Source: Candidatus Kaiserbacteria bacterium RIFCSPHIGHO2_01_FULL_54_36
GTDB taxonomy: Bacteria; Patescibacteriota; Minisyncoccia; Phycocordibacterales; UBA2100
Direction: 5' to 3'
Length of the DNA stretch: 64,000 nt
Assembly (NCBI GenBank): GCA_001781105.1
Contig: MFKV01000007.1
Location: 4,912 to 68,911, forward strand
Part shown: piece by piece, positions 1 to 64,000 of the stretch
Position numbering within the stretch: the first letter of the stretch is position 1
Layout: each line of letters opens with the position of its first letter
Notes under the pieces: model-generated
Database searches by the model: none
Seen by the model: only the letters and a program-made list of their open reading frames with translations
What the model was told of the DNA's origin: nothing
Translations under genes and position numbers: made by a program

Positions 1-189
1 GAGCTCTCGCAAGAACTTACCGAAGCCGACCTCGCGCTTGCGAAAGAGATCTCCAAAGAGCCCGGGGTGACCTCTGGCACGCTCCAGAAACTTCTCGAAG
101 CATACTCACAGACTGCGTACGCCGCCGTGCCGCATCTGCCGCTAGAGCTTGCGATCATAGATATATGCGAAAAAGACAAAAAAGAATAG
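1..189 (+). CDS. 3' end of a gene that starts upstream of the window; product unknown
   Basis: Frame 1 is open from base 1 to TAG at 187-189 (...LELAIIDICEKDKKE*). No domain recognised. Confidence 0.3.
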   Translation, partial: ELSQELTEADLALAKEISKEPGVTSGTLQKLLEAYSQTAYAAVPHLPLELAIIDICEKDKKE

Positions 190-227
190 AGCGAAAAAGA
201 GTAACGCCAGCCGCGAAGCTGGGAAAG

Positions 228-980
228 ATGGAAACAACCTCCTGGGGGCACGTCGCCAATTGGTACCACGACCACGTCTCGGAGAACGACGATACGTACC
301 ACGAGAAGATCATTAAGCCGAATCTCTTGCGCGTGCTCGGAGATGTACGCGGCAAGCACGTGCTTGATGTGGCATGCGGGCAAGGATTTTTCTCGCGCGC
401 CGTTGCTTCTGCAGGCGCGCGCATGACCGGCATCGATATCGCAGCTCCGCTCATCGCACTTGCCAAAAAGCAGGGCCCGCCGGATATTTCCTACATCGTC
501 GCGTCCGCCGAGCGTATTGCTCTTCCGGACACCTCGTTCGACGCAGCGATATGCGTGCTCGCACTGCAGAATATCAAAGACCTCTCCGGCACCTTGGCCC
601 AAATCTCACACTTGCTAAAAAGCGGCGGCTCATTCACGATCGTCCTCAACCATCCTGCCTTCCGCATTCCCCGCCATTCACAGTGGGGTTTCGATCCTGA
701 CGCCAATGTTCAATTCCGGCGACTAGATGCCTATCTTTCTGAAAGTGCCCACCAGATACGCATGCACCCCGGTTCGGCGCCAGACGTCATCACGATGTCG
801 TACCACCGACCGCTGCAGCTCTATATGAAAGAGCTCGCGAAGCACGGCTTCGCATTGTCGGCGCTTGAGGAATGGATCTCGCATCGTATGAGCGAGAAGG
901 GCCCGCGCGCTGCGGCAGAAGACCGCGCGCGCAAAGAATTTCCACTCTTTCTAATGCTCAGTGCGCGCAAAGTAACTTGA
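228..980 (+). CDS. class I SAM-dependent methyltransferase
   Basis: VLDVACGQGFFS glycine-rich SAM motif. Start taken at METTSW after a GGGAAAG RBS; the ORF track begins at 165. Confidence 0.8.
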   Translation: METTSWGHVANWYHDHVSENDDTYHEKIIKPNLLRVLGDVRGKHVLDVACGQGFFSRAVASAGARMTGIDIAAPLIALAKKQGPPDISYIVASAERIALPDTSFDAAICVLALQNIKDLSGTLAQISHLLKSGGSFTIVLNHPAFRIPRHSQWGFDPDANVQFRRLDAYLSESAHQIRMHPGSAPDVITMSYHRPLQLYMKELAKHGFALSALEEWISHRMSEKGPRAAAEDRARKEFPLFLMLSARKVT

Positions 981-986
981 GGGTGT

Positions 987-1604
987 ATGGCGACTTTTCA
1001 TCGTTTGGATCGTCGTCTAGTCCTCAATATATATTTGACGATCGTTGGCATCCTCTTTGTGGCAATCGCCGCGTGGTTTTTGTATGGCGACACGTTTGGG
1101 CGCCAAGAAAGTTTCATTGGTGTTGCAACTACGACTCAAACAGTCATATCCACAGCATCGCACCCCATACAATTAGTTATTCCCGCAGCAGGCGTGGACG
1201 CAGAAGTAGAAGAGGTTGGCGTCACTTCGAGCGGAGCGATGGCAACGGCGAAAAAAATAAAGAACGTCGGGTGGTACAAGTACGGCGTTGTACCCGGGCA
1301 AATGGGAAGCGCGGTCATTGATGGGCACGTGGATGATTGGGTGGGGCTTGCCGGGGTGTTCCGGAATCTCAAGGATCTGAAAGTAGGGGATGATGTGTAT
1401 GTGGATGCTGAGAACGGAGAGCGCCTGCACTTCGTCGTTACCGACATCCGTATCTATCCGTACAAGAGCGTGCCGGTCGAGAAGATCTTCATAAGCAATG
1501 ACGTCCCCCGCCTCAACCTCATCACCTGCACCGGCGCGTGGATCCGCAGCGAGAAGACCTACGACCACCGCCTCGTTGTCTATACGGAATTACGAAACAA
1601 ATAA
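987..1604 (+). CDS. sortase family transpeptidase
   Basis: N-terminal TM anchor, catalytic His region and LITCTG (TLxTC) active-site motif. Confidence 0.85.
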   Translation: MATFHRLDRRLVLNIYLTIVGILFVAIAAWFLYGDTFGRQESFIGVATTTQTVISTASHPIQLVIPAAGVDAEVEEVGVTSSGAMATAKKIKNVGWYKYGVVPGQMGSAVIDGHVDDWVGLAGVFRNLKDLKVGDDVYVDAENGERLHFVVTDIRIYPYKSVPVEKIFISNDVPRLNLITCTGAWIRSEKTYDHRLVVYTELRNK

Positions 1605-1617
1605 ATGCCTTGTTTGT

Positions 1618-1640
1618 TTATTCAATTGAATTAGCAAATA
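1618..1640. promoter_or_regulatory. palindromic operator-like site (TTCAATTGAATTAGCAAATA) downstream of the first ArsR gene
   Basis: TTCAATTGAA palindrome plus a GAATTAGCAAATA motif shared with the site at 1971..1994. Confidence 0.4.
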
Positions 1641-1673
1641 AGGCGGATAGTGACAGATTGGGGTCAGCCTCGT

Positions 1674-1964
1674 CTAGAGCATTTTCAGCGCAGTATCGAG
1701 GCCGGGATGTCGATTTTTTGGCAGTGAATAATTGACGGTAGTATTTACCTGCTCGCTCTCGATAAGATCTACGCCCGCCAGCACACGCAGGTGGCGCGAG
1801 GTTGCTGCAAATGAAAGTCGTATGTGTTCTGCAATTTTACCGACGGATGCTGGGCCTTTTGTGTGGAGAAATTGCACTATCGCAAGACGTCGCCGGTTGG
1901 CCAACGCTTTTAGTACTCGCTCCGACTCAATGATCCGATTGCGTCTCTCGCTCATCAAGCTCAT
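1674..1964 (-). CDS. ArsR/SmtB family transcriptional regulator
   Basis: wHTH core LKALANRRRLAIVQFL...SFAATSRHLRVL. Paralogue of 15079..15345. Confidence 0.8.
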   Translation of the reverse strand: MSLMSERRNRIIESERVLKALANRRRLAIVQFLHTKGPASVGKIAEHIRLSFAATSRHLRVLAGVDLIESEQVNTTVNYSLPKNRHPGLDTALKML

Positions 1965-1970
1965 TATTTG

Positions 1971-1994
1971 TTAATTCAAACGAATTAGCAAATA
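1971..1994. promoter_or_regulatory. palindromic operator-like site (TTAATTCAAACGAATTAGCAAATA) just upstream of the first ArsR gene
   Basis: AATTC-n4-GAATT inverted repeat 7 nt from the ArsR start. Typical position for ArsR autoregulation. Confidence 0.45.
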
Positions 1995-2045
1995 CATTTA
2001 TACACTGGTGGAATATTGTGAGATGTTTGGTATTCTCTAAGTGTT

Positions 2046-2116
2046 TGGGGGATCGTCTAATGGTAGGACATCAGGTTTTGGTCCTGAGTATCTAGGTTCG
2101 AGTCCTAGTCCCCCAG
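2046..2116 (+). tRNA. tRNA-Gln (anticodon TTG)
   Basis: Manual cloverleaf: acceptor TGGGGGA/TCCCCCA, D-arm GTCT/GGAC, anticodon stem TCAGG/CCTGA with loop TTTTGGT, T-arm CTAGG-TTCGAGT-CCTAG, discriminator G. No encoded CCA. Confidence 0.8.
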
Positions 2117-2157
2117 TCAGCTTATGCTAAGTCAGGTGACTGAGGCGAAAAGACAGC

Positions 2158-3855
2158 TCAGGGTAAAAGCTTTTTGAACATCTCGCTGAGTTCTTTGATG
2201 CCGATCGGTTTCGTGAGGTGTGCAGAGAAACCCGCATCGAGGGCTTTTTGTTTGTCTTCGCGAAGACCGTACCCTGTAAGCGCGACCACGGGTGGTGGAG
2301 GTATGCCACGTGCCTTGAGAGCTCGAATAACCTCATACCCATCCATGTTGGGCATGCCGATATCGAGTAGGATGATATCGAAATCCGAAAGTGTCTCGTG
2401 CGCAAGGGCATCAATGCCCGAGTAACGTGCTTCTGCACGACATCCCGACATGTTGAGAAGCTTGACGAGAGAGTCTGCAGCTTGGACGTTGTCGTCCACA
2501 ACGAGCACATGCTGAGTCATTCTCTGCGTACCCGCGTCCGAGCCGGGCTCTGACGCAAAGCTAACGATATCCGTGATGGGAAGCTTGATCACAAATTCGC
2601 TCCCTTTGCCTCTTCCTTCGCTCCGCGCTGCGATAGAGCCTTTATGTAGCTCCACTATTTTCTGCACGAGCGCGAGCCCGATACCCAGCCCGCTCGCATT
2701 GTCCTTGCCGTGCCCTTGAAAATAAATCTCAAAAATATTGGGTAGGTCGGCAGGATCGATGCCTTCGCCATTGTCGCGGATCTTGAGGACAGCGTACTCA
2801 TCTTCCTTCGCGAGGTCGACCCATATGGATCCACCGGAATGGGTAAATTTCACGGCATTGTTGATGAGGTTGCTGGCAGCCTGCTCAAGCCGTGTGTCGT
2901 CCGCCCATACCGGCAGGGGTGTCGAGGGATAGGTAAAATGGAGCGTGATGTCGGATGCACGAAACAAGGCGTCATTGGCTTTCAGTGAGCGCTCGACAAG
3001 CTTACGCAACTCCAGGGTATGGGGTACGATCTCGATCTTTGCCTGAGTGAAGCGGGTTACGTCTAAAAGGTCGCCGAGGAGTTTCGCGAGGTGGTCAAAC
3101 TGATGTTCTATTCCCGCAAGCTCCTCGCGCACATCAGTCGTCATCTCACGAAGTTTCAGAAGTTCAAGAGAGCTCTTAATCGGCGCCAAAGGATTCCGGA
3201 GCTCGTGCGAGAGCGAGGCCAAGAAGAGGTCCTTAGCCGTATCGCGCTTGGCTATTTCGAGAGACAGGCGGCCATTGTCGAGTATGACACCGAGGTCGTT
3301 GCAGAATTCCTGGAAAAATTCGAAAGCGTTCTGCGTGTATACTCTGCCAGACTTCGCGTATCCGAGCGAGAGTGCGCCGAGCGTCTTGCCGTGCGCACAA
3401 ATAGGAATGATCATGAGCGATTTCAGCCCCAGCCTCTGCATCGCCTTCAAATGCTCCGGCGAGCGAGCGCCCTGACGTATCGTCTCGTCGGTAACAACAG
3501 GTACGAATTGTGCTTTCCCGGTCCGGATGACCGCGTAGAGGTCGGCAGAATTTTTCTCGGTGGTGGGAAAACGCTTCTCGAACTCAAAGAGGTAATCGGT
3601 CATTTTCTGGTCCTGATGGATGACCGCGATACGCTCAAGGCCATTGTGCTCGACGAGGACATCGATCGCACACCAGTCGGCGAGCGAGGGCACGGTCAAT
3701 TTGGCTTTTTCGAGAAGCCACGTGCGGAAATCCACCTTCGTCGAAAGGATCTTCGCCGATTCCAGCATGAAACGAAGCTTGTCCTCGCGCGAATTGTTGC
3801 GCGAGACATCCGTTGCACTAATCGTATTTTTCTTCTTAAGGTTGGGTTGGATCAT
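2158..3855 (-). CDS. hybrid sensor histidine kinase (GAF-like sensor, HisKA, HATPase_c, C-terminal REC)
   Basis: H-box SHELRNPLAPI, G-box GLGIGLAL, and a receiver domain with DDNV...LLDIGMPNMDG. Confidence 0.85.
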   Translation of the reverse strand: MIQPNLKKKNTISATDVSRNNSREDKLRFMLESAKILSTKVDFRTWLLEKAKLTVPSLADWCAIDVLVEHNGLERIAVIHQDQKMTDYLFEFEKRFPTTEKNSADLYAVIRTGKAQFVPVVTDETIRQGARSPEHLKAMQRLGLKSLMIIPICAHGKTLGALSLGYAKSGRVYTQNAFEFFQEFCNDLGVILDNGRLSLEIAKRDTAKDLFLASLSHELRNPLAPIKSSLELLKLREMTTDVREELAGIEHQFDHLAKLLGDLLDVTRFTQAKIEIVPHTLELRKLVERSLKANDALFRASDITLHFTYPSTPLPVWADDTRLEQAASNLINNAVKFTHSGGSIWVDLAKEDEYAVLKIRDNGEGIDPADLPNIFEIYFQGHGKDNASGLGIGLALVQKIVELHKGSIAARSEGRGKGSEFVIKLPITDIVSFASEPGSDAGTQRMTQHVLVVDDNVQAADSLVKLLNMSGCRAEARYSGIDALAHETLSDFDIILLDIGMPNMDGYEVIRALKARGIPPPPVVALTGYGLREDKQKALDAGFSAHLTKPIGIKELSEMFKKLLP

Positions 3856-4001
3856 GCATAGTTAGGACTCTGAACCATGCGCAGCACAGTTAGAGGTGCA
3901 GTGTAGCACCCAATCATTAAGGTATGATGAAGACGCGGTGAAGCAGGCTCGAACATCGTACCCTGGCCGGGCAGGCCAAACACCCAGGTCGGTTCTAAAT
4001 A

Positions 4002-5258
4002 TTATGTTGCGGCGGCAGTGCCGGCTACGTAGCCCGTTGTCCAGCACAGCTGCAAGCTGTAGCCTCCCGATGGGCGATTGATATCGAGGATATCGCCGAC
4101 GAGGAAAAGATTTTGATATTTTAGCGAGCGCATCGTTTTGAAATCTATTTCCGTAAGCGCGGCGCCTCCGGCGACGATGACTGCCTTGTCCATGCCGAGC
4201 AGATGTTTGGCATCGAACCCGAGATGTTTGAGCGTTTTCATGAGTCGGATGCGGGCCTCGCGCGTCACGCCGTTGCAAAAAGCCTCTGGATCGATCTGCG
4301 CTTTTTGGAGCACGAGTGGGACGAGCGCCGGTGCGAGAAATTCGCTAAGGGAATTCTTGATCATTTTGTTGCTGTTGTGCTTGAGTGCGTTTTGGAGCAC
4401 GGCATTCACTTTTTCGTATCCCATATCGGGCAGGAGATCGATCTCAAGGTGCACCGCGCCGTATTTTAGAAGCTCACCGATCTCGTGGCTCATATTGAGA
4501 ATGCCGGGGCCACTGAGGCCTACATGCGTAAAAAGTATTTTACCTCGTGCCTGCGCCTGCTGTACCTCATTCTGATAGAGCGTGATCTTGGCATTTTGCA
4601 CGCTCACGCCCGCAGCGCGCTTCGCCGGATCCATGAGTGCGATGGGTACGAGCGCGGCGCTCGCACCTAGCACCGTGTGGCCGAGATCACGCAGCCACGC
4701 ATATCCATCGCCGGTCGATCCTGTCTCTGGATGCGACAGACCGCCGGTCGCGAGGATGAATTTCTTTGCGCGGATCGTCTTACCGCCTTTCAACTCTGCC
4801 TCCGTAATATTGCCACCGCGGTGCTGGAGGCGGACGACTGTGGCGCTTGGCATCACCGTCACGTTCGTCGTTTCCAAATAGTTCACAAGTGTATCCCAGA
4901 CGGATCGAGCGGTATTGGAAAGCGGGAAGACGCGCTGATTTGCCTCCTCTTTGGTGGGCATGTTGCGAGAATGGAAAAATTCGAGGGTTTTGTCCACGCT
5001 CCACTGCGAAAAGGGGGAGAAAAGGAATTTACCGCTGTCTTTAAATTTGGCGAGGAGCTTTTTATTGTCGAGCTCAGCATTGGTCACGTTGCACCTGCCA
5101 CCGCCGGTGATGAGTAGTTTCTTGCCGAGCGACTTGTTCTTTTCGATGAGGATGACCTTAGCCCCTTTTTCGGCCGCCCTGCCGGCTGCCATCATGCCTG
5201 CCGGTCCGCCACCGATGACGGCGACGTCCCAGATCTCTTCCTCGGCCCTTGCTTTCAT
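4002..5258 (-). CDS. NAD(P)/FAD-dependent oxidoreductase, HI0933/BaiN-like flavoprotein family
   Basis: N-terminal VAVIGGGPAGMMAA Rossmann motif and typical length. Confidence 0.75.
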   Translation of the reverse strand: MKARAEEEIWDVAVIGGGPAGMMAAGRAAEKGAKVILIEKNKSLGKKLLITGGGRCNVTNAELDNKKLLAKFKDSGKFLFSPFSQWSVDKTLEFFHSRNMPTKEEANQRVFPLSNTARSVWDTLVNYLETTNVTVMPSATVVRLQHRGGNITEAELKGGKTIRAKKFILATGGLSHPETGSTGDGYAWLRDLGHTVLGASAALVPIALMDPAKRAAGVSVQNAKITLYQNEVQQAQARGKILFTHVGLSGPGILNMSHEIGELLKYGAVHLEIDLLPDMGYEKVNAVLQNALKHNSNKMIKNSLSEFLAPALVPLVLQKAQIDPEAFCNGVTREARIRLMKTLKHLGFDAKHLLGMDKAVIVAGGAALTEIDFKTMRSLKYQNLFLVGDILDINRPSGGYSLQLCWTTGYVAGTAAAT

Positions 5259-5319
5259 AGCAGCATACTATCAGTTCCATTTCTTCGGAGCTTGTATATC
5301 ATTACAGCATTCGTGACGT

Positions 5320-5559
5320 ATGTATTTTGTGTATCTATTGAAGTGCAACGACGGCTCTATTTATACGGGCATAACCAATGATCTGGTAAAACGTTTGCAT
5401 AGCCATAAAACCGGCGTAGGCGGAAATTATACCCGGGCAAAAGGCGCAGTGAAGATCTTGTACTCTGAAAAAGCCTCGGGTCGCGGCGCAGCTCTCAAGC
5501 GTGAGGCCGAGATCAAAAGCTGGACACGACAAAAGAAACTTGCACTTGTCGCGTCCTAA
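5320..5559 (+). CDS. stand-alone GIY-YIG nuclease-domain protein
   Basis: VYLLKC..GSIYTGITNDLVKRLHSHK is a GIY..YIG module with conserved R and H. Paralogue at 51455..51706. Confidence 0.75.
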   Translation: MYFVYLLKCNDGSIYTGITNDLVKRLHSHKTGVGGNYTRAKGAVKILYSEKASGRGAALKREAEIKSWTRQKKLALVAS

Positions 5560-5613
5560 TACTCGACATCGGACCAAACTCGCAGTCAGAACAAAAGAAA
5601 CAGCAGGAACCCG

Positions 5614-6236
5614 TCAGTACGGACTCCTGCTAGTGGTGACGGGGAACCGTTGGATTGTGACCTTAGTGCCGGTGTCGTCGATGATCCTGACCTCTTCGGG
5701 CCATGGAAGTGCTTCGAGATCAAGGCCAATCTGCTGCACCTGGGTGACACTCAGGATGTCGGCGTAGACACTCGACTCGTGCTCGGAGAACTCCGAGCGG
5801 CCATCCCAGTGAGACGCGGTGAACGTGGTGTCGAGCTGGTCACGGCGGATCTGGAGACCGAGCTCTTGGCGAAGGCCGCGGACAGCGGCTTCGACGTCGC
5901 TTTCGCCACGCTTGCGCGTTTCGCTTATCGTCGAGCTCTTGACCTTCGGAATGATGCGCTTCTTGCGCACGTACTCCCGTTGGATCTCACAGTATCTTGC
6001 ATTGCAGCGCAAGACGGTGACAAAGATCGCCACCCCGAGCGCCACACGCACGACGCGTCCGGTGCTGGTGTAGTGCAGCTGCACCTCGCTGCCTCGGATC
6101 TCCGCGAAGAGATCCGCCAGGGTCTTCGTGCTGCGCCGGTCGTACGTCGCGAGGTTGATCTTTCTGCCCGTGGGCCCTCTCCCTTCGGAGAGGAATTCGA
6201 GCATTTGCGCGTAGGTCACGATTTGAATCGTCATGA
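5614..6236 (-). CDS. NUDIX-like protein with a degenerate Nudix box
   Basis: E-x7-R..LRQELGL resembles GX5EX7REUXEEXGU but lacks the first Gly and has EE changed to QE. High GC3 codon usage unlike its neighbours. Start taken at the internal MTIQIV, because the upstream part overlaps the kinase gene. Confidence 0.4.
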
Positions 6237-6319
6237 CCGCTCTCCTCTCTGTTGGGATTTGTGTCTGTGGCTCTATCGCCCAGCGAAAGAGTACTCGGTG
6301 GGCACTATTTTGCAACCCG

Positions 6320-8398
6320 CTACAATTCCGGCAGAACGCGCCGCAGATCGACAAGCCCGGCGGGTTTTACAAGGTAATCGTCGATTCCCGAATTTCTGAA
6401 GTGTTTTTTTGCCTCGCCAGTACTGTAACCCGTAAGCGCGATGATACGCCCTGTAAAACCATGCTTCCTAAGCTTCTTTGCTACTGCATAGCCGTCTTGA
6501 TCAGGCAGACCTATATCCAAGAGGACAGCGGCTGGAGAGAGGCTGAATGTATTTTCGATCGCTTCTTTGCCGTCGTATGCATATGCGACGGAGTAGCCTT
6601 GCAACTCGAGAAGTCGCCCGATACCTGCGGCTGCAGCGTCGTTATCGTCCACGATCAGAACGAGAGGGCCGGGTTTTTTTGGTGCCTTCGCTGGTTTCGA
6701 TCCCTGATGTTCTTCGGTTATCGAGATATCATCAGCAGGCAAAACAGGGAGGCGAACGGTGAAGCGGCTGCCCGCTCCTATGCCCTCACTTTCAGCAGAG
6801 ACGGCACCTCCGTGCATCTCTACAAAATTGCGTACCAGTGCAAGGCCAATGCCAAGTCCTTTCTCGCTGCGTTCGCCCTGTTCGATCTGCTGGAACGGCA
6901 AAAAAATAGTTTCAAGCGCATGAGGACTCAATCCCACGCCTTCGTCGGAGACTTCTATTTCGGCGAGGCCTTGTTCCTCTCGTACGAGAAGGGTAATCGT
7001 GTCACCTGAGTTGGAATACTTCGAAGCGTTCGTAAGGAGATTGGAGAAGATCTGCTCTATCCGTACCGAGTCACCAGCGACATAGAGCGGCCGGTTTGCT
7101 CCCCTGAAGACCAGTGTCTGATGCAATTCCTTACGGTGGTGTTCGGTCGAGAGTATTGCACTTTTGAGCGCTGATTCGAGTTCGACCTGTTCTTTTTTCA
7201 GGCTGATCTTCCCTTCAGAAATGCGCGAGACATCGAGCAGGTCATCGAGAAGTCTGCGCACGGTTGCCATCCGATCCGCCATCATATCGAGCCCTTCCTT
7301 CTCCTCCGCATCGCGCGGACCTTTGAGTTGCAGTAAATCAATCGTGGAAACGATAGGCGCCAGAGGATTGCGGAGCTCGTGTGCGAGAATAGCGATAAAA
7401 TCGTTTTTCGCTCTTGATTCTGAGCTGACACGGGCAAGCATATTCTCAAGCGTCGCAAGTTGGGAGAACATGATATTCCTGTTGACGCGCCTATCTTCCG
7501 CAAGCGAGGAGATAAGGAGAAAGCTTGCGCTGAGCGCGATCAGAAATAACTCCACCTCAAATAAACGCTGTGCAAGCGCGACACTCTCTGTGGATGCGAG
7601 GGTGCCTGCGATGGCGAACAGGGAGGTTATACAGAGAGCTAGAGTCACGAAACGTGGACGGAGCCTGAGCGCTATCACAAAGAGCGGAATGAGAGGGAGA
7701 TACATCAGGTAGATGCCTAGAATAGTCTGCGTGCCATCGACGAACAGCATCCAGTCGATCCCAATAAGGAGGATAAAGATTCCAACTGTTTCGACCGCTT
7801 CCAGCAGAGTGCGGCGAAATCGGGGTTTTGCGGACCAGCGAAGGATGAGCGGCACCACGATAAAGGAAGAGGACAGCGTTGCGACATACCCGTAACCCCA
7901 CATCCCGAGGGTGTACGGAAGCCCTCCTACCGCGCTAGTCGCGGCTTCTACGGTAGGGACAAGCAGGGATACAAACCCCAAGACCGCAAGGGTCGCGAAC
8001 GCATCGCGCATATGTCTGAAAAGCGGATCAAGCCGTACTCTTCGAAGCAGGTACGAGCCCGCGCTTGCAAAGGCGACAGCAATGACCGGTGAGACGACGA
8101 GAGTCTGATCGGGTACCTGTCCGAGCAAGCCGCCGATGAGCGCCGCTCCCAAAACTACTGGCCAAAGTCGTAATCCGCCAAAAAAAAGAGCGCAGAGCGC
8201 GATCATGTTCGCTGGATTGAGAGAAGCGGCTGCGGGCAAAAGAAGGACCGAGCCTACATACACCGCCACATATGATACGAATAGTATGCTGGCAACTCGC
8301 CACTCGTGTTTGCTGTACAACTGGAGGTATGATGAATGAGCACTCAGGGTCATAGCGAAGTTTGCATATAGTATCAGGAATATTGGGTTTTCCTTCAA
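6320..8398 (-). CDS. membrane-bound hybrid sensor histidine kinase (polytopic N-terminal sensor, HisKA, HATPase_c, REC)
   Basis: About 8 TM segments, then H-box AHELRNPLAPI, G-box GLGIGLALV and a receiver LVLIVDDN...LLDIGLPDQDG. Confidence 0.85.
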   Translation of the reverse strand: MKENPIFLILYANFAMTLSAHSSYLQLYSKHEWRVASILFVSYVAVYVGSVLLLPAAASLNPANMIALCALFFGGLRLWPVVLGAALIGGLLGQVPDQTLVVSPVIAVAFASAGSYLLRRVRLDPLFRHMRDAFATLAVLGFVSLLVPTVEAATSAVGGLPYTLGMWGYGYVATLSSSFIVVPLILRWSAKPRFRRTLLEAVETVGIFILLIGIDWMLFVDGTQTILGIYLMYLPLIPLFVIALRLRPRFVTLALCITSLFAIAGTLASTESVALAQRLFEVELFLIALSASFLLISSLAEDRRVNRNIMFSQLATLENMLARVSSESRAKNDFIAILAHELRNPLAPIVSTIDLLQLKGPRDAEEKEGLDMMADRMATVRRLLDDLLDVSRISEGKISLKKEQVELESALKSAILSTEHHRKELHQTLVFRGANRPLYVAGDSVRIEQIFSNLLTNASKYSNSGDTITLLVREEQGLAEIEVSDEGVGLSPHALETIFLPFQQIEQGERSEKGLGIGLALVRNFVEMHGGAVSAESEGIGAGSRFTVRLPVLPADDISITEEHQGSKPAKAPKKPGPLVLIVDDNDAAAAGIGRLLELQGYSVAYAYDGKEAIENTFSLSPAAVLLDIGLPDQDGYAVAKKLRKHGFTGRIIALTGYSTGEAKKHFRNSGIDDYLVKPAGLVDLRRVLPEL

Positions 8399-8503
8399 TG
8401 CATAACGGTTGCCTCTTCATCCTATCTACATCCTATTCTTCATACTCTTAGCTGCACGCCCGCGGCGCGGGATTATAAGATTAATTATTTCTCAACAACA
8501 TTT

Positions 8504-8752
8504 ATGGAACTTATCGCATTTTTGGTGCTCGGAGGTATCGCAGGTTGGCTTGCGTCTCTCTTTATGGGTACCGACGCGCAACAGGGCATTATCCTCAATA
8601 TCGTCGTGGGAGTCGTCGGCGCTTTCTTAGGCGGATGGCTGTTCACAACGTTTGGCTCCGTGGGCGTAACGGGCTTCAACTTCTACAGCCTCATTGTCGC
8701 CGTCATCGGTGCAGTACTTCTGCTCTGGATCGTGCGACTTGTGCGCCGCTAA
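8504..8752 (+). CDS. GlsB/YeaQ/YmgE family small membrane protein
   Basis: 82 aa with two TM helices and the GxxGW pattern typical of the transglycosylase-associated family. Confidence 0.75.
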   Translation: MELIAFLVLGGIAGWLASLFMGTDAQQGIILNIVVGVVGAFLGGWLFTTFGSVGVTGFNFYSLIVAVIGAVLLLWIVRLVRR

Positions 8753-8827
8753 CAGCTCAACGGAACACAAAAGCGCCCTTGATCGCATCTTGGGCGCTTT
8801 TGTCTAAATCCGGTAAGATGAGCGGAT

Positions 8828-9799
8828 ATGCTCGTAGATGACGTTACAGTGCGCCTTGAGGCGGGCGCGGGCGGGCGCGGCTCTGTCGCGTTCAATAAGG
8901 TACGACTCGCGCTTGGCCCCACGGGCGGCGATGGGGGGCAGGGCGGCAGCATCTATTTCGAAGGCGTTACCGACATCAATGCGCTCTCGCGATACGCACA
9001 TAGGCAGCCGATCCTTGCGGAGAAGGGAAAGGACGGCCGCGGGCAATTCCTAGACGGCCGCGGCGGAGAGGACCTCCTGTTGCAAGTGCCCACTGGCACT
9101 ATGATCATCAATACGCAGACCGGTTTTGCGCGCGAAATAGTAAAGGTGGGAGAGCGGATGCTTGCTGCGGGAGGTGGCGAAGGCGGAAGAGGGAATTTCA
9201 AATTCCGCTCCTCGACCAATACATCTCCAAAAGAATACGAAGATGGAAAAGTGGGAGACAGAGCGACGTATCGCCTGGAACTTCGGCTTATCGCTCACGT
9301 GGGGCTTGTGGGTTTGCCGAATGCCGGCAAATCGAGTTTGCTCAACGAGCTCACGGCAGCAAAAAGCCGGGTCGCCAATTACGCGTTTACCACACTCGAG
9401 CCGCACCTCGGCGCGTACTATGAGCTCATACTCGCGGACATTCCAGGGCTCATCGAAGGGGCGTCTGGCGGCAAAGGGCTTGGCTTCAAATTTCTCAAAC
9501 ACATCGAGCGCACCAAAACGATCTTCCACCTTGTCACGAGCGAATCAGACGACCCCGTGCGCGATTACGGAGTAGTTCGCAGCGAACTCACAAGCTACAG
9601 CCCCGCGCTCGCGGACAAGGAAGAACATATTTTTCTTACAAAATCCGACATGGTCACGCCAGAGCGAATTCGCGAAATTGTCGCATCCTTTGCCAAGCTC
9701 GACAAAAAAGTAACACCGATCTCTGTCCTCGATGCGGAAAGTTTGAAAGTGGTGAAAGCAATACTGAATACGATAAAGGACGGGCTCGGAAAGGTTTGA
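8828..9799 (+). CDS. obg: GTPase Obg
   Basis: Gly-rich Obg fold (GGDGGQGGS, GGGEGGRGN) followed by a G domain with GLPNAGKSSLL. Confidence 0.9.
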   Translation: MLVDDVTVRLEAGAGGRGSVAFNKVRLALGPTGGDGGQGGSIYFEGVTDINALSRYAHRQPILAEKGKDGRGQFLDGRGGEDLLLQVPTGTMIINTQTGFAREIVKVGERMLAAGGGEGGRGNFKFRSSTNTSPKEYEDGKVGDRATYRLELRLIAHVGLVGLPNAGKSSLLNELTAAKSRVANYAFTTLEPHLGAYYELILADIPGLIEGASGGKGLGFKFLKHIERTKTIFHLVTSESDDPVRDYGVVRSELTSYSPALADKEEHIFLTKSDMVTPERIREIVASFAKLDKKVTPISVLDAESLKVVKAILNTIKDGLGKV

Positions 9800-9823
9800 A
9801 ACCTTTGCTGCCTGCGTCACTCG

Positions 9824-9851
9824 GAAATGCAAACGCACGCGTTTGCATTTC
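9824..9851. other. 28-nt near-perfect palindrome GAAATGCAAACGC-AC-GCGTTTGCATTTC after obg
   Basis: 13-nt arms seen directly. No U-tract, so it may be a protein-binding site rather than a terminator. Confidence 0.4.
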
Positions 9852-9876
9852 GCTCGCTATCCTCGGCAGATAAAAC

Positions 9877-9901
9877 AAAAGCGCCCCATAAGGGCGCTTT
9901 T
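9877..9901. terminator. bidirectional intrinsic terminator (AAAA-GCGCCC-cataa-GGGCGC-TTTT) between convergent obg and csp
   Basis: GC stem flanked by A- and T-tracts. Confidence 0.7.
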
Positions 9902-9917
9902 GCTCAAACCGTTAGGT

Positions 9918-10121
9918 TTAGGAAACCCGGCTGACCTTGACCGCGTTGGGTCCTTTCGGACTCTCGGCGATCTCAAAGCTGACCTTGTCGCCTTCGCGAA
10001 GCTCATCGAACTGTACGTTCAAGAGCTCGTTGGAGTGGAAAAAGAGATCTTTTTCACGACCTTCGACTTTGATGAACCCGAATCCCTTATCGGTGAGACG
10101 GGCAATAGTTCCTTCTTGCAT
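9918..10121 (-). CDS. cold-shock protein, CspA family
   Basis: RNP motifs KGFGFI and VFFH in a 67-aa protein. Confidence 0.9.
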   Translation of the reverse strand: MQEGTIARLTDKGFGFIKVEGREKDLFFHSNELLNVQFDELREGDKVSFEIAESPKGPNAVKVSRVS

Positions 10122-10275
10122 AGCAATTGAGAAAAAATTTCGTTTGTAATTGTATCAAGACAGGAGACTGGAGTGGAAGCTCGATCCTTACTTCTCTGGA
10201 TCAGGCCCCGGTTTGATGCAGCAAATCTATCATAGGGCTTTTCCCTTGTCAAGCTATTGTACAGATGGTGATAGT

Positions 10276-10512
10276 ATGAGGTTCATGGCGAAGAAAACTG
10301 CTCGTACAAACAAATATACCCATTACCACAAAGATGGGAGTATTTGGGCGAAGGGAAGGACGAAAGGCGGGAAGATGAATGGGTATTGGGAGTGGTTCAG
10401 GAAGGATGGCTCGAAAATGCGCTCAGGATATTTCAAAGGCGGCAAACAAACGGGCAAATGGACGACGTATGACAGGAAGGGGAAGGTTGTAAAGGTCAGT
10501 GATATGAGTTGA
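10276..10512 (+). CDS. MORN-variant repeat protein (YwqK-like immunity/antitoxin family)
   Basis: Repeated G-x-W-x-x-Y/F..G MORN-like units (GSIWAKGRTKGGKMNGYWEWFRKDG...). Start taken at the internal MRFMAKK. Confidence 0.55.
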   Translation: MRFMAKKTARTNKYTHYHKDGSIWAKGRTKGGKMNGYWEWFRKDGSKMRSGYFKGGKQTGKWTTYDRKGKVVKVSDMS

Positions 10513-10568
10513 GAGTTCATGAAGCCGAGGTGAAAGAGTGCCAAGCTGTTGCCGTCTCAAGAATACGA

Positions 10569-11603
10569 ATGCAGTATTTATTTCGTTTTGTAGCTACGTG
10601 GTTTGTTGCTGCGCTGGTACTGGCGCCGGCTTTTGCTTTGGCGCAAGCGACGACCACTGGGCGAGGGGAAGGTGGATGGTGGTATCGCCAGTCCAGCGAA
10701 TTTAAGCAGAAGGTCGCAGCACTCGGCGACGTTGCAGATCCCGTTATCACGATGCCGATACTTTTTGGCGTCGACATCACCAAGCTTTTGCACAATTACG
10801 GCGAAGTGCGCGCGAGCGGGCGCACGCACGAGGGCGAAGATATCATGGCGCTGAAGGGTACCCCGATCGTCTCCCCGACGGCCGCTGTCGTCACGCGCGT
10901 GGATTACGGAGCGGGCGAAGGGAATGCCGTCTACACCGCCAATCCCGGAGGAGAGATATTTATTTATTACCATCTCGATCGCGTCGCAGAAGGCCTCGCT
11001 GCGGGCCAGGTGCTGGAGCGAGGAGCACTCATCGGCTACGTGGGCAATACGGGAGATGCTTCAGGAGGGGCCTCGCACTTGCACTTCGAAGTCCGCAAGA
11101 CCGAAGGCAATACGCCGACCGATCCGTCCGTGCGCCTCACGCGCGAATTTACTCCGGAAGAGAAGATGTTGTATCTATCGAAAATCCTCACGCAGACAAC
11201 CGACCCAGATGCGATGGCGCAATTCCTCGCCTCCAATTTTCGTGGTCCATTTACCGTAGCTCTGGGCAGAGGTGTACCACTGCCGCCCCTTATCGCAGCG
11301 CTGATCAATCCGGCGCCGGTGGATGCCTCTGTCCCTGCGGCGATCCCTCCGAGCGGCTCGCTCACACGCAATCTGTATCGTGGGACACGCGGCGAGGATG
11401 TACGCCTGCTGCAGAAACTTCTCAATCGCAACGGCTTCGCCGTGGCCGCTTCGGGCCCCGGCTCCATAGGAAATGAGACGACATATTTTGGCCCTGCGAC
11501 CCTGGCAGCAGTTATTAGGTTCCAAAGTGCACGCGGGATTTCTCCCACGATTGGCTATGTAGGCCCGCTGACGCGGGCGAGCCTTGCACAGCTTTCAATC
11601 TAA
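10569..11603 (+). CDS. secreted M23 family metallopeptidase with a C-terminal peptidoglycan-binding domain
   Basis: Signal peptide, HEGEDI and HLHFE Zn-binding motifs, and a PG_binding_1-like C-terminus. Confidence 0.8.
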   Translation: MQYLFRFVATWFVAALVLAPAFALAQATTTGRGEGGWWYRQSSEFKQKVAALGDVADPVITMPILFGVDITKLLHNYGEVRASGRTHEGEDIMALKGTPIVSPTAAVVTRVDYGAGEGNAVYTANPGGEIFIYYHLDRVAEGLAAGQVLERGALIGYVGNTGDASGGASHLHFEVRKTEGNTPTDPSVRLTREFTPEEKMLYLSKILTQTTDPDAMAQFLASNFRGPFTVALGRGVPLPPLIAALINPAPVDASVPAAIPPSGSLTRNLYRGTRGEDVRLLQKLLNRNGFAVAASGPGSIGNETTYFGPATLAAVIRFQSARGISPTIGYVGPLTRASLAQLSI

Positions 11604-11696
11604 TGGTGCGCTGTAATCAATCTAAGTCTCATTCGTCCTAGTACTAGCCGTCCAAACACATACAGGGCGGCATCGTTATAAGTTCAAAAAAACATC

Positions 11697-12494
11697 ATGA
11701 AGAAAAGCAATAAGGTAAATAAGTATCTTCTCGCATCTGGTGCTGCAGCACTTGCCCTGCTCGTCGCTTTGCCCGTGCTTGCCGACTCGGATCGCGAGGA
11801 TCGATTACTAAGGGTAAAGGAGAACTTCGGCTTCGGCGCGATGGTCAAGTTGTTCGACAACGATAACGACGGCAACAGTGGCCGTGAGAATCGCGACCGC
11901 AATAATCGCGATGGCCGAAAGGGTGATAATGGCGCCTCCGCACAGGCGTTAAGCTCGTTGAACTCGGTAAAGAGCTCCGCAGCTATCGCTGGCCACATCA
12001 CGGCGATCAACGGCACGCAGATAACAGTCCAGAGTGCCAACGGCACGATCTACACTGTCGACGCTTCGAACACGGGCTTCGCTGGTAACCTCGGCGCGGC
12101 TGTGATCGGCGACCTTCGCGTTGGCGATCGCGTGGTTGTCCGCGGAGAATTGAACGGTACGGTCATGACCGCCAAGAAGATCCATGACTTCTCCCTCATG
12201 CAGCGCACAATCCTCAATGTGGTCGGCGCAGCGGGCGCCGGGGTCGTGTCCTCTATCGACGGGCAGACATTCACGATTCATCCGATCAGTAAGCTGGCTA
12301 CGACGACGGTAACGACGGATGCCACAACGGTCTTCCGTGTGAACGGCGTTGCGACGACATCGGATGCGCTCGATGTGGGCTCGAGAGTCATCGTCTTCGG
12401 CACCTCGACTTCTGACACAAGCATCACTGCTTCGTTCGTAAGCATCTTGAATCACAGCTTCGGCTGGTTCAAGCACTTCTTCCTCTTCCGATAA
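11697..12494 (+). CDS. secreted protein with repeated small beta-domains (DUF5666-like)
   Basis: Signal peptide MKKSNKVNKYLLASGAAALALLVALPVLA and repeats of the form ITAINGTQITVQSANGTIYTVD. Confidence 0.55.
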   Translation: MKKSNKVNKYLLASGAAALALLVALPVLADSDREDRLLRVKENFGFGAMVKLFDNDNDGNSGRENRDRNNRDGRKGDNGASAQALSSLNSVKSSAAIAGHITAINGTQITVQSANGTIYTVDASNTGFAGNLGAAVIGDLRVGDRVVVRGELNGTVMTAKKIHDFSLMQRTILNVVGAAGAGVVSSIDGQTFTIHPISKLATTTVTTDATTVFRVNGVATTSDALDVGSRVIVFGTSTSDTSITASFVSILNHSFGWFKHFFLFR

Positions 12495-12514
12495 GGTAAG
12501 AGTGAAATAGAAAA

Positions 12515-12550
12515 CAGCCCCGACGTTCCGTCGAGGCTGTTTTCTTTCTC
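12515..12550 (+). terminator. intrinsic terminator
   Basis: Bulged hairpin CAGCCCCGACG-ttc-CGTCGAGGCTG followed by TTTTCTTTCTC. Confidence 0.6.
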
Positions 12551-12753
12551 CCATCTCGCCGCCGCACACCCGATCGCTCGTCTCGTCGGGCGGCTCCACC
12601 TTCTTTTCATCATCTGCTTTCTTAGGTGCGGGCTTCTTGACTTTTTCTTTCGCCGCTTTGCGCGCCGCCTCGTCCCGCAGCCATTCCTCGTGCTCGTAGT
12701 CTGGTGCCATGTGCCAATTATACTCCGCGACGCACAATGCTAGAATTGCTGAC

Positions 12754-13542
12754 ATGAGCATTGTGTTCTTGGGACTGCCGGGGCGTGAGCAGCGAGCATT
12801 TGTAAATGCGCTGAACTATGCGACTAGCGGGGCAGTCGAACTCGCGATCATCCGCCACCGGGAACCTCGCACTTTGGCTGATCACTTGAAGCGTGCATGG
12901 GAAGTCGCGAGCGCGCCTGGGCTCCTGCAAGAGCTTTGGTACGCAGTGGCTTTGCGTCTCAGCAAGAAAACACGCCTTGCGCTCAAGTATTTTCGGGGAT
13001 CAAGCCTGAAAGATGGTCCGCCGGAGTTTGACCCACCCAGGCTCGACGTCACCGACATGAATGGGGCCGAAGTGCACGAAATTCTAAAAAAAATCGCGCC
13101 CAAACTTATCGTCGTCTGGTGCAGCGCGATCTTAAAGCCGCACATTCTCGAATGTGCCCCGTACGTCATCAATTTCCACACCGGTATCTTGCCGTACTAC
13201 CGCGGCGCAGTGGCGAACCAGTTCGCAGTATTGCGCCGCGACGAGAAACACATCGGAAGCACTATCCACCTTGTGACACCCGGAGTCGACAGGGGCGACA
13301 TCATCGCGCAAATATATGGCGACACGAATAAGCCGCCGCGTGAAATGTTTCGCGAGGTCAACGACAAGAGTCTCGCGCTATTTATCGAGATCGCGCAAAA
13401 GATTCTTGCAGGCGAAAATGTCCCGCGCCAGCAGCAGGATCAAACCAAGGGCGAATTCTTCCGCCTCAGCCAATGGAGCAACAAACTCCGCTGGATCGTC
13501 GGGCAACAGCTTTTACGGTGGGAAGAGAAGGGCATTTTTTAA
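12754..13542 (+). CDS. formyltransferase-family protein (Fmt/PurN N-terminal fold)
   Basis: Catalytic N/H/D triad context NFHTGILPYYRG...VDRGDII. Confidence 0.65.
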   Translation: MSIVFLGLPGREQRAFVNALNYATSGAVELAIIRHREPRTLADHLKRAWEVASAPGLLQELWYAVALRLSKKTRLALKYFRGSSLKDGPPEFDPPRLDVTDMNGAEVHEILKKIAPKLIVVWCSAILKPHILECAPYVINFHTGILPYYRGAVANQFAVLRRDEKHIGSTIHLVTPGVDRGDIIAQIYGDTNKPPREMFREVNDKSLALFIEIAQKILAGENVPRQQQDQTKGEFFRLSQWSNKLRWIVGQQLLRWEEKGIF

Positions 13543-13543
13543 T

Positions 13544-13876
13544 ATGGCAAAACTAAATAAGATTTTAGAAGAGATTTCAAAAGACCAACTTGGGTTTAAT
13601 ACCAACGATACTATGGGCTTATCTGGCCCGATACATCCCGGAATAATTCATGGGCTCCGACATCCATCCAAAAACGGATTGAGCGGATGGTATGTGTGGC
13701 AAGGTGACTACAAAGAGGATGCCGATTTCTTTAATCCGATTCACATGTCGCATGTAGTACAGGAACATGCAGTACTAGAGAAATACTTTATGCTCCCTCC
13801 CGGTCATCGGTTCTTAATCGATACGACTAATGGCTATGAAGATGTCTGGTACGACGAGAAACTCTTGGATATTTAA
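13544..13876 (+). CDS. hypothetical small protein, possibly DUF2185/Imm33-like, with markedly low GC
   Basis: Starts 1 nt after the formyltransferase stop. About 43% GC against ~57% in flanking genes. W..W.G.Y and LPPGHRF motifs. Family assignment is from memory only. Confidence 0.5.
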   Translation: MAKLNKILEEISKDQLGFNTNDTMGLSGPIHPGIIHGLRHPSKNGLSGWYVWQGDYKEDADFFNPIHMSHVVQEHAVLEKYFMLPPGHRFLIDTTNGYEDVWYDEKLLDI

Positions 13877-13882
13877 TGAGCT

Positions 13883-15025
13883 TCAAAGATCATCGTTTTT
13901 GATGCGTTTGCGAAGTAAGGCGGCTTGGGCGTTGAAGAAATGCAGGTTGTGCAGAGAGCCGAGCTTCATGCCGGTCAATTCCTTCGCGCGCATGAGGTGG
14001 CAGATGTATGCGCGCGTATAGGTGGCGCAGACATCACACACGCACTTTTTGTCGAGCGGCTTCATTTCTTTGAGATAGCGGCGATTGCGGATGTCGAGCC
14101 GGCCTTCTGAGGTGAAGATAATGCCGCGGCGTGCGTAGTGCGTCGGCGCAATGCAATCAAACGTGTCGCCGCCGGCGCTTGCGATGTAGGGAAAATCTTC
14201 GGGGTGCCCGACACCGAGCACATGCCGCGGCTTCTCCTCGGGTAGCGCGTCATGGACTTCACTCAATACCTTCTTGAGCGATTTTTTGTCATAGCCGAAT
14301 TCCCCGCCGATGCCGAATCCTTGAAAGGGAAGCGCACCAATGATGCGCGCGCTCTCGAGCCGCAGGTCCTTGAAGCCGCCGCCTTGCACGATGCCGTAGA
14401 GTGCCTGCTTCGTCTTTTGCGCTTTGAGGCACTCTGTGGCCCAGCGATGCGTGCGCTCAAGCGATCGCTCCATGTAGATGCGATCCGCGAGCGGCGAAGG
14501 GCACTCATCAAGCGCGAATATGATGTCGGCGCCTAGCGCTTCCTGGATGCGAATAGATTCCTTGGGCCCGAGGAAGAGCGGCGTGCCATCGATAGGTGAG
14601 CGGAAGCTCACGCCGTTGTCGGTGATCTTGATGTTGACTGGCTGCGCGCCTTCAGCTATCGAGCGTGCAGGCTCTTTCTTGAGAATTTTTCCGACACCGT
14701 GATCTGTGCCAAAGCCTAAGCTAAATACCTGAAAGCCGCCGGAATCCGTCATGAGCGGCTTTTTCCAACACATGAATTCGTGGAGCCCCCCTGCGCGCTT
14801 CACGATTTTTTCTCCCGGTGCGATGTGCAGGTGATACGTATTGCAGATGAGCACCTGCGAGCCCGCATCTGCTACCTCATCGCTCTCGAGCGTGCGCACC
14901 GTGGCGCGCGTGGCCACAGGGACAAACGCCGGTGTCTCTATCTCACCATGCGGCGTTTTGATAACCCCGAGCCGCGCCCGCGACTTTTTGGAGCGCTTGA
15001 GTATCTTGAACTCGAACATTGGCAA
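13883..15025 (-). CDS. tgt: queuine tRNA-ribosyltransferase (tRNA-guanine transglycosylase)
   Basis: LTDSGGFQVFSL active-site region and C-terminal zinc-binding CxCxxC...H motif. Confidence 0.9.
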   Translation of the reverse strand: MPMFEFKILKRSKKSRARLGVIKTPHGEIETPAFVPVATRATVRTLESDEVADAGSQVLICNTYHLHIAPGEKIVKRAGGLHEFMCWKKPLMTDSGGFQVFSLGFGTDHGVGKILKKEPARSIAEGAQPVNIKITDNGVSFRSPIDGTPLFLGPKESIRIQEALGADIIFALDECPSPLADRIYMERSLERTHRWATECLKAQKTKQALYGIVQGGGFKDLRLESARIIGALPFQGFGIGGEFGYDKKSLKKVLSEVHDALPEEKPRHVLGVGHPEDFPYIASAGGDTFDCIAPTHYARRGIIFTSEGRLDIRNRRYLKEMKPLDKKCVCDVCATYTRAYICHLMRAKELTGMKLGSLHNLHFFNAQAALLRKRIKNDDL

Positions 15026-15060
15026 AGGATACAGGTTCTAAATTCTTCGACAAGCCAATA

Positions 15061-15084
15061 TATGCTAATTCGCGCGAATTAGAA
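15061..15084. promoter_or_regulatory. ArsR-type operator copy between the second ArsR gene and tgt
   Basis: TATGCTAATTCGCGCGAATTAGAA matches the perfect palindrome at 15355..15383 in 22 of 26 positions. Confidence 0.45.
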
Positions 15085-15345
15085 GGTATTGAATACGGCA
15101 GCCAGGATTTTGGGAGCACTTGGGGATAGGTGATAGAACACATTTACACTACGCTGCTCCTTGCCGATGAAACCGGCTCGCTCAAGCATATTTAAATGTT
15201 TGGAGGTCGAGGTAAAAGACAAGCGAATCGCTTGCGAAATTGCCGTTACGTCCGCTTCCTTCTTCCGGCGTAAAAAGTCGAGGATCGCCAGGCGCCTTCT
15301 GTTGGCTAGCACTTTCAGCTCCCGTTCCGCCGCAATACTGTTCAT
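15079..15345 (-). CDS. ArsR/SmtB family transcriptional regulator
   Basis: LKVLANRRRLAILDFL...SFTSTSKHLNML. Start taken at the internal MNSIAAE. Confidence 0.75.
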   Translation of the reverse strand: MNSIAAERELKVLANRRRLAILDFLRRKKEADVTAISQAIRLSFTSTSKHLNMLERAGFIGKEQRSVNVFYHLSPSAPKILAAVFNTF

Positions 15346-15354
15346 CTTCCAACT

Positions 15355-15383
15355 ATATGCTAATTCGCGCGAATTAGCATATA
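15355..15383. promoter_or_regulatory. perfect 26-nt palindromic operator TATGCTAATTCGCGCGAATTAGCATA upstream of the second ArsR gene
   Basis: Perfect inverted repeat about 10 nt upstream of the ArsR start codon. Confidence 0.5.
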
Positions 15384-15647
15384 AGCATGGGGATTGCATT
15401 GCAGGCGCCATTACGGAAGAGTTGATTTTAGAGCTCGGATGTGGTATTGTTGTAACCCATGAATCTTCCCTCGAAAACCTTCCAGCAAAACGGCCGATGG
15501 ATAGAAAAGCCCAACACCACCAAGGTTGATGTCTGCGCCTGCAAGAACAAGTACATCAAAACGCGCAAGAACCAGGAGCAATGCATCAAGTGCATCTACA
15601 AATCCTCTCGGCACTAACCGAGCAACCTTACCCGGATTTTTGCTACA

Positions 15648-16355
15648 GTGGAGGCGATGGAAACCCTAAAAGCATGGGCGAAATATCTGGAGCCGGGGGC
15701 GTTTTATTTCGCGCTCGCGATCGTGTTCACTATTATGACCTTCGTGCGCGAACCACTGGGATTGCCCGGCATTGATACGCTTGCGGATATCGCGAAGGGA
15801 TTTTTTGATCGATACGGTCTCATCGCACTCTACATATCCGCAGTAATCGAGAGCCTCTTTATGATCAGCTTCTACTTCCCCGGTTCACTCGTTGTCATCT
15901 TAGCCATTCTCGTGTCCGACAGAAGTCCCGAGTCGCTAGCGGTTATCGTCATCATCGGATGGGCGAGCGTGCTCACTGCGACCGCGATTAATTACTGGCT
16001 CGGGAGAGAAGGGGGCTACCGCCTGCTCCTGCATCTGGGATCAGAAGAGAGCGTGCAGCGCATGCAGGCGTGGCTCGAGAAGCGTGGTCCCTGGGCGATA
16101 TTTCTCTCCGCCGTGCACCCCAACATCCTCGCCATAACCAATATTTGCATGGGGATCGTGCGTGCGGGCCTACTGAAGACGCTCGCACTCTCATTTGTGG
16201 CAATACTTTTTTGGATCCCTGTGCAGGTCTACATACTTGGATTCGTTTTGCCCGATCCGCACGACAGCACCGCGCTCTTGCAGTGGGTCATCGTCGGCGG
16301 ACTTTTTTTGTGGGGCGTTCATGCAGTGCGGAAAAAACAGACCAATATAGTGTAA
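15648..16355 (+). CDS. DedA/VTT-domain (SNARE-associated) membrane protein
   Basis: Polytopic membrane protein with the conserved F.PG.. VTT motif. Confidence 0.75.
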   Translation: MEAMETLKAWAKYLEPGAFYFALAIVFTIMTFVREPLGLPGIDTLADIAKGFFDRYGLIALYISAVIESLFMISFYFPGSLVVILAILVSDRSPESLAVIVIIGWASVLTATAINYWLGREGGYRLLLHLGSEESVQRMQAWLEKRGPWAIFLSAVHPNILAITNICMGIVRAGLLKTLALSFVAILFWIPVQVYILGFVLPDPHDSTALLQWVIVGGLFLWGVHAVRKKQTNIV

Positions 16356-16364
16356 ACTAAGCCG

Positions 16365-16619
16365 ATGAATAAAGAGCTCAAACGAATACTTCTCATCGCA
16401 GCCGCGGTGATCTTCATCATCCTTGGCCTCATCGGGCTTGCGCTTCCCTTCTTGCAAGGATTTCTTTTTCTCTTTATCGGCGTGGCACTCCTCTCGCTTG
16501 TCTCGAAGCGCATGCGTGAGTGGTTGGAAGTGCACACGCGGCGGTACCCTCGCGCCCACAAGTTTGTCGAGCGCATACACGCCTGGATGATGAAAAATAT
16601 CGGAGATGCAGGGGAGTAA
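16365..16619 (+). CDS. small two-TM membrane protein (YbaN/DUF454-like)
   Basis: 84 aa with a hydrophobic hairpin and a basic C-terminus. Confidence 0.45.
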   Translation: MNKELKRILLIAAAVIFIILGLIGLALPFLQGFLFLFIGVALLSLVSKRMREWLEVHTRRYPRAHKFVERIHAWMMKNIGDAGE

Positions 16620-16620
16620 T

Positions 16621-17901
16621 ATGGAATCAATTCAAAGTCGCCTCGCGATGATGTTCTCGTCGCTCAAGATCCGGAATTACCGGCTCTATTTTATTGGGCA
16701 GGGATTTTCTCACATCGGAAATTGGATGCAGACAGTGGCGCTCGGCTGGCTCGTGCTCGAGCTTACCGGCTCCGGTGCGCAATTGGGTGCAATCCTTGCA
16801 TTCCGGTTCGCGCCACTCCTTCTTGCAAGCCCCATTGCCGGCTCGCTCGTGGATTCTTACGAAAAGCGGAAGCTCTTGTATGCGACACAGTGGATCTCCT
16901 TTGCGCTTGCCCTCGGAATGAGCGCACTCGTCTTTACCGATGCGATCGAGATCTGGATGCTCTACGTTGCCGCGACACTCCTTGGACTAGTGGATGCCGT
17001 TGATCGCCCGCTCCGGCAAACCTTCGTGCACGAGATGGTCGGACGAAAAGAGCTTCGCAACGCCGTCACGCTGAGCTCGACCGAGGCGAATCTTGCGCGA
17101 ACGATCGGGCCGGTCTTTGCCGGTACGCTCATTGCGAGCGTGGGGACCGCATTTTGCTTTTTTGCCAACGCGCTCTCGTTCGTAGTAGTGATCGCAATGC
17201 TCTTGCGACTTCGATCGAGCGAACTTCATCAAGAGGCGGAAGTCTCCGAAGGGCCGAAGGATTGGCTTTCAGGCCTGCGCTACGCAGCATCAGTGCCGAT
17301 GATACGCACCATTCTAATCCTCATGGCTATCATTGGTACGTTCGCGTACGAATTTCAGGTCAGCTTGCCGCTCTTCGCGCAGCAAACCTTTCACGGTTCA
17401 GCAGCGGACTATGCCGCGCTGCTTTCTGCAATGGGCGCAGGCTCCGTCGCCGGCGGGCTTTTTACCGCGAGCCGGCGAGAGGTGACCGCGCTGGAATTCG
17501 CCATATCCGCACTTCTTTTTGGACTAGCGCTGTGCGTGAGCGCCGTGATGCCCACCCTCGCTTTGGCAACCGTCGGGATGATTTTCGTGGGTTTTTTCTC
17601 CATCACGCTCACATCCGTGGGCAATACGATACTCCAGCTCGAATCACCCTCCTACATCCGCGGGCGTGTCATGGCGCTCTGGATGACGGCGCTTTTTGGC
17701 TCGACGCTGATCGGTGCACCTATCATAGGGCTCATCGGGCAATACGCCGGCGCGCGCTGGGGCCTTGCCGTTGGCGGTATCGCAGCGGTAGCCGCAGCTG
17801 CCTTTGGCGCACGGGAGCTTCTTCGCCACGATCGGTTGCGAAGCGTCCCCATAGAGGTGGTTGTAGCAGAAGAAGAGACGGCAGAGAATGCGACACTCTA
17901 G
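16621..17901 (+). CDS. MFS transporter
   Basis: 12 predicted TM segments and an MFS-type loop 2-3 motif. Start taken at MESIQ. Confidence 0.8.
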   Translation: MESIQSRLAMMFSSLKIRNYRLYFIGQGFSHIGNWMQTVALGWLVLELTGSGAQLGAILAFRFAPLLLASPIAGSLVDSYEKRKLLYATQWISFALALGMSALVFTDAIEIWMLYVAATLLGLVDAVDRPLRQTFVHEMVGRKELRNAVTLSSTEANLARTIGPVFAGTLIASVGTAFCFFANALSFVVVIAMLLRLRSSELHQEAEVSEGPKDWLSGLRYAASVPMIRTILILMAIIGTFAYEFQVSLPLFAQQTFHGSAADYAALLSAMGAGSVAGGLFTASRREVTALEFAISALLFGLALCVSAVMPTLALATVGMIFVGFFSITLTSVGNTILQLESPSYIRGRVMALWMTALFGSTLIGAPIIGLIGQYAGARWGLAVGGIAAVAAAAFGARELLRHDRLRSVPIEVVVAEEETAENATL

Positions 17902-18036
17902 GCATGAAAATCTCATCGGTACGCGCGCGCCGTCCGCGGCGCTGCGGGTGGGGGAATTTTGAATGCTGAGCTCGCATATAAAAAAATTTGTTGCAGTAAA
18001 CGGCGCCGAACAAGTCGGCGCCGCAGGCTAATCCGC

Positions 18037-18357
18037 TCAATACCACGCGTGCTTCGTATTCCGAGACCAGCGATGCCATGTGCTGGACGGTTTCTTCTCA
18101 TCATGCTTTTTGACGCTGCACTTAGCATTGAGCTTGAGGGTTGCAAGCACATCCAGAATAGGAGCTATGAGTGGCACGATATCCCGCTTGAGGACTTCAT
18201 TTTCCTCCAGTTCAACCATGACGCTGATCTCGTGTTCGGTGATCGCTGAGCGAACGAACTTTACACGCGAATCGTGAGCTTCCGCGATTGCCGTTAGGAT
18301 ATCTTTCTTGAACATTGCACGTTTGCGGACAGGCACGCCCGCGTAGACGATTCGCAT
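18037..18357 (-). CDS. hypothetical protein
   Basis: GGAGAA RBS 6 nt before the ATG at 18357. The track's longer ORF begins with TTG at 18405. No domain recognised. Confidence 0.4.
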   Translation of the reverse strand: MRIVYAGVPVRKRAMFKKDILTAIAEAHDSRVKFVRSAITEHEISVMVELEENEVLKRDIVPLIAPILDVLATLKLNAKCSVKKHDEKKPSSTWHRWSRNTKHAWY

Positions 18358-18417
18358 GAGAGTTCTCCATTGGGTTGCGAAAAGAGCATGCGGGTTTTTG
18401 CCCAAAACAAAAACTCG

Positions 18418-18450
18418 CCCTTATAACACAAAAGTCTTGTGCTATAAGGG
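18418..18450. other. long hairpin CCCTTATAaCACAA-aagtc-TTGTGcTATAAGGG in the 300-nt zwf upstream region
   Basis: 13-bp-arm inverted repeat. On the minus strand it is followed by a T-rich run. Confidence 0.4.
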
Positions 18451-18676
18451 CGAGTTTCTCGCGGTGCCACCTTGTTTATACTCACCGACGCCGTATACGG
18501 TATCGGTTGCCTCTGTTACGGGAGAATCCCGGGCGTTCACTTTCGCAAAAGCCTGCCTCCCCGGACGGAAATCCGACCAACGTCGGGAACCGGATCAATG
18601 GCTTTCACTATCTTCACAATACCCGGCATACGTTGTTCGTCAAGCGTATCTCTGAGTGGTATATAATGAGCCCGCC

Positions 18677-20116
18677 ATGGCTGCGCCAACCAGTAACATC
18701 CCGACCATTTTTGCGGCCTTCGGGGCAACGGGAGATCTCATGCGGCGCAAGGTATTGCCCGCGCTCTACTATTCGTACAAACACGGCGAGCTACCCACAA
18801 TGTTTAAGGTCGTTGGATTTTCGCGGCGCGAGTGGAGCGATGAGGAATTTCGGGCGTACGTGCAGGAGACGCTTGAGGAACATGCAAAAGGCAAAATCGC
18901 GGATACGACACTCGCGCCGTTCCTTTCGATGTTCAAATTCCAGCGTGGGGAATTCGGCGACAAGTCGAGCTACGACGGATTGAAAAAGACGTTCGATACG
19001 CTCGATACTGAGTGGGGCGTGTGTTCCAACAAACTCTTCTACTTATCGGTCGCCCCGGAATTTTACGAACTGATACTCGGCGAATTATCACGCTCTGGCC
19101 TCACTGACCCATGTGAGCCCGACCAGGGGTGGACACACGTTATCGTCGAGAAGCCTTTTGGGATGGATCTCGGCACCGCCAAGCAGATAGACGAATTTCT
19201 CGCAAAGCTTTTCACTGAGGACCAGATCTACCGGATCGATCATTACCTTGCTAAAGAGATGCTCCAAAACATTTTGACGTTCCGCTTCTCGAATAACCTG
19301 TTCGAGCTTTCGTGGGACAACGGGTTGATCGAGAATATCCACATCAGAGTCCTCGAAAAAATAGGGGTCGAGAAGCGGGGGCCCTTCTACGATGGCGTGG
19401 GGGCATTTCGAGACGTTGGGCAAAACCATCTCCTTCAAATGCTTGCGCTCGTTACCATGGATCATCCGGAGAGCTTTGAGGCAGGCGCGATACAAAAAAA
19501 GCGCGCGGAAATTCTAGAGGCGCTCGAGATTATCCCCGAGAAAGAGATGAAGAGTGCCACATTCCGCGGGCAGTATGAGGGATACCGCGCGATAGTAGGT
19601 GTCGTACCGGATTCTGACACGGAGACCTACTTCAAGGTGCGAGCGACTCTCAATTCGCCGAAATGGAAGGGTGTGCCGATAGTCATGGAAAGCGGGAAGC
19701 GGCTCGGAGCGCCTCTGAAGGAGATCGTCGTTACGTTCAGGCACCCCACTCCTTGCCTGTGCCCACCCGGGGCGCACCATAAAAATGAAGTCATATTCCG
19801 CATGGAACCGCGTGAGGAAATACTCATCGAGTTCTGGTCCAAGAGCCTTGGATTTACCTTTGCGACAGAGCGGCGCGAATTCCATTACATGCTGCGCGAG
19901 CAATCAGAGCACGTGCCGTATGTCGAAGAGTACGCAAAGCTCCTCCTCGACTGCGTGCGCGGCGATCAGACACTTTTTATCGGCACCGAAGAGATCCGCG
20001 CAATGTGGCGCTTCACCGATCCTATACTTGCGGCATGGAAGGATGGTGTCGTACCATTGCAGACATATGCACCTGACAGCAAGGAAGTCCTAAAAAACGC
20101 AGACTATGTCAAATAA
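18677..20116 (+). CDS. zwf: glucose-6-phosphate 1-dehydrogenase
   Basis: GATGDLMRRKVLPAL NADP motif and RIDHYLAKE active-site motif. The first in-frame ATG is at 18677; the track starts at GTG 18656 inside a TATAAT box. Confidence 0.9.
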   Translation: MAAPTSNIPTIFAAFGATGDLMRRKVLPALYYSYKHGELPTMFKVVGFSRREWSDEEFRAYVQETLEEHAKGKIADTTLAPFLSMFKFQRGEFGDKSSYDGLKKTFDTLDTEWGVCSNKLFYLSVAPEFYELILGELSRSGLTDPCEPDQGWTHVIVEKPFGMDLGTAKQIDEFLAKLFTEDQIYRIDHYLAKEMLQNILTFRFSNNLFELSWDNGLIENIHIRVLEKIGVEKRGPFYDGVGAFRDVGQNHLLQMLALVTMDHPESFEAGAIQKKRAEILEALEIIPEKEMKSATFRGQYEGYRAIVGVVPDSDTETYFKVRATLNSPKWKGVPIVMESGKRLGAPLKEIVVTFRHPTPCLCPPGAHHKNEVIFRMEPREEILIEFWSKSLGFTFATERREFHYMLREQSEHVPYVEEYAKLLLDCVRGDQTLFIGTEEIRAMWRFTDPILAAWKDGVVPLQTYAPDSKEVLKNADYVK

Positions 20117-20160
20117 CCCCATTAGAAAGCTGCAACGTTAATCTAAATACTATTTTTGCT

Positions 20161-21090
20161 ATGGCTTCTAACGGGGTAAAAAAAGAGATCGGCATCATAG
20201 GGCTAGGTAAAATGGGAGGCAACATAGCGAGGCGCCTCATAGAGAAAGGATGGAAAGTGAGTGGATACGACCCAGCGGAGGAGGTGATGGAGCAGCTCGC
20301 AGGTGAGGGTATGACCGTGGCCGGCTCTCCGCTTGAATTGGTAGATGCACTCTCCACGCCCCGACTCATATGGGTCATGGTCCCGGCGGGCAAGCCAGTG
20401 GATGAAGTACTCTTTGGGCCGACTGGCATTGTGACCAAGCTCGCCGGACGCGACACCATCGTCGACGGCGGAAATTCGTACTACAAAGACTCGATCGCTC
20501 GCTCGGAGAAGCTCGAGAAGCTAAGCATTCGATTTATCGACGTCGGGTGCTCAGGCGGGCCATTCAGCATTCTTAAAAGCGGCGCCTGCCTGATGATCGG
20601 TGGAAGCGAAGAAGCATTTAAAGAGGATGAGGAGCTGTTTCGAGATCTCTCCCTCAAAGACGGCTATACATTTTTCCCCGGCGCTGGTGCAGGCCACTTC
20701 GTCAAAATGATCCACAACGGAATCGAATACGGCATGATGCAGGCGATCGGAGAGGGGTTCGCCATACTGAAAAAGTCGCCATACCTTTTCTCACTTACGA
20801 AGGTCGCCGACATGTATAACCACGGCAGCATCATCGAATCGCGTCTTGTGGGGTGGATGAGGTCGGCGTTTGAGGAGTATGGTGAGGATCTGGATGCGAT
20901 TTCGGGCTCAGTAGGGCACTCAGGCGAAGGCGAGTGGACGGCAAAAACGGCCAAAGAGCTCGACGTGCCGGCAAAGATAATCGAAGAATCATTCAAGTTC
21001 CGTGTGGCGTCCGCCGAGAATCCCAGCTACATCGGCAAGCTTGTCTCGGCACTGCGTGGGCAGTTTGGCGGGCACGCTATTAAAAAGTAG
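20161..21090 (+). CDS. gnd: 6-phosphogluconate dehydrogenase, decarboxylating (short Gnd/YqeC-like form)
   Basis: IGIIGLGKMGGNIARRL Rossmann motif, a 6PGD catalytic core, and adjacency to zwf. Confidence 0.85.
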   Translation: MASNGVKKEIGIIGLGKMGGNIARRLIEKGWKVSGYDPAEEVMEQLAGEGMTVAGSPLELVDALSTPRLIWVMVPAGKPVDEVLFGPTGIVTKLAGRDTIVDGGNSYYKDSIARSEKLEKLSIRFIDVGCSGGPFSILKSGACLMIGGSEEAFKEDEELFRDLSLKDGYTFFPGAGAGHFVKMIHNGIEYGMMQAIGEGFAILKKSPYLFSLTKVADMYNHGSIIESRLVGWMRSAFEEYGEDLDAISGSVGHSGEGEWTAKTAKELDVPAKIIEESFKFRVASAENPSYIGKLVSALRGQFGGHAIKK

Positions 21091-21106
21091 GTTTATAATC
21101 ACTGGT

Positions 21107-21517
21107 ATGACCAATGTGGACTGGAATCGGGTCGCGATGTTCGTCCTCAGGCTCGGTGTGGCGTTTGCATTCCTCTATCCGGCTATCAATGCGTGGACCA
21201 ATCCATCGGATTGGATAGGGTACTTTCCACCGTTTACGCGCGGGATAGTTGATGACGCAACGCTGCTGCACGCCTTCGGCATTGTTGAGATCGTAATCGC
21301 GGTCTGGATCATCTGGGGCAAGTATATTTTCTGGCCATGCGTTGCCGCGACCGTCATGCTCGTGGGGATAGTCGTGTTCAATATGAACAATTTCGTCGTC
21401 ATCTTCCGCGACCTCTCGATAGCTGCAGCATCCCTTGCGCTCACACTTATGAACCTGCCGCGCTCTGCTCCTCCCTCGTCACATTCAAGCTCAAGATTGC
21501 CACAAGATACTTGGTAA
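21107..21517 (+). CDS. DoxX-family membrane protein
   Basis: 4-TM topology. Start taken at MTNVDWN just after the gnd stop. Confidence 0.55.
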   Translation: MTNVDWNRVAMFVLRLGVAFAFLYPAINAWTNPSDWIGYFPPFTRGIVDDATLLHAFGIVEIVIAVWIIWGKYIFWPCVAATVMLVGIVVFNMNNFVVIFRDLSIAAASLALTLMNLPRSAPPSSHSSSRLPQDTW

Positions 21518-21575
21518 AAAGCTGCTGCTACAGCAGCGTGCTCTTGTACTGGCTTTCTTCGGGGAGCCCATCATT

Positions 21576-21944
21576 TTATTTACTTTTTGAATATTCGAGC
21601 CAATCGCCGGAATCGATTCGTATCGCATCATCAGGCGGAGAGTCTTCACGGTAGAGATATGCCCACGCGACTTTCTTTTCACCCGATTCCGTAGTTACGT
21701 CGATTTGTGCGCGTTTGTATTCGCGGCCCTCGAACGGGTCAAGGATATTAAACGCTTCGGCTTCGTCCACAAGCTCGACAAGTTCGCCGACGATCCTTGT
21801 GCCGCCGGCTTTGAGGAGGAGGGGATATTTGCCCGATAGATATAGTGAGCCTAGGGTCGCTGCGGACTGGGAGGATGAGAGAAGTCCTTTTACTTTGCTC
21901 CTATTTTTCGCGCCCTCGCGTAGCGTCCCGTAGATAAAAAGCAT
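21576..21944 (-). CDS. gamma-glutamyl cyclotransferase-like (AIG2/GGACT family) protein
   Basis: N-terminal YGTLREG motif and conserved catalytic Glu. Confidence 0.7.
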   Translation of the reverse strand: MLFIYGTLREGAKNRSKVKGLLSSSQSAATLGSLYLSGKYPLLLKAGGTRIVGELVELVDEAEAFNILDPFEGREYKRAQIDVTTESGEKKVAWAYLYREDSPPDDAIRIDSGDWLEYSKSK

Positions 21945-22199
21945 AGAGAGGAATAGTAGCAGATGTTGCGAAAAATGAAGGCTATGGTATTCTCAACACA
22001 CATGCTTTCAACGACACATAACGCCCGACGAACAGCTTCTTTTGAGGCTGTTTAGAGCATTTGTAACACTACGAATTTTCCAAACGGCCTCGAAAGGGGT
22101 CGTTTTCGTTAGATGCGTACGAATCAACCGGAACGCATCTGGCGATGCGTTCTTTCACACGACGTTCTCTCGTCGCTACTCAAGTCGAAAGGAAGGGTT

Positions 22200-22520
22200 A
22201 TGGCAGAGAAAAATCGCTGCTCTCGCTGTGGAAGTCCTCTCAAAAGTCTGGATGGTAACGTGATGCACGTTCATCGGGAGGATGAATGTTACGAAATCAC
22301 AGAGCACTACGAGACGAAGGTGCCAAATTCGTTTCGTGACTTGCCATCGTGGCAGGTTCATCAACAGACATGTTCCCTCTGCAGAGCCCCGTTCGTTATT
22401 ACTGACGGACGTGTCCAGGTATGGCTCGGAAAGGATTTTCGTCATTACTACTGCTCACCGGAGCATGCCGCCTTTGGCGTGGAAGGATTACGAAAACTGA
22501 CGAAAGATGGCCTGCGGTAG
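22200..22520 (+). CDS. Cys-rich zinc-finger protein, function unknown
   Basis: CSRCGS...C..H...CSLC motifs. Strong RBS GGAAGGG before the ATG. Confidence 0.45.
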   Translation: MAEKNRCSRCGSPLKSLDGNVMHVHREDECYEITEHYETKVPNSFRDLPSWQVHQQTCSLCRAPFVITDGRVQVWLGKDFRHYYCSPEHAAFGVEGLRKLTKDGLR

Positions 22521-22625
22521 TGAGCGACAACACGGACGCACGCGGTTAACCGCGTGCGTCCACTCTTTATCCACCTATTCCGGACGTTTACGGCGAGGTT
22601 TTTTGTGGTACAATCCCCTTTTCTC

Positions 22626-24095
22626 ATGCAGAACCTCGGAGAAAAATGCGCTGTGTTCGGGGTCTATGGTACAGGCCTCGACGTCGCGCGGCTCTCCTTC
22701 TTCGGGCTCTTCGCGCTCCAGCACCGCGGGCAAGAATCTGCCGGCATCGCCGCAGCCAACGGCGAGACTATTCGGGTGCACAAAGGCATGGGCCTTGTAT
22801 CCCAAGTTTTCACCGATGAGCTCGTCGGGAGCCTCAAGGGCCACATAGCAGTAGGGCACAATCGGTATTCGACGACCGGCGGCTCCAAGGTCAAACATGC
22901 CCAGCCAATGCTTGCGGCCGGCTCCACCTCACTCCAAAAGAAAGACTATGGCGACACTAGCCCCAGCTTGCTAGATTCTGTCTCACTTTCATCGGCTCCA
23001 GATGACGGAGCTATTGCGATCGTGCACAACGGTAATTTGCCGACCACCGAGGCGCTCGACGCTTTCTTGAAGGAAAAGGGAATAGACACCGCCGAATTCT
23101 CAGACTCGCGCATGATGGTTGAAGCGATCGCGGTAGCTATGCGGGAGGGGAGCGAACTTGAGGATGCTATCAAGAAAACCTACTCGCTTTTCACCGGCGC
23201 TTTTTCCGTACTCATTATGTCAAAGGACAAGCTGATCGCCATCCGCGACGAGTGCGGCATACGCCCGCTCTCGCTGGGGGAGATCAATGGCGGATATGTC
23301 ATTGCTTCAGAGACGTGTGCTTTTGCGCCCATCGGTGCCACATTCCTTCGCGATATCGAGGCCGGAGCAATGTTGGTGATAGACGAAAAAGGTGTACGCA
23401 GCGAACAGCTAATACCGGCAAATCCCAAAATGGATATTTTCGAATTCGTGTACTTCGCGCGCCCCGATAGTCAGCTCCTTGGCAAATCGGTCTACGAGGT
23501 ACGGCACAACTTTGGCGTGGAATTGGCCAAAGAGTATCCGCTTGAAGCCGATGTCGTGATCCCCGTGCCTGAAACAGCGATTGCCTCCGCGATAGGCTAC
23601 GCGCGTGAACTTGGTATACCCTTTGAAATGGGCATCGCGAAGAATCGTTACATCCATCGCACCTTCATTACCCCCGAACAGCACGTGCGCGAACAGGGCG
23701 TGAAAGCGAAGCTCTCGCCGATAGTAGAAGCTATCAACGGGAAACGGGTGGTTATTATCGATGACTCAATTGTACGGGGGACAAGTTCGCGCCAGATAGT
23801 AAAAATGCTCTTCGACGCCGGAGCAAAAGAAGTTCACTTCCTCGTCGCTTCGCCGCCAGTCAAGTATCCGGATTTTTATGGCATCGATACCCCGAAGCAG
23901 ACCGACCTTATCGCGGCGACGAAGTCGGTCGAGGAGATAGAGAAGTATCTGGGCGCCACATCACTACGCTACCTCTCATACGAGGGCATGATCCGAGCCA
24001 CGGGCATCTCAGAAGATCTACTTTGCACGTCGTGTTTTACAGGCATATACCCCATAGACATAGGCGATCGGGCCAAGGAGGTGCGGTTGACATAG
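22626..24095 (+). CDS. purF: amidophosphoribosyltransferase
   Basis: N-terminal Ntn nucleophile (M)CAVFGVYG, PRTase motif VVIIDDSIVRGTS, and a lineage-specific insertion of about 45 aa. Confidence 0.9.
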   Translation: MQNLGEKCAVFGVYGTGLDVARLSFFGLFALQHRGQESAGIAAANGETIRVHKGMGLVSQVFTDELVGSLKGHIAVGHNRYSTTGGSKVKHAQPMLAAGSTSLQKKDYGDTSPSLLDSVSLSSAPDDGAIAIVHNGNLPTTEALDAFLKEKGIDTAEFSDSRMMVEAIAVAMREGSELEDAIKKTYSLFTGAFSVLIMSKDKLIAIRDECGIRPLSLGEINGGYVIASETCAFAPIGATFLRDIEAGAMLVIDEKGVRSEQLIPANPKMDIFEFVYFARPDSQLLGKSVYEVRHNFGVELAKEYPLEADVVIPVPETAIASAIGYARELGIPFEMGIAKNRYIHRTFITPEQHVREQGVKAKLSPIVEAINGKRVVIIDDSIVRGTSSRQIVKMLFDAGAKEVHFLVASPPVKYPDFYGIDTPKQTDLIAATKSVEEIEKYLGATSLRYLSYEGMIRATGISEDLLCTSCFTGIYPIDIGDRAKEVRLT

Positions 24096-24215
24096 GGCAA
24101 TATTGCCAGTAAGAGACGCCTATCTAGGCCGTCTTCATGATGTAGGGTCTTACTCTCGAGCATCGAGAATATGGCTCCAGATCAAGCTATTACAAGCCAA
24201 ATCAAGTATTAGATT

Positions 24216-25070
24216 ATGGAAATCATTCGTAAGACAACTGCGGCTATGGCCGCTCTCGTTCTTTCCTTTGGCATCGCGCTTCCAGTCTCCGCACTCGATG
24301 CCTACGGCAACGTGGACTCAGCGACGGAGGGTAGCGTGAACGTCGGTACTGGTAATACTAATGCAGATGTCGGTGTCGACGTTACCGTCGGCTCACAGAC
24401 TTCTGGTTCTGGCACATCCGGCAGTGGCTCGGTAGAAGGTTCCACGAATGTGGACACATCCGTGCAGACATCTGGCAATATCAACGTTGCTGGCGACACG
24501 GTCGTCATTACCCGCGCCGACATCAAAGCGGATACCGTAACCACTTCTTCGGTTGCTCCGGCATCGGTGAAGACCAACGCTGACCTCTCAGGCTATGTCG
24601 CAGCGCAGATGAAAGCTGATGAGAATATCTCAGCTGTAGAATCTGCGTCCGACTCTGTCGCAGTAACGTACAAGCAGAAGGCGAAGCTTTTCGGATTTAT
24701 TCCGGTCAAAGTGAATGCCACCGCGACTGTGGATGCTGCAGGCAACGTAACCGTGCGCTACCCGTGGTACGCCTTCCTCATGGCGACCAACAAGGCTGAT
24801 CTCGAAGCTCGACTTCAGGATCGCGTAGACGCAGTCTTTGCAGCGAACGTTGCAATGAATACCGACGCTTCGGCGAGCGCCAATGCAGCAGCTGACGTCG
24901 CAGCCGATGTGAACGCCACGGCAGAGGCTTCAGGCGAGCTCACCGCCGCTCAGCAAGCTCTCATCGTCCAGGAGATCCGAGGGGCAATGCAGGCTGAGCT
25001 AGAGGCTGCGGTAGATGCTTCCGCGGACGCTCGGGTGAACAAAATCGACGGCATGACGGTCAAGCAATAA
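24216..25070 (+). CDS. secreted low-complexity (Ala/Thr/Ser/Val-rich) protein
   Basis: Signal peptide followed by compositionally biased repeats. Confidence 0.5.
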   Translation: MEIIRKTTAAMAALVLSFGIALPVSALDAYGNVDSATEGSVNVGTGNTNADVGVDVTVGSQTSGSGTSGSGSVEGSTNVDTSVQTSGNINVAGDTVVITRADIKADTVTTSSVAPASVKTNADLSGYVAAQMKADENISAVESASDSVAVTYKQKAKLFGFIPVKVNATATVDAAGNVTVRYPWYAFLMATNKADLEARLQDRVDAVFAANVAMNTDASASANAAADVAADVNATAEASGELTAAQQALIVQEIRGAMQAELEAAVDASADARVNKIDGMTVKQ

Positions 25071-25111
25071 TTCTCAAGCCCACGAAAATCGTGCAGTAGG
25101 TTGCATGACGC

Positions 25112-25136
25112 AAAAAGCCCTATCATAGGGCTTTTT
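25112..25136 (+). terminator. intrinsic terminator AAAAAGCCCTAT-c-ATAGGGCTTTTT
   Basis: Perfect stem flanked by A- and T-runs. Confidence 0.7.
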
Positions 25137-25169
25137 GCGTGTTCGTGTGGGACGTAGTAGGCTAGTGCG

Positions 25170-26420
25170 ATGTCATTCAAACAACCGCATCACCCATCCA
25201 GCGAAATATTAAAAAAGTATGCCGACGTACTCGTGAATTTCGCGCTCGGCGGAGGCAAGGGGATCAAGAAAGGGGAAGTCGTGCGGGTCATGTCGAGCGA
25301 GAGCGGAAAGCGTCTCTTTACTTCCGTGTGCAATGCCATCGTCATGAGCGGGGGCCATGTGATTTCCAATTATTCGCCGGATGACGAGCAGGGCGATAAG
25401 CGTCGCGCCGAGAGCTTCACGCGCTTCTTCTACGAACACGCGCAGCCGCACCAGATCACCTTTTTCCCAAAGAAATACTTGAAGGGCATGGCCGAACAGA
25501 TCGACCACTCAGTCTACATCCTTGCTGATGCCGATCCGCGCGCGCTGCAGGGTGTCGACCCCAAGAAGATCATGCAGCGTGGCAAAACACTGAAGCCTTT
25601 CAAAGATTGGCTCAATAGGAAAGAGTGGGCCGGAAAATTCACGTGGACGATCGCAATGTACGGCACGCCGGCAATGGCGCGCGAGGCAGGGCTCAGCGAG
25701 AGGGAATACTGGCAGCAGATCATCAAGGCGTGCTTCCTCGACCAGAAGAATCCGATCGCCAAATGGAAGCAGGTATACCGAGAGATCGAGAAATATCGCT
25801 CGCGCCTCAATAAGCTCTCGCCCAAGATCGACAAGCTGCACGCGGTCGGGCGCGACATGGACATCTGGTACACGCTTGGAGAGAAACGTGCCTGGCACGC
25901 AGGATCGGGCCGCAACATCCCGAGCTTCGAGATCTTCACTTCACCTGATTGGCGAGGGACCAATGGCTGGATACGGGTCAATCAGCCCCTCTACCGGTAT
26001 GGCAACAAAGTCACGGGCATCGAATTGTGGTTCAAAGACGGGCTCGTGGTGAAGTCGAAGGCGAAGACGAATGAAAAGCTCTTGAAAGAAATGATCGCGA
26101 CACCCGGCGCCAACAAGATCGGTGAATATTCACTTACCGACAAACGGCACTCACGCATCACGAAATTCATGGCAGAGACGCTTTTCGACGAGAATATGGG
26201 CGGACCCTACGGCAACTCCCACATCGCGCTCGGCATGAGCTATCGCGACACCTACGCAGGCGACGTATCCAAGCTTACCGACAAAGAAGCAAAGCGACTT
26301 GGATTCAATGATTCGTCGGTGCATACCGACGTCGTTTCCACCACCAATCGCACCGTTACTGCGCACCTCAAGAACGGGAGCAAGAAGGTGATCTACAAGA
26401 ACGGAATGTTCGTCCTCTAG
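25170..26420 (+). CDS. aminopeptidase, M29 (AmpS/PepS) family
   Basis: Overall length and conserved HE...E metal-ligand context of the thermophilic metalloprotease family. Confidence 0.75.
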   Translation: MSFKQPHHPSSEILKKYADVLVNFALGGGKGIKKGEVVRVMSSESGKRLFTSVCNAIVMSGGHVISNYSPDDEQGDKRRAESFTRFFYEHAQPHQITFFPKKYLKGMAEQIDHSVYILADADPRALQGVDPKKIMQRGKTLKPFKDWLNRKEWAGKFTWTIAMYGTPAMAREAGLSEREYWQQIIKACFLDQKNPIAKWKQVYREIEKYRSRLNKLSPKIDKLHAVGRDMDIWYTLGEKRAWHAGSGRNIPSFEIFTSPDWRGTNGWIRVNQPLYRYGNKVTGIELWFKDGLVVKSKAKTNEKLLKEMIATPGANKIGEYSLTDKRHSRITKFMAETLFDENMGGPYGNSHIALGMSYRDTYAGDVSKLTDKEAKRLGFNDSSVHTDVVSTTNRTVTAHLKNGSKKVIYKNGMFVL

Positions 26421-26421
26421 C

Positions 26422-26772
26422 ATGGATAAGGTCTTCGTCGAGCAACTCAAGCTGCAGGGTAAGCATGGCATTCATGCGCACGAACGTGCGAGTGAGCAAG
26501 AATTCCTGATCGATATCGAGGTGGAGTTCGATACACGGGTCGCAGCAAAATCCGACGACATAGCAGACACGGTCGATTACAGAAAATTCTGCGAGATCGC
26601 GCGCGATGCGGTCGAGGGCAACTCCTTCTACCTGATTGAGAAGCTCGGCGACACGATCGCGCTGAAGATCCTCGAGGATACGCGCATCGCGCGCGTCGAG
26701 GTCGTGATCCGCAAGCCCGCGGCGCTCGAGAGCGGCGTAGCGGGGGTCAAAATTATCCGCACGCAAGAGTAA
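26422..26772 (+). CDS. folB: dihydroneopterin aldolase
   Basis: Conserved IFVEQL..G..G tunnel-fold motif and E..Q/K catalytic residues. 116 aa. Confidence 0.8.
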   Translation: MDKVFVEQLKLQGKHGIHAHERASEQEFLIDIEVEFDTRVAAKSDDIADTVDYRKFCEIARDAVEGNSFYLIEKLGDTIALKILEDTRIARVEVVIRKPAALESGVAGVKIIRTQE

Positions 26773-26776
26773 GCCA

Positions 26777-26817
26777 CCCCGACGTAAAAAGTCGGGGCCC
26801 CGACCAAAGCGTCGGGG
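26777..26817 (+). promoter_or_regulatory. two abutting hairpins with identical arms (CCCCGAC-gtaaaaa-GTCGGGG then CCCCGAC-caaagc-GTCGGGG) between folB and pyrB
   Basis: Seen directly. The arms are interchangeable, so alternative pairings are possible. No U-tract follows. Confidence 0.45.
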
Positions 26818-26854
26818 TTGCGCATCCGGGGAAATACCCTACACTTACTCTTTA

Positions 26855-27766
26855 ATGCGGCATCTTACAAAGACTCAGCAGTTTACCCGAGCCTCCCTCC
26901 AACAGCTTTTCGAGCTTGCCGACCGTCTAGAAAAGGAACCAGATGATTCACTGAAAGGAAAGATCTTGGCATCGCTCTTCTATGAACCGTCCACGAGGAC
27001 GCGTTTTTCTTTTGAGAGCGCCATGATGCGCCTAGGCGGCAATGTGCTTTCGATGGAGAGCGCGAGCCAATCATCATCTGCGAACAAGGGAGAAACTATT
27101 GAAGATACGATACGGGTAGTGAATCACTATGCGGATATCATTGTTCTTCGCCATCCAGAATCGGGCGCTTCAGAACGTGCAGCGAAAGTCTCCAACATAC
27201 CGGTGATAAATGCAGGAGATGGAGCGGGTCAGCATCCCACCCAAGCGCTTCTCGATCTCTATACGATTTACCGAGAGTTGCCCAAGGTAGATGGTATACA
27301 TATGGCCATCATAGGTGATTTGCGATACGGCCGCGCCGCTCGCTCGATCGCGTATCTTCTCGGAAAATACAAAGACATCCACTTTACACTCGTCTCCTCG
27401 CCGGAATTGCGAATGAGCGACGACGTCAAAGACTATTTAAAGCGCCACAACATTACGTTCGAGGAAACCGAGTCACTAGAAAAGGCTATGAAATCAGTTG
27501 ATGTCGTGTATCAAACACGCGTCCAAAAAGAGCGATTTCCCAGCGAAGCAGAATATCTCCGATTCAAAGGTCAATACATTATCGATCGTCGACTTGCTGA
27601 CGGCATGAAAGAAGGCGCTATCATCATTCATCCACTACCCCGAGTAGGCGAGATAGAATCAGAAGTTGATGATTCACCTCACGCTGTCTACTTCAAGCAG
27701 GCATTCTACGGCTTTCTCGTCCGCAAGGCGCTTTTGAAGACAATGCTCAGCGGGAAGAAGTCTTGA
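26855..27766 (+). CDS. pyrB: aspartate carbamoyltransferase catalytic subunit
   Basis: STRTR carbamoyl-phosphate motif, HPLP and HCLP-type motifs. Confidence 0.9.
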   Translation: MRHLTKTQQFTRASLQQLFELADRLEKEPDDSLKGKILASLFYEPSTRTRFSFESAMMRLGGNVLSMESASQSSSANKGETIEDTIRVVNHYADIIVLRHPESGASERAAKVSNIPVINAGDGAGQHPTQALLDLYTIYRELPKVDGIHMAIIGDLRYGRAARSIAYLLGKYKDIHFTLVSSPELRMSDDVKDYLKRHNITFEETESLEKAMKSVDVVYQTRVQKERFPSEAEYLRFKGQYIIDRRLADGMKEGAIIIHPLPRVGEIESEVDDSPHAVYFKQAFYGFLVRKALLKTMLSGKKS

Positions 27767-27767
27767 C

Positions 27768-28304
27768 TCAACGTCTCTCGATTTTTTGTACGACCATAAC
27801 TCCGACCCATGCGCAGAAAGCGCCGAGCGCTAGCCCTGCAATGACGTCACTCGGGTAATGGACTCCCAGATATACGCGACTAAATCCAATTCCTGCGATC
27901 ATGAGAGTGAGGCCTGCCATGGCCAGTGTGCGCCACATCCCTGGAGGTACCGTTCGGTACACGAGATACATGCAAAACCCATAGAAGGCGACCGAGAGCG
28001 CCGCATGCGCACTTGGAAAGGAATACCCGGCCTCCGTATATGCGCGATAGAGATGTTCAGGTCTCGCGCGCTGCACCAATTCTTTGATCATGAGCACCAG
28101 GCTGCCTGTGAGTACGACACTGATGAAAAGTCCGGTCAGGTATGCGTACTTCCGCTGGAGAAAGAAAACAAGACAAAGGCAAAGCGCGAGACCGCCGATA
28201 AGGAGCGCCTCGCCGAGTTCCGTAATGCCGATAAAGATGTCGATGCTCAATGCATTGCGCATTGCTTCAAGCGCCTCGAGGATGCTGATGTCGAGCGCGG
28301 TCAT
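27768..28304 (-). CDS. PAP2-family phosphatase (undecaprenyl-diphosphatase/PgpB-like)
   Basis: KxxxxxxRP, PSAHA and SRVYLGVHYPSD motifs. Confidence 0.8.
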   Translation of the reverse strand: MTALDISILEALEAMRNALSIDIFIGITELGEALLIGGLALCLCLVFFLQRKYAYLTGLFISVVLTGSLVLMIKELVQRARPEHLYRAYTEAGYSFPSAHAALSVAFYGFCMYLVYRTVPPGMWRTLAMAGLTLMIAGIGFSRVYLGVHYPSDVIAGLALGAFCAWVGVMVVQKIERR

Positions 28305-28660
28305 GAGAGCGCTGCAAGATAGGGAATAAATATGATGGCGCCGACGATGAGCGCTACGAATGAGGCGATAAGTACTGCCGCGGCAGCGAGGTCCTTGATC
28401 TTCCCGATGTGCGGATCGGGATCGGCCTTGTACTTATCGCACAGCTCTTCGAGCGCCGTATTAAATACCTCTGCAGAGAGAACAAAACTAATTGTCAAAA
28501 ACAGGAAGAGCCACTCTGTCGTTGTGATACCAAAGTATGCCCCAAACAAAAGGGCAAGCAGCATCGCCACGACCTGTACCCGAAAGCTGAACTCTTCTTG
28601 CCATGCAAGATACAGCCCAGAGAGCGCATAGCGAACGTTGTTGATTTTCTTGTGCAGCAT
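28301..28660 (-). CDS. dgkA: diacylglycerol kinase (DgkA) family protein
   Basis: Three-TM DgkA topology with EVFNTALEEL-like motif. Start taken at MLHKKINN. Confidence 0.65.
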   Translation of the reverse strand: MLHKKINNVRYALSGLYLAWQEEFSFRVQVVAMLLALLFGAYFGITTTEWLFLFLTISFVLSAEVFNTALEELCDKYKADPDPHIGKIKDLAAAAVLIASFVALIVGAIIFIPYLAALS

Positions 28661-28726
28661 GGTATGTACAATAAGTATAGTATGAAATTTCGTAAAGGAC
28701 ATATACTTTGCGTGCCTCGCTGAATT

Positions 28727-29488
28727 ATGCTTGAGATACTCTTGGCTTCTCTCCTCGTCATGCTCGCGTCGCTCTCGGGCAAGCTTGTCACCTCCCGGCA
28801 TGCGGGGCCTCTCATCGAGCGCAATCTGCATTTTTTTGTAAGTTTCGCGGCCGGCGTCCTTCTCTTCACCATCTACAATCTTTCGTCAGAGATCATTGAA
28901 CACTCCGGATCGCTCGCGACCGGCTTGCCATGGATCGTCGTGGGATCGCTCGTTGTGCTTGTGGCGTTCAGATACCTCCCCGATTTCCACCACCACCATG
29001 ATGTGCAAGCTCCTGATCACGCGCACTCTCGTCTTGATGCCAAACGCATTCTTTTGAGCGATGGCATACACAATATTGGCGACGGAGTGGTTATCGTCGC
29101 CGCTTTCGCTGCCTCTCCGCTTCTTGGGATTGCGAGTACTATAAGCATCCTAGTGCACGAAATGCTCCAAGAAATATCAGAATTCTTCGTCTTGCGGCAA
29201 GCGGGGCTCTCCGTACGGACTGCACTTACCTATAACTTTCTTGTGTCCTCGACCATCCTCATCGGCTCGTTGGGCGGTTATTTTCTTCTTGAGCAATTCG
29301 AGGCTCTCGAAATACCGCTCCTCGGCCTTGCTGCGGGAGCGTACCTCATCGTGGTATTCCATGACCTGATCCCGCATTCGATCAGCACGGCTACCGAATG
29401 GGGGCACTACATGAAGCACATTATTTTTTTCGTGGTCGGGCTCGTTCTCATGGCTGCCCTCATCAATGTTCTTCCGCACGCGGAATAA
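28727..29488 (+). CDS. ZIP family metal (zinc) transporter
   Basis: His-rich loop HHHHD..PDHAH and conserved HNIGDG and HE..QE motifs. Confidence 0.8.
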   Translation: MLEILLASLLVMLASLSGKLVTSRHAGPLIERNLHFFVSFAAGVLLFTIYNLSSEIIEHSGSLATGLPWIVVGSLVVLVAFRYLPDFHHHHDVQAPDHAHSRLDAKRILLSDGIHNIGDGVVIVAAFAASPLLGIASTISILVHEMLQEISEFFVLRQAGLSVRTALTYNFLVSSTILIGSLGGYFLLEQFEALEIPLLGLAAGAYLIVVFHDLIPHSISTATEWGHYMKHIIFFVVGLVLMAALINVLPHAE

Positions 29489-29527
29489 TCCTAGTGTATA
29501 AGGGAAGAAGGAGAGCCAAATATTTTT

Positions 29528-30067
29528 TCAAGCTTTAGTGTACACAACCCCAGCTCCAGTTTTGCCGACTCTCCTTACCCGTCCTTCTTTCACGAGGATC
29601 GAGAGGTAGCGTGTAGCCGTTGCATCCGAGACGTGCAAAAGTTTCTCGACATCGTTGTTGGTTACTTGTGGTGAGCTTGTCGAACCATCCTGTTTCTTCT
29701 CTTCGAACATCGCCATGATCCTATCGAGCTTCTTTTGTTTCCGCTCCTGAGTTTTCGCATGGCCTTTCATGAGCAGCTCACGGTTGCGAGTAATGGCGGG
29801 AGTTGAAGCACTCGTTGGCGGAGTGGTAGGCGGCTCCTGCGGTGGGGTAAACGGCTCAGTCTGGATACTCAACGGCTCATCGACCGGTCGATGAGCCGTT
29901 CCCACTTCCGGCTGAGCCGTTTTACCCTGAGCATCGTCGATGGGTTGCTCCGCTGGCTCTGCCGGGGCTTCCTGTGACGGCGTTGCTGGCTCCGACGCGC
30001 CTTGCCCTTCCGTAGCCTCGGGCGAAGGAGGGGTTGCAGCGGGCTGCGATGTATCGTCGTCGGCCAT
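29528..30067 (-). CDS. DNA-binding protein with a Pro/Ala/Glu-rich disordered N-terminus and a C-terminal winged HTH
   Basis: C-terminal VEKLLHVSDATATRYLSILVKEGRVRRVG HTH. Start ambiguous. Confidence 0.5.
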   Translation of the reverse strand: MADDDTSQPAATPPSPEATEGQGASEPATPSQEAPAEPAEQPIDDAQGKTAQPEVGTAHRPVDEPLSIQTEPFTPPQEPPTTPPTSASTPAITRNRELLMKGHAKTQERKQKKLDRIMAMFEEKKQDGSTSSPQVTNNDVEKLLHVSDATATRYLSILVKEGRVRRVGKTGAGVVYTKA

Positions 30068-30220
30068 GACTCAATTCTAACTCGTTAGTTGGCGTACGCG
30101 GTAAGTGTTCAGACATTGTTGCACATTTGACAAAGAGATAGCCGCCACAGCATAGTACGTCGGGCTAATACGTGTTCTCTATCAGCTTGAGTAAGTTCAA
30201 CCAGCGAAGGGAGTCCGATC

Positions 30221-31540
30221 ATGGACCAAGCGATTACGCCTCGGGAGATGTTCGACCTCCCGAATACGGCTCTGCGCTTCCTCTTTGACGAGAGGCAGGC
30301 GCAGACAAGTGCGGTGCTCCTCTTACAATGGTGCATCGACACTGACGCAATGCAGTACCTGCGTGAGCATCAAATCGACGATCCGCTTCTCGTCATCACC
30401 GTCGTCAGTCCGAACGGGAAAGAGAACCGGCAGATCGTCCAGCTCTCGCAGATGCAAGTGATGCTCCAGTTCCATCGGTCCGGCGTTCACAAGATCCTGG
30501 GCCGGATCCTCTGGGGTGTCGACGCGAAGCAGAAGAAGGAAATCCTGAAGTGGTATCGACGGGGCGAATACGAAATGCACCTTGACGCCATCAAGGATCG
30601 CGAAGCCGCGCTCGGCAACGCCGAACTCGAAGTCGACGTGCCGCCCGATTTCTTCGCGAAGGAGCTATCGGCGTGGCACCAGTGGTGGCTCACCCTTTGG
30701 CTCGGCGAGCTCTGGGACGAGTGCAACATGCGTCGGCGATTCGCGTTCGCCTATTTCGTCCAAGGCCCGCTGGTCCTCATCTGGGTCGTCTTCAACTGCT
30801 TCTTCCGCCTCATCGTGGCAGCGAGCCTGACCGGCCTGTTGCTGCAACGGAAGGTGCATTGGGAGGCGGTGCTTCACCCGTTCCAGCACGACTTCGACTG
30901 GGTTTGGGGCGGCGAGTATCACTACGGCCGCACGAAGCAAGACCGAAGCGTCGGCTCACTCATCCGATACGACGACGCCGGACATGAGCGGCACAAGTCG
31001 GCGTGGATCGCCTGGTTGATTTTCCCTCCCATCCACCTGGCGCTTCTGGTCATTGCGGTGCTGTTTTCGCGGTTCCGCGACGTTCCGATTACCGAGAGTG
31101 TGAGCGGAACGTACACGGTGACGACCCTCTTTGCGGTGTCAGTGACGGCTATAATCGGCATCATCGTGCTCGTTCTCGCCGTCGGTGGAGCGGTTCTCAG
31201 TCCGGTGCTCGAACGACGAGCTGCGGAGCGTCAACGAGACCGCGAAGGAAAACAGAAACCCTACGTCCCGAAGCCGCCGAATCGTTTCTACCTGTGGCTG
31301 CAACGCGTCGGCAAGGTAATTTGGACGTTCCTCTACGGCCCGTTCAAGGCATACGGGGAACACCTGGCACATGCCGCCGACGAACGCAGACGGTTGCTGT
31401 ACGAGGAACTCGCGTGCACGAATGCGCCTGAACACGGCATCCGTCCCATGACTTCGATGACGTTCTCGATTTCACGGGCTCGGCGTCTGCTCTACCAGGA
31501 GGTGAAGGCGAAAATCTGCAAGCCAGTGGCCCGAGGCTGA
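30221..31540 (+). CDS. hypothetical polytopic membrane protein with no recognisable domain and atypical codon usage
   Basis: About 170-aa soluble N-domain, then at least 3 TM helices and a basic C-tail. C-ending codons clearly enriched relative to neighbours. Confidence 0.5.
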   Translation: MDQAITPREMFDLPNTALRFLFDERQAQTSAVLLLQWCIDTDAMQYLREHQIDDPLLVITVVSPNGKENRQIVQLSQMQVMLQFHRSGVHKILGRILWGVDAKQKKEILKWYRRGEYEMHLDAIKDREAALGNAELEVDVPPDFFAKELSAWHQWWLTLWLGELWDECNMRRRFAFAYFVQGPLVLIWVVFNCFFRLIVAASLTGLLLQRKVHWEAVLHPFQHDFDWVWGGEYHYGRTKQDRSVGSLIRYDDAGHERHKSAWIAWLIFPPIHLALLVIAVLFSRFRDVPITESVSGTYTVTTLFAVSVTAIIGIIVLVLAVGGAVLSPVLERRAAERQRDREGKQKPYVPKPPNRFYLWLQRVGKVIWTFLYGPFKAYGEHLAHAADERRRLLYEELACTNAPEHGIRPMTSMTFSISRARRLLYQEVKAKICKPVARG

Positions 31541-31568
31541 CGGACCATTCACGATCTTTCCAAGTGGT

Positions 31569-31602
31569 GCCGCGCCGGACATTTCCGGCGCGGTTTTCTT
31601 TA
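31569..31602 (+). terminator. intrinsic terminator GCCGCGCCGGA-cattt-CCGGCGCGG-TTTTCTTT
   Basis: GC-rich stem plus T-tract. Confidence 0.7.
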
Positions 31603-31636
31603 CTTTCGCTAGAAAACGTTGTAAGGTGCGGCCCTT

Positions 31637-32587
31637 ATGGCAGCCTCAGCTATCGCAGTACAGAACATCCAGAAATCATACGGTAATGTCCATGCGTTGC
31701 GCGGAATTGATCTCGAAGTAGAGAAAGGTACCATTCTCGGCCTCCTCGGGCCCAATGGCGCGGGCAAGACCACCTTGGTGCGTATCCTCACGACCTTGCT
31801 GCAGCCAAGCGGCGGAAGTGCATGGGTAGAGAGTTTTAATGTCGTCAAAGATGCGGCATATGTGCGCCAGCTCATCGGTCTCGCTGGCCAGTATGCGGCA
31901 GTCGATGAAAACCTGACTGGACGAGAGAATTTGATAATGGTAGGGAAGCTTTACCATCAAACGCTTCGCGAGGCGGCGGCGCGGGCGCACGAGCTCCTCG
32001 TGCAATTCGGCCTCGAAGACGCTGCTGATCGCAGGCTCAAGACCTACTCCGGTGGCATGCGCCGCCGCCTCGACCTCGCAGCATCATTAGTCAACAAGCC
32101 GCCCGTGCTTTTTCTTGACGAGCCAACGACCGGCCTTGACCCCGGCAGCCGGCTTGCACTCTGGAAAATAATCCGCGACCTGGTGCGCGACGGCACAACG
32201 GTACTCCTCACAACGCAATACATGGAAGAGGCTGATCATTTGGCAGATCGGATCATCGTGATCGACAAAGGAAAGATCGTCGGGAGTGGCACGCCAGCGG
32301 AGCTCAAAAGAATGGTCGGAGGCGACGTCCTTGAGATCCACCTCGTTGATCCATCACGCACAGCAGACGCTGCGATCGCGTTGCGCTCGCTTGAGAACGG
32401 AGCGATCGAAATTGATGCCGAGCAGGGGATCCTCAGGATGCCTGTCGAAGACGGGACGGGAACCTTGCCCAAGGCGATCCGCGCGCTCGATATTTCGCAC
32501 ATTGCGATCGTAGACCTCTCGCTTCGTCGACCGACGCTTGATGAAGCTTTCTTGAAACTGACCGGCCACCGCGCCGACATGATGTAA
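31637..32587 (+). CDS. ABC transporter ATP-binding protein (DrrA-like)
   Basis: Walker A GPNGAGKTT, signature LSGGMRRRL, Walker B LLFLDEPT. Confidence 0.9.
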   Translation: MAASAIAVQNIQKSYGNVHALRGIDLEVEKGTILGLLGPNGAGKTTLVRILTTLLQPSGGSAWVESFNVVKDAAYVRQLIGLAGQYAAVDENLTGRENLIMVGKLYHQTLREAAARAHELLVQFGLEDAADRRLKTYSGGMRRRLDLAASLVNKPPVLFLDEPTTGLDPGSRLALWKIIRDLVRDGTTVLLTTQYMEEADHLADRIIVIDKGKIVGSGTPAELKRMVGGDVLEIHLVDPSRTADAAIALRSLENGAIEIDAEQGILRMPVEDGTGTLPKAIRALDISHIAIVDLSLRRPTLDEAFLKLTGHRADMM

Positions 32588-32589
32588 AT

Positions 32590-32725
32590 ATGCCCGGCAG
32601 GACAATTTCGAATTGCTTTGTATGAATATTCATCAACGTATGAAAGAAAGACTAACCAATGATTTTTGCAAAACGTTCGCAGTTGAAACTGCAGCAGGAA
32701 TTATTCGAAATTGTACTAGCCGGGT
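32590..32725 (+). mobile_element. MITE-like intergenic repeat, copy 1 (136 nt, imperfect ~22-nt terminal inverted repeats)
   Basis: Starts ATGCCCGGCAGGACAATTTCGAAT 2 nt after the ABC ATPase stop. Ends ATTCGAAATTGTACTAGCCGGGT, immediately followed by the permease ATG. Confidence 0.7.
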
Positions 32726-33526
32726 ATGAACAAGCAACTGAAACGCTGGAACCCATGGTGGACACTTACTGACCTCCTCACGATGGTGGAGCGCAACATC
32801 ACCGGCTATCGCCGGGTGCCGCAGCTCCTTATCTTTTCTACCATTCAGCCAGTCATGTTCCTTTTGCTTTTTACCTATGTCTTCGGAGGCGCGATCCGCA
32901 CCGGCGGGAGTAGCTCGTACATCAATTATCTTTTGCCTGGTATCCTTGCGCAAAGTGCGGTCTTCGGAGCGATACAGACGGGTGTGGGCCTCACCGTGGA
33001 TCTCTCACGGGGACTCATCGATCGTTTCCGCTCGCTGCCGATGGCACGAAGTGCCGTCCTTTTGGGCCGCACGATCGCAGACATGCTGCGTAATGTGTTC
33101 GTGATACTCCTCATGCTCCTCGTGGGCTACCTGATAGGTTTTCGACTGGAAGGTACGATTTCAGACGCCGTCTCTGCGATCGCGATCCTGCTTCTCTTTG
33201 GTTTTGCCTTCTCCTGGGTCTCGGCCTGCATCGGCATGGTCGTCAAGAATACAGAGACAGCACAGGTCGCCGGATTCATCTGGGTATTCCCACTCGTTTT
33301 CGCAAGCGCCGTTTTCGTCCCCGTCGAATCTATGCCCGACTGGTTGCAGCATTTTGCAAAGTGGAATCCGGTGACGATCACAGTGAATGTAGTGCGCGCG
33401 CTTCTTCTAGATTCTTCGAGCGCGCAAGACACCGCCACGTACGCGTGGGAAGCACTTGCCTGGATCGCGGTCATACTCATCGTCTTCATGCCTTTGGCAA
33501 TTTGGCTGTATCGCAAAAGTGAATAA
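32726..33526 (+). CDS. ABC-2 type transporter permease
   Basis: Six TM segments and ABC-2 family architecture, directly downstream of the ATPase. Confidence 0.8.
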   Translation: MNKQLKRWNPWWTLTDLLTMVERNITGYRRVPQLLIFSTIQPVMFLLLFTYVFGGAIRTGGSSSYINYLLPGILAQSAVFGAIQTGVGLTVDLSRGLIDRFRSLPMARSAVLLGRTIADMLRNVFVILLMLLVGYLIGFRLEGTISDAVSAIAILLLFGFAFSWVSACIGMVVKNTETAQVAGFIWVFPLVFASAVFVPVESMPDWLQHFAKWNPVTITVNVVRALLLDSSSAQDTATYAWEALAWIAVILIVFMPLAIWLYRKSE

Positions 33527-33669
33527 GCCGGGTGTGCCCGGCAGGACAATTTAGCATAGCTTTTGTCGTGGCCTAGTTCGTACAGCGTTATATCTATTTC
33601 GGTCTCCGGAAATGTAACGTACCGCGAATATCCTGCAGCAGAGACCATGCCAAATTGTACTAGCCGGGT
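33527..33669 (+). mobile_element. MITE-like intergenic repeat, copy 2 (diverged interior, conserved ends)
   Basis: Begins immediately after the permease stop with GCCGGGTGTG-CCCGGCAGGACAATTT. Ends CCAAATTGTACTAGCCGGGT followed by GTG. Confidence 0.6.
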
Positions 33670-33718
33670 GTGCATACTGCCGTTCCCAACAGGGGGGCAG
33701 TTTGGTATTCTTCAGCCC

Positions 33719-33925
33719 ATGTCAGATGACGAGTATCAGGACGATCCCACGCTCCCGCGATTTATAAATAGATTCATCGGCCTCTCCGAGCGCCTGCTCG
33801 CCTCACAAAAGAGCGCCAACCTCTTGATCATCGTGCTTATCCTTCTCACCATTATTCCGGCATTCGGCGTTGGCATACTCGTGACGCGTCTGGCGGCACC
33901 TCACCCAACACAACAATCCAATTAA
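33719..33925 (+). CDS. possible small single-TM protein
   Basis: MSDDEY...LLIIVLILLTIIPAFGVGILV. Weak RBS. Confidence 0.3.
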   Translation: MSDDEYQDDPTLPRFINRFIGLSERLLASQKSANLLIIVLILLTIIPAFGVGILVTRLAAPHPTQQSN

Positions 33926-33968
33926 TTCGGTTCACCATTGTGCGCAGGATTTGGTATCATGAAGCCTC

Positions 33969-35435
33969 ATGTCGGAGCAGGATATACGCGCTGAGCGGCT
34001 GAAGAAGCTCGAACTTCTGAAGGAGGCGGGCATGGAGGCATACCCGACTTCAACCGCGCGCGACGCTTCCATCGCGGATTTTTTGAGCGTTTTCAAGGAA
34101 TTAGAAACAAGCGGCCGGCAATCAGTGATTGCCGGCCGCGTCATGTCTTTGCGCGGGCAGGGCGGTATTACATTTGTTGACCTCTTTGATGGAACAGGTA
34201 AAGTCCAACTTGTTCTCCAAAAGTCCAAATCCGATGAGGTGACACCTCATCGGTTCCAACTGTTTGTAGATGTCGTTGATATGGGAGATCTTATCGAAGC
34301 CGCTGGTGTTGCGTACGTCACGAAGCGCGGAGAGCAATCACTTAAAGTACAGGAGTGGAAAATGCTTGCAAAGTCCCTGTTGCCGATCCCGACAGAGCAT
34401 TTTGGTATCAAAGACGAAGAACTGATCCTGCGCCAGCGATACCTCGACATTCTTCTCAACGAAGACGTGCGCAAAATGTTCGAACGCCGCGCGCGATTCT
34501 GGCAGGCGGCACGAGAGTTCTATCTCTCTCGGGGATTTCTCGAGGTCGAGACGCCGGTTCTCGAAACGACGCCAGGCGGCGCCGACGCGCGTCCATTCAA
34601 GACGCACCACCACGCACTCGATATCGATGTGTACCTGCGCATTTCCGTAGGCGAGCTATGGCAGAAAAAACTCCTCATCGCTGGATTTCCGAAAGTATTC
34701 GAGATCGGGCGCGTATTCCGCAACGAAGGCCAATCCCGCGAGCACTTGCAGGATTACACACAACTTGAATCATATGAGGCATATGCTGATGCGAAAGCAG
34801 GGATAGAATTCCTCAAAGAGTTCTATCGGTATATTGTGAAAGAAACGTACGGGCAGTACACTTTCAAGATAGGCGAGCACGAAGGTGATTTTGCAGCAGA
34901 GTGGCCATCCATTGATTTTTGCGAAACGATACAAAAGGAGTACGGCATAGACCCGGTTACCGTTTCTGAGGACGACGCCATTGCCGCGGCGAAGAGTGCG
35001 GGCGTGCAATTCGGCGAAGCGCCAAATAAACTGCGAGCATTAGACGGATTATGGAAACTCATACGCAAGAAGATCTCTGGCCCGGCATTTCTGACTGGCG
35101 TACCGGTATTCCTCGAGCCTCTGGCAAAGCGCGTTCCAAGCAATCCAAATATCGTGGATCGTATTCAGGTGATCCTCGCTGGCTCCGAAATGGGGAAGGG
35201 GTACAGTGAGCTCAACGACCCGCAGGATCAACGCGCGCGCTTCGAGGAGCAGCAGAAACTGCGCGACGCGGGCGACGACGAAGCGCAGCGCCTCGACGAG
35301 GATTACATTCGGGCGATGGAGTACGGCATGCCGCCAGCTTTCGGTTTCGGCGTCTCTGAGCGACTTTTCTCGTTCCTCGAAAATCGCCCGGCCCACGAGG
35401 CGCAACTGTTCCCACTTGTACGCCCGAAAAAGTAG
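33969..35435 (+). CDS. lysS: lysine--tRNA ligase (class II)
   Basis: N-terminal OB-fold anticodon-binding domain and class II motifs (motif 2 FRNEG, motif 3 GFGxGxxRL). Confidence 0.9.
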   Translation: MSEQDIRAERLKKLELLKEAGMEAYPTSTARDASIADFLSVFKELETSGRQSVIAGRVMSLRGQGGITFVDLFDGTGKVQLVLQKSKSDEVTPHRFQLFVDVVDMGDLIEAAGVAYVTKRGEQSLKVQEWKMLAKSLLPIPTEHFGIKDEELILRQRYLDILLNEDVRKMFERRARFWQAAREFYLSRGFLEVETPVLETTPGGADARPFKTHHHALDIDVYLRISVGELWQKKLLIAGFPKVFEIGRVFRNEGQSREHLQDYTQLESYEAYADAKAGIEFLKEFYRYIVKETYGQYTFKIGEHEGDFAAEWPSIDFCETIQKEYGIDPVTVSEDDAIAAAKSAGVQFGEAPNKLRALDGLWKLIRKKISGPAFLTGVPVFLEPLAKRVPSNPNIVDRIQVILAGSEMGKGYSELNDPQDQRARFEEQQKLRDAGDDEAQRLDEDYIRAMEYGMPPAFGFGVSERLFSFLENRPAHEAQLFPLVRPKK

Positions 35436-35501
35436 CATTGGCACTATTAAATCGATGATGCTATAGTCGCGTTCGTTGCGAGTAGTGTAGGAGTACGCAA
35501 A

Positions 35502-35702
35502 ATGAGCGAAGGATTTCGTGAAGATACGTCGGTAGAAGGGCCCTGCAAGCGTTGCGGAGATGCTGCGCTTAAGGATATGGGTTCTGTGATCCAATGTGGG
35601 GCATGCTTCTCTCTTGTGTGCCTCTCGCCCCTGGAACTTTCTTTGATGGGCGGACGATGGTCGGACGACAATGGAACACCGCCCACGCCCGTAGCGACCT
35701 GA
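35502..35702 (+). CDS. small zinc-ribbon-like protein
   Basis: CKRCG...CGAC motifs. AGGAG RBS 8 nt upstream. A GC hairpin follows at 35701..35725. Confidence 0.45.
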   Translation: MSEGFREDTSVEGPCKRCGDAALKDMGSVIQCGACFSLVCLSPLELSLMGGRWSDDNGTPPTPVAT

Positions 35703-35738
35703 GCCCGCAGCGCAGCTGCGGGCTCAGCACTTATTGAT

Positions 35739-36293
35739 ATGATGTACCTCATGGCCACAGCAATTTTTGGAGGGGGATGTTTTTGGTGTACAGAGGCTGT
35801 ATTTCAGATGCTTAAGGGGGTAGAGAAAGTTGAATCTGGATACGCAGGTGGTTCGACAAGCTCACCACAAGCGGCACCGACGTATGAGCAGGTTAGCTCA
35901 GGAACAACAGGACATGCGGAAGTCATTCGCGTGACGTACGATCCCGCAGTTATTTCATACGAAGATCTGCTCACCGTTTTTTTCGGATCGCACGACCCGA
36001 CGACGCCGAATAGACAGGGCGCTGATGTAGGGGAGCAATACCGGTCCGTAATTTTCTACTCCGATGAACAGGAGAGGCAAGAGGCAGAAGCCAAGATAAA
36101 AGAGATACAGGACAGTCTGACTGACGGTACTCGAGTGGTAACTCAAGTTGTTCCGCTAGAGAAGTTCTTCCCTGCGGAGTCGTACCATCAGAATTACTAC
36201 AAATCCAACACATCGGCACCCTACTGTCAGCTCATCATCGAGCCAAAGATCGAAAAAGTGCGAAAGCGATTTTCCGAACTTGTAAAACAGTAA
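35739..36293 (+). CDS. msrA: peptide-methionine (S)-S-oxide reductase
   Basis: GGGCFWC active-site motif. Confidence 0.9.
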   Translation: MMYLMATAIFGGGCFWCTEAVFQMLKGVEKVESGYAGGSTSSPQAAPTYEQVSSGTTGHAEVIRVTYDPAVISYEDLLTVFFGSHDPTTPNRQGADVGEQYRSVIFYSDEQERQEAEAKIKEIQDSLTDGTRVVTQVVPLEKFFPAESYHQNYYKSNTSAPYCQLIIEPKIEKVRKRFSELVKQ

Positions 36294-36300
36294 TCCTCAT

Positions 36301-36332
36301 CCCGATACTTCACGAGATCGTGAAGTATCGGG
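36301..36332. terminator. perfect 15-bp-arm palindrome CCCGATACTTCACGA-g-TCGTGAAGTATCGGG after msrA
   Basis: Seen directly. Weak T-run follows. Confidence 0.5.
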
Positions 36333-36345
36333 ATTCCTGAAAAAC

Positions 36346-36735
36346 ATGAAGCGTATTGATTTCGAAAAGTTAGTTGCTGAAGGATTCGAGCGCCTGCCCG
36401 AGTGGGTGCGGGAGAAGATAAAGAACGTTGCGCTTTTGGTGGAGGATGAGCCGGCGGGGGAAGATCGCAAGGCAGAAGGGCTTTCGGACGATGAAACACT
36501 ACTGGGGCTCTACAAAGGTATTCCGCTTTCTGCGCGCGGCGATATGTACGGCGTCGGGATGACTATGCCCGATACGATCACGCTCTACCAAATTCCTATC
36601 GAGGAGGCGGCACAAGAAGACGGCAAGGACGTTCGCGATGTCGTCGCCGAGACGATCTGGCACGAATTCGCGCATCATTTTGGTATGGATGAGGGGGAGG
36701 TGAGGGAGCGCGAGCAAAAGCGGGACACGGAGTAG
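36346..36735 (+). CDS. zincin-like metallopeptidase-fold protein (DUF1025-type)
   Basis: HEFAHHFG zinc-binding motif in a 129-aa protein. Confidence 0.65.
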   Translation: MKRIDFEKLVAEGFERLPEWVREKIKNVALLVEDEPAGEDRKAEGLSDDETLLGLYKGIPLSARGDMYGVGMTMPDTITLYQIPIEEAAQEDGKDVRDVVAETIWHEFAHHFGMDEGEVREREQKRDTE

Positions 36736-36747
36736 CGTGGTATAAAG

Positions 36748-38004
36748 GTGGATATGGCAAAATTGTCGGAAATACTGAAGTCGCGCGGTTACATCTATCA
36801 ACACTCTTCCGAGAAACTTTCGGAGATTACCGACGGCGACAAACGGACCGTTTACTTGGGTGTGGATCCGACCGCCGATTCTATACATGTCGGTAACCTG
36901 GCCGTCTATATGCTTTTGCGCCGATTCGCCGAAGCAGGTCACAAAATTATCCTCCTCATCGGCGGGGGGACGGCGCTCGTCGGGGACCCTAAGCCCGACG
37001 CCGAGCGAGCCTTGAATGATGCGTCGGTCGTTGCAGCCCGCGCACAGATGCTGCAGTCGCAAGCCGAGAAACTTCTTGGGGGGGTAGAAGTCAGGGTCGT
37101 CAATAATGCGGATTGGCTCACACAGCTCAATCTTATGGAATTTCTCCGCGACACGGGCAAGCACTTCACCGTCAACAACCTCATAAAGAAAGATGCCATC
37201 AGTGCCCGCATGAAAAGCGACGAAGGGATCTCATACACGGAATTCTCGTATCCGCTTTTGCAGGCCTACGACTATTGGCATCTGTATGATCAGTATGGTT
37301 GCGATGTGCAGATAGGCGGCTCCGACCAGTGGGGCAACATCGTCGCCGGCGTGGATCTCATTCGCCGCAAGGAGAACGCGACCGTCTTTGCGCTCTCGTG
37401 CCCCTTGGTCCTCGATAAAGCTACAGGGAAAAAATTTGGCAAAAGCGAGGACAACGCAGTGTGGATAGATCCGAAGATGACCTCTCCGTATGCCTTCTAC
37501 CAGTTCTGGCTCAATGCGAGCGACGAGAGCGTCGAAGACTACCTTAAGCTCTTTACGCTGCTCGAGGACATGGAGGTCGCCGCGATCATGGAGCTGCAAA
37601 AACGCGATGCCAAGGAACGCCACGCGCAAAAGACACTCGCGCGCGAAGTGACTACGCTTGTGCATGGCACTGATGAAGCGGCAAAAGCCGAGCGCGTCAC
37701 ACAAGTGCTTTTCGGCGAAGCGAGCCTAGCGGAATTGGACAAAGAAGGTACTGCCACATTGAAAGCAGCGGCTCCAACGTGCATGGTGAAAGCAGGAGCG
37801 CTTGTCGCCGACGCTCTGATAGTGAGCAAGCTTGCGACCTCCAAGCGCGAGGCGAAGCAATTTCTCAAAGACAGGGCAGTCATTTTGAATGCCGAAGTGA
37901 TCGCGGATGACAAAAGAAAGCTCGAGGCAAGTGATTTCCACATGGGGCTCGCGCTCCTAAAGCGCGGCAAGCGCAATGTGTGCGTGTTGCAACTAGAAAA
38001 CTAG
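36748..38004 (+). CDS. tyrS: tyrosine--tRNA ligase
   Basis: HIGH motif HVGN, KMSKS variant KFGKS, C-terminal S4-like domain. Confidence 0.9.
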   Translation: MDMAKLSEILKSRGYIYQHSSEKLSEITDGDKRTVYLGVDPTADSIHVGNLAVYMLLRRFAEAGHKIILLIGGGTALVGDPKPDAERALNDASVVAARAQMLQSQAEKLLGGVEVRVVNNADWLTQLNLMEFLRDTGKHFTVNNLIKKDAISARMKSDEGISYTEFSYPLLQAYDYWHLYDQYGCDVQIGGSDQWGNIVAGVDLIRRKENATVFALSCPLVLDKATGKKFGKSEDNAVWIDPKMTSPYAFYQFWLNASDESVEDYLKLFTLLEDMEVAAIMELQKRDAKERHAQKTLAREVTTLVHGTDEAAKAERVTQVLFGEASLAELDKEGTATLKAAAPTCMVKAGALVADALIVSKLATSKREAKQFLKDRAVILNAEVIADDKRKLEASDFHMGLALLKRGKRNVCVLQLEN

Positions 38005-38036
38005 TAAGAGAAGTAGAAAAAGAGTAAAGTAGGCAA

Positions 38037-40055
38037 GTGAAATTTAAGATCAGATCACACTATAAACCCGCCGGCGATCAGCCGACAGCTATTGCTGCAC
38101 TCGTGAAGGGCTTGGAGGGAGGCGTGCGCGATCAGACGCTATTGGGTGTCACCGGCTCGGGCAAGACATTCACTGTGGCCAATGTCATCGCCCAGGTGCA
38201 GCGCCCGACGCTGGTGATCGCGCACAACAAGACGCTCGCGGCGCAGCTCGCTGCCGAGTACCGCGAATTCTTCCCCGATGCAGCCGTACACTACTTCGTT
38301 TCCTACTACGATTACTACCAACCAGAGGCCTATGTGCCCGTTACGGACACGTATATTGAGAAGGAAGCACAGGTCAATGAAGACATCGAGCAGCTGCGGC
38401 ATGCGGCTACGCAGGCCCTGCTCACGCGAAAAGACGTGATCATCGTAGCCTCCGTATCCTGCATCTACGGCCTCGGCAGCCCCGTCGAGTATGAGAAAGT
38501 GAATTTGAAACTGACAAAAAGCGAAGCGATGACTCGCGCCACGCTCACCCGCAAGCTCATTTCTATTTATTTCGATCGAGTGACTGGTGATCTGAAGCCC
38601 GGCACCTTCCGCGCGCTCGGGGCTACTGTAGAGATCATGCCGGCAAGTGAGCGCGTGATATATCGAGTAGATCTGACGGGCGGGAAGATCGCGAAGATAG
38701 AAGAGATCGACGCAACAACGCGTGAAATTCAAGGCAAGCAGGAGGCACTCTTTATTTTCCCGGCACGGCAGTATGTGACGCCAAAAGACGTACAAGATGC
38801 AGCCCTTGCCGATATCGAGCTCGAGCTTGCAGAGCAGCTCAAGAAGTTCGATACACAAGGCAAGATCCTCGAAGCGGAGCGCCTCAAGCGTCGCACGCGC
38901 CAAGATGTCGCGATGATACGCGAGTTCGGCTTCTGCAATGGCATCGAGAACTACTCGCGGCATTTCGATAGGCGAAAGCCCGGCGAGCCGCCGTATACAC
39001 TTCTCTCCTACTTTCCAAGAGATTTCCTGACGGTCATTGATGAGTCGCACGTGACGGTGCCCCAGATCGGCGGCATGTATGCCGGCGATCGCTCGCGCAA
39101 GAACACGCTCGTCGAGCACGGCTTTCGCCTGCCAAGCGCCGTAGACAATCGACCCCTGCAGTTTGAAGAATTCCGGGAGCGGACAGGGCAGACGCTTTAT
39201 ACCTCGGCGACACCCGCACAGTTTGAGCTCGAGAAGAGCGGCGTGCCTGTGTCACAAGTTATTCGCCCGACCGGGCTCATAGACCCCGAGATCATCGTTC
39301 GCCCAATAGTCAGCGGTTCAAAATATGGACACGGCGTGTCCATATTTCCTGGACAAGTGAAAGATTTTATCGCCGAGGCAGAGGCGGTAACGAAGAAAGG
39401 CACTCGCTCGATGGTGACGGTGCTTACCAAGAAAATGGCGGAAGACCTGACGGCGTTCCTCGTAGAAAAACACATCAAGGCGCGGTATGTGCACAGCGAT
39501 GTTCTCACTATCGAGCGCATTGAGATATTGCGCGATTTCCGCAAAGGGGTCTTCGATGTCTTGGTAGGGGTCAACCTCTTGCGCGAAGGACTCGACTTGC
39601 CGGAAGTTGAGCTAGTGGGAATTCTCGATGCCGACAAAGAAGGCTTCCTGCGTTCTGAGACATCGCTCATCCAGACTATAGGGCGGGCGGCGCGCAACGT
39701 GCATGGCCGCGTCATACTGTATGCAGATCAGATGACGGGCTCGATGGAGCGTGCGATTGGCGAGACCAATCGCCGTAGGGTTATTCAGGTAGCGTACAAC
39801 AAAAAGCACAAGATAACGCCAAAGACGATCATAAAGCGCATCCACGACATCGTGGGCGATATCGAACGTGCCCGCAAGCGCGCAGTCGCCGATCTGGTAG
39901 CCTTGGATAAAGCAGCCTTCGGTGGCGACACGGCGAAGCTTCTTCGCGAAAAGCGCCGCCAAATGCACGACGCAGCGGATCGGCTCGACTTTGAGACTGC
40001 AGCGCTCCTGCGGGATGAGATACTTACCCTTGAGAAGGGTGTGAAGAAGAAATAG
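38037..40055 (+). CDS. uvrB: excinuclease ABC subunit B
   Basis: GVTGSGKT Walker A, helicase motifs, and a C-terminal UVR domain. GTG start. Confidence 0.95.
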   Translation: MKFKIRSHYKPAGDQPTAIAALVKGLEGGVRDQTLLGVTGSGKTFTVANVIAQVQRPTLVIAHNKTLAAQLAAEYREFFPDAAVHYFVSYYDYYQPEAYVPVTDTYIEKEAQVNEDIEQLRHAATQALLTRKDVIIVASVSCIYGLGSPVEYEKVNLKLTKSEAMTRATLTRKLISIYFDRVTGDLKPGTFRALGATVEIMPASERVIYRVDLTGGKIAKIEEIDATTREIQGKQEALFIFPARQYVTPKDVQDAALADIELELAEQLKKFDTQGKILEAERLKRRTRQDVAMIREFGFCNGIENYSRHFDRRKPGEPPYTLLSYFPRDFLTVIDESHVTVPQIGGMYAGDRSRKNTLVEHGFRLPSAVDNRPLQFEEFRERTGQTLYTSATPAQFELEKSGVPVSQVIRPTGLIDPEIIVRPIVSGSKYGHGVSIFPGQVKDFIAEAEAVTKKGTRSMVTVLTKKMAEDLTAFLVEKHIKARYVHSDVLTIERIEILRDFRKGVFDVLVGVNLLREGLDLPEVELVGILDADKEGFLRSETSLIQTIGRAARNVHGRVILYADQMTGSMERAIGETNRRRVIQVAYNKKHKITPKTIIKRIHDIVGDIERARKRAVADLVALDKAAFGGDTAKLLREKRRQMHDAADRLDFETAALLRDEILTLEKGVKKK

Positions 40056-40056
40056 T

Positions 40057-40980
40057 ATGGCACTCCAAGTAAAAGAAAACGTTCCGCTTGCGCCACTCAC
40101 GACCTTTGAGATAGGCGGGTCGGCAAAGTATTTTGTTGATGTAAAGACCGAAGATGAAATTCGCGAAGCGCTCGCGTGGGCGAAAGAAAAGGGAATCAAG
40201 TTTGTAGTACTTGCTGGCGGGAGTAATGTGCTGGTGCCGGATGAAGGACTCAATGCGCTTGTCATTCATATTGCCGGCGGCGAGCACTCGTTTGCCGAGT
40301 GCGAACTTATTGCTGATGCCGGCTGCGATCTTTTGGAGCTCATCAAAACGGCCGGAAAAAGGGGATTGGGCGGATGGGAGAAACTCTCGGGCATTCCAGG
40401 CACTATCGGAGGCGCGGTACGAGGCAATGCGGGAGCATTTGGGCCGGAGATAAGGGATTTTGTCGTAAGTGTTGACGCTCTCAACGCCGAAACAGGAGAG
40501 ACGAAAGAATTCTCAAATTCGGAATGTGATTTCTCATACCGCCACAGCTTTTTCAAAGATCATCCTGAGTGGATAATCACGAAGGTTCAACTTCGACTCA
40601 CTCCCATTTCTATCGATATATCGATACATTTGGTCGAAGAAACAATTCGAGAACGAGAAAAAAGGCATATTCAAAACGTGCGCGCTGCGGGATCGTACTT
40701 CGTAAATCCTGTTGCGCCAAAAGAGATCCAGGAGATGTTTGAAAAAGAGAAGGGAATGAAATCGCGTGAAGGTCGCGTGCCCGCGGGGTGGCTCATCGAG
40801 AAAGCTGGTATGAAAGGAGCAACGGTGGGTGGCGCCATCGCCTCGCTCCAGCACCCCAACTACATCGTCAATCAGGGAGGCGCGACCTCACATGACGTTT
40901 TGAATCTCGCGCAAACGATACTGTCGCAAATAGAAACCCAGTTCGGTGTCGAGCTTCACGAAGAGGCTGCAATTCTGTGA
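40057..40980 (+). CDS. murB: UDP-N-acetylenolpyruvoylglucosamine reductase
   Basis: FAD-binding PCMH domain (GGGSN) and MurB C-terminal domain. Confidence 0.9.
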   Translation: MALQVKENVPLAPLTTFEIGGSAKYFVDVKTEDEIREALAWAKEKGIKFVVLAGGSNVLVPDEGLNALVIHIAGGEHSFAECELIADAGCDLLELIKTAGKRGLGGWEKLSGIPGTIGGAVRGNAGAFGPEIRDFVVSVDALNAETGETKEFSNSECDFSYRHSFFKDHPEWIITKVQLRLTPISIDISIHLVEETIREREKRHIQNVRAAGSYFVNPVAPKEIQEMFEKEKGMKSREGRVPAGWLIEKAGMKGATVGGAIASLQHPNYIVNQGGATSHDVLNLAQTILSQIETQFGVELHEEAAIL

Positions 40981-41040
40981 CTGTGATATACTGCCCATAC
41001 CAACCCCTAGCGCAAAGCGGGGGTCGGAACTATTTGCGAT

Positions 41041-43683
41041 ATGGCAGAAAAAGATATAGGGGCAGATAAGATCGTCATAAAAGGCGCACGGACACATAAT
41101 TTGAAAAATGTGTCAGTGGAGATTCCGCGCAATAAAATGGTGGTGTTTACGGGACTTTCAGGCAGCGGCAAGTCCTCGCTTGCGTTCGACACGATCTTTG
41201 CCGAAGGGCAACGAAAGTACGTTGAGTCTCTTTCAGCATACGCGCGACAATTTTTGCGCCAAATGCAAAAGCCCGATGTTGACGAGATATCCGGCCTCTC
41301 ACCGGCAATTTCTATCGACCAAAAGAGCCGCTCCAACAATCCTCGCTCCACCGTCGCGACCATAACTGAGATCTACGACTACCTGCGTGTCCTCTACGCT
41401 CGCGTCGGGAAGCCGCACTGCATAGAGTGTGGGCGAGAAGTGCGAAAGCTTTCCAACGAGGAAATCCTGGAGTCTGTGCTAAGCATCGTTGAAGGCGCGA
41501 GAAAGGGCGATGGTCGACCTCGTAGGTCGACCATGCTGACGAAAGGAGTTTCGAATGCGAAGATCCGCATCAGTGCTCCGGTCGTGGTGGGCCGCAAGGG
41601 CGAGTACTACCAGCTCCTCTACGACATGCTCAATAAAGGATTTGAGAAAGTTATTATTGATGGACAAGAAACGTCACTACGCACACGAATAGATCTCAAG
41701 AAACATTTCAAGCACGACATAGATATTGTGGTAGACGAAATATTCATCTCTGAGTTTACCGATGATGCAAAAGCCGCACACGAGCGCGCCAGCGAGGCTA
41801 TTGAGCGGGCGCTGCATGAAGCGGGCGGCCTGGTAAAAATTACCGACGCAGAAGGGCAATCACGCATCGTATCCGCAAAATTCATGTGCCCGTACGACGG
41901 GTTCTCGTTCCCCGAGATAGAGCCGCGGCTCTTTTCCTTCAACTCGCCATACGGCGCGTGCCCGGAGTGCAAAGGCTTGGGCACGAAGTATTTTTTCGGC
42001 GATGAGCCGTGCGATATATGCCAGGGCGCCCGCTTGCGTCCCGAGGCGCTCAATGTGTTTCTGGGCAAAGTGGAGGAGCCGGCAGAGCACAATGGTCCAG
42101 CCATAGGGACCAATATCGTACATCTTTCGTCGCTTTCGATTGAGGACGCGATGGATTTCTTCAACGGGCTGAAGCTCACCAAGAAAGAACAAGAGATCTC
42201 AAAGGCCGTCATCAAAGAGATCACGAGCCGCCTCCAATTCATGCTCAATGTCGGTATCGAGTACCTAACGCTCGATCGTAAGGCCAATACGCTCTCAGGG
42301 GGTGAGGCGCAGCGCATTCGGCTTGCTTCTCAACTCGGTAGCGGGCTTGTGGGTGCCTTGTACGTGCTCGATGAGCCCACCATAGGACTTCACCAACGCG
42401 ACAACGACAAGCTCATACAGACCCTTCAGCGCCTGCGCGATCTCGGCAACACCGTGCTCGTCGTCGAACACGACGAAGACACGATATTCGCTTCTGATTA
42501 CATCGTGGATCTTGGCCCCGGTGCCGGTGTACACGGCGGTGAGATCGTCGTGTCGGGATGGCTAGACGATCTTTTGACCGCGAAAACCAATAAGTCGGGC
42601 TCTCGAACGCTCGGATATTTGCGCGAAGAGGAAGCCATTCCTATACCGGAGAAACGTCGCACCGCCGACCGAGGGAAGATAAAAATACGCGGCGCTTCCA
42701 AATTCAATATCCAGAATATGAATATTGATGTACCACTCGCGAAGTTCGTCGCCGTTTCGGGAGTTTCCGGCTCGGGCAAGTCCACATTTCTGTATGAAAT
42801 TCTCCATCGCAACCTGCAAGCACGCTTCGACAAGCGTTATCGAACTGCGAAAACCTACAATGCAAAAGAATTTTCCGGCACCGAGTATCTCGGCCGGGCG
42901 ATATTGATAGATCAATCGCCGATCGGGCGCACGCCCCGCTCGAATCCTGCCACCTACACGGGAGCCTGGACCCACATCCGCGATATGTTCGCGATGTCGG
43001 AAGAGGCCCGAGCGCGCGGTTGGGGCCCCGGGCGCTTCTCGTTCAACGTGAAAGGTGGGCGCTGCGAAGCGTGCCAGGGCAACGGCCTCATTGCCGTAGA
43101 GATGCACTTCTTGCCGACCGTGTATGTCACCTGCGACGTGTGCAACGGCAAGCGATTCATGAAAGAAACACTGGAGGTCAAATTCAAGAACAAAAACATT
43201 CACCAGATACTTTCGATGACCGTCGAAGAAGCGCGAGCATTCTTCGATGATATTCCCGCAATCGCAGACCGCCTGCAGAGCTTATCTGACGTTGGGCTCG
43301 ATTACCTTGAGCTCGGGCAAAGCGCGACAACGCTTTCCGGCGGGGAAGCACAGCGCGTGAAGATCGCCTCAGAGCTGTATCGCCCACTCATCCAGAAGAG
43401 CATCTACTTGCTCGATGAGCCGACGGTCGGCTTGCACTACGACGACGTCGCGAAGCTTATCCAAATACTGCAGAAGCTTGTCGAGCGTGGCAACACGGTC
43501 GTCACGATCGAGCACAACCTAGATGTCTTGAAATCCGCGGATTACATCATTGATATGGGCCCGGAAGGCGGATCCGCGGGCGGCGACATCGTCGCGAAGG
43601 GGACTCCTGAAGAAGTTTCTAAAACTGATGGTTCGCACACAGGCTATTACTTGAAACGAGTTTTGAAAAAATCCCGCAGGTAG
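41041..43683 (+). CDS. uvrA: excinuclease ABC subunit A
   Basis: Two ABC ATPase modules ([18 protein letters not shown]), zinc-finger CxxC pairs, LSGGE signatures. Contains the in-frame 25-nt palindrome at 41510..41534. Confidence 0.95.
41510..41534. repeat. 25-nt perfect palindrome ATGGTCGACCTCGTAGGTCGACCAT, in-frame inside uvrA (encodes DGRPRRSTM)
   Basis: 10-nt arms containing two SalI-type GTCGAC cores. Identical copies at 47670 and 60160; a compensatory variant at 45770. Confidence 0.85.
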
Positions 43684-43835
43684 TGTATATTCAGTGGGAC
43701 CTGTTCTCCTAGCCAGAGACACGTCTCCCGCGTAGCGTTTGGGAAGCTGTTGTTCTGTAGCGTTTGTTCGTTGCGTCTGTCAGTAGTAGCCCCGATCAGT
43801 AGCGTCAGTTGTTGGCGTAGATCGGGGTTTGTTGT

Positions 43836-46800
43836 TTATGAACGATACTCCTCCCACGACTTCGCTTTCAACCCATTGCCTTTCTGTTCCGCAAGCGCTG
43901 TCACGAAGGCCTCTGCGAGCTGGCGGTTGGTGATGAGCGGAATGTTCATATCTACCGCTTTGCGGCGGATGATGGAGCCGTCGGTCGTCTCGCCGGCGAA
44001 GGCACGCGTCGGGATATTGATGATGAGATCCATTCTACCGAGCGCCTCGGAGACATTGGGCGCTTTTTTACTGCTGATCTTGTAGAGCTTTTCACATGGC
44101 AGGCCAGACTCATGCAAATATTCTGCAGTATGCTCTGTCGCAAAGAGTTTGAATTTCGTATTAGAAAGCAGTTTCATCGTTTCCAGTAGCTTCACCTTGC
44201 TCTCCTCGCCGCCGATTGAGACGAGGATATTTTTGCGCGGCAAGCGAAAGCCGGCAGCCATCATGGACTTGAGGAGTGCTTCAGAGTAGGAATCCCCGAA
44301 ACAGGCGACTTCGCCTGTGGACGCCATTTCTACACCTGTCCGTGGGTCAGCGCCTTTGATGCGGCTGTATGAAAATTGTGGCGATTTGACTGCAACACAA
44401 TCGAGTTCGACCGTGCGGTAGTTGCCCGAGACATCCTTGCCAAGCATTGCACGCGTAGCAATGTCAATGAAATTGTGTCCGGTGACTTTGGAAACGAAGG
44501 GGAAGCTGCGCGAGGCGCGCACGTTGCATTCGATGACTTGCAAGCGATTATCCTTTGCTATGAACTGCATGTTGAAGGGCCCGGTGATCTTGAGGGCTTT
44601 GATAATTGCTTTGGTGATCTCTTTGGCACGGCGGATAGTCTCCAGATACGTGCGCTGCGGAGGAAGCACTACCGTAGCGTCACCAGAGTGCGTGCCGGCA
44701 TTCTCCACGTGTTCGGTAATGGCATAGATAGCGAGTGTGCCGCGAGAAGCGACGCCATCGATCTCGATCTCCCGCGCGTTCTCTATGAATTTGGATATGA
44801 CGACCGGATGTTCAGGCGACATGATGGCCGCGCGGTCCAAAAAATTCTGAAGCGTTTTCCTGTCGTACGCGACCTTCATTGCCGCGCCTGACAGGACGTA
44901 TGACGGGCGCACGAGTACGGGGTACCCGATTGTCTCAGCGACAGCTGCTGCCTGTGAGGGAGAGGTGACTTCCGTCCATGCCGGCTGCTCTACTCCGAGC
45001 GTATCGAGAAGCTTGGAGAACACATGCCTGTCTTCCGCGCGGTCGATATCCTCCGGATTCGTGCCGAGAATTTTGATCTTGTTCTTATGGAGTTTAAGCG
45101 CAAGATTGTTGGGGATCTGGCCGCCGGTCGAGACCACGACCCCCTCGGGCTTTTCGAATTCCACGATATCGAGAATGCGCTCGAGCGTAAGCTCTTCGAA
45201 GTAGAGCCGATCCGACATGTCGTAGTCGGTCGAGACAGTCTCCGGATTCGAATTGATCATAATGGTGCGCTTACCGCAGGCCTTCAGCGTCTTCAGCGCC
45301 TGCACGCACGACCAGTCGAACTCGACCGATGACCCGATGCAGTATGGGCCCGAACCCAGCACTGCAACCTGCTTTTTTCCCGGGATGACGTCGTGTTCAG
45401 TGCCATGATAGGTGAGATACAGATAGTTCGTCTGCGCGGGGAATTCGCCTGCGAGCGTATCGATCTGTTTGACTACCGGCAGAATCCTTAGCTTTTTGCG
45501 CAGTGCGCGTACAGACTCTTCGTTAATCTTTTTTATCACTGCAATTTGCGCATCAGAAAATCCGAGCTTCTTTGCTGCTTGCATCGTTTGCTTATTGAGG
45601 CGGTTCTTCGAGATGTGACGCTCGAACTCTACGATGTTGCGCATCTTCTCCAAAAACCACCGATCGATCCCCGAAAGTTTGTGAATCTTCTCTACCGACG
45701 TTCTTCTACGAAATGCCGCTGCGATCGCAAAAATTCTTCGGGTCGTAGGTATCCTGACCTCTTTTTCGCATGATGGACCTCGTAGGTCCATCATTGTTGC
45801 CGGAAGCGAGAATCCACTCGCACCTACATTTAGCATGCGAAGCGCTTTTTGCAGCACCTCTTCGAACGAGCGGCCGATCGCCATCACTTCGCCTACGCTT
45901 TTCATTTCTGTCCCGATACGTTGTGCGGCATTCTCAAATTTGCCCAAGTCCCAACGCGGCATCTTGAGCACCAAATAATCGAGCGCTGGCTCGAAGCAGG
46001 CGGTCGTGATACCCGTGACGGAATTTTTGATCTCGGGCAGCGTGTAGCCGAGTGCGAGTTTGGCCGCGACGAACGCCAACGGATAGCCGGTCGCCTTCGA
46101 AGCGAGTGCCGATGAGCGGCTTAGGCGCGCATTGACCTCGATGACGCGGTAATCTGCTGTCTCGGGGTGCAGTGCATATTGGATATTGCACTCGCCGACG
46201 ATTCCCAAGTGTCGAATGGTCCTGATAGAAATTTCGCGCAGCCGATGGTATTCCTCATTGGAGAGTGTTTGAGAAGGAGCGACTACCATGCTCTCGCCTG
46301 TATGTATTCCCATCGGATCGATGTTTTCCATGTTGCACACGGTGATGCAGTTATCGGCCCTGTCGCGCACGACTTCGTATTCGACCTCCTTCCAGCCGCT
46401 TAGGTTTTCCTCGATGAGTACTTGCGGAGTCGACCTGAATACTTCCGAAAGCTTCGCGGACAGTTCCTCCGTATTTTTTACCATTCCCGACCCTTCACCA
46501 CCGAGAGCAAATCCCGCGCGCATCATGACGGGGTAGCCAATGTCCGCCGCGGCTGCGAGTGCCTCTTTCGTATTTTTTGCAGCGCGGCTGCGAGCAGTCT
46601 TTACTTCTATCTCATGGAGGCGCTTCACGAAAAGGTCGCGATCTTCCGTGTCGCGAATCACCGATACAGGCGTACCAAGTACGCGCACGCCGAATTTCCT
46701 GAGAGTGCCACTTTTCTCGAGCGCGAGGCCGAGGTTGAGCGCTGTCTGGCCACCGAATGAGAGAAGGATCGCGTCAGGCTTTTCTTTCTTGATCACCTGC

Positions 46801-47018
46801 GTTGCGAAGTGCTCGGTAAGGGGAAGGAAGTACACGGTATCTGCCAGGCCTTGGTCGGTTTGCACGGTCGCGATGTTGGGATTCATGAGCACTACCTCGA
46901 TCTTTTCTTCCTTCAGTGCCTTGATCGCTTGTGAGCCGCTGTAGTCGAATTCTCCCGCCTGGCCGATCTTCAGACCACCGCTGCCAAGCAATAATACTTT
47001 TTTGAGTTTATGCTTCAT
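43836..47018 (-). CDS. carB: carbamoyl-phosphate synthase large subunit
   Basis: Duplicated ATP-grasp halves, oligomerisation domain and MGS-like domain. 1060 aa. Confidence 0.95.
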   Translation of the reverse strand: MKHKLKKVLLLGSGGLKIGQAGEFDYSGSQAIKALKEEKIEVVLMNPNIATVQTDQGLADTVYFLPLTEHFATQVIKKEKPDAILLSFGGQTALNLGLALEKSGTLRKFGVRVLGTPVSVIRDTEDRDLFVKRLHEIEVKTARSRAAKNTKEALAAAADIGYPVMMRAGFALGGEGSGMVKNTEELSAKLSEVFRSTPQVLIEENLSGWKEVEYEVVRDRADNCITVCNMENIDPMGIHTGESMVVAPSQTLSNEEYHRLREISIRTIRHLGIVGECNIQYALHPETADYRVIEVNARLSRSSALASKATGYPLAFVAAKLALGYTLPEIKNSVTGITTACFEPALDYLVLKMPRWDLGKFENAAQRIGTEMKSVGEVMAIGRSFEEVLQKALRMLNVGASGFSLPATMMDLRGPSCEKEVRIPTTRRIFAIAAAFRRRTSVEKIHKLSGIDRWFLEKMRNIVEFERHISKNRLNKQTMQAAKKLGFSDAQIAVIKKINEESVRALRKKLRILPVVKQIDTLAGEFPAQTNYLYLTYHGTEHDVIPGKKQVAVLGSGPYCIGSSVEFDWSCVQALKTLKACGKRTIMINSNPETVSTDYDMSDRLYFEELTLERILDIVEFEKPEGVVVSTGGQIPNNLALKLHKNKIKILGTNPEDIDRAEDRHVFSKLLDTLGVEQPAWTEVTSPSQAAAVAETIGYPVLVRPSYVLSGAAMKVAYDRKTLQNFLDRAAIMSPEHPVVISKFIENAREIEIDGVASRGTLAIYAITEHVENAGTHSGDATVVLPPQRTYLETIRRAKEITKAIIKALKITGPFNMQFIAKDNRLQVIECNVRASRSFPFVSKVTGHNFIDIATRAMLGKDVSGNYRTVELDCVAVKSPQFSYSRIKGADPRTGVEMASTGEVACFGDSYSEALLKSMMAAGFRLPRKNILVSIGGEESKVKLLETMKLLSNTKFKLFATEHTAEYLHESGLPCEKLYKISSKKAPNVSEALGRMDLIINIPTRAFAGETTDGSIIRRKAVDMNIPLITNRQLAEAFVTALAEQKGNGLKAKSWEEYRS
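45770..45794. repeat. variant 25-nt palindrome ATGATGGACCTCGTAGGTCCATCAT, in-frame inside carB (encodes MMDLRGPS)
   Basis: Same central CCTCGTAGG. Arm changes are compensatory (G-to-A with C-to-T, and C-to-G with G-to-C), so the palindrome is preserved. Confidence 0.8.
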
Positions 47019-48112
47019 ACCTTCTTCAATGAGCGGATGAAGTCGTCGAAGATCCAGGCGGTATCTGTGGGGCCGGGCGAGGCCTCGGGGTGGAATTGCA
47101 CCGAGCGCCAGGGCTTGCTCTTGTGCCGTATCCCTTCGTTGGAGCCGTCATTGGCGTTCACAAACCACTCTTCCCACCCTTCGGGAAGCGTTTTTCCGTC
47201 TACGGCGAAGCCGTGATTTTGGGAGGTGATGTAGCATTTACCCTGAGCGGAGTCGAAGGGCCGGCCACCCTTTAGTTCAATGCATGGCTGGTTTTGGGAG
47301 CGATGGCCGTATGTAAGCTTGTACGTCGAGGCACCCGCCGCGAGCGCCAAGAGCTGGTTGCCAAGGCACACTCCCAGTATCGGTTTGTTGTCCTTCATAG
47401 CTGCGCGAATATGCCCTATCGGGATGCCGCACTGCGTCGGATCACCAGGGCCGTTGGAGAGAACGAGCGCATCGTACTTATCGGAAGTGAAGTCGTAATC
47501 CCACGGTACTCGCGTCACGGTGGTTTCGGGTCGTATGAGCGAGCGGACGATGTTCTCTTTCATTCCGCAATCGAGCGCAATTATTTTGATCGGGCCAGTA
47601 CCGTATGTCTTCTTTTTCCTCGGACTGACTTTTGCAACAAGATTTTCGTCGTTTGGATCCTTGAACTCCATGGTCGACCTCGTAGGTCGACCATGCTCCA
47701 ATCGCCCCAGCATTACCCCGTGTTCGCGGAGCTTCTTCGTAAGTGCGCGGGTGTCTACTCCAGTGATCGCCGGCACACCGGAGGCTTTGAGCCATTCGGC
47801 AAGTGAGTGCTTGGCATCGTGATGAGAATAGTTCTCCGAGTATTCCGAAACGACGAGCCCTGCTATTTGTATCTTGGACGACTCGAAGTTTTTGTCGGGC
47901 TTGCCCTTCGAAGCCTTGGCGAAGGAGGGCACGCCGTAGTTGCCGACCAGCGGATAAGTGAGTACTACGATCTGACCGGCGTATGAAGGATCTGAAAGAC
48001 TTTCAACGTAACCCGTCATCCCAGTGTTGAAAACGACCTCACCAGGGACGTTCTTCGGAGCACCAAAGCTCTGGCCCTCGAACACTGAACCGTCTTTGAG
48101 AATCAATTTCAT
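47015..48112 (-). CDS. carA: carbamoyl-phosphate synthase small subunit
   Basis: CPSase small-chain N-domain plus class I GATase (Cys-His-Glu triad context GVCLGNQLL). Overlaps the carB start by 4 nt. Confidence 0.95.
   Translation of the reverse strand: MKLILKDGSVFEGQSFGAPKNVPGEVVFNTGMTGYVESLSDPSYAGQIVVLTYPLVGNYGVPSFAKASKGKPDKNFESSKIQIAGLVVSEYSENYSHHDAKHSLAEWLKASGVPAITGVDTRALTKKLREHGVMLGRLEHGRPTRSTMEFKDPNDENLVAKVSPRKKKTYGTGPIKIIALDCGMKENIVRSLIRPETTVTRVPWDYDFTSDKYDALVLSNGPGDPTQCGIPIGHIRAAMKDNKPILGVCLGNQLLALAAGASTYKLTYGHRSQNQPCIELKGGRPFDSAQGKCYITSQNHGFAVDGKTLPEGWEEWFVNANDGSNEGIRHKSKPWRSVQFHPEASPGPTDTAWIFDDFIRSLKKV
47670..47694. repeat. 25-nt palindrome ATGGTCGACCTCGTAGGTCGACCAT, in-frame inside carA (encodes HGRPTRSTM on the gene strand)
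   Basis: Identical to the uvrA copy. Lies in the linker between the CarA N-domain and the GATase domain. Confidence 0.85.
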
Positions 48113-48140
48113 AGTAAGGACCCTTCGACTACGCTCAGGG

Positions 48141-48268
48141 CAAGAAAAAGCCCGCTTTGGGCGGGCTCAAAATCGAGATAAAAAAATGCACCCTCGTGGG
48201 TGTTCTTTGTTGCAAACTTCTTGGAGGCCATTAAAGCTGAATTATAACCGATTGAAGTCCACTGTCAA
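48141..48268 (-). promoter_or_regulatory. carA promoter and leader: -35 TTGACA (48263..48268), 16-nt spacer, -10 TATAAT (48241..48246), then two hairpin+U-tract terminator-like structures before the carA ATG
   Basis: Reverse complement reads TTGACAgtggacttcaatcggtTATAAT. Leader hairpins are CACCC-acga-GGGTG+UUUUUUU (48179..48202) and AGCCCGC-ccaaa-GCGGGCU+UUUUUCUU (48141..48167). Confidence 0.55.
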
Positions 48269-48306
48269 CTCTGCTATTGTCTCGCTGGGACTAGTCGGAG
48301 GTTATC

Positions 48307-48615
48307 ATGAAAAAGCACTATCCTGTCGGCCCGTGGATGATCACGGGATTCGCCTCGGTCGGCTTCGAATACGAACCTCGTGTCGTTATCGAAGCCTTGC
48401 GTAGGCGCTTTAGAATACCGCGGCAGGGTACCGGGGAAACGGTATTCAAGGCAGTAGTCCAATGTTGCGTGAGGCGGGAATTCCCGAAAAGAAACAAGCG
48501 CCTTCGAAAGAAGGCCGTCAACAGGGCGCTACGCCTCTACGAGCGGTACAACACGCTGCCCCAGTACGTCATGGCGATTTACTGGGGCAAACCCGCGAAG
48601 CTCATCGACCACTGA
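48307..48615 (+). CDS. hypothetical basic protein
   Basis: GGAGGT RBS 6 nt before the ATG. An intrinsic terminator follows at 48629..48665. Confidence 0.5.
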   Translation: MKKHYPVGPWMITGFASVGFEYEPRVVIEALRRRFRIPRQGTGETVFKAVVQCCVRREFPKRNKRLRKKAVNRALRLYERYNTLPQYVMAIYWGKPAKLIDH

Positions 48616-48628
48616 AGTTTTGTGTGCT

Positions 48629-48665
48629 CGTGCCGCGATCGGTTGGTCGCGGCACGTTTTTTTTG
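48629..48665 (+). terminator. intrinsic terminator CGTGCCGCGA-tcggttgg-TCGCGGCACG-TTTTTTTT
   Basis: Perfect 10-bp stem plus T8. Confidence 0.75.
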
Positions 48666-48677
48666 TATGGTTAGGGG

Positions 48678-49946
48678 ATGCAGCGGGATCATCTCAAAAA
48701 ATCCAAATTGCCGGATGAGCCGGGAGTTTATATGTTTAAGAAAGGGAAGAAAATACTCTACATCGGCAAAGCGGCGAGCTTGCGCGACCGGGTACGAAGC
48801 TACTTTTCTTCGGATCTGGGCAAAGGCCGCGCGCCCACTATTGTGAAAATGGTCGAGGATGCCGATTCGGTCGACTGGCAGACGACTGATTCGGTCCTCG
48901 AAGCCCTAATCGTTGAGGCCAATCTCATCAAGCGACACCAGCCACCCGCCAATGTGGATGAGAAGGACAACAAGAGTTTCAACTATCTTGTCATCACCAA
49001 AGAAAGTCCGCCAGCCGGCGGATTCCCTCGCGTACTTATCGTTCGCGGTCGGGAACTGTTTCAGGGATGGAAGGAGGCAGACATCAAAAATCTGTTCGGA
49101 CCGTTCCCGGGCGGCTTGAGCCTCAAGGAAGCGATCAAGATCGTCCGTAAGATCTTCCCGTTTCGCGACTCCAAGTGCATTCCTTGTATTGACCAACTAA
49201 AAACTAAAAACTTGAAACTCAAAACTGCTTGTAAGCCGTGTTTCAATCGTCAGATCGGGTTGTGCCCGGGAGTTTGTACGGGCGAGATAACAGCACAGGA
49301 GTACAGAAAAGTTGTTCGCAACATTTGTGAACTGTTCTCGGGCAATTTCCACGGGCTCAAGCGGCGCCTGGTAAGCGAAATGAAAGCAGCGTCCGAAGGT
49401 GAAAGATACGAACAAGCAGCGAGATTGCGCTCACAAGTACATGCGCTCGAGCACATCCGCGACGTCTCTCTAATCAAAGATGAACTTCGTGTGGCGCCGG
49501 GTGGCGGAGTGCGCATCGAAGCATTCGACGTCGCGCATACCTCGGGCACTGAGACCGTGGCGGTGATGACGGTTGCCAACAACGGGGAGATGGTCAAGGC
49601 GGCGTACCGCATGTTCAAGATCAGAAGCGCAACCAACGATGACGTCGGCGCGCTCGCAGAAGCCCTCTCCCGCAGGCTCAACCACCCAGAGTGGCCATTA
49701 CCGAGGGTATTTGTCGTCGATGGCGGTAAAGGGCAGATGAATGCCGCGAGAAAAATACTGCAAGAAGCGGGCATCGAAGTACCGCTTGTAGGCGTCGTAA
49801 AGAACGAATTTCACAAGCCTGAGCGATTGATTGGAGATGAGCGCGCGATCGTAGCGTATGAGAAAGATATTCTGCTTGCCAACTCTGAGGCGCATAGATT
49901 TGGTATAACGTGGCACCGGAAACGCAGAACACACGCCTTGTTCTAA
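48678..49946 (+). CDS. uvrC: excinuclease ABC subunit C, short form without the C-terminal HhH domain
   Basis: N-terminal GIY-YIG (GVYMF..GKKILYIGKA), UVR domain (ERYEQAARLRSQVHALE), and RNase H-like endonuclease domain (FDVAHTSG). Ends at 422 aa with no (HhH)2. Confidence 0.85.
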   Translation: MQRDHLKKSKLPDEPGVYMFKKGKKILYIGKAASLRDRVRSYFSSDLGKGRAPTIVKMVEDADSVDWQTTDSVLEALIVEANLIKRHQPPANVDEKDNKSFNYLVITKESPPAGGFPRVLIVRGRELFQGWKEADIKNLFGPFPGGLSLKEAIKIVRKIFPFRDSKCIPCIDQLKTKNLKLKTACKPCFNRQIGLCPGVCTGEITAQEYRKVVRNICELFSGNFHGLKRRLVSEMKAASEGERYEQAARLRSQVHALEHIRDVSLIKDELRVAPGGGVRIEAFDVAHTSGTETVAVMTVANNGEMVKAAYRMFKIRSATNDDVGALAEALSRRLNHPEWPLPRVFVVDGGKGQMNAARKILQEAGIEVPLVGVVKNEFHKPERLIGDERAIVAYEKDILLANSEAHRFGITWHRKRRTHALF

Positions 49947-49972
49947 CGTTCGTTGGTATACTGGAGAGCGAT

Positions 49973-50428
49973 ATGCGCAGTACACTGTATACGTTTCTAG
50001 TTGTGGGAATCATCCTGTTGTGCGCGGGGGCCTACTACTTCCACCGGACTGCACAAGCCAATAAGCTCTCGCACATCGAATCTCTTGCCGCTACGCGGAA
50101 TGTTCCAGCAACCGTATGCGAGTTTACGGAGGGAGATTTTGAAGGCGCCCGTGGGGGACTATTGTATGTGCGCAATGCACGCATCGTGTTGCACACGATG
50201 TACGTCGAAGGTAATTACGCGGGACGTCTCCACGTCTTGATCGAACCCGACAGTACGTACTTTATCGATCCTGCGACCATGGACACGATACCGATCGGTT
50301 TGAGTGCCGAAGAACAGATCACACTGATCAACGATGAGATCTTAAGACCCACGTGGAAATGCTCACCGTGGTGGTTTCCCGACGATTCAATATTTGATAT
50401 CCCGAAACCAGCACCCGAAGAAGAGTGA
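49973..50428 (+). CDS. hypothetical membrane-anchored protein
   Basis: N-terminal TM helix LYTFLVVGIILLCAGAYYF. No domain recognised. Confidence 0.45.
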   Translation: MRSTLYTFLVVGIILLCAGAYYFHRTAQANKLSHIESLAATRNVPATVCEFTEGDFEGARGGLLYVRNARIVLHTMYVEGNYAGRLHVLIEPDSTYFIDPATMDTIPIGLSAEEQITLINDEILRPTWKCSPWWFPDDSIFDIPKPAPEEE

Positions 50429-50440
50429 TATAATTTTGGT

Positions 50441-51412
50441 ATGACACGCACGAGCGTCGGCATTTTGCGCGGCGGGACATCGAGCGAATACAACCTCTCG
50501 CTCAAATCCGGCGCTGCGATGATGGCGGCGCTTCCTGAGGATCGCTTCGACACGCGCGATATTTTCATAGACAAGCGAGGGTACTGGCACATGAGAGGCC
50601 AGCCCGTGGACGCTGCCCGCGCGCTTTCGCAAATTGACGTCGTTCTCAATGCACTTCACGGCGGAGTGGGCGAAGATGGCACAGTACAGCGCATCGTGGA
50701 GCGCGCGGGCGTCGCTCACGCCGGCGCCTCACCCCTTGCCTCGGCCATTGCCCTAAATAAGATCCGCGCTCGCGAGATCTTGCAAAGAGCTGGCATTCGT
50801 ATGCCACGCGCTGTCTCATTTTCATTGAACAATGACCTCGACACCGGAGAGATGGCACGTTTTGTGTTCTCCCAATTTGGCCCGCCGTATGTCGTGAAGC
50901 CCGCAAGCGAAGGTGCATCATTTGGCATCCGGATCGCCATGACGCCGCTCGAATTACCCGATACCTTGGGTGACACGCTCGATGCATATGGCTCCGCGCT
51001 CGTCGAAGAATACATGCGCGGGCAAGAGGCGAGCGTGGGCGTTATCGAGAATTTCCGCGGAGAAGATCTCTACGCGCTTCCGCCGGCGCACGTCATCGCT
51101 CCCGAGGGCGCTTGGATGCTACACCCGATCCATCACGAAGAGGGAACGTTACGCCACCTGGTCCCGAGCCAATTTTCCCACTCGGAGAAACAGGCGCTTG
51201 CCGACCTCGCGCGCGCGGCACACCGCGTGCTCGGCCTCGGGCATTTCTCTCGCGCTGACATCATCCTCACCCCGCGTGCCCCGTACCTTTTGGAAATGAA
51301 CGCCATACCCGGCCTTTACCCAGGCGCATCATTCCCGCCAATGCTCGAATCGGTCGGCTCCTCCGTGCGCGAATTCCTAGAACATGCTATAAGTCTTGCG
51401 AAGGGTAGATGA
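50441..51412 (+). CDS. ddl: D-alanine--D-alanine ligase
   Basis: ATP-grasp fold with the Ddl N-domain and conserved E..G.E...N motifs. Confidence 0.9.
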   Translation: MTRTSVGILRGGTSSEYNLSLKSGAAMMAALPEDRFDTRDIFIDKRGYWHMRGQPVDAARALSQIDVVLNALHGGVGEDGTVQRIVERAGVAHAGASPLASAIALNKIRAREILQRAGIRMPRAVSFSLNNDLDTGEMARFVFSQFGPPYVVKPASEGASFGIRIAMTPLELPDTLGDTLDAYGSALVEEYMRGQEASVGVIENFRGEDLYALPPAHVIAPEGAWMLHPIHHEEGTLRHLVPSQFSHSEKQALADLARAAHRVLGLGHFSRADIILTPRAPYLLEMNAIPGLYPGASFPPMLESVGSSVREFLEHAISLAKGR

Positions 51413-51454
51413 GAGGGGTCAGCCCCCGTCACCAGAAAAGCTCTTGTGATTTGT

Positions 51455-51706
51455 ATGCACTACGTGTATCTTCTCAAGAGTGAGAAAGACGGTCTGCTGT
51501 ATATTGGTTATACAAATGATCTGAAAAGGCGTTTCGCGGAGCACAACAGTGGCCTCAGCAAGGCAACAAAACCGAGAGCACCTTTTCAGCTCGTTTATTA
51601 CGAAGCATACAAATCACGGGCTGATGCATTGTTTAGAGAGAAAAATCTGAAACGATACTCCAGAAGCTATCAAGAGTTGAAAAAGCGAGTAAAGGGTAGC
51701 ATCTAG
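51455..51706 (+). CDS. stand-alone GIY-YIG nuclease-domain protein (second paralogue)
   Basis: VYLLKSEKDGLLYIGYTNDLKRRFAEHN motif. Confidence 0.7.
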   Translation: MHYVYLLKSEKDGLLYIGYTNDLKRRFAEHNSGLSKATKPRAPFQLVYYEAYKSRADALFREKNLKRYSRSYQELKKRVKGSI

Positions 51707-51722
51707 AGCTTTTCAGGTGAGG

Positions 51723-51794
51723 GGGCCAGTAGTTCAGTGGTAGAACGTCTCATTTGCAATGAGAAGGTCGGGGGTTCGATTCCTCTCTGGTCCA
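51723..51794 (+). tRNA. tRNA-Ala (anticodon TGC)
   Basis: Manual cloverleaf: acceptor GGGCCAG/CUGGUCC with the G3:U70 alanine identity pair, anticodon loop TTTGCAA, T-loop TTCGATT, discriminator A. No encoded CCA. Confidence 0.8.
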
Positions 51795-51797
51795 CAA

Positions 51798-54032
51798 ATG
51801 AAAAATCTCTACGAGCATATCGCAACCGTTGCGAAAGCTGAGCCGAAAAAGGTAGCATTGATTGGAACAGATGAGAAGGGAAATAGCGTCGAGGAGATCA
51901 CGTATGCAGAACTGCTAGAGAAAATACAGGCAGCGGCGGCAGAGCTAAAAGAGTTAGGACTTGAAAGAGGTGACAGGATAGCGCTCGCATTTCGTAATTC
52001 CCCCGTGCTCCTTATATGGAGCTGGGCGGCTTGGGCGAGTGGGATCGTGACGGTGCCAATGGATACCAAGCGCGATACTCCCGAACTTTACGAATACAAG
52101 ATTAATCTCAACAAAGCCAAAGTCCTTATCCTCGAGCGCGGCATCCAGGCAGTGAAGCTCCCCGGCGTCCGCATCAAAGTCCATACTGAATTTGATTCAC
52201 GGCAAGGCAAGGCCTTGCCGTACCCTGTTGGCTGGGAAGGGGGGCTTGGGCATCAGGCGCTTGTTCTTTTCACTTCTGGCACGACCGGACACCCGAAAGG
52301 TGCCATGCTTTCGCTTGAGAATCTCATTGTGAACGCCGAGGGAATCCGTGAATGGCTGCGCATCACGGGCGACGATACATTTCTCGTCAACCTTCCGCTC
52401 CACCACATCAACTCCACCACCTTTTGTCTTTCTGTACTCCTCGCGGGAGGCACCATCGCTATTCCGCCCAACTATTCCAATTCGCATTTTTGGCATCAGA
52501 TGGGAAAGACAGGTGCGACTATCTCGTCGGTCGTGCAATCGATTGTATTCGACCAGCTCCACCGCAAGGCGGAGTTCGAGGCCCTGAAAGACAAGATCAA
52601 ACTCAACAGGATCCAGATCGGTTCGGCGCCGGTCGTCGCGCAATCGGTGCAAGAATTCAAAAAGCAATTCGGCATCCCGCTTTATCAAGGTTACGGTCAG
52701 ACGGAAACAGCGCTTCGCGTCACGGGCGTACCCATGGACATTCCGGATCCACTGTATGCGCAGTTGGTTGACGAGAATTCGATAGGTACTCCGATGGCAT
52801 GGGCAGACCTGCAAATCACCGATGACGAAGGCAAGATACTGGGCGAGGGCGGTGAGGGTGAGCTGGTGGTGAAAGGCCCTGCGGTGATGGAAGGATATCT
52901 CGGGCGCGAGCCGGCGTTCCGCGACGGATATTTTCTCACGGGCGATATCGGCTACTACAAAACAATTGATGGCAGGAAATACTTTTATCTCAAGGGCCGG
53001 AAGCGCGAGATCATCATCAAGGGCGGCGTCAATATTTCACCGGTTGCGGTAGAGAACTCCCTGAAGCGAATTTCCCCGGACATCGAGCAAGTCCACGTGG
53101 TTGCTGTGCCAGATGAGCGCTACGGTGAGGAAGCCGGTGCTGTCATCTCGTGGAAAGAGGGAATTGACGAAGATCGTGCGAAGCGGCAGCTCAAAACTGC
53201 GCTTCTACTCGGCTCTCCATATATCAGTGCATACGAGACGCCCAAGTACATTACCTCGCTTCCAGTCGCAGAGCTCCCGATGACTTCCACAGGCAAAGTC
53301 CAGCGCAGCGTCCTCAAAACACAGCTTCCATACGAAAAATTCGAATCGATCTACGGCCTCCTCAAGACTACTGACTATCGCTTCACGGTTTTGCATCGCT
53401 ATTCGAGGTGGCAACAAGCGTCCCTCGATCTCCACAACCAATGTTGGGCGCCGCTTAGAATGGACAAAGGGGAATATGACAAATTCATAACCCGCCCACT
53501 GACTATTCTTGCCGCCAATCCCGATGAGTCTCTTGCCGGACAGATCGCCGTTGTTCGTACCAATCTTTCCGAAGCAGAGATCCTCAAGAAAACATATTCA
53601 GAGTTGGTTGCCGAAAGCTTCGACAGGACAGGCAATACGCTTGTGTGTGTTTCTATTTGCAGCGCCGACTATTCGCCAAAGACAATTCCTGATGTAACTA
53701 AGCATCCAAGCGCAGACGACGTTCGCGCGTATGTAGAAGCAGGCACCGACCCAGTAATGAAATTCCATCAGAAGCCAAAAGGTGGGCTCTCGGAAGGTGC
53801 GAAACTTATAGATGTTATCGAAAATGGCCGGCCGGAAGACAGAAGCTCGCTGGGGTACAACATGCTCCTCAAATATCCTGAGCCCTCGGATAACGTTGCG
53901 ATAACTCCCGGGGCCCCGATCTCCAACCAGCTTATCGAAATCGTTTTGCTCATCGCGCGCGATCTCGGCATCAAAAACGTCTACGCCTACTCTCGCCCCG
54001 GTGGCTTGGCTGCGTATTTATCCCGAGCGTAG
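51798..54032 (+). CDS. AMP-dependent synthetase/ligase (adenylate-forming) fused to a ~240-aa C-terminal domain of unknown function
   Basis: TSGTTGHPKG and YGQTE adenylation motifs in the first ~500 aa; the C-terminal part has no recognised motif. The ATG lies 3 nt after the tRNA-Ala discriminator. Confidence 0.75.
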   Translation: MKNLYEHIATVAKAEPKKVALIGTDEKGNSVEEITYAELLEKIQAAAAELKELGLERGDRIALAFRNSPVLLIWSWAAWASGIVTVPMDTKRDTPELYEYKINLNKAKVLILERGIQAVKLPGVRIKVHTEFDSRQGKALPYPVGWEGGLGHQALVLFTSGTTGHPKGAMLSLENLIVNAEGIREWLRITGDDTFLVNLPLHHINSTTFCLSVLLAGGTIAIPPNYSNSHFWHQMGKTGATISSVVQSIVFDQLHRKAEFEALKDKIKLNRIQIGSAPVVAQSVQEFKKQFGIPLYQGYGQTETALRVTGVPMDIPDPLYAQLVDENSIGTPMAWADLQITDDEGKILGEGGEGELVVKGPAVMEGYLGREPAFRDGYFLTGDIGYYKTIDGRKYFYLKGRKREIIIKGGVNISPVAVENSLKRISPDIEQVHVVAVPDERYGEEAGAVISWKEGIDEDRAKRQLKTALLLGSPYISAYETPKYITSLPVAELPMTSTGKVQRSVLKTQLPYEKFESIYGLLKTTDYRFTVLHRYSRWQQASLDLHNQCWAPLRMDKGEYDKFITRPLTILAANPDESLAGQIAVVRTNLSEAEILKKTYSELVAESFDRTGNTLVCVSICSADYSPKTIPDVTKHPSADDVRAYVEAGTDPVMKFHQKPKGGLSEGAKLIDVIENGRPEDRSSLGYNMLLKYPEPSDNVAITPGAPISNQLIEIVLLIARDLGIKNVYAYSRPGGLAAYLSRA

Positions 54033-54146
54033 TCGAGGGATTTGTCCACAAAGAAAGATTGAAGCTTTTGATGCGTCTGGTATATTGAAAGCACCTAGAG
54101 TTCCTTAATCAGCTTGATAGCTGGTCAACCCACAAGGAGGCCCAAG

Positions 54147-54332
54147 ATGGCCCAAGCCCCCACACGTACCCCACCATGCGCCGATTCGGCAGTTCCCGGC
54201 ATCTACGGGAGAACTTCCGGTGACGCCAAAAACTCGCAGGCAAATACACCTACAGCGAGCCCATCGTCCGTTGTTCCTCACGTTGAGGACGTCAACCAAA
54301 TGGACCCTAAAGCCAGGGCCGACCTTTGCTGA
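54147..54332 (+). CDS. small Pro/Thr/Ala/Ser-rich ORF (61 codons) with a near-perfect Shine-Dalgarno
   Basis: AGGAGG at 54135..54140 followed by cccaag and ATG. Low-complexity peptide ending ...ARADLC. Confidence 0.35.
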   Translation: MAQAPTRTPPCADSAVPGIYGRTSGDAKNSQANTPTASPSSVVPHVEDVNQMDPKARADLC

Positions 54333-54572
54333 GCACTGTTGCTCGGCCTTGCACCTTCTGTACCTTCATCAACGCCACCATTTGCTTTTTGCTTATGGTG
54401 GTGTTCATTTTTCCATATTTTGAGCCATTTTTGCCGATGTCCACCTACATCATGAAAATGTGTTGCGTATTTTCATGGATGCGATAGGATTGCCGCGAAT
54501 GTAAGTTTTCCATATTAAAACACGTGGAAAGGTTGGTTTACATCATTTTAGACGAACACACACAAAAGGATC

Positions 54573-54917
54573 ATGGCTAAGAAGCTATACGTCGGAGGAT
54601 TGCCTTACGCAACGACCGACTCTGAGCTCAAAGACGCTTTCTCGCAAGCGGGAGCCGTCGAGTCTGCCGTTATCATCATGGATAAGATGAGCGGCCGATC
54701 GAAGGGTTTCGGCTTCGTCGAGATGTCTTCCGACGAGGATGCACAGAAGGCGATTGAGATGTGGAATGGAAAAGATTTCGGCGGACGCTCCCTCACGGTA
54801 AATGAGGCGCGCCCGATGGAAGAGCGCCCACGACGCGATTTCCGCGGCGGTGGAGGCGGGGGTGGTGGTGGATACGGTGGCGGACGCGGCGGAAACGGCG
54901 GCGGACGCAGCTGGTAA
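54573..54917 (+). CDS. RNA-binding protein with an RRM domain and a Gly-rich tail
   Basis: RNP2 LYVGGL, RNP1 KGFGFVEM, and a C-terminal RGG/GGGYGGG tail. Confidence 0.9.
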   Translation: MAKKLYVGGLPYATTDSELKDAFSQAGAVESAVIIMDKMSGRSKGFGFVEMSSDEDAQKAIEMWNGKDFGGRSLTVNEARPMEERPRRDFRGGGGGGGGGYGGGRGGNGGGRSW

Positions 54918-54941
54918 CATCCCACTCAGGATTTGAGTGAC

Positions 54942-54976
54942 AGCCCCGCCTTTGGCGGGGCCGTTTCGTTTGTCGC
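54942..54976 (+). terminator. intrinsic terminator GCCCCGCC-tttg-GCGGGGC followed by a CGTTTCGTTTGTC T-rich tail
   Basis: GC stem followed by a U-rich tail. Confidence 0.7.
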
Positions 54977-55030
54977 ATACATATCCACACGATCGCGCAT
55001 TTAATCGCAATTTTGGGTGATAATAGATGA

Positions 55031-55396
55031 ATGAAATACGCGGCACTCCTCGGATGGGGTATTTGTATATATGCGGTCATGACGCTCGCATGGGCAGGGA
55101 TCGCGCTCTATGGGCTCGGAGGCACATTGACCGGCCGTATACTCGGGCTCATTGTGCTCATAGTCACGCTCACTATCGCCGGGCGCTCGCTCAAATTCCA
55201 TTCGTGGAAAGACATCGTGCCATATTCGCTGCTGTGGGTCGTCATCATGGCCTTATTTGACGCGGTCTATAGCGTGCCGTTTGGCGGGTGGGGGATCTAT
55301 GCCGATTGGAACTTGTGGGTGGGCTATGCGCTCGTGGCGGCAGTCCCGATGCTTGCACCCCTAACGAGAATAGTGCCAGACGGGAGCAGGGCCTGA
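55031..55396 (+). CDS. hypothetical 4-TM membrane protein
   Basis: Hydrophobic profile only. Its stop TGA is immediately followed by MITE-like copy 3. Confidence 0.45.
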   Translation: MKYAALLGWGICIYAVMTLAWAGIALYGLGGTLTGRILGLIVLIVTLTIAGRSLKFHSWKDIVPYSLLWVVIMALFDAVYSVPFGGWGIYADWNLWVGYALVAAVPMLAPLTRIVPDGSRA

Positions 55397-55397
55397 C

Positions 55398-55534
55398 ATG
55401 CCCGGCAGGACAATTTCGAATCGCCTTGTATGAATATTCACCAGCGTGTGATGGAAAAAAGTGCGACAGTTATTTTGCAAACCAGAAATAGTCGAATCTG
55501 CGGCAGGAATTATTCGAAATTGTACTAGCCGGGT
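55398..55534 (+). mobile_element. MITE-like intergenic repeat, copy 3 (137 nt)
   Basis: Starts ATGCCCGGCAGGACAATTTCGAAT and ends ATTCGAAATTGTACTAGCCGGGT, followed by the ATG of the next gene. About 85% identical to copy 1. Confidence 0.7.
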
Positions 55535-56689
55535 ATGCGCTCGCTCGCACTTCACAGGTTCCTTTTACGCTTCGCACTCGCGGGGGCAAATGTCTTTGCC
55601 TGGATATTCATATTTCAATTTTTCTACCTCATCGAGCCCGATATCGGGCACGCGCTCGCGCGCGTCGCGCTGCTCTACGCGCTTTCGCAGGTGATCACCT
55701 GCCTTTTGACGCCCTATGCCGTGCAAACGCTCCGCGACGGAGCCCGCCCGCTTTTGCTTATCGCCGTTCTTTTCGCGTCGTCTGCGCTGGTCCTTCTTGG
55801 AGGCACCTTCGCAGCGTATTGGAATGCTTCTTACGCGTCGGTGGGTATCGCGGCGTATGCTATAGCGCTTGGCGCGTACCGTGCGTTCTATTTCGTCCCG
55901 TATGAGATAGAAGTGCGTGGGAATGCTAAGCGACCCCGCAGCAGATCCGCAGCTTCGGAACTTCTCATCGCTCTCGCACCGTTCATCGCAGGCATTTTTA
56001 TTGTAAGCACAACACATGGCCCCGTCTGGGTCTTGTATATAGCCGCCGGGCTCATTGCGCTTTCCGCTATCCCACTGCTATACCTGCGCGATATACACGA
56101 AGGCTTTACTTGGGGGTATCGCGAAACGTTCGAGCGACTTTTCCTTCCGTCGCATCGCCCGCTCCTTCGCGAGGCCATTATGGAGGGAATTTCAGGCGCG
56201 GCGTTGCTCCTCTTCTGGCCTATCGCCGTGTTCCTCATTGCAGGATGGTCATATGGGATGGTCGGCATAATTCTCTCACTCACCTTTCTCATCGCGATCC
56301 TGGGCCGCAAACTTGTGCGCAGAGGTATCCGCCGAGCCGGTTTACATCGATCACAGATCCTGAACGCGACCTTCGCCGCCACTCCATGGTTGTTCCGCAT
56401 CGTCGTCGGCAACCCGTTGGGTGTCATATTTGCCGACTCGTATTTCTATACGACGACGCCCCGGCGCATAGGCGTTGATGCCCTTGTATTCGAGCAGGCC
56501 GCCGACGCAGGCTCATACGTGGATGAATACACTGCGCTGAAAGAGATGGGGCTAGCGCTCGGAAGGATCGCGGCATGTATCCTCGTTGCAGTGGTTTCTC
56601 TCTATGTATCGCTCCCGATCGCGCTCGTCGCAGTATTTCTCTTGGCAGCACTCGCCTCCGTCGTCGTCGCTCTGCGCCCGCGTTCATAA
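55535..56689 (+). CDS. hypothetical polytopic membrane protein (about 10-12 TM, transporter-like)
   Basis: Hydrophobicity pattern. Its start codon is supplied at the end of the repeat. Confidence 0.5.
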   Translation: MRSLALHRFLLRFALAGANVFAWIFIFQFFYLIEPDIGHALARVALLYALSQVITCLLTPYAVQTLRDGARPLLLIAVLFASSALVLLGGTFAAYWNASYASVGIAAYAIALGAYRAFYFVPYEIEVRGNAKRPRSRSAASELLIALAPFIAGIFIVSTTHGPVWVLYIAAGLIALSAIPLLYLRDIHEGFTWGYRETFERLFLPSHRPLLREAIMEGISGAALLLFWPIAVFLIAGWSYGMVGIILSLTFLIAILGRKLVRRGIRRAGLHRSQILNATFAATPWLFRIVVGNPLGVIFADSYFYTTTPRRIGVDALVFEQAADAGSYVDEYTALKEMGLALGRIAACILVAVVSLYVSLPIALVAVFLLAALASVVVALRPRS

Positions 56690-56695
56690 AAAACA

Positions 56696-56736
56696 AAACC
56701 GCCCGGTACTTACGCAACATTCCGGGGCGGTTTTTG
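56696..56736. terminator. bidirectional intrinsic terminator AAAACCGCCCGG-loop-CCGGGGCGGTTTTT
   Basis: GC stem with flanking A- and T-tracts between convergent genes. Confidence 0.7.
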
Positions 56737-57084
56737 GTGGACGGGGAGGTCCAGCGGTAAGAGCGGGCGACGCTTGGCTCTTCGGCGAGCTTCGGCTCGC
56801 TCGATCTTTCGCGCAAGCAGCCGCTTCCGAAGGGCTTTATTGCGCTTCTTGGTCTTCGCAGCTTTCTTGCCCCACTTTGAGCGGATAGCAGACTCCATTC
56901 TCCCCGCACGCAACACGATCTCGAGGGGTGCCTGGTCTTCCTCAGGTACCTTCGCGAAACGTCGCAGGTATCGAACGAGGACCTTGAAGAGTCCGCGCTT
57001 GTGCTTGAACGCTTCTTTGTCTCGCGCTTCCTGCCACTCAGGGCTTGCGAAAAACTGCGCGATAAAGTTCGCATCGTCATGCAT
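56710..57084 (-). CDS. hypothetical protein with a very basic C-terminus
   Basis: GGAGG RBS 8 nt before the ATG at 57084. KR-rich tail. No domain recognised. Confidence 0.45.
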   Translation of the reverse strand: MHDDANFIAQFFASPEWQEARDKEAFKHKRGLFKVLVRYLRRFAKVPEEDQAPLEIVLRAGRMESAIRSKWGKKAAKTKKRNKALRKRLLARKIERAEARRRAKRRPLLPLDLPVHQKPPRNVA

Positions 57085-57430
57085 GACGCGAACCTCCTTG
57101 CTCTGCTACCCGACGCTCTTTACACTTAACCCTCGAATCGTCCCCGAAGATGAAGAAGTGAAAGAGCATGTGGTGATACGCCCGGTACTCCCCAGGCGTT
57201 CGATCCTCGATACCGCACTCCCGCAACGTACGCGGCACGGTACCGTCGATGAGCCCATTGCCTGTGCGAATGCGCTCGGCGTGTTGCATCACACTGTACC
57301 AATCAGCTCTGATGCGAGAGCTGTAAGGCTCCGGCAGGCCCTTGAAGGTCCGCCAAGCGTGAAGGGAAATGACCTGCATGCGCCACCTGTGGGTGTGCGT
57401 TGTAGGGAACGCGGTTCTACTCCGGATACT

Positions 57431-57886
57431 CTACGAGGAAACTACACTTTGCACAACCTCTTTCACAAGATTTCCGTCGGCTTGCCCGGCGAGCTCTTTC
57501 ATCACGGCGCCCGTGAGTTTACCTGCGCCTGAGGCATCGGTGATGCCAAGCTCTTCTTTCTTCGCGCGCGCGACTTTTTCTATCTCTTCACGACTGGCAC
57601 CTTGTGGCAAATATTCCTCGATGATCTTCAGCTCGTTCAGTTCTTTTTCCGCCAGCTCTACGCGGTTGCCTTTTGTGTACACATCGGCAGCTTCCTTACG
57701 TTGTTTCGCCAGCCGTTTCAAGACCGTAATCGCGTCAGCGTCGGCGATCTCTTCGGTAGGCTTTCTGCCTTTAGCAACGAGCTCGTTGGTAAACGCAGCT
57801 AGCGCCCCGCGGAGCGTGTCTACTCGTAGCGAGTCCCGCGCTTTCATCGCAGCGGTCATGTCGGTACGGATAGTTTGGTTTAGCAT
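57431..57886 (-). CDS. GatB/YqeY domain-containing protein
   Basis: Full-length similarity to the YqeY fold (MKARD...LRGALAAF...). Confidence 0.85.
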   Translation of the reverse strand: MLNQTIRTDMTAAMKARDSLRVDTLRGALAAFTNELVAKGRKPTEEIADADAITVLKRLAKQRKEAADVYTKGNRVELAEKELNELKIIEEYLPQGASREEIEKVARAKKEELGITDASGAGKLTGAVMKELAGQADGNLVKEVVQSVVSS

Positions 57887-57943
57887 TCGGACAGTATATC
57901 AAAAATTATTACCGCCGGGTTGGCCCCGGCGGCGTTTTCTTGG

Positions 57944-58033
57944 CTACCACCCGAAGGCAGTAGCGATAGATGGCCCCCAGCTGATGACGAGAACGAACAC
58001 GAACGTTGCCGCCACCATCAGCGGGTAATGCAT
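57944..58033 (-). CDS. possible 29-aa hydrophobic micro-protein
   Basis: GGAGA RBS, single TM segment, followed by a GC hairpin at 57911..57936. Short and unconserved, so speculative. Confidence 0.2.
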   Translation of the reverse strand: MHYPLMVAATFVFVLVISWGPSIATAFGW

Positions 58034-58189
58034 CGCTGTTTCTCCCTGATTGCGTTCCCCGATGTTGGGTGTACAGCCCGCGATTTTTCTTGTGTGAGTC
58101 TGCGTCAAACGCTAACAGTCGAAAGATGAACGAATTATGAATTATTTAGTGGATAAAACAGCAGAGTAGCGGTGTGATAGAATCCGCAC

Positions 58190-59230
58190 ATGGAATGGCT
58201 CGTGATCGCACTTCTTGTGGCAAATTTGGCGCTCTTGGCGTTCCTTTTTATGCGCAAACCTGCTGCACCCCTACAAGATCAGAGTGGGATGATTATGTTG
58301 CAGCAGCAGATGCAGGATCTTTCAAAGACACTCGACGCGCGAGTCGCAGAATCTTCAAAAACCATGCAAGAGAATTCTCATCGGCAATTCTCTGAGTCCG
58401 CTCGTCTTATTAAGGAAATCACCCAAGAAGTCACTTCGGTAAAGGAGATCGGGAGACAGACGGGAAAATTTGCTGAGCAACTTCAAAACTTACAAGATAT
58501 CCTCAAGAACCCGAAACAACGTGGCATCCTCGGCGAATATTACCTCGAGACCGTGCTCAAAAATGTCCTCCCTCCCGGCATGTACCAAATGCAGTACCCC
58601 TTCAAAAACGGCGAGATTGTCGACGCCGCCGTCTTTATCAACGAGAAAATTGTCCCTATCGATTCCAAGTTCTCACTTGATAACTACAACCGTCTTGTCC
58701 ATGCTCCCGATGCGGAGAGACCTGCATTTGAAAAAGCTTTCGTGAACGATCTCAAGCTTCGCATTCAGGAAACGGCTAAATACATTCGACCAGAGGAGAA
58801 TACAATGGACTTCGCCTTCATGTTTATCCCATCGGAAGGTATCTATTACGATTTGCTCACCAATCAGGTGGGTGCAGGCGAGGAAGAAAACCTTATCCAA
58901 CGTGCGGCCGGGAAGTACAAGGTCATCATTGTTTCGCCGACGTCATTCCTAGCCTACCTTCAGACGGTCATGCAGGGCTTAAAGGCTCTTCAAATAGAGA
59001 AACGCGCCGAAGAGATCCAAAAGCGTATAGGTGAACTCGTTAAACACATCGAATCCACGAACTCTTTCTATATAAAATTAGGTGCGGCGCTTGTAACTGT
59101 TGTATCTCATTATAATTCTGGCCACAAAGAACTTGCAAAAATCGACAAGGACGTTTATCGGATATCAGGTGACAGGGCAGAAGTTGAGCCCATCCTTCTA
59201 GAGAAGCCCAACCTCTCAATCGACGATTAA
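58190..59230 (+). CDS. rmuC: DNA recombination protein RmuC
   Basis: N-terminal TM helix, coiled-coil, and RmuC nuclease-like C-domain. Confidence 0.85.
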   Translation: MEWLVIALLVANLALLAFLFMRKPAAPLQDQSGMIMLQQQMQDLSKTLDARVAESSKTMQENSHRQFSESARLIKEITQEVTSVKEIGRQTGKFAEQLQNLQDILKNPKQRGILGEYYLETVLKNVLPPGMYQMQYPFKNGEIVDAAVFINEKIVPIDSKFSLDNYNRLVHAPDAERPAFEKAFVNDLKLRIQETAKYIRPEENTMDFAFMFIPSEGIYYDLLTNQVGAGEEENLIQRAAGKYKVIIVSPTSFLAYLQTVMQGLKALQIEKRAEEIQKRIGELVKHIESTNSFYIKLGAALVTVVSHYNSGHKELAKIDKDVYRISGDRAEVEPILLEKPNLSIDD

Positions 59231-59275
59231 AAAGAGTGCCCGCGCACGCGCGAGGGCAGTTGTCGGGAGGACCGG

Positions 59276-59389
59276 CTATTTGAATTGTTTGTACCAGGGG
59301 TTCACCCAATTGTGCGTCAAGTCATGGCCGATCACGGCAACGACGTAGACGACGGCGAGTGCCCCCAGGCCATACCCGAGGACGTTCAT
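59276..59389 (-). CDS. possible 37-aa single-TM micro-protein
   Basis: GGGAG RBS 8 nt before the ATG. Hydrophobic core GLGALAVVYVVAVIG. Confidence 0.3.
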   Translation of the reverse strand: MNVLGYGLGALAVVYVVAVIGHDLTHNWVNPWYKQFK

Positions 59390-59499
59390 GGCATTCTCCC
59401 TGCCTTGCCCCAACCGCGAGCATAATGGCTCAGGGTAGAAAAAGTGCAAGTGGCAATTGCGTAAATGGTGGATATCCGGTATAGTGCGCCGACAAATAT

Positions 59500-59818
59500 G
59501 GCTAAAATAGCTATCATCGAGACAGGTGGCAAACAATACGTTGTCGCAAAGGACAGCGTTCTCTACATTGAGAAATTGCCTGGCGAGCACAAAGTTGGAG
59601 CGAAGCTCACGTTCGACAAGGTTTTGCTTACTGATGACGGGAAAGCGACTCTGTTGGGCGCGCCATACGTCTCAGGCGCCAAAGTTTCTGCTGAGCTCGT
59701 GGAGGAAGGCCGCGACAAAAAAGTGACCGTCATCCGCTATCGCCCCAAAAGCCGCTATTTCAAAAAGAAAGGGCACCGCCAACCGTACGCGAAAGTGAAG
59801 ATCACGGCTTTGTCATAG
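59500..59818 (+). CDS. rplU: 50S ribosomal protein bL21
   Basis: MAKIAIIETGGKQYVV.. N-terminus and length diagnostic for bL21. Start taken at the internal MAKIAII. Confidence 0.9.
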
Positions 59819-59858
59819 TTTGATAAGAGGGAACCCCTGGCCGTGTACGACGAGGGGC

Positions 59859-60017
59859 TTAGGCGAGCAATCGAAGGAGCCATACTGTGCAGTACACGCC
59901 GGTGAAAAGCCACACAATGGCAAAACCCCGATTGCCTTGATCTATATTTTTTGTGAACATATATACACAGAAGCAACCCACCGCGAAGTAGACGTAAACG
60001 ATCGTCGGGTTGTACAT
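59859..60017 (-). CDS. possible 52-aa two-TM micro-protein
   Basis: GGAGGTG RBS 5 nt before the ATG. Hydrophobic hairpin. Confidence 0.4.
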   Translation of the reverse strand: MYNPTIVYVYFAVGCFCVYMFTKNIDQGNRGFAIVWLFTGVYCTVWLLRLLA

Positions 60018-60061
60018 GGTGCACCTCCGACCTTTGAGAGTAGACCTGTCCAACTCTAACG

Positions 60062-60664
60062 TCAACGCCTGCTTTCTATCGCGCTCTTGATGGTGTCGGG
60101 ATCTGCGTATTCCAATTCGCTGCCGGTCGAGAGCCCGCGGCCCAGCGCCGTAATCTTCAATGGTCGACCTCGTAGGTCGACCATTTTCTTTCTGACTTGT
60201 TCTGCAGTCGCGTCGCCCTCGGGATTCGCAGGGAATGCGAGTATGATTTCCATTAATCCCGCTTTTGTTCGAGCGGGCACGGCCTCAAGAAGCTGCTTCA
60301 TGCGCAAATTGTTGCCCGTATCGCTTGCGAGCGAGACAGTACCGCCGAGTACAAAGTAGTGCCCGCGGAAATTATGCGAATGTTCGAGGGCGGCAAGGTC
60401 CGCGTCACTTGCGACGACAGCGAGAAGTGAGGCATCACGTCCAGGATCCGTACAGATCGCGCAGACTTTCTCTTTTCCGCTAAAGAAGCGCATGCACTCT
60501 GCACACTGGTGCACCGAGCCGCCAAGCGATTGCACCGCATCCATTAGTTCGCGACGCGTCGCAGCGGAGGAGCGCAGCAAAAATTGCACGAATCGTTGCG
60601 CTTGGCGCGGACCGATACCGGGAAATCTTTCGAATAATTGAGTCAGTCGTTCTATCGAGTCCAT
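60062..60664 (-). CDS. recR: recombination protein RecR
   Basis: HhH motif FPGIGPRQAQR, C4 zinc finger CAECMRFFSGKEKVCAIC, Toprim domain. Contains the in-frame 25-nt palindrome at 60160..60184. Confidence 0.9.
   Translation of the reverse strand: MDSIERLTQLFERFPGIGPRQAQRFVQFLLRSSAATRRELMDAVQSLGGSVHQCAECMRFFSGKEKVCAICTDPGRDASLLAVVASDADLAALEHSHNFRGHYFVLGGTVSLASDTGNNLRMKQLLEAVPARTKAGLMEIILAFPANPEGDATAEQVRKKMVDLRGRPLKITALGRGLSTGSELEYADPDTIKSAIESRR
60160..60184. repeat. 25-nt palindrome ATGGTCGACCTCGTAGGTCGACCAT, in-frame inside recR (encodes MVDLRGRP)
   Basis: Identical to the uvrA and carA copies but read in a different frame. Confidence 0.85.
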
Positions 60665-60671
60665 ATATATG

Positions 60672-60761
60672 CCAATCTACGAATCATACGAATTCTACGA
60701 ATAACTACAAATGAACTACTATTCGTAGCCATTGGTAGATTGGAATTCATTTGTAAATTGG
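60672..60761 (+). repeat. composite inverted-repeat unit A (~90 nt) filling the recR-dnaB intergenic gap
   Basis: Ends CCAATCTACGAAT ... ATTTGTAAATTGG are inverted repeats. Internal 9-mers TCTACGAAT and ATTCGTAG are reiterated in both orientations. Confidence 0.65.
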
Positions 60762-60765
60762 AACT

Positions 60766-62160
60766 TCAAAACGGCGATTCGCCAGAGCCTGCAACTTCCG
60801 TTTCTTCAGGTTTGTAATCGCCGAAGTCGCTCCTATCAATAGAGAGGAAGGTCGTCTTTTCTTCGTCGAAGCGGAGCTCCACTTTGCCGACCGGCCCGTT
60901 GCGATGTTTTTCTACCAAGATCTCGGCAATGCCGGGCCGGTCGGAATTCTCATTCATCTTGTCGTCACGATGGATGAACATTACGACATCGGCGTCTTGT
61001 TCGATGGAGCCCGAATCGCGAAGATCCGATAGCCGTGGGCGGCCTCGTCGTTGCTCAACCGCGCGTGATAACTGCGAAAGTGCCAAGACGGGGATCTCAA
61101 GCTCGCGCGCCATAGCCTTGAGTGAGCGGGAGATCTCAGTGATCTGCTGTACCAGATTGTCGCTCGAGCGCGAATAGGTGGGGGTGATGAGTTGCAGATA
61201 ATCCACGATGATGAGCCCGAGGTCTTTTTCCATTTTGAGCCGGCGCGCGACACTACGCATTGCAAGGACGGTCGTCGAAGCCTTGTCGTCAATATAGATC
61301 GGTGCCTCAGCCAAAACTCCCATACCTGACTGCAATCGCTCGAATTCGTCTTCATCTTTTATCTTGCCGGTGCGAAGCCGCCATGAGTTGACGCCGGCCT
61401 GCGCGGCAAGCATGCGATCCACAAGCTGCTGGGAGCTCATCTCGAGCGAGAAGATGCCGACGGGCACGTTGTACTTCGTTGCGCTCTGGCGTGCGATGTC
61501 GAGCGCAAGGGCGGTTTTGCCCATTGAGGGGCGGGCGGCGAGTATGACGAGGTCGGATTTTTGGAAGCCGGCGAGCAAATTGTCGAGCTGAGGAAAGCCC
61601 GATGGCACGCCGCGAATGGAGCCGCTGTGCTTCTGGAGTCCCTCAAGCCGCTCCCATGCTTCAGCGAGCTCGTCTTTGATGGCAGTGAAAGAGCGCAGCA
61701 TCGGCGTCTGCGTCACGGAGAAAACTGCAGACTGTGCCTCGTCGAGGATCGTCTCGATATCCCGGTCCTCTTCAAAGCCCAGTTCTCCGACCTTCGCCGC
61801 GGCATCAATAAGGCTGCGCAATACGAATTTCGTCTGCACCCCTTGCGCATAATGCCGTGCCGAGCCGGGGCTCGCGGCTGCACCAACCATCTCGGAGAGG
61901 TATGCCGCCCCACCGATCTCGTTCAAGAGTTTGCGCTCCTTGAGCTTGCTAGAAAGCGTTACGACATCGATCGGTTCACCCTTCGCAAAAAGCGCAAGCA
62001 TGGCGTCGTATATAGTGCGATGTTTGCCGGCATAGAAGGAGTCCACGCCGACCAAGTCTGCGACCTCGTAGATCGCATTTTGGTTGAGCATGAGAGCTCC
62101 AAGGAGAGCTCGCTCCATTTCTATGTCTTGCGGCGGCGCTTTTACGCTGCTGGTTCCCAT
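60766..62160 (-). CDS. dnaB: replicative DNA helicase
   Basis: Walker A GARPSMGKT and DnaB N- and C-domains. 464 aa with no intein. Confidence 0.95.
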   Translation of the reverse strand: MGTSSVKAPPQDIEMERALLGALMLNQNAIYEVADLVGVDSFYAGKHRTIYDAMLALFAKGEPIDVVTLSSKLKERKLLNEIGGAAYLSEMVGAAASPGSARHYAQGVQTKFVLRSLIDAAAKVGELGFEEDRDIETILDEAQSAVFSVTQTPMLRSFTAIKDELAEAWERLEGLQKHSGSIRGVPSGFPQLDNLLAGFQKSDLVILAARPSMGKTALALDIARQSATKYNVPVGIFSLEMSSQQLVDRMLAAQAGVNSWRLRTGKIKDEDEFERLQSGMGVLAEAPIYIDDKASTTVLAMRSVARRLKMEKDLGLIIVDYLQLITPTYSRSSDNLVQQITEISRSLKAMARELEIPVLALSQLSRAVEQRRGRPRLSDLRDSGSIEQDADVVMFIHRDDKMNENSDRPGIAEILVEKHRNGPVGKVELRFDEEKTTFLSIDRSDFGDYKPEETEVAGSGESPF

Positions 62161-62241
62161 TGGTCCATCCTATCACGGTCGACTTTCCACGTTGCCGTGA
62201 GGCCGGGTCTAATATGTGTCTTTCGTGGGGACAATGAAGTC

Positions 62242-62337
62242 CTAATCTACGAATCATACGAATTCTACGAATGTCTACAAATTCGCGTGTATTTCATTCG
62301 TAGCTATTCGTAGATTGGCATCCATTTGTAGATTCGG
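62242..62337 (+). repeat. composite inverted-repeat unit B, upstream of dnaB and of the divergent HTH gene
   Basis: 29 nt identical to unit A (AATCTACGAATCATACGAATTCTACGAAT), then the same 9-mer motifs. Confidence 0.65.
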
Positions 62338-62424
62338 ACACATGGCTTGACTCTAGGCCATATCTTTGATAAAACGAAGCCACATTGGCTGAAATAGTCA
62401 ATATACCCAAAAAGACTACTGAAT

Positions 62425-63447
62425 ATGCTTTCATTTTCACCTAAGTCCGCCGCCAAAGACCTCCTCGCGGGGCTTCCTGAGCGATCCCGCCGGGTACTCG
62501 TTGATCGCTTTGGCCTGGGCACAAAGGGCGAGCGCCGCACCCTTGATGCGATCGGCCAGGAGTACGGGATAACCCGCGAACGCATCCGCCAGATCGAGAA
62601 TCACAGCATTACCTCGGTACGGGATTCCGATGCGTACGCTGCCCTCGTTCAGAACTGGGAGAATTTGAAAGCGGCCGTTGCCGCGCTTGGCGGTGTGCTC
62701 TCTGAAGAGACGATCCTTCACGAGCTTGCCAAAAATGAAGCCGACCGCAACCACCTTCTGTTCCTTCTCAGCGTCGGTCACCAATTCGACAACCGCCGTG
62801 AAGATGCGGATTACAAGGCTCGCTGGCACGTTGACGAGCAACTGGCAGAGGCGGTGGAAACGGCACTTTCCAATTTGTATGAATCGATCGAACCCAACAA
62901 GCTCACCGGGGAAGAGGAGTTCCTCGACCTGTTCGGCAAGCACTTGAAGCAAGAGGGCGTAAAGAACAAAGCACCGGAGATGCTCCCGCGCTGGCTTCAG
63001 ATCTCGAAGCGCATCGGGCGCAATCCGCTTGGCGAATGGGGCAGGCAAGATTCTCCGCACGTGCGCATCAAGAACACCCGCGATTTCGCGTATCTCACGC
63101 TCAAACGCCACGGCTCGCCGATGCACTTCACCGAGGTCGCAAAAAATATAGAAAAATTGTTCGGGCGCAAGACGCATCCTGCAACGACCCACAACGAGCT
63201 CATCAAAGACGGCCGATTCGTGCTCGTAGGCCGCGGGCTCTATGCGCTCAAGGAGTGGGGGTACGAGCCGGGCGTCGTGCGGGATGTCATTTCCGGGATA
63301 CTCAAGCGTGAAGGCCCCCTCTCGCGCGAAGAGATCGTCGAGCGCGTAAAGCGCGAGCGCTACGTGAAGGACGCGACCATCGCGGTCAATCTCCAGAACC
63401 CAATGTTCACTCGCACTTCGGAAGGGAAGTACTCGCTTTCAAAGTAA
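62425..63447 (+). CDS. DNA-binding protein with an N-terminal sigma-70 region-4-like HTH and a C-terminal HARE-HTH-like domain
   Basis: RRVLVDRFGLG...RTLDAIGQEYGITRERIRQIE is a region-4 signature. C-terminal ...RFVLVGRGLYALKEWGY matches the HARE-HTH pattern. Confidence 0.65.
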   Translation: MLSFSPKSAAKDLLAGLPERSRRVLVDRFGLGTKGERRTLDAIGQEYGITRERIRQIENHSITSVRDSDAYAALVQNWENLKAAVAALGGVLSEETILHELAKNEADRNHLLFLLSVGHQFDNRREDADYKARWHVDEQLAEAVETALSNLYESIEPNKLTGEEEFLDLFGKHLKQEGVKNKAPEMLPRWLQISKRIGRNPLGEWGRQDSPHVRIKNTRDFAYLTLKRHGSPMHFTEVAKNIEKLFGRKTHPATTHNELIKDGRFVLVGRGLYALKEWGYEPGVVRDVISGILKREGPLSREEIVERVKRERYVKDATIAVNLQNPMFTRTSEGKYSLSK

Positions 63448-63539
63448 GTTCCAATCTACAAATAACACCAATCTACCAATGGCTACGAATAGTGGCTCAT
63501 TTGTAGTTATTCGTAGTATTCGAATGATTCGTAGATTGG
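63448..63539 (-). repeat. composite inverted-repeat unit C (reverse-complement orientation), immediately after the HTH gene stop
   Basis: The reverse complement is about 90% identical to unit A over ~90 nt. Confidence 0.65.
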
Positions 63540-63744
63540 TACATGCTAAAATTAGCATGTGATCCATGAACACGAACAGACCGGTATCACGAGCGGGTCG
63601 AGATTGAAAGGATCATTTCTTGGCCCCCTTTTTAGTTTCAATCTACACTCGTTCGTAGACGACTTTTGGGGCAATGGGTGGGGTATTTCCCGATGCCTCA
63701 TTCTGAGCATCATTTTCTGGGGACTTTTTGCAGTCCTTGGGAAC

Positions 63745-64000
63745 ATGATCCCAAATCTTCCGCTTTTCGCCTTCGAGTGGCTCCTCGGCACGGCGCCTAT
63801 ATGGCTTCCCGTCGTACTACTGGTGAGTGCCTGGAAGATCTGGATGTGGTACATACACAGCAACTACATCTTCAAGCGCGATACGATGCTTCTCGAGGTA
63901 AAGATGCCCCGCGAGATCACCCGCTCGCCGCGCGCCATGGAGAACGCTTTGTCCAAGTTATGGACGGACTCAGGCGAGACAACGTTTTTCAATACCGCGT
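63745..64000 (+). CDS. 5' part of a hydrophobic-protein gene running off the window end
   Basis: Open frame MIPNLPLFAFEWLLGTAPIWLPVVLLVSAWKIWMWY... with no stop before the window edge. Alternative TTG/GTG starts lie upstream. Confidence 0.35.
   Translation, partial: MIPNLPLFAFEWLLGTAPIWLPVVLLVSAWKIWMWYIHSNYIFKRDTMLLEVKMPREITRSPRAMENALSKLWTDSGETTFFNTA

Follow-up and report, generated by a model that had tools for sequence, protein, structure and literature searches.

Palindromic box arrays around dnaB in a Kaiserbacteria genome are probably gene-less members of an element family that includes GxxExxY nuclease cassettes

What are the three box-rich palindromes of about 100 nucleotides that fill the spacers between recR and dnaB, between dnaB and an HTH protein gene, and between that gene and the next one in the genome of Candidatus Kaiserbacteria bacterium RIFCSPHIGHO2_01_FULL_54_36? 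They occupy positions 60665-60765 (unit A), 62239-62339 (unit B) and 63448-63542 (unit C) of the window, the 64,000-nucleotide stretch of contig MFKV01000007.1 that was analyzed. The initial annotation placed three repeat units here, and profile matches bear out both the units and the genes that it named: RecR (60062-60664, minus strand; TIGR00615, E 4e-42), the replicative helicase DnaB (60766-62160, minus strand; TIGR00665, 528 bits), which adjoins the units and lies outside the element, and a protein with Sigma70_r4 and HARE-HTH domains (62425-63447, plus strand; Pfam E 1.7e-14 and 6.4e-10, respectively). It read the arrays as iterons or as operators of the HTH protein, with units A and C as the ends of a composite element, and offered a second MITE family as the fallback.

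The units measure 95-101 nt and are non-coding, save for five-codon relic ORFs in A and C. Each consists of two arms of about 44 nt around a centre of 8-13 nt; one arm contains one long 13-mer box and short boxes, and the other contains a short box and two long boxes 17-18 nt apart. The arms constitute terminal inverted repeats with the ends (A)GTnCCAATCTAC...GTAGATTGGnAC. Unit A, whose left arm comes first on the plus strand (the sense of the cassette described below), takes up the entire 101-nt spacer from the recR start codon (CAT, 60662-60664) to the dnaB stop codon (TCA, 60766-60768). In its left arm (60670-60712), the phased short boxes CATACGAAT, TCTACGAAT and AACTACAAAT come after the long box CCAATCTACGAAT (60672-60684), and its right arm (60721-60764) comprises ATTCGTAGCC, the long boxes ATTGGTAGATTGG (60731-60743) and ATTTGTAAATTGG (60749-60761), and a terminal AAC. 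Unit B, also on the plus strand, separates dnaB from the HTH gene, which points the other way, and is composed of a left arm (62239-62282), a centre (62283-62295, TCGCGTGTATTTC) and a right arm (62296-62339). Unit C, on the minus strand and thus inverted relative to A, directly follows the HTH stop codon (TAA, 63445-63447), with the two-long-box arm at 63448-63490, the centre at 63491-63498 and the one-long-box arm at 63499-63542.

The relationships among the units are largely as first described. Unit C is an inverted copy of A (77 nt, 92% complementary), and a 29-nt block of A (60674-60702) recurs unchanged in B (62244-62272). The unit ends are shared with a correction, as B begins with CTAATCTACGAAT and ends with ATTTGTAGATTCGG and the right end of A is ATTTGTAAATTGG. 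The count of six to eight 9-mers per unit holds only with degenerate boxes; with at most one mismatch there are four in A, six in B and five in C. At the same tolerance the 9-mer TCTACGAAT has 31 matches in the window (13.6 ± 3.5 expected), 16 of them within 60676-63659, and is at chance level elsewhere in the window. The 13-mer CCAATCTACRAAT, with up to two mismatches, matches 10 times (2.3 expected), nine of these inside the units, three in each. The family profile (nhmmer) matches A at 60668-60766 (E 2.6e-21), B at 62236-62341 (E 3.2e-24) and C at 63445-63544 (E 1.4e-20), and detects nothing else at E ≤ 10 in the window or the next 10 kb. This genome has three clustered copies within the 74 kb examined.

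Several features would suit the initial reading, in which an origin next to dnaB has iterons or the HTH protein has an operator array, and A and C mark the ends of a composite element. The arrays lie close together near dnaB and the gene of a DNA-binding protein, the genes on either side of the dnaB|HTH spacer point away from each other, and elements also adjoin dnaB in locus L087 and recR in locus L035; like plasmid or oriC iterons and operator arrays, the units consist of short reiterated boxes with approximately helical phasing, in both orientations, near a replication gene. Nevertheless, the 60-64 kb region contains no DnaA boxes (TTATCCACA-like sites), no GC-skew switch coincides with the unit site and no rep gene lies beside the units, which, unlike such arrays, are not conserved with their neighbours. 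In 80 syntenic loci that encode HTH proteins 71-88% identical (446 kb), the profile search found one family member, in L143, at the C-site junctions with polarity opposite to that of C. Loci L009, L011 and L013 are free of units, and L059 has an element orthologous to unit A in its dnaB-recR gap. In all, more than 80 syntenic relatives keep recR, dnaB and the HTH gene together, and L143 (at the C site) and L059 (at the A site) are the only ones with any unit. Adjacency of dnaB and the HTH gene is ancestral, older than the units and kept in relatives that lack them, which removes the case for a composite element. Conversely, an HTH homologue is encoded in only two of at least 119 element-bearing blocks, and the same elements stand beside unrelated genes, genome-wide, in about 70 other species. 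The iteron or operator reading is consequently extremely improbable. The HTH protein is conserved in Patescibacteria (at least 8000 homologues, the best 120 at 76-97% identity), and its gene, which does not co-occur with the element, is a neighbour of the units rather than their partner. Presence of the units at the dnaB locus is lineage-specific; near-identical strains showed no presence/absence polymorphism, L001-L008 being identical.

The many dispersed copies in other genomes, unrelated to replication or to the regulator, show that the fallback reading as a MITE family was essentially right. At least 117 copies of the same palindrome, delimited by the 13-mer CCAATCTACnAAT, are spread over some 70 species of Patescibacteria, next to unrelated housekeeping genes. 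The scan pattern, AATCTACNAAT-N35-65-ATTNGTAGATTGG, has 22 specified bases, for which about two chance matches are expected per 596 Gb (hand calculation); it matched at least 119 stretches in roughly 70 assemblies (hand count from accession prefixes), of which two, L077 and L127, look like chance. The hosts include Kaiser-, Uhr-, Roizman-, Lipton-, Sung-, Moran- and Nomurabacteria as well as other Patescibacteria, and their ribosomal proteins are just 31-55% identical. Some genomes hold multiple copies (at least five contigs with copies in JAUSGQ01 and at least six in MGDU01), and copies within a genome are near-identical, ends included. Among the matches listed, the elements take up short gaps between genes (++ in 48 cases, -- in 33, divergent in 15 and convergent in 8), their polarity relative to transcription is random (20 versus 19), and 97 start-adjacent ORFs show no enrichment for any gene family. 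At its junctions the element abuts a stop codon, and a start codon lies a few nucleotides beyond its other end.

Neisseria Correia elements, pneumococcal RUP and cyanobacterial Nezha offer the closest parallel for such a distribution among MITEs. Like the family of the units, they are small, non-coding, intergenic, multi-copy sequences with terminal inverted repeats and hairpin potential that are patchily distributed between relatives, and they are internally deleted kin of a longer element that carries a gene and shares their ends, as the units probably are too. Arrays of transposase-binding sites are known from the Tn7, Mu and IS21 families, which the multiple subterminal boxes of the units recall. 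A conventional MITE, moved by a separate DDE or HUH transposase and with any associated nuclease gene as a passenger in some copies, would account for these properties. It is, however, distinctly unlikely. The 870 kb surrounding about 130 elements (matches listed) yielded no transposase, and copies aligned within one genome are flanked by no consistent direct repeat that would indicate target-site duplication. No Y1_Tnp gene lies in the window; the one that was found (L106; PF01797, E 9e-16) has inverted repeats of its own that are unrelated to these. The arms differ from the single terminal repeat of a MITE in being arrays of phased boxes of 9-13 nt, and the box motif is common to hosts as divergent as those described above.

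The gene-bearing form of the family is a different one. Seven distinct GxxExxY loci of Patescibacteria were examined (L125, L056, L032, L216, L217, L220 and L223), and in all seven, arms of boxes directly flank the ORF, which is the only gene found between them. The cassette is about 0.46 kb long and consists of a left arm of phased boxes that begins 0-3 nt past the stop codon of the upstream gene, an ORF for a protein of 124-130 residues, and a right arm that contains two long boxes and ends a few nucleotides before the start codon of the next gene. In the best-resolved cassettes, L216 and L125, the ATG of the ORF lies in the innermost left box (CGA ATG GCT ACA AAT) and its TAG is that of the first right-arm box, ATTCGTAG; the ORF is therefore integrated with the arms, which argues against a passenger. 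Flanking inverted-repeat scores at the GxxExxY loci are 9-16, compared with 95th and 99th percentiles of 8 and 10 for 501 control ORFs. Outside Patescibacteria, clear flanking inverted repeats were seen at just two of the five GxxExxY genes checked. The box sequence shifts as the nuclease diverges, from CCAATCTAC to ATCGCTAAT/GCGAAT in L032 and to CACAGAGA in Bernardetia.

The cassette ORFs are bona fide members of the GxxExxY family (TIGR04256, 75.2 bits versus a cut-off of 35; PF13366, PDDEXK_3, E 1e-25, 90.9 bits versus a cut-off of 22) and, as PD-(D/E)XK nucleases of about 125 residues, are not DDE transposases. The catalytic residues Asp69, Glu79 and Lys81 of the D...ExK motif are intact, being invariant in 35 homologues. 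The AlphaFold2 model has a pLDDT of 89, and its nearest, weak matches in the PDB are PD-(D/E)XK nucleases such as Cas4. The family comprises 6872 cluster representatives at 50% identity (E ≤ 0.001). In a superfamily survey, PF13366 appears among the families of unknown function and is credited with multiple horizontal transfers (PMC3424549). The few papers on the family that the literature search returned nowhere link GxxExxY genes to flanking repeats, cassettes or mobility.

The window contains no GxxExxY gene, and the units there are the arms alone. These match the arms of the L216 and L125 cassettes at 36-41 of 43-45 nt (82-93%), with 36-38 of 44-45 for A, 38-41 of 44 for B and 36-39 of 43-44 for C. 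The relic ORFs of A (60711-60728, plus strand; ATG AAC TAC TAT TCG TAG, MNYYS*) and C (63483-63500, minus strand; MSHYS*) are comparable to the nuclease C-termini, ...RNYS* in L216 and ...RNHS* in L125; that of A runs from the cassette start codon, which lies in the inner left box, to the stop codon of the first right-arm box. The arm matches and the ATG...TAG relic suggest that the units are MITE-like, gene-less derivatives of the cassette, and the junction shared by A and C suggests that these two are copies of one gene-less ancestor. Each unit would thus represent left arm, centre and right arm, i.e., a cassette minus its ORF. Units A-C are probably gene-less miniature members of a palindromic family that colonizes short spacers of Patescibacteria and whose parent is the nuclease cassette.

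How such a family might spread can be outlined from its architecture. In the likeliest mechanism, the boxes (CCAATCTACnAAT, position n free) would be binding sites of the cassette nuclease, which would cut at or near the paired arms; cutting could let the cassette copy into new intergenic gaps, and gene-less derivatives may be moved in trans. We know of no 125-residue PD-(D/E)XK core that functions as a stand-alone transposase. Family membership, dispersal in many copies, lineage-specific presence at this locus, the arm-nuclease-arm architecture and the intact catalytic residues are observed directly; recognition of the boxes by the nuclease, the mode of movement and any effect of the units on expression of dnaB, recR or the HTH gene are inferred. 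The units presumably persist at their sites because they are cost-free there, leaving stop codons, start codons and neighbouring promoters intact. A promoter-like motif of the HTH gene (TTGACT-N17-TAAAAC, 62347-62375, plus strand), which a simple consensus scan did not call, lies just outside unit B and is kept as CTTGACTC...TTTGATACAACG in L009, L011, L013, L134, L214 and L215, all without unit B. Immediately to the right of unit C, an extended -10-like sequence (TGCTAAAAT, 63544-63552, plus strand) that may serve the next gene (GTG start, 63559) is kept as TGCTAGAAT in L143 and as TAGAAT in L214.

Alternatively, the palindromes could be primary, with the GxxExxY ORF a later, free-standing invader that cuts their centre in the manner of a homing endonuclease and enters as repair copies it; A-C would then be unoccupied homing sites and not deletion derivatives. 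Free-standing homing endonuclease genes such as seg and mob of T-even phages are likewise short ORFs for nucleases that squeeze in between conserved housekeeping genes, leaving hardly any spacer, at sites that are occupied or empty in relatives; the cassettes show a matching genomic signature, an ORF between conserved genes at a site that is also occupied in related genomes. Gene-less copies outnumber gene-bearing ones by about 130 to 3 in 870 kb (matches listed). The ORF sits exactly at the loop position, its first and last codons overlapping the arms in L216 and L125, and two sites, RRF|M50 peptidase (in the related genomes L125 and L216) and MYG1|Obg (L217 and L223), are each occupied in two genomes. 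In bin.131, the centres of gene-less copies are near-constant in length and unrelated in sequence, which is not expected if one master copy was simply amplified and which fits a site repeatedly cut and repaired. Against this, an invader leaves unexplained how gene-less palindromes arrive in new intergenic gaps, and the ATG...N-Y/H-S-TAG relic in A and C resembles nuclease termini, as a deletion would leave. Homing endonuclease genes have no box-array inverted repeats at their borders, no scattered gene-less palindromes derive from them, and most are of the LAGLIDADG, GIY-YIG, HNH or His-Cys families. We therefore regard later invasion as unlikely, though it retains a real chance of being correct.

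It is also conceivable, if rather doubtful, that units of mobile origin are now kept for a host function; they would uncouple recR, which in L009 and L011 starts 3-4 nt past the dnaB stop, from dnaB, and would insulate the HTH gene. Intercistronic mRNA hairpins for processing or stability, and gyrase or nucleoid-protein sites as in REP/BIME, are candidate functions. In RNA folding, every unit forms a long imperfect hairpin from either strand (ΔG -23 to -37 kcal/mol, z -4.6 to -6.2). About 14 of the at least 119 blocks apparently place the element between cistrons of ribosomal-protein operons, some 4-5 times expectation (hand estimate), an excess that could reflect function rather than selfish spread. 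The orthologous gaps of relatives contain other palindromes or terminators, so a hairpin there seems tolerated or favoured. At the A site, the arms in L059 look largely conserved by eye (not quantified), and the 8-nt centres are unrelated. Nevertheless, pairing-preserving covariation is absent: of 173 cases, 66 have complementary bases in the two arms at the free position n (65.4 expected). Complementarity at chance, together with arms kept while the centre diverged, suggests that the boxes act as sequence sites and not as pairing partners. The random orientation also speaks against a host function, as do the unit-free dnaB|HTH spacers of close relatives (L009, L011, L013, L059 and L143) and the recR-dnaB gaps of L143, L009 and L011, which are short (3-26 nt) and without a palindrome. 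No Rfam family was assigned (the best match, sn2317, is a sub-threshold chance hit of 28 bits versus a gathering score of 50), and a consensus scan of the units called no promoter and one weak terminator-like stem, inside unit C.

The units nonetheless resemble REP, BIME and REPIN sequences as extragenic palindromes in short gaps of co-transcribed genes, with a GTAG core in every box and with different palindromes in the orthologous gaps of related species; REPIN doublets similarly fold to hairpins of about 100 nt. The associated gene sets them apart, as it is not a RAYT (Y1 HUH). A RAYT gene is present once and has REPs on either side of it, whereas the nuclease gene sits inside the palindrome.

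Beyond units A-C, a broader proposal is put forward tentatively, at somewhat less than an even chance: GxxExxY/PDDEXK_3 proteins may be the nucleases of a hitherto unrecognized class of minimal selfish cassettes of about 0.45 kb. Such cassettes would be enclosed by inverted arrays of short boxes that the nuclease recognizes, would insert precisely between stop and start codons of housekeeping genes and would yield MITE-like gene-less palindromes, Patescibacteria-wide and, with other boxes, in some other phyla (Bernardetia, Treponema).

Patescibacteria genomes are tiny and are usually regarded as poor in mobile DNA. The analysis identifies a repeat family common to very divergent members of this group, ties it to a family of nuclease genes whose function is given as unknown, and removes a tempting but wrong association of the repeats with dnaB and the HTH protein. 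The elements also matter for annotation, since they break assemblies and cause spurious gene fusions in metagenome bins. If the nuclease does recognize the boxes, few self-contained mobile units known from bacteria would be smaller than the cassettes, which would also be a natural reservoir of sequence-programmed PD-(D/E)XK nucleases.

Three repeat units, A, B and C, which the initial annotation had placed around dnaB and the gene of a Sigma70_r4 plus HARE-HTH protein (the HTH gene, 62425-63447, plus strand), are present at the positions claimed. The genes next to the units encode RecR, DnaB and the HTH protein; the names of related proteins point to a Candidatus Kaiserbacteria-like genome. 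A and C are inverted copies as proposed (77 nt at 92% identity), and the 29-nt block attributed to A and B is identical in both. The 9-mer TCTACGAAT, allowing one mismatch, has 31 matches in the window, where 13.6 ± 3.5 would be expected; 16 of these fall within 60676-63659 and the remaining 60 kb are at chance level. Each unit contains three copies of the long form of this box, CCAATCTACRAAT. The architecture is best read as a short centre between two arms of ~44 nt, one containing a single long 13-mer box and phased short boxes (CTACRAAT, 9-10-nt period), the other a short box and two long boxes spaced by 17-18 nt.

The units fill their spacers completely. Unit A (60665-60765) occupies the whole gap between the start codon of recR and the stop codon of dnaB, unit B (62239-62339) lies in the spacer from which dnaB and the HTH gene diverge, and unit C (63448-63542) begins immediately after the HTH stop codon. 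Just outside unit B lies a conserved promoter-like motif of the HTH gene (TTGACT-N17-TAAAAC, 62347-62375); just outside unit C, the next gene has an extended -10-like sequence, TGCTAAAAT (63544-63552). The units would be tolerated at this locus because stop codons, start codons and promoters stay intact. As TGCTAAAAT ends 7 nt 5' of the predicted GTG start of the next gene (63559; ATG at that position in relatives), the corresponding mRNA may be leaderless. A small palindrome with a box core, CAATCTACACTCGTTCGTAGA (63634-63660), within the 5' part of that ORF does not match the family profile.

Further repeats are seen elsewhere in the window. The perfect palindrome ATGGTCGACCTCGTAGGTCGACCAT (24-28 nt; 41510-41537, 45770-45797, 47670-47697 and 60160-60187) lies inside four different long ORFs in differing frames, encoding MVDLRGRP in RecR and, in other ORFs, peptides such as MMDLRGPS. 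The RecR copy falls in a variable loop that in relatives consists of unrelated residues at about equal length, and the repeat is similar to a very small palindromic element residing in frame in coding regions. A second family of ~140 nt with the ends TGCCCGGCAGGACAATTT...AAATTGTACTAGCCGGGTA has three copies (32590-32728, 33535-33672 and 55398-55537) and is probably the first MITE family of the initial annotation. Short palindromes of the form TTATTTGCTAATTC-N4-GAATTAGCAAATA are located at 1610-1640, 1964-1994 and 15353-15383, and the similar ACATGCTAAAATTAGCATGT lies to the right of unit C (63542-63561).

Each of the units A, B and C can fold as a long imperfect hairpin on either strand, with z values of -4.6 to -6.2. 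Selection on the hairpin is rejected for lack of covariation at the outer boxes' free position n, which is complementary from arm to arm in 66 of 173 cases versus 65.4 expected. It is the sequence of the boxes that is conserved, not their pairing, and this points to recognition by a protein. The Rfam search yielded no family matching the units, which rejects a known RNA family as their identity. Two long boxes together constitute a promoter-like pair, TTnGTA-N16-TAGATT. Nevertheless, a promoter or terminator role is rejected, as a consensus scan found no promoter in the units and one weak terminator-like stem, in unit C, and the orientation of the pair, like arm polarity relative to transcription, is random (20 against 19). 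A translated mini-ORF is likewise rejected, since just 7 of the 16 copies have ATG and TAG in the same frame.

Comparison with relatives indicates that the locus is old and that units A-C are lineage-specific additions to it. The HTH protein has at least 8000 homologues, the best 120 at 76-97% identity, and its gene is therefore a conserved Patescibacteria gene. The gene order, recR-dnaB on the minus strand and HTH-474 aa-YceG-MnmA on the plus strand, is kept in relatives, and the box arrays are not. In two related loci (L009 and L011) recR starts only 3-4 nt beyond dnaB, and in these and a third (L013) none of the three spacers contains boxes. Box clusters are also absent from 80 further loci (446 kb; HTH proteins 71-88% identical), in which the family profile (70 members) detects one member only, at the C site of L143, with the same junctions as in the window and the opposite arm polarity. 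The dnaB-recR gap of another genome (L059) holds an orthologue of unit A with the same orientation and junctions; the arms are alike by eye, and the 8-nt centre is unrelated. In relatives that are nearer by DnaB identity (88-91%), this gap holds different palindromes or nothing. The C site is occupied by a palindrome of GTAGTAA boxes in L214 (92% HTH identity), by a palindrome of GCAAAAGG boxes in L134 and L215, and by an ordinary terminator in L013. The differing palindromes mark these spacers as places of palindromic-element turnover.

Palindromes other than the units, built likewise from reiterated short boxes, were recorded in orthologous spacers of close relatives at L214 1113-1195, L134 2167-2275, L138 ~1400-1480 and L145 ~1225-1325, with GTAGTAA, GCAAAAGG and GTATAGAGTAT as boxes; this suggests that several such palindrome families are in competition for the same gaps. 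L009, which is without unit B, has a lone box-like TTTGAAGATTGGAC at ~9885-9900 upstream of the HTH promoter that may be a decayed remnant.

These observations bear on the initial annotation, which had considered the arrays as iterons near an origin, as operators of the HTH protein, or as the ends of a composite element running from A to C. No DnaA boxes near the units and no GC-skew switch were found, the units and the HTH gene do not co-occur, and the dnaB-HTH synteny is ancestral and conserved in relatives, which rules out a composite transposon; all three readings are rejected on these grounds. The alternative offered at that time, a MITE, is essentially the one that holds: the units are a MITE-like family dispersed beside unrelated genes in other genomes, and thus a kind of element already known.

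The palindromic family of which A, B and C are members is dispersed, patchy in distribution and present in multiple copies. A scan with the pattern AATCTACNAAT-N35-65-ATTNGTAGATTGG over one genome per species (596 Gb; ~2 chance matches expected by hand calculation) matched at least 119 stretches; the window's own genome is absent among the matches listed. The matches listed come from roughly 70 assemblies (hand count by accession prefix) of Kaiser-, Uhr-, Roizman-, Lipton-, Sung-, Moran- and Nomurabacteria, Paceibacterota and unclassified Patescibacteria, and all share the architecture of units A-C except two that look like chance (L077 and L127). Ribosomal proteins S4 and S3 of the hosts are only 31-55% identical between groups; the box motif is therefore conserved far better than the hosts. 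Copies within one genome are near-identical including their ends and are often located at contig ends, and their alignments reveal no target-site duplication. In the gene-less copies of the genome bin.131 the centres are constant in length and unrelated in sequence. In one copy (L108 5626-5714) the long box is duplicated in one arm.

Among the matches listed, the elements fill short intergenic gaps between genes in ++ (48), -- (33), divergent (15) and convergent (8) arrangement. Runs in consecutive gaps are common, as in the window, an example being nine clusters in 16 kb of JAUSGQ010000015.1, and ribosomal-protein operons are the apparent site of ~14 of 119 listed blocks (hand count). The 97 start-adjacent ORFs are not enriched in any gene family, by which a regulon is rejected, and the element has no match in the viral contigs (viral_contigs), by which a phage vector is rejected. 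The literature searched yielded no description of the box motif or of MITEs in Patescibacteria. The NCBI labels of a number of element-bearing assemblies look unreliable: in several TPA_asm MAGs, including L130/L119 (CAYHST01) and L040/L041, the organism label is at odds with the ribosomal proteins. The S3 of the CAYHST 'Saccharibacteria' is 84-88% identical to that of L026 (Parcubacteria GW2011) and of bin.131, and both of these genomes carry Kaiserbacteria-type elements.

The search around about 130 elements revealed no transposase. A RAYT/IS200 partner is rejected, as the only Y1_Tnp gene found, a RAYT-like one in L106, is flanked by its own, different repeats; the RAYT and IS200 query sequences were approximate and may contain errors. 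Inspection of orphan half-elements revealed in L056 a PDDEXK_3 ORF with an arm on either side, and tblastn located the same arm-ORF-arm layout in L125 as well as in L032, where the boxes are variant. The L125 ORF as protein query retrieved 641 'GxxExxY protein' homologues, the named ones being from Patescibacteria, and four of four further contexts have the same design: the cassette lies between RRF and an M50 peptidase in L216, between MYG1 and Obg in L217 and L223, and between RuvA and Fpg in L220.

The cassette of L216 measures 462 bp. The left arm of the cassettes starts 0-3 nt past the upstream stop codon, and the right arm, in L216 and L223, stops about 4-6 nt short of the ATG of the next gene. 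In L216 and L125 the nuclease ATG lies inside the innermost left box (CGA ATG GCT ACA AAT, MATN) and the TAG in the first box of the right arm serves as its stop codon. Flanking inverted-repeat scores of seven Patescibacteria GxxExxY genes are 9-16, against a 95th percentile of 8, a 99th of 10 and a maximum of 12 for 501 control ORFs. In L125 the right arm is present in three tandem copies separated by CATAATGATTT (5686-5850).

The same arms thus bound a GxxExxY nuclease gene elsewhere: each arm of A, B and C is identical to those of L216 and L125 at 36-41 of 43-45 nt. Units A and C keep a 5-codon ORF from the cassette-type ATG to TAG (MNYYS* and MSHYS*), which recalls how the nucleases end, in ...RNYS* and ...RNHS*. 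The shared ATG-TAG junction and the 92% identity indicate that A and C derive from one gene-less copy, and this common descent is the only evidence in the window for copying of gene-less units.

The cassette ORFs match TIGR04256 (75 bits) and PF13366, and D69, E79 and K81 are invariant across 35 homologues. AlphaFold2 models the protein with confidence (pLDDT 89). The solved structures closest to the model are without exception distant PD-(D/E)XK enzymes (TM about 0.5): Cas4, lambda-exonuclease-like enzymes, tRNA-splicing endonucleases and Hjc. A profile search gave 6872 cluster representatives (50% identity, E <= 0.001). Many of these (P0245, P0249, P0252, P0254 and others) have lengths of 250-900 aa and contain the 125-aa domain terminally or internally; they are probably gene-call fusions with tightly abutting neighbours. 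Outside Patescibacteria, a Bernardetia gene is flanked by a 28-nt inverted repeat (86%) of CACAGAGA boxes and a Treponema gene by a 16-nt repeat; the Persicobacter, Fusobacteria and Gemmatirosa genes have no clear flanking repeat. A survey of the PD-(D/E)XK superfamily lists the function of PF13366 as unknown and reports multiple transfers (PMC3424549). The few papers naming GxxExxY, PDDEXK_3, PF13366 or TIGR04256 yielded no link to repeats or mobility.

We propose that the nuclease would recognise the boxes and mobilise the cassette and, in trans, the gene-less forms, which may be either deletion derivatives or empty homing sites. What is unusual is the candidate parent, a 0.46-kb cassette with a minimal PD-(D/E)XK nuclease whose function is listed as unknown, together with the taxonomic spread of the family. 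The finding is of moderate to high relevance to the genomics of mobile elements and of Patescibacteria, and of low relevance to the regulation of dnaB.
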